Shown: piece after piece, positions 1 through 29,900 of the stretch
Layout: every line of letters begins with the position of its first letter
Position numbering within the stretch: the stretch's first letter is position 1
Assembly: GCA_964344465.1 (NCBI GenBank)
Contig: CAYFNN010000003.1
Span: 11,801 to 41,700, forward strand
Length of the DNA: 29,900 nucleotides
Direction: 5' to 3'
From: an uncultured Bifidobacterium sp.
GTDB lineage: Bacteria; Actinomycetota; Acidimicrobiia; Acidimicrobiales; Ilumatobacteraceae
Notes under the pieces: generated by a model
What the model was told of the DNA's origin: nothing
The model's input: the letters and a program-made list of their open reading frames with translations, nothing else
The model's database searches: none
Translations under genes and position numbers: made by a program

Positions 1-469
1 GATGCGGATGGAGCACCTGTCGAATGCCGTACCCGGCGCAAATCTCATCGACTTCGGAGAATCCGTCAAACATCGCTTGCCACTGTGCGTCTGATAGGGG
101 GAATCGCGGACCCCATCCTTCATCGACGACGACGGCAGTAATGAAAAAGCCCTTGCCGGTGGCGCCAAGCAATGAAGCAGAAAAATGTGCCGCTTTGCGC
201 ATCGACTCTCGTTGACCGCGATCGTGCATCACCAAGGGCACGAAAGCCCCGACGATTGGAAGCCCGAATTCTGCCGCCACATTCGCGACTTCTACTGGTG
301 TCGTGCCGAGATAGCCGACCGGACCCTGCTCTGTACCACTCAAACCCAGGCGCTTCATCTCACCAAGCACCGTGCGAGGTGCGAGTTGATAACCCCAATC
401 GGGAACTTCGCAAACTCCCCATGAAATCGGGTTTCCCACCAAACGACTTGCCACCGATGCCTTAGCCAT
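1..469 (-). CDS. iolE: myo-inosose-2 dehydratase (sugar phosphate isomerase/epimerase TIM barrel), 3' part runs off the window
   Basis: Manual translation of the minus strand from ATG 469: MAKASVASRLVGNPISWGVCEVPDWGYQLAPRTVLGEMKRLGLSGTEQGPVGYLG...GAFVPLVMHD...GIRQVLHPH. The P(I/L)SWGVCEVP.WG, E.GP and HPH motifs are typical of IolE. GAGG lies 5 nt before the ATG. Absent from the ORF track because no stop falls in the window. Confidence 0.9.
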   Translation of the reverse strand, partial: MAKASVASRLVGNPISWGVCEVPDWGYQLAPRTVLGEMKRLGLSGTEQGPVGYLGTTPVEVANVAAEFGLPIVGAFVPLVMHDRGQRESMRKAAHFSASLLGATGKGFFITAVVVDEGWGPRFPLSDAQWQAMFDGFSEVDEICAGYGIRQVLHPH

Positions 470-508
470 GATTTCCTCAGACTCTTTCTCTCTGCGTGAT
501 GCAGGAAG

Positions 509-515
509 CAGACTA
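509..515. promoter_or_regulatory. overlapping divergent -10 elements (CAGACT on +, TAGTCT on -)
   Basis: CAGACTA at 509-515. On +, CAGACT is 7 nt before GTG 522. On -, TAGTCT is ~40 nt before the iolE ATG, leaving a purine-rich leader with GAGG. Confidence 0.5.
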
Positions 516-521
516 AACGAC

Positions 522-1286
522 GTGACGTCGACTTCGACAACTCGGGTGACGAGGGTCGTCGTTGCTGGGGTGCTTGTTGCCATCGTCGGTCTTTTTGTAG
601 TGCGGCAACGTCGGCCTGAACCACAAGTGTTGCCGACGACATCGGTCGTCCTCGTCGAAGCATTCGGTTGCAAACGGACGGCAACCCGCACCGTGGCCAC
701 CGCGATTGCCAGAACGGAAGCCGGGACACCGCTGTTTCTTACGGTGGCCCACGGCGTGGCCGGCCAAGACCTCATTGAGGTGGTGGGCAACGGCGGTCGA
801 TTCGCGGCAGACGTCGTCGCGATTAACACGGAGTGGGACCTCGCGATACTTGCGCCACGTGAACGTGACGCCAGTGCGCTTGCGGAGATTCAGCCCGTTG
901 ACCGCGGCACGGCAGTTGCGGGAGAAGCGCGGCTAGTCGTGTTTCCGAATGACGGTGCTACCGGAACGATGCAGCAGCAGCGCCCAGCCAGAATCGTGAA
1001 ACGCACGCGAATACGCACCGAAGACATCTACCTGCGTGACGTAGCCGAAGATCGTCTGCGGCCAGGTTTGGAGGTTCGAGTCGAAGTCAATGTGGGCGAT
1101 TCAGGAGGCCCATTGTTTGCAAACGATGGCTCACTGGTCGGAATCATCTGGGGCACGAGTCGCAAGACACCTGGCCGAAGTTGGGCGACTCGCATTGAGG
1201 CGGCAGACGAGCTCATCGCTGCCGCTCAAGTGCAACTCGGGGATTCACGCGATACTCCGCTTGGTCTCGTAGCCTGCGCACCGTAA
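522..1286 (+). CDS. membrane-anchored trypsin-like (S1) serine protease
   Basis: N-terminal hydrophobic helix (VVVAGVLVAIVGLFVV); catalytic triad motifs TVAHGV, WDLAIL, GDSGGPL. The ORF can extend to ATG 468, but GTG 522 is preferred because of the -10 spacing and because 468 collides with the iolE start. Confidence 0.85.
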   Translation: MTSTSTTRVTRVVVAGVLVAIVGLFVVRQRRPEPQVLPTTSVVLVEAFGCKRTATRTVATAIARTEAGTPLFLTVAHGVAGQDLIEVVGNGGRFAADVVAINTEWDLAILAPRERDASALAEIQPVDRGTAVAGEARLVVFPNDGATGTMQQQRPARIVKRTRIRTEDIYLRDVAEDRLRPGLEVRVEVNVGDSGGPLFANDGSLVGIIWGTSRKTPGRSWATRIEAADELIAAAQVQLGDSRDTPLGLVACAP

Positions 1287-1296
1287 TGAAACCGGC

Positions 1297-2454
1297 GTGC
1301 CGACAATGACGACACGCACATCTCGGCCTGCGTATTTCTTCATCTTTTTGTGTGCCGGTCTCGCCTTTGGCATCATCGGCCCGTCACTACCACTCTTGGC
1401 TGATCGAAGCGCGGTGACCGTCGGAGAAATCGGCACAGTGCTCGTGTTTTACGGTCTCGGTTATCTGGTCGGAACGCGACTCTTCGTGCGCGGATACGAC
1501 AAAGGGTGGGGAAACAAGCTCGCCGCGAGCGCACTCGGCTGTTCGGCGTTCTGTTTTGCACTCGTGCCACTCGGCAGCAACGTGGTTCTCATAAGTGCTG
1601 CATTTTTCTGCTTCGGAGCCGCATTGTCGACCTCAGATGTCGGCTGCAACACGATGATCGTGTGGGAACTTCGCGAAAAGTCGGGAGCTTCACTGGCGTT
1701 CATGCACACCATGTTCGGTGTTGGCGCCATCGTCAGCCCGTTCATCGTTCGGGCCTCTGACTCCTTCAACGGCTCGGCGCACTTTGCGTATTGGTTTGGC
1801 TCAGCCATGCTGCTGTCATCGGGACTTTTCGTTTTGACTCGCACGTCTCCCCCGGATCCACATGTGGAGATTCGCGCGCAGCAGGGTGACCTCAGCCGAT
1901 CACAAATTGGCTACATCGTGCTCTACTTCTTCGGCTACGTTGCCGTGGAAGTTGCCTTCGCCACATGGATCTACACCTACGCAACACGAATCGGCATGCC
2001 GAAGATCGAGGCTGCACTCGTCAATTCGCTGTTCTGGGTTGGATTCATGCTCGGTCGGCTTGCAACCGTTTGGTTGGCTCGGCTGCCAAACTCGCTTCGC
2101 TTCGTTCGCATCGCCGTGCTGGTAAATCTCACCGTGTGTGCGGTGCTTCTTGTGGGATTGGACTCCACTCTCATCGTGTTGGCACCGATTTACGGTCTTG
2201 CGACTGCGCCACAGTTCCCCTTGATGTTGGCGTACATCGGCACTCGGATACCTCTTTCAGGGAAAATGACTTCTCGGGTGGTGGGCACGGCTGGCCTCAG
2301 CTCAACCGTGATGCCATGGCTGACTGGTCAAGTACTCGAAAACGTTGGTCTGTGGACCTTCCCCATCACGCTGGCTGCCGCTGCTTTCGCTGTGCTCGTA
2401 GCTACCGGTCTGATCGTTGCGCGACTACCGAAGGCGTTGATTGCTACGACCTGA
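1297..2454 (+). CDS. MFS transporter (FucP/TsgA-like sugar porter type)
   Basis: About 12 hydrophobic segments in 385 aa, GIIGPSLP first-helix motif, MHTMFGVGAIVSP motif, G.AEVAFATW start of the second half. Start could be ATG 1306. Confidence 0.85.
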   Translation: MPTMTTRTSRPAYFFIFLCAGLAFGIIGPSLPLLADRSAVTVGEIGTVLVFYGLGYLVGTRLFVRGYDKGWGNKLAASALGCSAFCFALVPLGSNVVLISAAFFCFGAALSTSDVGCNTMIVWELREKSGASLAFMHTMFGVGAIVSPFIVRASDSFNGSAHFAYWFGSAMLLSSGLFVLTRTSPPDPHVEIRAQQGDLSRSQIGYIVLYFFGYVAVEVAFATWIYTYATRIGMPKIEAALVNSLFWVGFMLGRLATVWLARLPNSLRFVRIAVLVNLTVCAVLLVGLDSTLIVLAPIYGLATAPQFPLMLAYIGTRIPLSGKMTSRVVGTAGLSSTVMPWLTGQVLENVGLWTFPITLAAAAFAVLVATGLIVARLPKALIATT

Positions 2455-3328
2455 GTCGTCGCATCTCATCACGCACTTCGCGCATACCGCCAGTACGAAC
2501 GGCGCCAGATGACACCCAGTTGACATAGTCAGTGCTGCTGAACACGGCATGTTCATCGGTTCGAACGTGAAATTGCAGCGGTTCAATCACCTCAACCTCC
2601 CCTGGCGCATTCGGATGCAGTGCAGCAAAAATTGGTCCGGTTGCCGTTCGGCTCGGCTCAAACATCTCCTGATAGCAACGCTCCGGAAGTGATGTTCCGC
2701 TCGGCCGAGAAAAGTCGGTCTGCAACACCTCGTCAAAAATCGGAATTCCCATCCGGCGAGCCTCTTGTACGAACTCTGCAAAAAGCGCCTCGGGCACGCC
2801 GTCGAGATGATCGTTCGGTCCGTAGGCAGCGAGTGTGCGGGTAAGTAGGGCGGGAATCTCGTACTGCTCAGCCAGTTGCAGGTAGGTGCCGCAGAACTCG
2901 GGGCCCATCACCGCTCCCATATGAGCGTCGATATGCGTGATATCGAACCCACTGTCGTGAGCCGCCGCCATTTGTGCGGTCATCTCCTCTGCTGCAGCAA
3001 GCGGGTCTGCGTTGCGGCGCAGTTCGGCGACACTACGCCACATGAACCCGTCATCATCGACGAGACCACTGGATGGTGACGCACCGATGAGTGGCCGCCA
3101 GCGGTAGTGCTCTTTCTCCGCATTCAGGGTGAGATGCACTCCCAGGTCGAGGGCGGGATTCTCGACAGCCATTTCTGCAGCTTCGCTGAACCAGGGACAT
3201 GGCACCATGACCGATCCACTCGTAATGGTTCCGAGTGCGGAAAGTTTGGCGAACGAGATGTTTGCGCCGTGGCACATACCGATGTCGTCCTGATGCAGTA
3301 CGAGCAAACCAGCTAAGGACTGGCTCAT
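2444..3328 (-). CDS. ChbG/YdjC/HpnK-family carbohydrate deacetylase
   Basis: DDIGMCHGAN, GVHLTL, THIDAHMG and LHP metal-binding motifs; start overlaps the upstream stop. Confidence 0.85.
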   Translation of the reverse strand: MSQSLAGLLVLHQDDIGMCHGANISFAKLSALGTITSGSVMVPCPWFSEAAEMAVENPALDLGVHLTLNAEKEHYRWRPLIGASPSSGLVDDDGFMWRSVAELRRNADPLAAAEEMTAQMAAAHDSGFDITHIDAHMGAVMGPEFCGTYLQLAEQYEIPALLTRTLAAYGPNDHLDGVPEALFAEFVQEARRMGIPIFDEVLQTDFSRPSGTSLPERCYQEMFEPSRTATGPIFAALHPNAPGEVEVIEPLQFHVRTDEHAVFSSTDYVNWVSSGAVRTGGMREVRDEMRRLRS

Positions 3329-4320
3329 AACTGGACCGTCCGCTTCTCACGGGCCGATTCGGCAACGGCAAGACCGATGAGCGTCGACCGTGCGCTGTCG
3401 ATGCCGTTCGGATACGGGTGCGCAGCGCCCCGAATGATCTGCGCGAATACCTCTGCCTGTCGGCGCACGCCATCGAGCGTGGCGTCGCTGGAGTGGCCGT
3501 CGCTCACCACTCGCACGCCATCACCGGTGGCAACGCGTAATTGTCCGTGCGGGAGCAGGTCGACGAACACTGCTCCTTGTTCGCCGAGAATCTCGGTGCG
3601 AACATCATCGCCATACCGCGAGTTACGCGAGAGATCGACGACCGCCGTTCGCCCCGACGGAAACTCAAGTACTGCGCAGAGATTGTCGACATCACCGACT
3701 CCAGCAAGCGATCGATCAACAAGCGGCAGATTCCACGCCCGAACGGCACATGCCCGCTCGTCAAACAACCATTCAGCGAGGTCGTATTCATGCACGCCAC
3801 AATCCACGGCGAGTCCGCCGCTGACCGCCGGATCACAGAAACTCGCTGGTGGCGGGTTGGCATCCCACTGCGACAGTCGAATCCACACTGGCGTGCCGAT
3901 GGCGCCACTGGCGACAAGACGTTTTGCCTCACGCCATGGCGGAGAGAACCGGCGCCAGTGACCAATCTGCAATATCTTTCCCAGATCATTTGCACGGTTG
4001 GCAAGTTCGCGCGCCACCGAAGGCTGCAGTGAGAGCGGCTTCTCACACAACACGTGCACTCCTGCGTCCAGCGCCGCACCGACCATTTCTGGGTGCAGTG
4101 GCGTTGGCGACACGATGAGACATGCCTCAACGCGCTGCACTGCATCCGTGTACGAAGAAACAGTCTCGGCGCGAGGAAAGAACTTCCGAACATGTTCTGG
4201 TGTTGCGGGGTGAGGGTCTGCCACGACGACCACATCCATGAGATCGAGGGTTGCAAGTGCAGAGGCATGAACTCGACCCATGCGCCCAAGGCCGATGAGA
4301 GCCAATTTCACCGGAGTCAT
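3325..4320 (-). CDS. Gfo/Idh/MocA oxidoreductase (inositol dehydrogenase-like)
   Basis: LIGLGRMG Rossmann motif, CEKP, GHWRRF, DCGVHEYD, DDVRTEILG; ATGA overlap with iolG. Confidence 0.9.
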   Translation of the reverse strand: MTPVKLALIGLGRMGRVHASALATLDLMDVVVVADPHPATPEHVRKFFPRAETVSSYTDAVQRVEACLIVSPTPLHPEMVGAALDAGVHVLCEKPLSLQPSVARELANRANDLGKILQIGHWRRFSPPWREAKRLVASGAIGTPVWIRLSQWDANPPPASFCDPAVSGGLAVDCGVHEYDLAEWLFDERACAVRAWNLPLVDRSLAGVGDVDNLCAVLEFPSGRTAVVDLSRNSRYGDDVRTEILGEQGAVFVDLLPHGQLRVATGDGVRVVSDGHSSDATLDGVRRQAEVFAQIIRGAAHPYPNGIDSARSTLIGLAVAESAREKRTVQL

Positions 4321-5327
4321 GTTGGGGCCGTACCTGAGCGAACCTCGGAGAGATGTACGACCCGCCCCTCGCGTGCGGAGATCTCGCAGGCGACTGCGAC
4401 TTCAGTGGCATGAATCGCCGACCGTGGCGGGCACGGGTTGGGTCCGCCATGTTGCAACCACTCGACATAGGCGGCGGTTTCGGCCCGAAACGCCTCGCGG
4501 AATCGCTCGATGAATCCGCCCCAGGGTTTCCCATCAACGATGTCCGGCTGGTCAAGAGAGAGCAACGGCGTGCGCGATGTGAGACCTGCGGTCAACGTGT
4601 CACGTGACCCGAATACTTCAAAGCGAACATCATGCCCACGTGGATCATGGCGAGTGCCCGAGATTGCAACCTGTACGCCATTTACCGTGACGAGATGAAT
4701 CAACGAGACATCACCGTCGTCGAAGTCGGCATACTGCCGATGTTCACGAACGCGATGCGAGGCGTACACGGTTTCTACCTCCGAGTCTGCGAGCCACGTC
4801 GAAACATCAAAATCGTGTACGTGCAAGTCGCGATAAATGCTGCCACTGCCTTCGAGGAATTCGCGTGGTGAAGGTTGATGGTCGTGCGAGACGAGATGCA
4901 TCACATACAGAGTCCCGACATCACCAGCAACGATGCGCCTTTTTGCCTCGCGAATTCCTGCATCAAACCGACGTTGGAACCCGATTTGTAGTTGGCAATT
5001 CATCGCATCGGCAGCAGCAACGAGCTCGCGAGTTTCGCGAAGATCTAACGCAATCGGCTTCTCACAAAAAATGCGTCTTCCAGTATTCATCGACTTGCGG
5101 AGGAGCTGAGCATGATTGGCAGTGGCGGTGGTGATCATGACTGAGTCAAAATCATCCGGACGAACGGATTCAAAGTCGGCAGACTCAACGCCGAATCGCG
5201 CCGCCAGTTCGGCAGCTCGCTGGCGATTGCGATTCGCAACCACCACGCTGGTTACCGCACGATGAGTTACGAGATCCTCGACACGAATTTCTCCCATTCG
5301 GCCCGCGCCGTAGACGAGAATCTTCAC
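4317..5327 (-). CDS. iolG: myo-inositol 2-dehydrogenase (Gfo/Idh/MocA)
   Basis: VYGAGRMG, CEKP, QIGFQRRFD, DLHVHDFD, GHDVRFEVFGS, FIERFREAF.AE motifs typical of IolG; iol context. Confidence 0.8.
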   Translation of the reverse strand: MKILVYGAGRMGEIRVEDLVTHRAVTSVVVANRNRQRAAELAARFGVESADFESVRPDDFDSVMITTATANHAQLLRKSMNTGRRIFCEKPIALDLRETRELVAAADAMNCQLQIGFQRRFDAGIREAKRRIVAGDVGTLYVMHLVSHDHQPSPREFLEGSGSIYRDLHVHDFDVSTWLADSEVETVYASHRVREHRQYADFDDGDVSLIHLVTVNGVQVAISGTRHDPRGHDVRFEVFGSRDTLTAGLTSRTPLLSLDQPDIVDGKPWGGFIERFREAFRAETAAYVEWLQHGGPNPCPPRSAIHATEVAVACEISAREGRVVHLSEVRSGTAPT

Positions 5328-5333
5328 GAGCCG

Positions 5334-5360
5334 AAACTAATCGCCGCATCCCTCTAGCCT
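5334..5360. promoter_or_regulatory. back-to-back leaderless-type -10 elements for the iolG and iolC operons
   Basis: Minus strand TAGTTT (5339-5334) + 6 nt + GTG 5327; plus strand TAGCCT (5355-5360) + 7 nt + ATG 5368; no SD before either start. Confidence 0.7.
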
Positions 5361-5367
5361 CGGAACG

Positions 5368-6321
5368 ATGCAGGGCAGAGTAATCACCGTTGGTCGAGTG
5401 AGTATCGACCTCTACGCCCGAGAGCCCGGTGTGGCGTTTCGACAGGAACAAACGTTCAGCAAGAGCGTTGGGGGTAGCCCAACGAATGTCGCCGTCGCTG
5501 CAGCCAGGCTTGGGCACCACGCAACACTGCTCACCAAAGTTGGTGACGACGAATTGGGACAGTACGTCGTCGAGCGTCTGCGTTCGTGGGGTGTCGATAC
5601 CTCGCGAATAACTGCACATCCCAATGGGCTGACACCTGTAGTGCTCGCCGCGCTGGATCCACCGGAGGAACCAAAACTCATCTTTCATCGACAACCAGAC
5701 GCGCCCGACACCACGATGGACGAAGGTGTCATCAACCCGAGTGACGTGAGCGACTGTGACGTGTTCTGGATGAGCGGCTGCGCGCTGTCACGCGGCTCGA
5801 CCGCAACAACGAGCATGAACTGGCTCCGGCACCGTGCCCGCGCGGATCACACCGTGTTGGATCTCGACTATCGACCATCGTTCTGGAAGACACCGGGAGA
5901 TGCTCGTGCGGCCAGTCAGGCAGCGATTGAAATGTGCAGCGTTGTGGTGGGAAATCGTACCGAGTGCGACATGGCGCTGGGAATCTCCGACCCCGAGAGG
6001 GCAGCCGACGAGCTGCTGGCCCGAGGGGTGCGACTAGCGATCGTAAAGATGGGGGCGGCAGGAGTCTTACTTGCAACGACGAACGAACGAGTCACGATTG
6101 CACCTCTGCGCATACGGCTCGTCTGTGGTCTTGGTTCGGGTGACGCTTTCGGCGGTGCGCTCATTCACGGTTTGATCAACAACTGGGGACTCCGGCAGAT
6201 CGGAGAGCTCGCCAATGCTGCTGGTGCGTACGTCGCAACGCAACTCACTTGTGCCGACGCAATGCCGTCGCTAGCGACACTCGAGTCGTTCAAGAACGAC
6301 CCGGCAAACCAGAGCAGCTGA
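5368..6321 (+). CDS. iolC: 5-dehydro-2-deoxygluconokinase (PfkB family)
   Basis: GRVSIDLY, GGSPTNVAVAAARLG, LDLDYRP, GN..E, VKMG..G, GSGDAFGG PfkB motifs; iol context. Confidence 0.9.
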   Translation: MQGRVITVGRVSIDLYAREPGVAFRQEQTFSKSVGGSPTNVAVAAARLGHHATLLTKVGDDELGQYVVERLRSWGVDTSRITAHPNGLTPVVLAALDPPEEPKLIFHRQPDAPDTTMDEGVINPSDVSDCDVFWMSGCALSRGSTATTSMNWLRHRARADHTVLDLDYRPSFWKTPGDARAASQAAIEMCSVVVGNRTECDMALGISDPERAADELLARGVRLAIVKMGAAGVLLATTNERVTIAPLRIRLVCGLGSGDAFGGALIHGLINNWGLRQIGELANAAGAYVATQLTCADAMPSLATLESFKNDPANQSS

Positions 6322-6326
6322 ACACC

Positions 6327-7220
6327 ATGATCGATGATTCAGTCTGGAATCGGCTGCTGCGCGAACGCGCTGAACATCCGTTGGCGTTTGTCGATGCCCT
6401 GCGAGGCCGTCGACGACGTTCGTTGCTTCCAGCCGACAACCGACTGTTGATTGTTGCGGCAGATCACACGGCCCGCGCCATCCTTGCCGCAGGAGCTGAG
6501 CCTTTTGCCATCGCCAATCGACGTGAACTACTTGACCGACTGACGCGAGCGCTGGCGAACCCACTGGTCGATGGCGTACTCGCGAGCGCCGACATCATCG
6601 AGGAGTTGGCGTGGCTCGGTGCGCTCGAGGAAAAGGTCGTTTTTGGCACGATGAATCGAGGCGGATATCTCGGTGCTACATGGGGCCTCGACGATCGCGT
6701 GACTGCCTATGACGCCGAACATGTGGCTTCGCTGGGCCTCGATGGCGGCAAGGTGCTGTTGCGAATCGAACACACGGACCCTGGGGTGCTCCGCACTCTT
6801 GATGACGTCGTCAACCAGATGAGACTCCTCGCCGAACGCGACCTGGTGTGCATCGTCGAACCACTGCCGTACGTGCGTAACGAGTCGTTGATGCCGGTGC
6901 TTGATACCTCAAGCGAGCGTCTCGACAAGATCGTTGCAATCGCCGCTGGTCTGACCGCGACGTCTATGCGCACCTGGCTGAAGTTGCCGGCCTGGACAAG
7001 TGCTGACACGCTCGCTGCGGCATCGCGATTGCCCATACTCTTGCTGGGCGGTGATCCCGGTGAACGGCTTGAAGCGACCATCAGTCAGTGGACAACGGCG
7101 ATGGCGGTGCCCAACGTGATTGGGCTCGTCGCCGGCCGACCGTTGCTCTTCCCGCATGGCCGAAGCGTCGAGGAAGTCATCTCACTCGCCGCCGGCATCG
7201 TGCACGGCCCAAGGGAATAG
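6327..7220 (+). CDS. Cgl0159-like class I aldolase (probable 2-deoxy-5-keto-gluconate-6-P aldolase)
   Basis: LLIVAADHTAR, DGVLASADIIEEL, MNRGG..G, DGGKVLLRI, WLKLP (Schiff-base Lys), LLGGDP, GLVAGR.LL. True start is ATG 6327, 5 nt after the iolC stop, rather than 6249. Confidence 0.8.
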   Translation: MIDDSVWNRLLRERAEHPLAFVDALRGRRRRSLLPADNRLLIVAADHTARAILAAGAEPFAIANRRELLDRLTRALANPLVDGVLASADIIEELAWLGALEEKVVFGTMNRGGYLGATWGLDDRVTAYDAEHVASLGLDGGKVLLRIEHTDPGVLRTLDDVVNQMRLLAERDLVCIVEPLPYVRNESLMPVLDTSSERLDKIVAIAAGLTATSMRTWLKLPAWTSADTLAAASRLPILLLGGDPGERLEATISQWTTAMAVPNVIGLVAGRPLLFPHGRSVEEVISLAAGIVHGPRE

Positions 7221-7225
7221 TCGCC

Positions 7226-8116
7226 ATGTCGTGGTATTTCCCGAACGGTTCTCTCGCCACCGAGAGCCAGCCGTTGTCGCTCGACGTGCGACGTGCTGGT
7301 TGGACATATTGCGGACTCGATGTGTACGACTTATCACGAACTCCATCGGTGCGATTTCGTCATCTCGATCGCGAGTCAATCATCGTTCCGTTGTCATCAC
7401 AACGTGTCGACGTGCACGTTGACGGTATCCACTACTCACTCACAGGTCGCAGCGGGGTTTTTGCTGCGGTCGCCGACTGGCTCTACGTGCCAGTCGGCGC
7501 AGAGACCACATTCAGTGGTGAGCCCGGCGAAGTGGCAGTGTGCACTGCGGTTGCCGAACAACGCTTTCCCGTACACCACGGTCTCGCCCAAGATGTTCCT
7601 GTTGAACCGCGCGGAGCCGGTTTTGCAACTCGCCAAGTAAACAACATCGCAACGCCCGACTCATTCAAGTTCGCACATCGAATCCTCGTTTGTGAAGTAT
7701 TGACCCCTGGCGGGAATTGGTCGTCATGGCCACCGCATCGCCACGATGGCGTGGCCGGATGTCCGTACATGAATGAGGAGATTTACTACTTCCGATTGGG
7801 CAAGCAACTGTCAGATCACGGCGACCCAGAAGCCACCGGCTACTTCCATGCGTACACGGTGGATAACAGCGTCAATGACACGATCACCCTTCATGACGGC
7901 GATACCTACGTGCTTCCTGCCGGATACCACGGTCCGACCATCGCAGCTCCCGAGTATCCGATGTATTTTCTCAATGTGCTCGCCGGGCCGGCAGCCGAAC
8001 GCACGATGGCGTTCTGCGATGACCCGAGCCACCACTGGATCCGCGACTCGTGGAAAACCCAGGCCATAGACCCGCGTGTGCCAATGACTCGTGCATCTGG
8101 CAGAGTGAGACAATGA
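7226..8116 (+). CDS. iolB: 5-deoxy-glucuronate isomerase
   Basis: EVLTPGGNWSSWPPHRHD, EEIYYF, GYHGP..AAP.Y.MYFLNV.AGP motifs. Start ATG 7226 rather than 7088. Confidence 0.95.
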   Translation: MSWYFPNGSLATESQPLSLDVRRAGWTYCGLDVYDLSRTPSVRFRHLDRESIIVPLSSQRVDVHVDGIHYSLTGRSGVFAAVADWLYVPVGAETTFSGEPGEVAVCTAVAEQRFPVHHGLAQDVPVEPRGAGFATRQVNNIATPDSFKFAHRILVCEVLTPGGNWSSWPPHRHDGVAGCPYMNEEIYYFRLGKQLSDHGDPEATGYFHAYTVDNSVNDTITLHDGDTYVLPAGYHGPTIAAPEYPMYFLNVLAGPAAERTMAFCDDPSHHWIRDSWKTQAIDPRVPMTRASGRVRQ

Positions 8117-9285
8117 CGAGAAAACGAATTGGCATTGCAGTACTCGGCCTCGGCTGGATGGGACAAGCCCACAGTCGTTCGGCATCGCGCATCCCCTCGC
8201 TCTTTCCGGAATGCGAGGCCGAACCACAACTCGTCGTCTGTGCCGATACCGACGAGGGCCGACGATCACGAGCAGTGCGCGACTTTGGCTTTCAACGTTC
8301 CGTGGCTGATTTTCATGAAGCAGTAACGGCACCAGACGTAGATGCTGTTTGGGTTACGGCGCCAAACATGCTGCACCTACCGATGATTGAGGCGGCGGCG
8401 AAGGCCGGCAAGTCGATTTTCAGCGAGAAACCCATCGGTGGCAAACCCGAGCAAACTGTCGCGGCATATCGTCTCGCCGAACAGCACCGAATTGCCACTG
8501 GCGTTGGATACAACTACGTCTGGGCTCCACTCGTCATCCACGCTCGCAGCCTCATCGAGTCAGGAGCCATCGGTCGAGTAACGCACTATCGCGGGCGATT
8601 CCTGAGCATGTACGGCAGCGACGAACTTGGTCTTCTGACGTGGCGTTTCAAGTTTGCAGAGTCCGGATACGGCGTCACGAGTGACATTCTCAGCCACTCG
8701 GTTTCAATGGCTCACTATTTGGTGGGTGGAATCAGCGAAGTGGTCGGGATGAAGCACAACACCATTACGCATCGACCATTGCCAACTGGTGTCGCCAGCC
8801 ATTACGGGCGAGGCAAACCCGAAGACCCCAAGGGCGAGGTCGAGAACGAAGACTTCGCGTCCATGTTGTGTCGTTTCGAGAACGGCGCTACGGGAACGTT
8901 TGAGACGAGTCGCTCGATGGTCGGACCGGAGAGTCAGAATGCATTCGAGGTCTACGGCACAGAGGGTGCGCTCGGCTGGAACCTCGAGAAGATCAACGAA
9001 CTACAGCTGTACCGGCGAGATACGAGCGTCAATACGGGGTATACGACGATTTATGGCGGAGATCGTTTTCCTTTTCACGGTGCATTCGCCCCGGGTCAAG
9101 CCAATGCCATCGGTTTCGAAGATCTCGTGGCCATCGAGGACTACCAGTTCATGATGTCCTTGGTACGAGGTACTCGATTCTCCCCAAGCTTCAAAGAAGC
9201 GGTGGATGTTGTCAGTGTGCAACAGGCACTCATCAATTCGTGGAGCTCACGAACCTGGGAGAAGGTCGTCGACCTGACGAAGTAA
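8113..9285 (+). CDS. Gfo/Idh/MocA oxidoreductase (scyllo-inositol/L-glucose/levoglucosan dehydrogenase-like clade)
   Basis: GLGWMGQAHS, PNMLH, SEKP, GYNY, LTWRF, SDILSH, FEVYGTEG; ATGA overlap with the iolB stop gives start 8113. Confidence 0.85.
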   Translation: MTRKRIGIAVLGLGWMGQAHSRSASRIPSLFPECEAEPQLVVCADTDEGRRSRAVRDFGFQRSVADFHEAVTAPDVDAVWVTAPNMLHLPMIEAAAKAGKSIFSEKPIGGKPEQTVAAYRLAEQHRIATGVGYNYVWAPLVIHARSLIESGAIGRVTHYRGRFLSMYGSDELGLLTWRFKFAESGYGVTSDILSHSVSMAHYLVGGISEVVGMKHNTITHRPLPTGVASHYGRGKPEDPKGEVENEDFASMLCRFENGATGTFETSRSMVGPESQNAFEVYGTEGALGWNLEKINELQLYRRDTSVNTGYTTIYGGDRFPFHGAFAPGQANAIGFEDLVAIEDYQFMMSLVRGTRFSPSFKEAVDVVSVQQALINSWSSRTWEKVVDLTK

Positions 9286-9340
9286 CGACCGCCGACAAAG
9301 CGGTGAGAGTAGCGGTGAGGCGCATGCGGACGCTGTCTGC

Positions 9341-10066
9341 ATGCCCAACAACACTGAACCCAGATACCGCTCTACCGTCCTGAACCAACTCAACGATGAA
9401 TGGCGGCGCATGTGCCGGTCACAAACGACATTGCGCGCCGTTCAAGGCTGGAATCTCACTACGGACCCGGTCTCGTCACTCGACGATGTGCTCACCCTCG
9501 CCGGTTTCCGTGGAAGCAAGATTGACGATGCAGCAGACCGAGTGCTGCTGCAACTCGTGCATCGAGCCAGCAGCGATCAGCTGGCGGCACGAATCGTTCT
9601 GCAACGAGTGTTGCCGCCACTCGTTTCGGTGGCGCAGCGACGTGGCAAGCAGACACAAGGTGGGTTCGACGAGGCACTCGCCACACTGCTGTCACACGGG
9701 TGGGAAGTGATTCGCACCTACCCCGTCGACCGACGCCCGGCGAAGGTTGCCGCCAACATCACCCGTGACGCCGAATACTTCGGCTTCGTGCGACGCAACC
9801 GACAAGTGGCAGAGATGCAGTCATTCGACCCCGACTCGATTCCGGCTGCGCCGCACTACTACAACTCATCCGAACAACTCGACGATCTTCTCGAACACGC
9901 CCGGCGATGCCGTGTATCTGCACGTTCAATCGAAGTGTTACGGGTGCTCGGCACTCACTCGTTGGCCGAGATGGCACAGCAGCAGGGTCTTTCCCCCCGT
10001 GCGGCACGTCGGCGCCGACAGGAAGCGCTCAACGAGTTGCGTGTACGAACGCGGTCTGCTGCGTGA
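9341..10066 (+). CDS. hypothetical protein, divergent sigma-70 (ECF-like) region 2/region 4 architecture
   Basis: 241 aa. Region-2-like LPPLVSVAQRR...FDEALATLLSHGWEVIRTY...AANITRD and C-terminal HTH-like SLAEMAQQQGLSPRAARRRRQEALNELR. Judged by eye only. Confidence 0.55.
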   Translation: MPNNTEPRYRSTVLNQLNDEWRRMCRSQTTLRAVQGWNLTTDPVSSLDDVLTLAGFRGSKIDDAADRVLLQLVHRASSDQLAARIVLQRVLPPLVSVAQRRGKQTQGGFDEALATLLSHGWEVIRTYPVDRRPAKVAANITRDAEYFGFVRRNRQVAEMQSFDPDSIPAAPHYYNSSEQLDDLLEHARRCRVSARSIEVLRVLGTHSLAEMAQQQGLSPRAARRRRQEALNELRVRTRSAA

Positions 10067-12284
10067 GCTTCGTGGTGCGAAGCCGCAGGCTGTTGGTAAC
10101 TACGAACACACTCGAGAACGCCATTGCCAAACCTGCCCACATTGGATTGAGCAGGCCGAACGCAGCAAGCGGCACCGCGGCCGCGTTATAGACGAACGCC
10201 CAGAACACATTCGCGCTGATCGTACGCAGCGTGGCGCGTGACAAGAGGATTGCGTCTGGCACGAGCCGCAGGTCGCCACTCACGATGGTGAGGTCGCTGG
10301 CGTTCATCGCCACGTCGGTGCCGGTGCCCATGGCGATGCCGACGTTGGCCTGCGCAAGAGCCGCCGCATCATTGACTCCGTCGCCGACCATCGCCACGGC
10401 ATAGCCGCGCTCTTGTAGATCGGCGACAACACGTACCTTCTCTTCGGGCAACACGCCGGCAATCACATGCTGCTCATCGGTCTCGATGCCCACTTGTTTG
10501 GCTACCGCGAGCGCAGTCGCACGACTGTCGCCGGTCAGCAGGATGGGTCGCAAGCCGAGTTCACGCAGAGCCGAAATGGCAGAAGCGCTGTTTGCCTTCG
10601 GTCGGTCGGCTACCACACACACGCCACGAACGGCGCCGTCGATTGCCACCAGAACGGCAATATTGCCAACGGCTCGCGCGGCATCGATGGCTGCCGACAT
10701 CGCTTGGGGAATGAGCACCAACTTGCGGCGCATCAACACCTCATTACCCACCATCACACTGCTGCCAGCAACACTGCCGATGGCACCCATACCCGGCAGA
10801 TTTTCGAAATCGCCTACCGCAGCAAGGTTGCCGACTTCGGCCCGCGCCGCCGATGCAATGGCCTTGGCGACTGGGTGTTCGCTGGCGTGCTCAAGTGCAC
10901 CTGCTGCAGCGAGAACATCCGACCGCGACGCACCTTCGTTACATACCACGTCGACTAACTGCATCGCACCGGTGGTGACGGTGCCGGTCTTGTCGAACAC
11001 CACGGTGTCGATGCGTCGCGTGCCTTGCAACACGTCGGCACCCTTGATGACGATGCCCATCTGTGCCGCACGACCACTGCCCACCATCAATGCAGTGGGT
11101 GTTGCCAGGCCGAGCGCGCACGGACACGCAATGATCAACACCGCGACCGAAGCAGTGAAGGCCTGCGACAAATCGCCATCCAGCCACCACCAAATGGCGA
11201 ACGTGACGAGTGAAATCACAATCACCGTTGGCACGAACACGCTGCTCACTCGATCGGCGAGTTTCTGCACGGGTGCCTTGGTTGCTTGCGCGTCACGAAC
11301 CAGGCGGGCCATCTGCGCAAAAGTTGATTCGGCACCGACACGCGTCGCCTGCACGACGAGGCGACCGGTGAGATTCACCGTGGTGCCGGTCACGGATGAT
11401 CCAACCGTTACATCGATCGGCACACTTTCACCCGTCAGCATCGATGCATCGACTGACGAACTCCCCTCGCGGACCACGCCGTCGGCCGCGATGATTTCGC
11501 CAGGTCGCAGGACGATGAGGTCGCCCACCTGCACTGCCGATGCGTCGATGAGAAGTTCCTCGCCGCCCCGAACGACCGTGGCGGTGCGGGCACCGAGTGC
11601 CAGCAGCGATCGCAGCGCATCGCCAGCGCGGCGCTTGGCGCGGGCCTCGAAGTAACGGCCGGCAAGGAGGAAGATCGTGACGGCGACTGCGACCTCCATA
11701 TATATGTGGTCAATCTCTGACGAGGTCATGCTCATGCCGGTGTGGTCTTCGGCGGCGTTGCCCCATACGAGTGCCCATACCGACCAACCCATCGCGGCGA
11801 TGATGCCGATGGAGATGAGCGTGTCCATCGTGGTGGCACGGTGGCGTGCGTTCATCCAGGCGGCGCGATGAAACGGCGCAGCACCCCAGACGACGACTGG
11901 CAACGAGAGTGCAAGTGCCCACCACTTCCAATTCGAGAAATGCAAGGCGGAAATCATCGACAGTGCAGTGACAGGTACGCCAGCAATCAGCGACACGGTC
12001 AGACGTGTGCGCAACATCGCTACGCGTTCGTTGGTTTCTTTGTCGAGCATCTCCGGTGTGGTGTCGGCAAGTAGACGGGCGCGATAGCCGGCTTGTTCGA
12101 CCTGCGCTACGAGTTGTTGGGTGGTGATGCCACCTTCCAGTGTGATTCGGGCAGTTTCGGTAGCAAAGTTGACGGTGGCACTTACACCGTCCATCGAGTT
12201 GAGCGATTTCTCGACTTTGGTCGCACAGGCGCCGCAGGTCATGCCCGAGATGGCGAGGTCGACCTGCTCAAGTTGTGCAGTCAC
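10029..12284 (-). CDS. copA: copper-translocating P1B-type ATPase
   Basis: N-terminal HMA GMTCGAC, TGES, CPCALGLATP, DKTGT, EHP, GDGVNDA, YN and MAFSS motifs (P1B-1 signature). GTG start; an in-frame TAA at 12323-12321 prevents upstream extension. Confidence 0.92.
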   Translation of the reverse strand: MTAQLEQVDLAISGMTCGACATKVEKSLNSMDGVSATVNFATETARITLEGGITTQQLVAQVEQAGYRARLLADTTPEMLDKETNERVAMLRTRLTVSLIAGVPVTALSMISALHFSNWKWWALALSLPVVVWGAAPFHRAAWMNARHRATTMDTLISIGIIAAMGWSVWALVWGNAAEDHTGMSMTSSEIDHIYMEVAVAVTIFLLAGRYFEARAKRRAGDALRSLLALGARTATVVRGGEELLIDASAVQVGDLIVLRPGEIIAADGVVREGSSSVDASMLTGESVPIDVTVGSSVTGTTVNLTGRLVVQATRVGAESTFAQMARLVRDAQATKAPVQKLADRVSSVFVPTVIVISLVTFAIWWWLDGDLSQAFTASVAVLIIACPCALGLATPTALMVGSGRAAQMGIVIKGADVLQGTRRIDTVVFDKTGTVTTGAMQLVDVVCNEGASRSDVLAAAGALEHASEHPVAKAIASAARAEVGNLAAVGDFENLPGMGAIGSVAGSSVMVGNEVLMRRKLVLIPQAMSAAIDAARAVGNIAVLVAIDGAVRGVCVVADRPKANSASAISALRELGLRPILLTGDSRATALAVAKQVGIETDEQHVIAGVLPEEKVRVVADLQERGYAVAMVGDGVNDAAALAQANVGIAMGTGTDVAMNASDLTIVSGDLRLVPDAILLSRATLRTISANVFWAFVYNAAAVPLAAFGLLNPMWAGLAMAFSSVFVVTNSLRLRTTKLTQQTAFVHATR

Positions 12285-12285
12285 G

Positions 12286-12358
<73 letters not shown>

Positions 12359-12370
12359 GATGGGCTTTTC

Positions 12371-12376
12371 AGGCTA
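12371..12376 (-). promoter_or_regulatory. -10 element for tRNA-Lys (and probably copA)
   Basis: TAGCCT 12 nt upstream of the mature tRNA 5' end; the same hexamer precedes iolC, the M14 peptidase and the methyltransferase. Confidence 0.6.
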
Positions 12377-12385
12377 GTTGCGCGC

Positions 12386-13042
12386 TCAACGCACGAGCAG
12401 CGCAGTGGCAGTGAACTGCAACACCACCGCTACCACTGTGAGCAGGTGCCACACCTCGTGGAAACCGAATTGTGTCGGGCGTAAGCGAGGCCAGCGTCGG
12501 TAGAACATCACCGCACCCGCGGTGAACACGGTGCCACCCGCCGCATATAACGCAAGACCGGTCGGCCCGATGTGCTCGTATGCCCACGGCAATACGAAAA
12601 GAACGATCCACCCCAACACGACGTAGAGCAACGAGGCAAAAACCCGCGCCCGCCAAATCGACTTCAGCACGATGCCAAGCGCGGCGATAGCCCACACCAC
12701 ACACAACATCACGATGCCAAGTGCGCCCGGTAACGCAACCAGACACACGGGTGTATAGGTTCCCGCAATCAGCACATAGACCATGGAGTGATCGAGCCGT
12801 TGCATCACCAGCTGTGCACGTCGACTGCGCGCGAGGATGTGATACGACGCTGATGTGCCGAACAACAGCAACATTGATGCGACATAAATCGACGATGCAG
12901 TCGTTGCAACCGCCCCACGGGCGAGCACAATCAGCACGATGCCGGCCGGCAGTGCCGCACAGACGGCACACGCATGAATGCGACCACGCCAGCGCGACCG
13001 AAACTCACCGGTGATGTGGTGCAGCACGGGCTGATATGGCAT
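12386..13042 (-). CDS. hemolysin III / PAQR (TrhA-like) membrane protein
   Basis: RGRIHA, SASYH, RLDHSMVYVLIAGTYTP, LYVVLGW, GG..FTAGA.FY, FGFHEVWHLL; start ATG 13042 preferred over 13195. Confidence 0.92.
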   Translation of the reverse strand: MPYQPVLHHITGEFRSRWRGRIHACAVCAALPAGIVLIVLARGAVATTASSIYVASMLLLFGTSASYHILARSRRAQLVMQRLDHSMVYVLIAGTYTPVCLVALPGALGIVMLCVVWAIAALGIVLKSIWRARVFASLLYVVLGWIVLFVLPWAYEHIGPTGLALYAAGGTVFTAGAVMFYRRWPRLRPTQFGFHEVWHLLTVVAVVLQFTATALLVR

Positions 13043-13068
13043 GTGAGGCTCTACGCCGACAGTACAGC

Positions 13069-13116
13069 CGCTGGCCGGTTCGTTGCGCTCATGGATGTGA
13101 CGCGAACGGCCCAGCG
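13069..13116. terminator. long imperfect hairpin between the DUF1566 gene and the hemolysin III gene (terminator or stability element)
   Basis: CGCT/AGCG, GGCC/GGCC, GTTC/GAAC, GCG/CGC and TCA/TGA arms nested around a GGAT loop; no U-tract. Confidence 0.3.
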
Positions 13117-13127
13117 CCACGCAGTAC

Positions 13128-14474
13128 TCAGCCGAAGGCTCGAATTGGTCGCACGTGGAAGGGATTGAAGCCGCCGTCTTTGCGCGGGTCGCCACTCAAC
13201 CACTTTTCGCGGTCGAATTGCTGACCGTCGACCCAGAGCTGCGTCCAGGCGGTCTCGTTGTTGTATTCCGACGATGTCCAATAGAACCCGCGGGTGAAGC
13301 CGAATGAGTTGTTGCCCGTGAGGTCGTTGTCGGAAACGGCGAGCACGTTATATAACGTGTCGAGTTCGTCTTTGCTCGGCAGAAACCAGTCGTCCTTGCC
13401 GCCGCAGACGAGAGAGTTGGCGTAGCCAGCGGCAGTTGCTTCAAGTGAAGCTTGCGGTAGACCCTTGTGCTGCTTGACCACCAGTGCCGTATTCACCTGA
13501 CCCATACCAAGGCGTTTGGATTCGACTCGTTGACGAGCGGCAGTCGCCCACGTCGGGTACAGCATCGGCAATTGCTTGGTTCCCTTCTTGCCGGGCAGCG
13601 CGATTCGCCAGGTAACGCCAGATTTCTGGCACAACGCAGGTGACGCTTCGAGATACCGACCCCACGACTCGGTCTTGCCGGCATCGTAAAACACAACACC
13701 ACCACCTGGCCCGAGGTCGCCAACTTGGCAACTGCGACCCGCGGTGCAGTCAGCGGACGTACGACCGCCGGCAGGGATCACTGGGCGTGGAGGTTTGGTC
13801 GGGAGCACGACACCTTTGGGCGCAAATGCGTTGATGCTTGTGCGCCGCATCGGTTTGGCGATGAATGAAGAGCCCTTATGTACATTGCTCTTGGTCAACG
13901 ACTTATTGCCAGTTAGACCGCTAATGATGCCGTTGGCGTCGGTGAACTGAGTGCCATCGTTGAACAACTGATACCAGGCAAAACTGTCTGACGCCTCCGA
14001 CGAACTCCACCATGGCTCACCGTTCATTCCCATTTTGAATCGCAAATTCAATGGACTCTCTGTCGTGACGATGAAGTTGTAGAGCGCATCGAGCTCATCC
14101 TTCGAGGGCGTAAAGAGGCAGTCAAGGCAAGGGCCAAAGAGCAACTGGCCATTCGAGCGGCCCGCGCCAAGTGCTTTTGCTTCGATTCTTCTGGCCTTTA
14201 CATCCGAACCGTAGAACATCGGATTCGCGGTGAGCCACGGAAATCCACCCTTCATCGTCGGGCTGTCGGGGAAAGCTTCCATGTATTGACCCCACCATTG
14301 AGGAGTCGCGGCCGCGTAAAAGACCACGCCACCACGCGGGCCAGTGTCGCCGAGTTTGCACGTACCGCCGTCTCGGCATGACTGCGCAACGGCAGGCTGT
14401 TGATGCTGTGCCAGAGAGAGAGCAGAGCTCAACAGTGCGATACTCAACATCACTTGCCACCTGCGCTTCGTCAT
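13128..14474 (-). CDS. secreted protein with two tandem DUF1566 (Lcl C-terminal, C-type-lectin-like) modules
   Basis: Signal peptide (MTKRRWQVMLSIALLSSALSLA). Two modules begin C..G..C..GD.GP.GGVVFY and carry PSKDELD.LY, W(S/T)SSE and AW.Q...DG.QF; the protein ends VRPIRAFG. Pro-rich linker between modules. Confidence 0.75.
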   Translation of the reverse strand: MTKRRWQVMLSIALLSSALSLAQHQQPAVAQSCRDGGTCKLGDTGPRGGVVFYAAATPQWWGQYMEAFPDSPTMKGGFPWLTANPMFYGSDVKARRIEAKALGAGRSNGQLLFGPCLDCLFTPSKDELDALYNFIVTTESPLNLRFKMGMNGEPWWSSSEASDSFAWYQLFNDGTQFTDANGIISGLTGNKSLTKSNVHKGSSFIAKPMRRTSINAFAPKGVVLPTKPPRPVIPAGGRTSADCTAGRSCQVGDLGPGGGVVFYDAGKTESWGRYLEASPALCQKSGVTWRIALPGKKGTKQLPMLYPTWATAARQRVESKRLGMGQVNTALVVKQHKGLPQASLEATAAGYANSLVCGGKDDWFLPSKDELDTLYNVLAVSDNDLTGNNSFGFTRGFYWTSSEYNNETAWTQLWVDGQQFDREKWLSGDPRKDGGFNPFHVRPIRAFG

Positions 14475-14480
14475 GCGCCG

Positions 14481-14533
14481 ACCTTATCTGCAGGTATGGC
14501 GAGGGGTGCGGCTACGTGCTCGCGGTCTAGCCT
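14481..14533. promoter_or_regulatory. back-to-back leaderless-type -10 elements
   Basis: Minus TAAGGT (14486-14481) + 6 nt + ATG 14474; plus TAGCCT (14528-14533) + 6 nt + ATG 14540. Confidence 0.7.
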
Positions 14534-14539
14534 CGGCAC

Positions 14540-16228
14540 ATGACTTACGACTTTGACCGCTTCTTGCGCTACGACGAGATGTCGGAGTGGTTGCGCGCAC
14601 TCGCCACACAGCACCCGAACCTGCTCACGGTTGAAAGTTACGGTCAGTCGCACCTCGGTCGCGACCTGCTCGTTGCCACCATCACCGACACGCGCTCAGG
14701 TGAGCACGATACGAAGCCTGCCCATTGGATTGATGCCAATATTCATGCAGTCGAAGTCACGGGCGGCGTGGCGGCGCTGTACATCATCCACCACCTCGTA
14801 ACGAAGTTTGTCGAGAAGGATGAGACTGTCGTTGAGGCATTGCGTACGCGCACGTTTTACATCGCGCCACGCGTAAACCCCGATGGCGTCGAAGATGCAC
14901 TTGCAGACCGACCGCTGTTCCACCGCTCGAGCGTGAGACCCTGGCCGTGGCGCGACGGTCACCGCTGGCCGGGCTTACATCCACAAGACATCGACGGTGA
15001 CGGTCGTATTCTCACGATGCGCATCGCCGACCCAGACGGTGCGTGGATGCCACACCCTGACGAGCCGCGCGTGATGATTCCCGTTGGACCGCTTGGCGCA
15101 CCAAAGGGTGCGACGCGCTATCGACTGCTCACCGAAGGGCTCATCGAGAACTACGACGGTTTCACCGTCGATCAGCCGCGCGACCCTGCTGGTCTCGACT
15201 TGAATCGCAACTTTCCGGCGGGCTGGGGTGTCGATGTACTCGGCTCGGGTGATCACCCGATGAGCGAGCCAGAAATTCACGCTCTCGTTCGTGCGGTAAA
15301 GGCGCGACCGAATGTGTGTGGCTACAACGCGTTCCATACCGCGGGTGGTTTCATGTTGCGACCGAGCAGCAATCTGCCCGACTCAAAGTTGCCGCCCGAA
15401 GATCTCTTCATCTTCAAGAAATTCGGTGAACACTCGACGCCGCTCACGACGTATCCGGTGCATTCGGTGTATGAAGACCTCACTTGGGACAAGTCGCGCG
15501 TGATGGGCGGCGCAGGTGACGACTGGGCGTACGACCACCTCGGCGTGTATTCGTGGACAACCGAGTTTTGGGATGCGATCTACCGTGCGACCGGCGAACA
15601 TTCACCCACAGACGTGTGGTACGTCGGCCCGACGCCGACTCAAGACCTCGCTGTGTGCCACTGGAGCGACACGCACGCCCCGGGGTCGTATGTGGCGTGG
15701 CGAAAGTTCAAGCATCCACAACTTGGCACGGTCGAACTTGGCGGCCCCGACATGTTCCACATCTGGACCAATGCCCCGTCGGCGATGTTGCGAGCCGAGG
15801 TTTCCGCCCATGCCGATGTTGCGATCTACCAAGCGATGGCATCGCCGCGACTCGAGATCAAATTGGCTGAAGCCGAATCACTCGGTGGCGCCGTATGGAA
15901 GGTACGACTCGGCGTCGCCAACACTGGATGGCTGCCGACCAACGTCACGCAACACGCGAAACACAAGAACATCGTGTTGCCAGCGGTCGTTGAGATCACG
16001 GGCCCAAATGGTGCAGCCGTCGATCTCGTTGAGGGTGAAGCGCGCGTACGCATTGGACAACTCGAGGGGCGCTCAAAGGTGCTGCTCGATGGTGGGTCGA
16101 TGTCCGACGGAACCACTGACCGTCATCTGCACACGTGGATTGTCCGCGCTAAGAAAGGCAGTGTGCTGACATTGTCAGCATCGCATCAACGCGCTGGTTC
16201 GGTGTCGACCAACGTGACGCTCGCCTGA
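14540..16228 (+). CDS. M14 family zinc carboxypeptidase
   Basis: DANIHAVE (HxxE), VNPDG, DLNRNF, SEPE, AFHT, WTTE motifs; DIDGDG Ca-binding-like loop; no signal peptide. Confidence 0.9.
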   Translation: MTYDFDRFLRYDEMSEWLRALATQHPNLLTVESYGQSHLGRDLLVATITDTRSGEHDTKPAHWIDANIHAVEVTGGVAALYIIHHLVTKFVEKDETVVEALRTRTFYIAPRVNPDGVEDALADRPLFHRSSVRPWPWRDGHRWPGLHPQDIDGDGRILTMRIADPDGAWMPHPDEPRVMIPVGPLGAPKGATRYRLLTEGLIENYDGFTVDQPRDPAGLDLNRNFPAGWGVDVLGSGDHPMSEPEIHALVRAVKARPNVCGYNAFHTAGGFMLRPSSNLPDSKLPPEDLFIFKKFGEHSTPLTTYPVHSVYEDLTWDKSRVMGGAGDDWAYDHLGVYSWTTEFWDAIYRATGEHSPTDVWYVGPTPTQDLAVCHWSDTHAPGSYVAWRKFKHPQLGTVELGGPDMFHIWTNAPSAMLRAEVSAHADVAIYQAMASPRLEIKLAEAESLGGAVWKVRLGVANTGWLPTNVTQHAKHKNIVLPAVVEITGPNGAAVDLVEGEARVRIGQLEGRSKVLLDGGSMSDGTTDRHLHTWIVRAKKGSVLTLSASHQRAGSVSTNVTLA

Positions 16229-16854
16229 GCGGGTGGCACCTGGCCCATATCGCCTGACGCATGGCGCACCTGGTCTGATGCATGGCGTGAACGCCACGCC
16301 TTCCATGCGATGTATGACGCACAGGGGATGAGTACCAAGTTCGGATACGACACGACAGGGTCACCAATCGAGAGACCGTAGGTGAACCATCCGATGCCCA
16401 TCGAAGCGAGCAGCACGTTGGATATGACCGAGACTCCGAAGAGATACTTGGTGCGCAGTGCACGCCACACCTGCGGGAAGATCGCCGGGGTACCGATTAC
16501 TACGCCGGCGAGGCCGATCACCGTCGGAGAGATGAACGCAAAGGTCACACAGAACGCACCCGTCGCTACCGCGACAAGCACCGGCTGCCAGAGCGGAATC
16601 GCGTTTTTGCGCACGAGCATCACCATCAACGCAATGATGGCAAGCTCGATGTTGATGTTCGACAGGATCATCGGGACACTCTCGGTAGTGATCGCATACG
16701 TCAACCACATCGGTGTGCCGGTGAGACCGATGAGATGCGAGTGTGGCGCAATTCCCTCAACGCTCTGGCGGGCGTAGACACGCACCACTTGTGGCCAAAT
16801 GAACGCAACACCGAGCAGGCTGGCGAGCGTGCCCGAAATCGTCGCCAACGTCAC
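16186..16854 (-). CDS. 7-TM SWEET/PQ-loop family transporter
   Basis: From GTG 16854: FIWPQVVRV...MWLTYA...LSN, a linker helix, then IFPQVWRA...GWFTYG...YPN, i.e. two PQ repeats plus a central TM. The upstream part of the 327-aa track ORF is antisense to the methyltransferase. Confidence 0.8.
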   Translation of the reverse strand: MTLATISGTLASLLGVAFIWPQVVRVYARQSVEGIAPHSHLIGLTGTPMWLTYAITTESVPMILSNINIELAIIALMVMLVRKNAIPLWQPVLVAVATGAFCVTFAFISPTVIGLAGVVIGTPAIFPQVWRALRTKYLFGVSVISNVLLASMGIGWFTYGLSIGDPVVSYPNLVLIPCASYIAWKAWRSRHASDQVRHASGDMGQVPPAQASVTLVDTEPAR

Positions 16855-16860
16855 GCGCCA

Positions 16861-16893
16861 AACATAATGTGTAGTACGAACGTGCCGTAGCCT
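16861..16893. promoter_or_regulatory. back-to-back leaderless-type -10 elements
   Basis: Minus TATGTT (16866-16861) + 6 nt + GTG 16854; plus TAGCCT (16888-16893) + 6 nt + GTG 16900. Confidence 0.7.
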
Positions 16894-16899
16894 GACGGC

Positions 16900-17523
16900 G
16901 TGTCGCGCACGACTTCGAGTGGTCAAAGCTGGGATGAGCGCTACGCCGAAGACGGTTTTGCATTCGGTACCGAACCGAACGACTTTCTGCGCGAAATTGC
17001 CGACCAACTGCCCGTCGGTCGCACGCTGTGTCTCGGCGATGGCGAGGGTCGAAACGGCGTGTTTCTCGCCCAACTCGGCCACGACGTGGTGACCATTGAC
17101 CTGAGCCCCGTCGGCGTCGTGAAAGCGCGTCGAATGGCTGCCGAACGCCAGGTAAACATCGACGCCCAAGTAGCCGACCTTGAGACCTACGACCTCGGGG
17201 TCGACAAGTGGGATTCAATTGTCTCGGTGTTCTGCCATCTTCCACCGACGCTGCGGCACAAGGTGCACACCGCCGTTCCTGCGGCGTTGCGACACGATGG
17301 TTGTTTCGTGCTCGAGGCATATCGCGCAGCAAACATCGGTCGCGGCGTTGGCGGGCCACAGAACTCGGAGATGACCGTCGAGCTTGAAGACATCTTGCAC
17401 GACCTCGGCGATGCCAATCGTCTGTCGCTGGTGATCGGCCGCGAGGTCGAACGCGAGATCTTCGAAGGCAAGTACCACAACGGCAAGAGCGCCACCACCC
17501 AGGTGCTCGCACGCAAGCGCTGA
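16900..17523 (+). CDS. class I SAM-dependent methyltransferase (TehB-like)
   Basis: WDERY...FG..PN.FL, LCLGDGEGRN..FLA, IDLS..G motifs. Confidence 0.9.
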   Translation: MSRTTSSGQSWDERYAEDGFAFGTEPNDFLREIADQLPVGRTLCLGDGEGRNGVFLAQLGHDVVTIDLSPVGVVKARRMAAERQVNIDAQVADLETYDLGVDKWDSIVSVFCHLPPTLRHKVHTAVPAALRHDGCFVLEAYRAANIGRGVGGPQNSEMTVELEDILHDLGDANRLSLVIGREVEREIFEGKYHNGKSATTQVLARKR

Positions 17524-17531
17524 GGACGAAC

Positions 17532-18251
17532 GTGTCGCGGCTACTTCGCTACACCATTGTCGTCGTGGCGGCCCTTCTCGTGGTCTTCGTCGGCGGTCCG
17601 TGGGTGTACATCAATTTCATCCGCGAAGACGCACCCGAAAGTTTCGTCGCTGAAGTGACCGTCACCACCGTCGCTTCTGGTGATGCGACTACCACCACCG
17701 CTGCGAGTGACGACTCAACCGTCGACGGCATTGCCGACCCGTCAGGTGTGTGGACGGTGACGAGTGAATCCCAGGCCGGTTACCGGGTGGATGAAGTGCT
17801 TTTTGGCCAAAACGTGACCGCAGTTGGTCGCACAAACGCCATCGTAGGCACCGTCGAGATTGCCAGTAATCAAGTGCAGGCAGCCACGTTTGAAGTTGAC
17901 ATGACCACGGTGACGAGCGACGAGCCCAAGCGTGACGCGCAGTTTGCGAGCCGCATCATGGACGTGCTGAATTACCCGACCGCCACCTTCGTGCTCGAAT
18001 CACCGATCGTGCTGCCTGCAGACGCACCAGCGACCAGCACCACGCACACTGCACGCGGGGCACTCACGTTGCGCGGCACGACGAAGACCATCGACTTCAC
18101 CATTGCGAGCACCGTGCGAGACGGTCGCATCGTGGTGATCGGTGAAACTCAAATCGTGTTCGCCGATTGGAACATCCCAAATCCGTCGATACCGGGTATC
18201 AGCACCGAAGATTTCGGCGTGCTTGAATTCAATCTCGTACTCGAGCGTTAA
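17532..18251 (+). CDS. YceI family (lipid/polyisoprenoid-binding) protein, membrane-anchored
   Basis: N-terminal TM, AGYRVDE, AVGRT, RD.QF...MDV.NYPTATF, G.LTLRGTTK; GAGGA SD 5 nt upstream. Confidence 0.9.
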   Translation: MSRLLRYTIVVVAALLVVFVGGPWVYINFIREDAPESFVAEVTVTTVASGDATTTTAASDDSTVDGIADPSGVWTVTSESQAGYRVDEVLFGQNVTAVGRTNAIVGTVEIASNQVQAATFEVDMTTVTSDEPKRDAQFASRIMDVLNYPTATFVLESPIVLPADAPATSTTHTARGALTLRGTTKTIDFTIASTVRDGRIVVIGETQIVFADWNIPNPSIPGISTEDFGVLEFNLVLER

Positions 18252-18254
18252 GTC

Positions 18255-19715
18255 ATGCACACCGTCTTTGGCGTCACGTTGATTGCCGCAAAACCTGCTG
18301 ATGCAACGCGTGAAGCCCAAATGCGCGAGGCAGTTGGTTCGCTGATCCTGCCTTGGCTCGAAGCGACTTGGCCCGATGCGCGTCGCACCAACACCGTGCA
18401 GGTGAACGCTCGAAGCGCAGTTACCGACAAGGTGTTCCGGGTTGATATCTCCGAACAACATCCTGATGGTGAAGCGCGCCAAGTTACTTCGGTGTCGATG
18501 TACAACACTCAACGCGGCGACCTGTGCGTCGACGTTCGGCGAGAGGTTCGACCCACGGGCACAGCCGTGCTGCCGCGCAAACGCACCGAGCTGCCGCCTG
18601 AGTCTCTTACCAATCTCGTCGCCAGCATCGCGCGAGAGCTGCGCATTCGCGACGCGCAACATGTGGTCTCGCCAGGCATCAGCCGAGCGACCAGCGAACT
18701 CGATGGACAAGCCGTAGCTGCACTCATCGACGCGCCATCGCGACGACTACCCGTCATCGTCGAGAGCACTGCCAACAAGGCGCGTACGGTAACCAACCCC
18801 GAGACGGCGCGGGTACTCACGGGCACGGCGCACGTGCATCAGCTCGCAACGGTTGAAGCCGAGCGCGGCTTCAACCAAGTCAGCGGCCAACGCAAAGCCA
18901 GCACGAGTTGGGTGATCGTCGCGTGGCCGGGCCTCGGCAAGGCCGCCCGACTCGATGCATATCCGCAACAAGATGACGAACGCCTCGTGCACGACCTGCT
19001 CGCGGCAGCAGTCGGGGCACTGCCGATACAGCCTCGCCCGACCGCACGACAAACCACCCTGTCGAATGTGCCCATTCAACAGGTCGTTGCCAATACCTCG
19101 TCACCGGAAGTCGGCGAGTTGCGCCGCAAGAACCAGGAACTTGAACAGCGGCTGCACAATTTGCAGGGCGACTACGACGACTTGCACGAAAACCTCACGA
19201 CGACCGAACACCTCACCGCGAAAATGGCCGAGGATCGTGATCGTTACCTCAATCAACTCACGGGCCTGCTCGCCTTACGCAACGACCCCAAGGAGTGGAG
19301 CAGCACACAGCAAGTAATCGAGCGCGCACAGCGGTCGTTCGCTTCGCTTGACTTCCACCAATCGGTCGTGCAGCGTCTCGGAAAGACGTCGTTTCCGCCA
19401 GCCACGAATCAACGTATTTTTGGCAACCTTCTTGAACTGAACAACCTCACCGCCCGGCTGCGACGGGGCGACATCGAACCGCACTTGTTCAATACCTACT
19501 GCACGGAGAAATTCAACTTTGCGCCTTCAGTCAGCGACAACGCAATCAATAAGTACGGCAGTGACTACACCCTTGATTGGAACGGCAAGAGCATTCAACT
19601 AGGCCCGCACATTCGGTGCAACGAGGCTCGTATCTATTTTTATCTCGACCAGAGCGAACGTCGAGTGGTGATCGGCCATATCGGCGAACACCTGCGCGAC
19701 AAGTCGACGAACTAG
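18255..19715 (+). CDS. hypothetical protein: N-terminal alpha/beta domains, central coiled coil, C-terminal RelE/ParE-like region
   Basis: Clean 486-aa ORF filling the yceI-SDR gap; heptad-rich ELRRKNQELEQRLHNLQGDYDDLHENL; C-terminal HIR...RIYFYLDQSERRVVIGHIGEHL. The fold call is inference. Confidence 0.6.
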   Translation: MHTVFGVTLIAAKPADATREAQMREAVGSLILPWLEATWPDARRTNTVQVNARSAVTDKVFRVDISEQHPDGEARQVTSVSMYNTQRGDLCVDVRREVRPTGTAVLPRKRTELPPESLTNLVASIARELRIRDAQHVVSPGISRATSELDGQAVAALIDAPSRRLPVIVESTANKARTVTNPETARVLTGTAHVHQLATVEAERGFNQVSGQRKASTSWVIVAWPGLGKAARLDAYPQQDDERLVHDLLAAAVGALPIQPRPTARQTTLSNVPIQQVVANTSSPEVGELRRKNQELEQRLHNLQGDYDDLHENLTTTEHLTAKMAEDRDRYLNQLTGLLALRNDPKEWSSTQQVIERAQRSFASLDFHQSVVQRLGKTSFPPATNQRIFGNLLELNNLTARLRRGDIEPHLFNTYCTEKFNFAPSVSDNAINKYGSDYTLDWNGKSIQLGPHIRCNEARIYFYLDQSERRVVIGHIGEHLRDKSTN

Positions 19716-20465
19716 TCAGCGACGCGTCATGCGTCGCCACACGCCTTGTGCCAACGACGAGGCAAGAAACGGTCGTGCCAGCCGATACACCAGCCCCGGC
19801 ACGATCACCGATTGACCGCGTTTCATTGCCCGACGGGTATCGCGCACAACGTGTTCGGGCGTCAACCACATCCACTTGGGCACCTGCCGAACGAGGTGCT
19901 CGAGGCCGGCGCGGCGGTGCAAGTCGGTGCGCACGTAACCCGGACATACCGCGACCACGTGCACGCCTTTGGGCTGCACCTCCAGTGCGAGGCTGCGCGC
20001 GTAGGCCGTTGCCGCCGACTTCGCTGCTGCATAGGGCCCGGCTTTTCGCATTGGTGTGAACGCTGCGATGCTCGACACCACCACGACTTCACCGAATCCG
20101 CGGCTCACCATTCCCGGCACGAGGGCCTCGCATAGCCGCACCACCCCCGCAGACATCAAGTACGACAACCGATCGAGTTCGTCTCTTGACGTCGTGCCGA
20201 TTGGCGCTGCATGCGTGACACCGGCGTTCGCCACGACGACATCGATTTCACCGACCTGAACAAGCAGCGCATCGACGCCTGCCGCATCAGACAGGTCGGC
20301 CACCACGGTGCGTGTCGTGGCACCGAGTGAACCAAGGGCTGTAGCAACTCGTGCCAATTCGGCTACCGACCGCCCTGCGAGCACGACTTCATCACCGCGC
20401 GCCGCATGCCATCGTGCAAAGGCCTCGCCGATACCCGATGACGCACCTGTCACCAACACCCGCAC
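19716..20465 (-). CDS. short-chain dehydrogenase/reductase (SDR)
   Basis: VTGASSGIG, VVANAG, VSS, YAAAK, PGYVRT motifs. Start uncertain: GTG 20465 gives MRVLVTG; ATG 20507 is the alternative. Confidence 0.9.
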   Translation of the reverse strand: MRVLVTGASSGIGEAFARWHAARGDEVVLAGRSVAELARVATALGSLGATTRTVVADLSDAAGVDALLVQVGEIDVVVANAGVTHAAPIGTTSRDELDRLSYLMSAGVVRLCEALVPGMVSRGFGEVVVVSSIAAFTPMRKAGPYAAAKSAATAYARSLALEVQPKGVHVVAVCPGYVRTDLHRRAGLEHLVRQVPKWMWLTPEHVVRDTRRAMKRGQSVIVPGLVYRLARPFLASSLAQGVWRRMTRR

Positions 20466-20492
20466 ACGTTGAGCCTCGCACACTTCATCATT

Positions 20493-20498
20493 TAGCGT
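20493..20498 (+). promoter_or_regulatory. leaderless-type -10 element for the DUF885 gene
   Basis: TAGCGT + 7 nt + ATG 20506, no SD. Confidence 0.6.
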
Positions 20499-20505
20499 CG
20501 TACTC

Positions 20506-22176
20506 ATGGCTTCACCCGTGTACGAACTCTCCGACGCATACATCGACCGACTCGCCCAACTCGACCCCGGTTATGCCACGGCCTTGGGTATCGAGGGCAG
20601 TGACCATTTGATGACCGACTTCAGCCCGGCTGGTCACGAAGCGCAAGAGGCACTGAATCGCCAGACTTTGGCGAAACTCAATTCGCTCGATCAATCAAAC
20701 GATGCCGACCGACTAGCGGCTGGTGTGTTGCGCAACTCACTCGAGATGTCAGAACGTGAGTTCGCAGCGGGTGAACACCTGCGGTCTATTCGTGTACTGG
20801 CTGGAAACGTTGACTACGCACGATCGGTATTCGACCTCATGCCCACCGACACCGCAGAACAGTGGCAGACCATCGCACAGCGCATGAGTCGTGTATCGCA
20901 GGCGTTTGCCGGAATGCGCGAGTCATGGCGACTCGGAATGCAGCGCAACACGGTGGCACCACTGCGTCAAGTGCTGGCGGTTGCAGAGATGCTCGAAGGC
21001 TGGGCGGGTACGAGCAGCGCACCGGGCTTCTTTGCGTCACTCGCCGAGCGTGCAACACCTGTGAAGGGTGCGCCGCTCGAAGATCTACGTCGCGCCGCCA
21101 ACGACGCCGCACGCGCGTTGAGCGAGACCGCCACATTTCTCCGTAAGGAATATGCGCCCGTTGCCGACCCGCGCAACGGTGTGGGCGAAGAGCGCCATGC
21201 GTTGGCACGTCAGAGGTACATGGGCATGCATGTCGATGCCGACGATGCGTACGACTGGGGACTTGAGGAAGTGCGACGACTTGATGCCGAACTCGTCAAG
21301 TGCGCGCGCGTCATCAACCCGTCTGCGTCACTCGATGAAGTGCGCCACCAGCTCGACAACGACCCCGAGCATGCAATCGAAGGTGAGGAAAATCTGCGTT
21401 CCTGGTTGCAGAACTTGATGGATGATGCCATGCACTTTCTCATCTCGAACAACCATTTCGACATACCCGCGTCAATTCGCACGATTGACGCCAAGATTTC
21501 ACCTCCCGGTGGCGCGGCCGCGCAGTACTACATGCCGCCGAGCGAAGACCTCAGCAGACCGGGCAGCACGTGGTATCCCGCGAATGGTCGCACGCGGTTT
21601 CCATTATGGAGCGAACCGACGACGGCGTATCACGAGGGCGTACCGGGACATCACCTCCAGATCGGCATGGCCGTCGTCAATCGAGAGAAACTGTCGCGCT
21701 TTCAACGCAATGAATTCGTCAGCGGTCACGGTGAAGGTTGGGCGCTCTACGCCGAACGACTGATGGATGAACTCGGCTTCCTCGATCGCCCGGAGTATCG
21801 ACTGGGCTATCTCTACGCCCAGGCGTTTCGTGCAGCACGTGTTGTGGTGGATATCGGCATGCATTGCGAGAAGAAGATTCCCGCATCGTGGGGCTGGCAC
21901 TCAGGCGAAGTCTGGACACCCGAGTTGGCGCTGGAATTCCTCTCGGCTCGGTCGTCGAACGATGATGCGTTCAACCGATCGGAGATCGACCGCTATCTCG
22001 GATGGCCGGCACAAGCAATCTCCTACAAGTTGGGTGAGCGAGTCTGGCTGCAATTGCGCGATGAGGCCAGAGCGCGACATGGCGCCGCTTTCGACATTCG
22101 CGCCTGGCACACGTACGCACTCGACTTGGGAAACTTGGGGCTCGAGCTCTTCACGCGCGAGATGGCTCGCTTCTAG
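20506..22176 (+). CDS. DUF885 family protein (putative metallopeptidase)
   Basis: YHEGVPGHHLQ, EGWALYAE, RAARVVVDIGMH, EIDRY..WPAQA.SYK.G motifs; no signal peptide. Confidence 0.9.
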   Translation: MASPVYELSDAYIDRLAQLDPGYATALGIEGSDHLMTDFSPAGHEAQEALNRQTLAKLNSLDQSNDADRLAAGVLRNSLEMSEREFAAGEHLRSIRVLAGNVDYARSVFDLMPTDTAEQWQTIAQRMSRVSQAFAGMRESWRLGMQRNTVAPLRQVLAVAEMLEGWAGTSSAPGFFASLAERATPVKGAPLEDLRRAANDAARALSETATFLRKEYAPVADPRNGVGEERHALARQRYMGMHVDADDAYDWGLEEVRRLDAELVKCARVINPSASLDEVRHQLDNDPEHAIEGEENLRSWLQNLMDDAMHFLISNNHFDIPASIRTIDAKISPPGGAAAQYYMPPSEDLSRPGSTWYPANGRTRFPLWSEPTTAYHEGVPGHHLQIGMAVVNREKLSRFQRNEFVSGHGEGWALYAERLMDELGFLDRPEYRLGYLYAQAFRAARVVVDIGMHCEKKIPASWGWHSGEVWTPELALEFLSARSSNDDAFNRSEIDRYLGWPAQAISYKLGERVWLQLRDEARARHGAAFDIRAWHTYALDLGNLGLELFTREMARF

Positions 22177-22215
22177 CGCAGCACGCGCTACTTGTGCTGC
22201 GCTAGCGCAGCACAA
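22174..22215. repeat. nested palindrome cassette at the DUF885 / L,D-transpeptidase convergence (probable bidirectional terminator)
   Basis: TAGCGCAGCAC at 22174-22184 and 22203-22213, with its inverse at 22194-22204; TTGTGCTGCGCTAGCGCAGCACAA (22192-22215) is a perfect 24-bp palindrome. Confidence 0.7.
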
Positions 22216-22831
22216 TCACCTTCGTGCCGGGGGTGGCCCAGCGGTAGATGAACTTCACGTCTTCGGTTGCCATGCGCACACATCCCGAGCCGGCAAACCA
22301 GCCGAGTTGGTTGTAGGTCTGCATCGCTTTGCCGTCTTTGCGCGGGATCTCATGAAACCCGATGTTGCCGCCCTCTGGGCCGAGCGCGAAGCGGGTCATC
22401 CAGCGAAACGAGACTCCCTCAAAGTCGAGGCTGTACGACCACGGTGACTGACTCGTCACCGAATACTCGCCCGCCTCGGGCACTCCGCGACGGCCCGACA
22501 CCGGCATCGAACGCAACACGGTTTCGTTCTTGTCGACCACCCATACCCACTGCAGAGAATTGCTGTACACCACTCGACGCCCGGTGCCAGATTTTCGCGG
22601 GAGCAGCGGGGTAAAACGACGAGTCTCGGTAATGTTCGGCGAAATCGCCGGCACGGGAAGCTCGGCGGTGGTGCCCGCTGCCTGCCCCGTTGCCGTAGTG
22701 GCGCTGTCTGCACCTGCCTCGGTAGAGCCACCGTCGGATGTGCTGCCATCTTGCGATCCGCGAGCATCAGCGACTGCGACCGGACTACACAATGCGGTCA
22801 GGCACAGCGCCAGCACGAGTTTGCGATTCAT
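22202..22831 (-). CDS. L,D-transpeptidase (YkuD) family protein, secreted
   Basis: Signal peptide, low-complexity Thr/Ala linker, MPVSG....P..G.Y.V, IGFHEIP...GSGCVRM, ATPGTKVIV. Confidence 0.85.
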   Translation of the reverse strand: MNRKLVLALCLTALCSPVAVADARGSQDGSTSDGGSTEAGADSATTATGQAAGTTAELPVPAISPNITETRRFTPLLPRKSGTGRRVVYSNSLQWVWVVDKNETVLRSMPVSGRRGVPEAGEYSVTSQSPWSYSLDFEGVSFRWMTRFALGPEGGNIGFHEIPRKDGKAMQTYNQLGWFAGSGCVRMATEDVKFIYRWATPGTKVIVLR

Positions 22832-23946
22832 TACTCGCCCGCCGGTGGTTCGTCGCTGACGACTTCGTAACGGTGTCCAACCGAACTCAAAAATCCCTGA
22901 ATCACGGCAGCCGCGGGCAGACCGAGAATCGCGCCAGTCGGACCCAGCACCGCACCACCAACGATTGCCGATCCGAAAGCGACGGCTGCGTGGAGTTCCA
23001 TTTTTTGGGCGGTGATTCGTGGAGCAATCAGGAAGTTCTCAATTTGTTGATAAAACACGATGAACGCGAGCACAAGAAGACCCTTGAATGGCGAGTCAAT
23101 GACCGTCAACAACAACGGCAAGACTCCGGCGAGATAGATACCGATGACGGGCAGGAACTGCGAGATCACGCCAACCCACAACGCGAGCGCAATCGGGGCA
23201 GGCGTGCCAATTGCCTGAAATGCGACGAAGTGCAGTACCGATGAAATTACGGCAAGGATGGCGCGCGATGACAGGTAGCCGCCGGTCTTTTCCACCGCAA
23301 GTTCCCAGACGTCGAGCACCACACGCTGACGACTGGGCTTCAACCAACTGCAGATCGTGCGGCGCAGACGTGGACCGTCTGCAGCGAGATAGAACGTGAA
23401 GAGCAGAATCGAGAATGTCTGAAACAGGGTGCTAAACGCCGACACGCCGAGTTGTACCGCGCGATCAGCCTGCGAGTTGAGGAAGTCGCGCACCGGGCCG
23501 TTCGGGTCGTCGATTGATTCGAGGATCTCCGTGGCATCAAGGTTGGTGCCGACGTTGTCGTTGAGGAAGCCGACCACGTCGGTGACATATTGGTCACGAT
23601 TACCCGACAATTCATTGGCTTGGTCGGCAATGAGCGCACCCATCACACCCACGAAACCTGCCGCGATCACCGCGAGTGCGGCAAGAATCAGCGCTGTCGC
23701 CAGGCCACGCGACATGCCGCGACGGGCCAGACGGTTGGTGCCCGGTTCGATGGCCAGGGCAAGAAACAACGCAATCAATAGCAGAACGAAGAACCCCGAC
23801 AGGCGGCTCCACAACTCTCGCGCAACGAACGTGCCGAGAAAGCCCAGCCACAACAGCACGATGGCGCGGGGCACCCACGTGGGCATCGAGTGTTGCGCCG
23901 AAGCGTCGTTTGGCACGAATTTCAGGGTACCGAGTGGCATCGTCAT
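22831..23946 (-). CDS. AI-2E family transporter
   Basis: LFLALAIEPG..RL, FYL..DG, GGYL, FLP.IG, YQQIENFLIAPRI, G..GAILGLP motifs. Start approximate (ATG 23946; 23973 or 23940 possible). Confidence 0.9.
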   Translation of the reverse strand: MTMPLGTLKFVPNDASAQHSMPTWVPRAIVLLWLGFLGTFVARELWSRLSGFFVLLLIALFLALAIEPGTNRLARRGMSRGLATALILAALAVIAAGFVGVMGALIADQANELSGNRDQYVTDVVGFLNDNVGTNLDATEILESIDDPNGPVRDFLNSQADRAVQLGVSAFSTLFQTFSILLFTFYLAADGPRLRRTICSWLKPSRQRVVLDVWELAVEKTGGYLSSRAILAVISSVLHFVAFQAIGTPAPIALALWVGVISQFLPVIGIYLAGVLPLLLTVIDSPFKGLLVLAFIVFYQQIENFLIAPRITAQKMELHAAVAFGSAIVGGAVLGPTGAILGLPAAAVIQGFLSSVGHRYEVVSDEPPAGE

Positions 23947-23979
23947 CGTCTGGTCAATTCGTGCTGGCACCATGAAGAG

Positions 23980-24855
23980 GTGAAGTTCGACCGCTCTGCT
24001 CTCGACGATGCAATTGGCACCGTCCGTGAATCGTTGAGTAAAGCGCTGCGCGATCGGGTCGCTGGCCCCGATGGTGAAGCGCGCATGATGCAACTGATGC
24101 AACCCGATGCACCGCGATGGTTCGCCGAAGATCGTCCGATTCGTCGTGTGCACGCCGATGCGTCGATGTTCATCGGTGGGCTGCGGGCACTACTGGTGCA
24201 GTCGTTGCACCCACTCGCTATGGCTGGCGTCGCGCAACATTCCGACTACCGCCATGATCCGTGGGGGCGCCTGCAACGCACCGCCGACTTTCTTGCGGCA
24301 ACCTCGTTCGGTCCTGCAGATGAAGCACAACGTGCGGTCGATACCGTCAACCGCGTACACGAGCGGGTGCACGGCACGGCGAGTGACGGCCGGGAATATT
24401 CGGCGCGCGATCCCCATCTGCTGCGATGGGTGCACATCATCGAGATTGACAGTTTTCTCGCGACCCATCAACGATTCGGGGACTTCCCACTCGATGCCGC
24501 TGGGTGCGACGACTACGTCAAAGACACCGCGGTCATTGCCCGCAAACTCGGCGTGCCGGCACCACCCGAGTCAGTGCGTGCTCTGGGCGACCAGATTGCG
24601 TCATATCGCAACGAGGTACGGGGCACGAAGGAGTCGCGTGATGCAATGCGGTATCTCCTCTTTGAGCCGCCGCTGCCACCCGTGGCACGCGCGGCTTACT
24701 CGCTGCTCGTGGCTGCCACCATCTCTACCTTGCCACGCTGGTCGCGCGCGCATCTACAACTGCCGTATCTCCCCGTGACCGAACGTTTCGCTCTGACGCC
24801 ACTGGGTGATGCACTCACTCGTGCGATTCGTTGGGCGATGCCCCAGCGTCAGTAA
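23980..24855 (+). CDS. oxygenase MpaB / DUF2236 family protein
   Basis: IGGLRALLVQSLHPLAMAGV..HS, WGRLQRT, VNRVHERVHG, Y.A.DP.LL.WVH. GTG 23980 is preceded by CACCAT + 6 nt. Confidence 0.85.
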   Translation: MKFDRSALDDAIGTVRESLSKALRDRVAGPDGEARMMQLMQPDAPRWFAEDRPIRRVHADASMFIGGLRALLVQSLHPLAMAGVAQHSDYRHDPWGRLQRTADFLAATSFGPADEAQRAVDTVNRVHERVHGTASDGREYSARDPHLLRWVHIIEIDSFLATHQRFGDFPLDAAGCDDYVKDTAVIARKLGVPAPPESVRALGDQIASYRNEVRGTKESRDAMRYLLFEPPLPPVARAAYSLLVAATISTLPRWSRAHLQLPYLPVTERFALTPLGDALTRAIRWAMPQRQ

Positions 24856-25607
24856 GACGCGCGACGCGAAGCCTGCTCGCGAGCCAGCGACACAAACGAG
24901 TTGTAGATGCCTTGCTGGGCCGGGTCGTCAGCGCTGGTGTCTTCTGGGTGCCACTGCACGCCCATGATTCGGTGTTGGTGATGTTCGATTGCCTCGAGCA
25001 GCCCGTCGGGTGCGTACCCCACGGCGCGAAATCCAGCGGCGAGTTGGTCGATGCCCTGATGGTGGAATGATGCGCCGCGCACCGATGTTGAGCCGGTCGC
25101 GCGTGCCAGCCAGCAGTCGGCGTCAAGCGTGATGTCATGCAACACGAATTCGGCACCAACCGGAAACTCACCTGGTGCGTGGGCAATCAACGAGCCGGCA
25201 TTCGAAGCATCGGCGAGGTGTTGTACCAGGGTTCCACCGAGCACCACATTGGCCAACTGCATGCCACGACACACGGCAAGCACCGGAAGTTCGACCGCAA
25301 TTGCGGCACGAAGCAGTGCGCTCTCGAACTGATCCTGCTGCGGTGAAACACCGTAAACGCGCGGGGATGCTTGTTGGCCGTACAGCAACGGGTCGACGTC
25401 AGAACCACCCATCAAGACGAGTGCATCAAACCGCCCCATCAACTCTCGTGCTGCATCATCCGCAAGTTGTTGTGGCGCGATTACGACGGGTTCGCCCCCA
25501 GCACGAAGCAACGAGTGCAGATACCGCTTGCCAGCAAACGCAACTTCGTCACGCGATACCTTGCTCGGGGCTCCGGTACGGCCGGCGACGGCGACGAGCG
25601 GAGTCAC
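24849..25607 (-). CDS. gamma-glutamyl-gamma-aminobutyrate hydrolase-like (peptidase C26, class I glutamine amidotransferase)
   Basis: LMGGSDVDP..YG, LAVCRGMQLANV.LGGTL.Q, SFHHQGI, GVQWHPE. GTG 25607 overlaps the ycaQ stop (GTGA). Confidence 0.88.
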   Translation of the reverse strand: MTPLVAVAGRTGAPSKVSRDEVAFAGKRYLHSLLRAGGEPVVIAPQQLADDAARELMGRFDALVLMGGSDVDPLLYGQQASPRVYGVSPQQDQFESALLRAAIAVELPVLAVCRGMQLANVVLGGTLVQHLADASNAGSLIAHAPGEFPVGAEFVLHDITLDADCWLARATGSTSVRGASFHHQGIDQLAAGFRAVGYAPDGLLEAIEHHQHRIMGVQWHPEDTSADDPAQQGIYNSFVSLAREQASRRASY

Positions 25608-26815
25608 TCGTGCAACGCTATGCGCAACTGGCGAGCGAATCCCCCGCGCCTGCCGACCGTCGTTTGCTCGAGACCCAGCCATGTGGCCATCGCCCGCACC
25701 TCGCGTGACACCGGCGCAACCACTTCTCGAGCACGAACGGATGGCTCAAGAAATGCACCCTCGACCCGCAGCGTGCTGGTTGCACGATCGGCTTTCATAT
25801 CGAGCCGACCGACCAACGACTCACCACACAACACCGGCAACACGTAGTAACCGAAGGTGCGCTTGGGTTCGGGCGTATAAATCTCGATTCGATAGCGGAA
25901 GTTGAACAGTCGTTCGTTGCGCGGCCGACACCAGACAAGGGAGTCAAAGGGTGACAGCAGCGCAGTGGCCCGTATTCGTTGCGGCGACGGTGTGTCGCGG
26001 TGGATATACGCCGTTTCTTTCCACCCTGCGACGGCCACTTCTCGAAGTGCGCCGTCTTCCACCAAATCGGCGATGAGCGGCTTCACCACCGAGGGTCGTT
26101 GGCGGTAGTAGTCAGCGAGATCGTCCGCAGTTGCTACACCGAGCGCAATCGACGAGCGAACGAGCAGTCGCTTTCTCGCGTCGTATTCAGTTGGCGTCGG
26201 CGCATTCACGATGCGTGACGGGAGCACGCGCTCGGGAGTGTCGTAGATGCGGGCGAAATCGGTGCCCCTCCCACGCGACATCAACTGGCCCGTCAGAAAC
26301 AAGTACTCGAGTGCAGTCTTCGCGTCGTCCCAATCCCACCAGGTGCCCTTTTTTCGAGTGCGGGTGCTGATCGAACGAGCGGTGACGGCACCATTTCGCT
26401 CGACATGTTTGAGCACCCGATTGACGTACGACCTGTTGTCGACATAGAAGCTCGTGAGACCCCAATGCTTCGCCTTGCCAGTGCGTGCCGCGTCCATCTT
26501 CCAACGAAACAATGGCTGCACGTCGACTGGAAGGTGTGCAGCTTCGTGTCCCCAATATTCAAAAATTTTGCCCTGCGCCGTGGCCCTTGGTATCGCAGCA
26601 CGATCGTGGTTGCCGAGTCGGGCGAAGAGTGGCAACTCCTGACTGCGCACGAGCACATTGACCGAATCGATCTGCACGACGCCGAGTTTCTTGATGAGTG
26701 CGACGGCATCGCTGGTCGGCGACTTCGCACGCGGTCGTGTGGCGGCAAACCCTTGCGCCGCCAGCGCCAGACGGCGGGCGTCGACGATCGACAACTCATC
26801 GCGCCGCTTGGGCAT
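25604..26815 (-). CDS. ycaQ: YcaQ/AlkZ-family winged-helix DNA glycosylase (crosslink repair)
   Basis: ARRLALAAQGF, VQIDSV (QxD), FEYW.H, WWDW, LLSPFDSLVW, YRIEIY.P..KR..GYYVLP motifs. Confidence 0.85.
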   Translation of the reverse strand: MPKRRDELSIVDARRLALAAQGFAATRPRAKSPTSDAVALIKKLGVVQIDSVNVLVRSQELPLFARLGNHDRAAIPRATAQGKIFEYWGHEAAHLPVDVQPLFRWKMDAARTGKAKHWGLTSFYVDNRSYVNRVLKHVERNGAVTARSISTRTRKKGTWWDWDDAKTALEYLFLTGQLMSRGRGTDFARIYDTPERVLPSRIVNAPTPTEYDARKRLLVRSSIALGVATADDLADYYRQRPSVVKPLIADLVEDGALREVAVAGWKETAYIHRDTPSPQRIRATALLSPFDSLVWCRPRNERLFNFRYRIEIYTPEPKRTFGYYVLPVLCGESLVGRLDMKADRATSTLRVEGAFLEPSVRAREVVAPVSREVRAMATWLGLEQTTVGRRGGFARQLRIALHE

Positions 26816-26824
26816 CGACGTGGG

Positions 26825-27382
26825 TTACTCGGCGACGGTGATGGTGACCGAGTTGATGACGACGTCGGTCTTCGGACGGTCACCCGCGCCGGTCGGCACG
26901 TTCTGCATCGCCTCGACAACCTCGAGGCCCTTCACCACTTGGCCGAACAACGAATACTGCGGTGGCAGGCGGCAACCGTCTGGACCACTGATGATGAAGA
27001 ACTGCGAACCATTGGTGTTGGGGCCGGCATTGGCCATCGCGAACGAGCCGACTTTGTACTGGTTCGGCTTGGGTAACTCGTCGCCAAATCGATAGCCCGG
27101 GCCGCCGCGACCCGAGCCCTCGGGGTCGCCGCCCTGGCACACGAAGTTCTTGATGATGCGATGGAAGATGACACCGTCGTAGTAGTGATGCAGCGCAAGA
27201 AACACGAAGTTGTTCACAGTGCGTGGTGCGTTTGCGGCATCGAGCGCAATTACGAGCTCACCCATCGATGTGCTCATTGTTGCGGTGTAGCGCTTCTTGG
27301 GGTCGATGCCCATTTCGGGCGGTTCGGCGAATCGTTGCTGCTTGGCTGCTGAGCCGTCAAACGACGGGAACTGTGTTGGCAT
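26825..27382 (-). CDS. cyclophilin-type peptidyl-prolyl cis-trans isomerase
   Basis: APRTVNNFVFLA, FHRII..FVCQGGDP.G.G.GGPGY, AMANAGPNTNGSQFFI, FGQVVKG. TAGCGT lies 8 nt upstream. Confidence 0.95.
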   Translation of the reverse strand: MPTQFPSFDGSAAKQQRFAEPPEMGIDPKKRYTATMSTSMGELVIALDAANAPRTVNNFVFLALHHYYDGVIFHRIIKNFVCQGGDPEGSGRGGPGYRFGDELPKPNQYKVGSFAMANAGPNTNGSQFFIISGPDGCRLPPQYSLFGQVVKGLEVVEAMQNVPTGAGDRPKTDVVINSVTITVAE

Positions 27383-27427
27383 GACGAGTCACGCTAGTGG
27401 TGAACGGCTCACCTACCATGGTCGTTC

Positions 27428-27559
27428 GTGAGCAACACCCCGCACGAAGACCAAAGCGAGCTTGCGGTCGATCTCGATGTGCTCGAAGCGGAGTTGGCCG
27501 AAGTCGAACTGATGCTCGAACGCCTCAACGAAACGAACACTCCGCAAGGTGGTCGTTAA
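27428..27559 (+). CDS. 43-aa acidic coiled-coil small protein (not in ORF track)
   Basis: GTG...TAA: MSNTPHEDQSELAVDLDVLEAELAEVELMLERLNETNTPQGGR. Clean amphipathic heptads; TACCAT 8 nt upstream; occupies otherwise empty space between the ppi start and the tag end. Confidence 0.55.
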   Translation: MSNTPHEDQSELAVDLDVLEAELAEVELMLERLNETNTPQGGR

Positions 27560-28064
27560 CCACACCCACCGACTGCATGAATGCATACATGGTGGTCGGG
27601 CCAACGAACGACCAGTTGCGTCGCTTGAGTTCACGAGACATCGCCGTCGACTCAACCGTGTGCGCCGGCACATCGGCCGGGCCCTGCGGCACATTGCTCG
27701 TCTCCGGAGCAAATCGCCACACGAAGGCATCGAGTGAACCGAATTCGTCGATGAGCGCGTCGTAGCGCTGCGCGTTGTTCACCACCGACTCGATTTTTCC
27801 GCGGTGGCGGATGATGCCACTGTCGGTCAGCAGTCTGGCAATGTCGGATTCACCGAACGATGCAACCATCGCGGGGTCAAAGTTGACAAACACACGACGG
27901 AAGTGCTCACGCTTGCGCAGGATGGTGAGCCAACTCAGGCCTGCCTGAAAACCCTCGAGGCAGATCTTTTCGAACAACCGTTGGTCGTCGTGCACGGGTC
28001 GCCCCCACTCGGTGTCGTGATATGCGACGTACAGCGGGTCGTCGCCGCACCACGAACATCGCAC
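27525..28064 (-). CDS. tag: DNA-3-methyladenine glycosylase I
   Basis: RCSWC..DPLY.AYHDTEWG, LFEKICLEGFQAGLSWLTILRKRE, IIRHRGKI, FVGPTT.YAFMQSVG.VNDH..C. Start GTG 28064. Confidence 0.95.
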   Translation of the reverse strand: MRCSWCGDDPLYVAYHDTEWGRPVHDDQRLFEKICLEGFQAGLSWLTILRKREHFRRVFVNFDPAMVASFGESDIARLLTDSGIIRHRGKIESVVNNAQRYDALIDEFGSLDAFVWRFAPETSNVPQGPADVPAHTVESTAMSRELKRRNWSFVGPTTMYAFMQSVGVVNDHLAECSFR

Positions 28065-28080
28065 CGCGATGGATGCTCGA

Positions 28081-28917
28081 CTAGCGGTCGCGCAACTTGG
28101 CAAGCAGACGCAGAATCTCGAGATACAGCCACACCACGGTGACCAAGAGACCGAGCGCGGCAAACCACTCCATGCGACGTGGCAACCCCATCTGCTCACC
28201 TTGCTCGATGAAGTCGAAATCGAGTGCCAGATTGAAGGCCGCCAAACCCGCTACGAAGAGGCTGAAGAGGATGCCGAACGATCCTGAACCGGTGAAGAAC
28301 GAGATGTTGGCACCGAAGATGCTGAACACCATCGATACGAGATAGAACACCGCCAGCCCGAGCGTGGCGCCGATGACGATGCGACGAAACCGGTTAGTCA
28401 CGCGAATCACCCGAGTTCGATAGAGGAAGAGCATGACCCCGAAGACCGCGAGTGTGGTGCCCACGGCCTGCAGAACGATGCCGGAATACTCGGCGTTGTA
28501 CATCTTGGAGATAGCGCCGACGAACAAGCCCTGGCCAACTGCGTACACCGGGCCCAAGATGTGCGACCACAGCGGTTTGAACGCCGATGCGATGGCGGCG
28601 ATGAACCCCACGATGGCCCCGACGATGGCCATCATCGGGAAACTCAGGCTGCCTGGCTGCGGCTCGGCGACGGAGATCCAGCCAACGGCAGCCGAAATGA
28701 GCAGCATCGCAAACAGGATGAGACTGGCGCTCGCTGCACCGCTTGCCGTCATGACACCGCCGTGATACTTCGTGGTGGGGCCGTCGTTGATTGGCGTGCC
28801 AGACGGTGGCGCCCAGGTGCCCGCGGGCTGTGAACCAGCGGCGGCCCAGCCGGCCTCGCCGGCGTGGCGCTCGCGCATCTTTTCAAATGTTGACTGATTG
28901 AGGAGGGGGTTGGACAT
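28081..28917 (-). CDS. Bax inhibitor-1/YccA family membrane protein
   Basis: MSNP.L, YA..QGLF.GAIS, IVLQAV..T, LALDFDFIE.G, L.VT.VWLYLEILRLL. TATGAT + 6 nt + ATG. Confidence 0.9.
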   Translation of the reverse strand: MSNPLLNQSTFEKMRERHAGEAGWAAAGSQPAGTWAPPSGTPINDGPTTKYHGGVMTASGAASASLILFAMLLISAAVGWISVAEPQPGSLSFPMMAIVGAIVGFIAAIASAFKPLWSHILGPVYAVGQGLFVGAISKMYNAEYSGIVLQAVGTTLAVFGVMLFLYRTRVIRVTNRFRRIVIGATLGLAVFYLVSMVFSIFGANISFFTGSGSFGILFSLFVAGLAAFNLALDFDFIEQGEQMGLPRRMEWFAALGLLVTVVWLYLEILRLLAKLRDR

Positions 28918-29091
28918 GCCCTCATCATAAGGAATCGGTCGTGCGAATGCCCACCGAAACTGCCGTTACCTCTGCCACGGCTCTTTGCAAGGTCGTCCAC
29001 GCGACTTCCGGATGACCGCCTGTGGAAATCAACGACAACCGTGCAACACGGAGGTTGTGGATTTGGTGGCAGTCGGTATCGTTGAGCGCGC

Positions 29092-29123
29092 TCGCGCCCC
29101 CAACGGGGCGCGATTGTCATATT
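29092..29123 (+). promoter_or_regulatory. perfect GC-rich inverted repeat upstream of the sigma factor (terminator-like hairpin or operator)
   Basis: TCGCGCCCC-CAAC-GGGGCGCGA followed by TTGTCATATT; the stem ends 41 nt before ATG 29155. Confidence 0.5.
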
Positions 29124-29154
29124 CGGGTTACCACAGAGTTCGGGGGCAAGAGCA

Positions 29155-29900
29155 ATGGCCAAAGATCGCATCGATCGAGACGAAGAAGATCTCGTACGTC
29201 TCTATCTCACCGACATCGGCCAATACGTTCTGCTCACCAAAGACGACGAAGTTCGTCTCGCGAAAGAAATCGAAGAAGGCAAGACTGCCGAGAAGCAGCT
29301 CAACAACAGCAACAAACTTTCGGCTGAAAAAAAGCGCGAGCTCCGCAAGATTCAACGCATCGGCACCCGCGCCGAACGTCAATTCGTGCAGTCAAACCTG
29401 CGACTTGTCGTGTCGATCGCCAAGAAGTACCAAGCGTCGGGCCTGCCGCTACTCGACCTCATCCAAGAGGGCAATCTCGGCCTCATGCACGCCGTCGAGA
29501 AGTTCGACTGGCGTAAGGGTTTCAAGTTTTCTACTTACGCCACCTGGTGGATTCGCCAGGCGATCACCCGCGGCATCGCCAACACGGGTCGCACCATCCG
29601 TCTGCCAGTTCATGCCGGTGACACGCTGGCCAGACTGCAAAAGGCCCGTTCACGTCTTGAGTTGAAGTTCGGTCGTCCGGCCACGCTCGCCGAACTCGCG
29701 GCCGAAGTCGAGATGCCAGAAGACAAGGTCACCGAGGCGTTGCGCTTCGCGAACGAGCCGTTGTCGCTCAGCGAGCCGCTACGTGAAGATGGTGACGCCG
29801 AGCTGGGTGACGTCGTCGAAGATCGTTCGGTCGAGTCGCCATTTGAAGTCGCCGCAACGGCACTGTTGCCAGAAGAAATCAACCGACTGCTGGCACCGCT
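29155..29900 (+). CDS. RpoD/SigA-family sigma-70 factor lacking region 1.1 (group 2, SigB-like), runs off the window
   Basis: Manual translation: MAKDRIDRDEEDLVRLYLTDIGQY.LLT..DEV.LA...NLRLVVSIAKKY...LDLIQEGNLGL..AVEKFD..KGFKFSTYATWWIRQAITR.IA..GRTIRLPVH. Absent from the ORF track (no stop in window). Confidence 0.95.
   Translation, partial: MAKDRIDRDEEDLVRLYLTDIGQYVLLTKDDEVRLAKEIEEGKTAEKQLNNSNKLSAEKKRELRKIQRIGTRAERQFVQSNLRLVVSIAKKYQASGLPLLDLIQEGNLGLMHAVEKFDWRKGFKFSTYATWWIRQAITRGIANTGRTIRLPVHAGDTLARLQKARSRLELKFGRPATLAELAAEVEMPEDKVTEALRFANEPLSLSEPLREDGDAELGDVVEDRSVESPFEVAATALLPEEINRLLAP

Follow-up and report, generated by a model that had tools for sequence, protein, structure and literature searches.

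The window analysed here is a stretch of 29,900 nt from a freshwater acIV-lineage member of the Ilumatobacteraceae (Acidimicrobiia), a group known from lake metagenome-assembled genomes; the host genome measures 1.64 Mb and is 90% complete. Our subject is a 486-aa ORF, which is arranged with its two neighbours as follows:

17532..18251, + strand: yceI (Pfam YceI), the upstream neighbour; not a partner, and absent here in other genera
18255..19715, + strand: ORF for a divergent HEC-07-type protein (ATG start, 486 aa and a TAG stop)
19716..20543, − strand: short-chain dehydrogenase (SDR) gene, convergent and downstream (adh_short, E 3e-44)

The TAA stop codon of yceI ends at 18251, 3 nt ahead of the ATG at 18255, and the TAG of the 486-aa ORF (19713-19715) abuts the stop codon of the convergent SDR gene (19716-19718) with a gap of 0 nt, confirming the junctions given in a preliminary description of this DNA. 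There is no space for a further gene on either side, the gene upstream changes from genus to genus and no neighbour is conserved across genera; the gene thus has no partner, and the same description was right that no cognate antitoxin gene adjoins it. The ORF is a real, conserved gene: it has 66 close homologs, and 1,158 cluster representatives matched the family profile at E ≤ 1e-3 when searched exhaustively, many of them ~500-550 aa long and aligned from about residue 115-150 to the end. It is single-copy, with no second paralog found in the host genome. Its GC content (0.59-0.61) equals that of the window and thus gives no compositional sign of insertion, and comparison with viral contigs yielded two weak partial matches only, hence no evidence of phage carriage. 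One aquatic metatranscriptome run contained a single 170-nt contig 100% identical to positions 19229-19398, with the remainder of a 5.5-kb stretch uncovered; this lone contig is too little to claim transcription, and DNA carry-over is possible.

The preliminary description ranked this as the least explained gene of the window. Scans of the protein against Pfam, NCBIfam and PHROGs returned coiled-coil noise only, but its homology to HEC-07 (below) shows that it is no orphan. We built an AlphaFold2 model of the full-length protein on a 34-sequence family alignment (32-87% identity; mean pLDDT 81.8), and the model reproduced the layout that had been read from the letters, namely an N-terminal domain, a second domain, a linker, a coiled coil and a C-terminal domain:

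18255..18647, + strand: domain 1 (aa 1-131), alpha/beta N-terminal domain, AdoMetDC-like (model, structure match and alignment to HEC-07)
18669..19022, + strand: domain 2 (aa 139-256), alpha/beta, thioredoxin-like without CxxC, with the motifs RLPVIV, AHV and WPG (structure matches)
19023..19103, + strand: linker (aa 257-283), disordered and variable (pLDDT < 50 at 264-283; indel-rich alignment columns)
19104..19283, + strand: coiled-coil helix of 60 residues (aa 284-343), a single helix in the model
19284..19712, + strand: putative C-terminal effector domain (aa 344-486), with a predicted RelE/YafQ-like BECR RNase fold at about aa 363-486
19608..19700, + strand: candidate catalytic residues H452, R454, R459, D465, H479, R481 and D482 (family conservation)

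Searched as a whole against the PDB with Foldseek, the full-length model gave no match at E ≤ 1e-3, and the folds were read domain by domain. Domain 1 matched the N-domain of spermine synthase (3c6k_B, residues 6-116; Z 8.3, 94 aligned residues, rmsd 3.1) in a near-tie with an SRPBCC protein (3ijt_A, Z 8.2), so that its AdoMetDC-like label is a soft one; it also aligns to the N-domain of HEC-07 relatives by hhalign. Domain 2 matched 5ayk_A (Z 9.8, 107 aligned residues) and 3vfi_A (Z 8.2), and since residues 139-256 hold no cysteine, the CxxC motif is absent from this thioredoxin-like domain. Four motifs in the N-terminal half are invariant in the 34-sequence alignment, RPT...LPR (~99-108, within a loop at 98-110), SRRLP (162-166), AH (192-193) and WP (224-225), and they are conserved in canonical HEC-07 relatives too.

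The C-terminal domain was folded alone on a 64-sequence alignment, with a pLDDT of 95. Its best Foldseek match was RelE (1wmi_A, probability 0.99), and an independent aligner likewise returned RelE (3bpq_D, Z 6.7 over 85 of 86 residues), YafQ (4q2u_B, Z 6.3), YoeB (Z 6.0) and HP0892 (4ls4_A, Z 5.6), with HigB and ParE also among the matches; together these six families occupy nearly all of the top 22 rows, at Z-scores that are modest throughout (≤ 6.7). A profile of the domain searched against PDB sequences hit no toxin and gave TPR-like noise only. As modelled, then, the C-terminal domain adopts a RelE/ParE-superfamily fold, much as the preliminary description had supposed from its closing residues.

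Conservation within this domain is concentrated on a small set of residues. H452, R454, R459, D465, G477, H479, L480, R481 and D482 are invariant in the 34-sequence family, and across 64 diverse C-domains of the superfamily H452 is invariant while R459 and D465 reach 90% conservation or more. NsnC-C (PB-BECR1) has been classed as a BECR RNase with a proposed H-R-H triad (PMC12065111). We assigned the active site by analogy to this triad and to H543 of HEC-07: H452, R454 and H479 are plausible equivalents of the H-R-H residues, and H479, which sits 7 residues from the protein end, would correspond to H543 of the tested HEC-07 protein. RelE-family members differ greatly in their catalytic residues, and some superfamily members carry K instead of H479; both points speak for a reading in which the fold would be catalytically dead and the domain would serve as an RNA- or ribosome-binding module of a scaffold protein. 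We regard this as very improbable, given the invariance of H452 and the near-invariance of R459 and D465 across the superfamily, the invariance of R454 and H479 in the family, and the match of the set to the triad proposed for NsnC-C.

Payne et al. (2024, bioRxiv 10.1101/2024.01.29.577857) described HEC-07, or Hma-embedded candidate 07, as an anti-phage protein encoded by one gene and consisting of an AdoMetDC-like domain, a thioredoxin-like domain without Cx2C and a RelE-like domain with a conserved His. Seven of the nine HEC candidates reduced plaquing in E. coli, each for at least two coliphages (10.1101/2024.01.29.577857), and HEC-07 belongs to these seven, since HEC-01 and HEC-09 were the only two that failed to protect. 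Its protection was assayed in E. coli with the P. aeruginosa representative alone, and the available part of the preprint text reports no mutagenesis of HEC-07 RNase residues (10.1101/2024.01.29.577857).

The family is represented in PADLOC-DB v2 by models PDLC04158-04161. Run directly on the 486-aa protein, the HEC-07 model matched the last ~100 residues only (E 7.6e-12), so that full-length membership rests on intermediate sequences. Model PDLC04161 was matched by 55 of 56 distant relatives (best E 1.5e-61), several canonical relatives spanning nearly all of it (positions 22-550 of 553). When the 34-sequence family was aligned to 30 such canonical relatives with hhalign, the two families aligned end to end over 457 columns (probability 100%, E 2.4e-51), and an HMM of the canonical relatives in turn matched the 486-aa ORF at E 2.8e-53 over HMM positions 28-515 of 516. 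These two comparisons indicate full-length homology that goes beyond a shared effector domain, and the three structures used to describe HEC-07 (3C6K, 3VFI and HP0892) all match domains of our model. On these profile alignments, the protein is a divergent full-length member of HEC-07. The kinship to single-gene RelE-domain defence proteins that had been suggested for it thus holds, and it accounts for the gene that had been understood least of all in this stretch.

One of the canonical relatives of HEC-07, P0133, is found on a metagenomic contig (L117, 2008-9455) next to a CAP12-PCTIR TIR-domain gene and a Vsr endonuclease gene; the same stretch also holds two unannotated genes of 236 and 651 aa and resembles a defence-island context.

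We then considered how the gene is inherited. It occurs in 23 of the 24 genomes of its genus, the single miss being a genome that is 78% complete, and the order methyltransferase - YceI - 486-aa gene - SDR - DUF885 is kept in all 12 loci examined within the genus, which also settles the question of its presence between yceI and SDR in close relatives. Across the Ilumatobacteraceae, 7 of 61 sampled genera have a match: four at 4/4 genomes, one at 2/2, and two in which every sampled genome that could be checked matched. All seven have small genomes, and the gene is retained in streamlined genomes of 1.5-2 Mb. In three further genera it stays between DUF885 and a PQ-loop/M14 peptidase, and in a fourth the DUF885 side only is kept. 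The small neighbours vary between genera (loci L021-L026 compared with window positions 16900-20543), YceI being seen in the window's genus only and the methyltransferase and SDR in just some of the genera. No tRNA genes were found near non-syntenic relatives.

Wider in the class, matches occur in 11 of 152 genera of Acidimicrobiia, mostly all-or-none by genus, including canonical-type HEC-07 genes in other families (18 of 19 genomes of one genus, G229, at loci L123-L126, and 3 of 3 genomes of another). Such all-or-none distribution, with fixation within the genus, is unusual for a defence gene. In some genomes of other genera the homolog was matched as two pieces (G136:C52:8164-9666, G047:C157:15750-17087 and G109:C82:13747-15270), for which a frameshift or pseudogene, an error of assembly or low linker similarity could account.

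The flanking genes are housekeeping genes by Pfam, and PADLOC found no defence genes among ten neighbours save a generic methyltransferase match to mad2. The gene concerned encodes a SAM methyltransferase (16900-17523) that matches mad2 at E 5e-9 over the generic methyltransferase domain only; its place next to the 486-aa gene is conserved within the genus, and a link to defence is improbable. The PQ-loop/SWEET-like gene has as its longest ORF 16186..17169 (− strand, TTG start), which shares 270 nt with the start of the methyltransferase gene at 16900; since the Pfam match only sets in at residue 109, translation probably starts further downstream.

Evolutionary rates were compared with those of the neighbours. 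Against the two closest orthologs, dN/dS is ~0.055 in every domain, a rough value since dS is saturated (> 1); it equals that of DUF885 and lies below those of YceI, SDR and the methyltransferase, and the putative sensor domains show no sign of diversifying selection. Taken with the normal GC and the synteny, these results do not support the earlier impression that the gene had been inserted among housekeeping genes, and a recent horizontal insertion can be rejected on GC and synteny. The gene is vertically inherited, syntenic and clade-core in the acIV Ilumatobacteraceae, not mobile cargo. The preliminary description had counted core status without defence-island association against a defensive role, and that is what we find at this locus.

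Core status, synteny, housekeeping neighbours and the lack of diversifying selection are unusual in defence genes and would suit a housekeeping role just as well. In the main rival explanation, the protein of acIV, and perhaps that of other Acidimicrobiia, would be a housekeeping RNase that has been domesticated and is no longer, or never was, anti-phage. It would act as a core regulator of translation or RNA turnover, such as a stress or starvation mRNA interferase whose N-terminal domains sense a cellular metabolite. Near-fixation in the genus and the all-or-none pattern in the 7 matching genera of 61, a position between DUF885 and PQ-loop/M14 peptidase kept across several genera, a dN/dS level with DUF885 and under its other neighbours, retention in streamlined genomes, the fixation of a canonical-type HEC-07 gene in a genus of another family (18/19) and the want of defence neighbours all speak for this explanation. 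Against it, the sole tested member of the family is an anti-phage protein, and a canonical relative adjoins TIR and Vsr genes. Between genera, moreover, the 486-aa protein has diverged much faster than its conserved neighbours (25-37% identity, compared with 63-79% for DUF885 and M14), and 54 of the 61 sampled genera in the family lack the gene, which is therefore not essential. Weighing both sides, we give the housekeeping RNase a substantial minority chance.

Turning to quaternary structure, we find that the protein is predicted to form a homodimer through its coiled coil and a docked loop. The two-copy prediction scored 0.78, compared with 0.00 for the best of three controls, on a scale whose mark was attained by 20 of 30 proteins with solved structures that are one-chain pairs and by 1 of 23 whose solved structures are single chains, with the caveat that coiled coils readily pass such tests; at least 73% of contacts agreed between runs, and partner pLDDT was at least 79. 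Two contacts make up the predicted interface. In the first, the coiled coils pair in parallel and in register over residues 285-339, with symmetric contacts at 289/293/296/300/303/307/310; in the second, loop 98-110 docks reciprocally on the partner's thioredoxin-like domain at 163-166, 191-192, 224-227 and 247-258. The residues in this reciprocal contact are exactly the invariant motifs of the N-terminal half, so the N-terminal motifs that the family conserves most would lie where the two subunits of the predicted dimer meet, which provides a concrete, testable structural hypothesis. The self-association through the coiled coil proposed at the outset is therefore borne out by prediction, but as a constitutive dimer and not as an oligomer induced by a trigger.

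The RNase domain lies outside the predicted interface, free for masking and release. This would also suit a cis-fused toxin-antitoxin (addiction) module, in which the N-terminal half, covalently attached to the RelE domain, would serve as its antitoxin and would not sense phage, and both the RelE fold and the absence of a separate antitoxin gene agree with such an arrangement. Addiction modules are typically mobile and patchy, however, and this gene is chromosomal, syntenic and fixed in its clade; its AdoMetDC-like and thioredoxin-like N-domains resemble no known antitoxin, and the strong superfamily-wide conservation of the N-domain motifs suggests more than masking. We consider a fused addiction module improbable.

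The reading that we prefer, and hold to be probably correct as a whole, is an HEC-07-type sensor-effector homodimer with a RelE-like RNase, anti-phage in function and vertically inherited in acIV. The RNase activity, the trigger and the defence role in the acIV host that we infer would combine as follows. A parallel coiled coil would join two subunits, with the invariant N-domain loop of each docked on the partner's CxxC-less thioredoxin-like domain, and two C-terminal RelE/YafQ-like RNase domains would hang from this constitutive scaffold and stay silent as long as the cell is not infected. The N-terminal domains would sense a trigger, most probably a product of the phage or a change brought on by infection, and this trigger would release or activate the RNase. 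The active RNase would then cut RNA (by analogy with RelE-family toxins, ribosome-bound mRNA), halting translation and aborting the infection.

The branch is fixed in freshwater acIV Actinobacteria, which are abundant and uncultured and whose small genomes are believed to hold few defences. We tentatively suggest, as a possibility rather than an expectation, that the HEC-07-type proteins of Acidimicrobiia are not mobile defence cargo but were anciently fixed and passed on vertically, either as a constitutive, low-cost innate immunity or as a defence-derived RNase domesticated into a core translation regulator. Should the innate-immunity branch be true, such immunity would be kept even by genome-streamlined plankton. 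A gene that is fixed in its lineage here, and that elsewhere has defence-like surroundings, is relevant to how defence genes come to be resident.

Finally, we compared the protein with systems already described. With type II RelE/ParE toxins it shares the fold of its last ~125 residues and a near-C-terminal His, as in YafQ, YoeB and HP0892; unlike those systems, it has no antitoxin gene here, and the domain is fused to ~340 residues of putative sensor and scaffold domains. PD-T4-7, named earlier as a comparator, was rejected: a PADLOC scan at E ≤ 10 gave NsnC and HEC-07 models only, and HEC-07 takes its place. In the available part of the Vassallo preprint, PD-T4-7 is placed among toxin-antitoxin-like systems and a RelE-plus-sheath protein is also named, the two not being linked there.

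Among the PADLOC matches, NsnC of Menshen scored E 1.6e-13 (PDLC03912) over residues 308-480 and E 7e-13 (PDLC03879). The two proteins have in common a homologous C-domain with a BECR/RelE-like fold and conserved residues of the H-R-H type. They differ in that the N-terminal part of the 486-aa protein is not an inactive-PIN domain and that the protein stands alone, with no NsnA (ParB-DUF262) or NsnB (ABC ATPase) found nearby (10 neighbours by PADLOC, 7 by Pfam).

HEC-07 is the closest counterpart in architecture. Both are single genes without a partner, and both present the same order of an AdoMetDC-like N-domain, a CxxC-less thioredoxin fold and a RelE-like RNase domain with a conserved C-terminal His. 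Our protein differs in being ~20% identical to canonical relatives and slightly shorter (486 aa compared with ~500-550). Its gene is not Hma-embedded and lies outside any defence context (such a setting led to the discovery of HEC-07 and is not a strict requirement), and it is fixed and syntenic in a freshwater acIV Ilumatobacteraceae clade rather than patchy. The HEC-07 family is thus known already, and what is new here is a divergent, lineage-fixed member, which extends HEC-07 to a branch that PADLOC's HEC-07 models detect at the C-terminus only.
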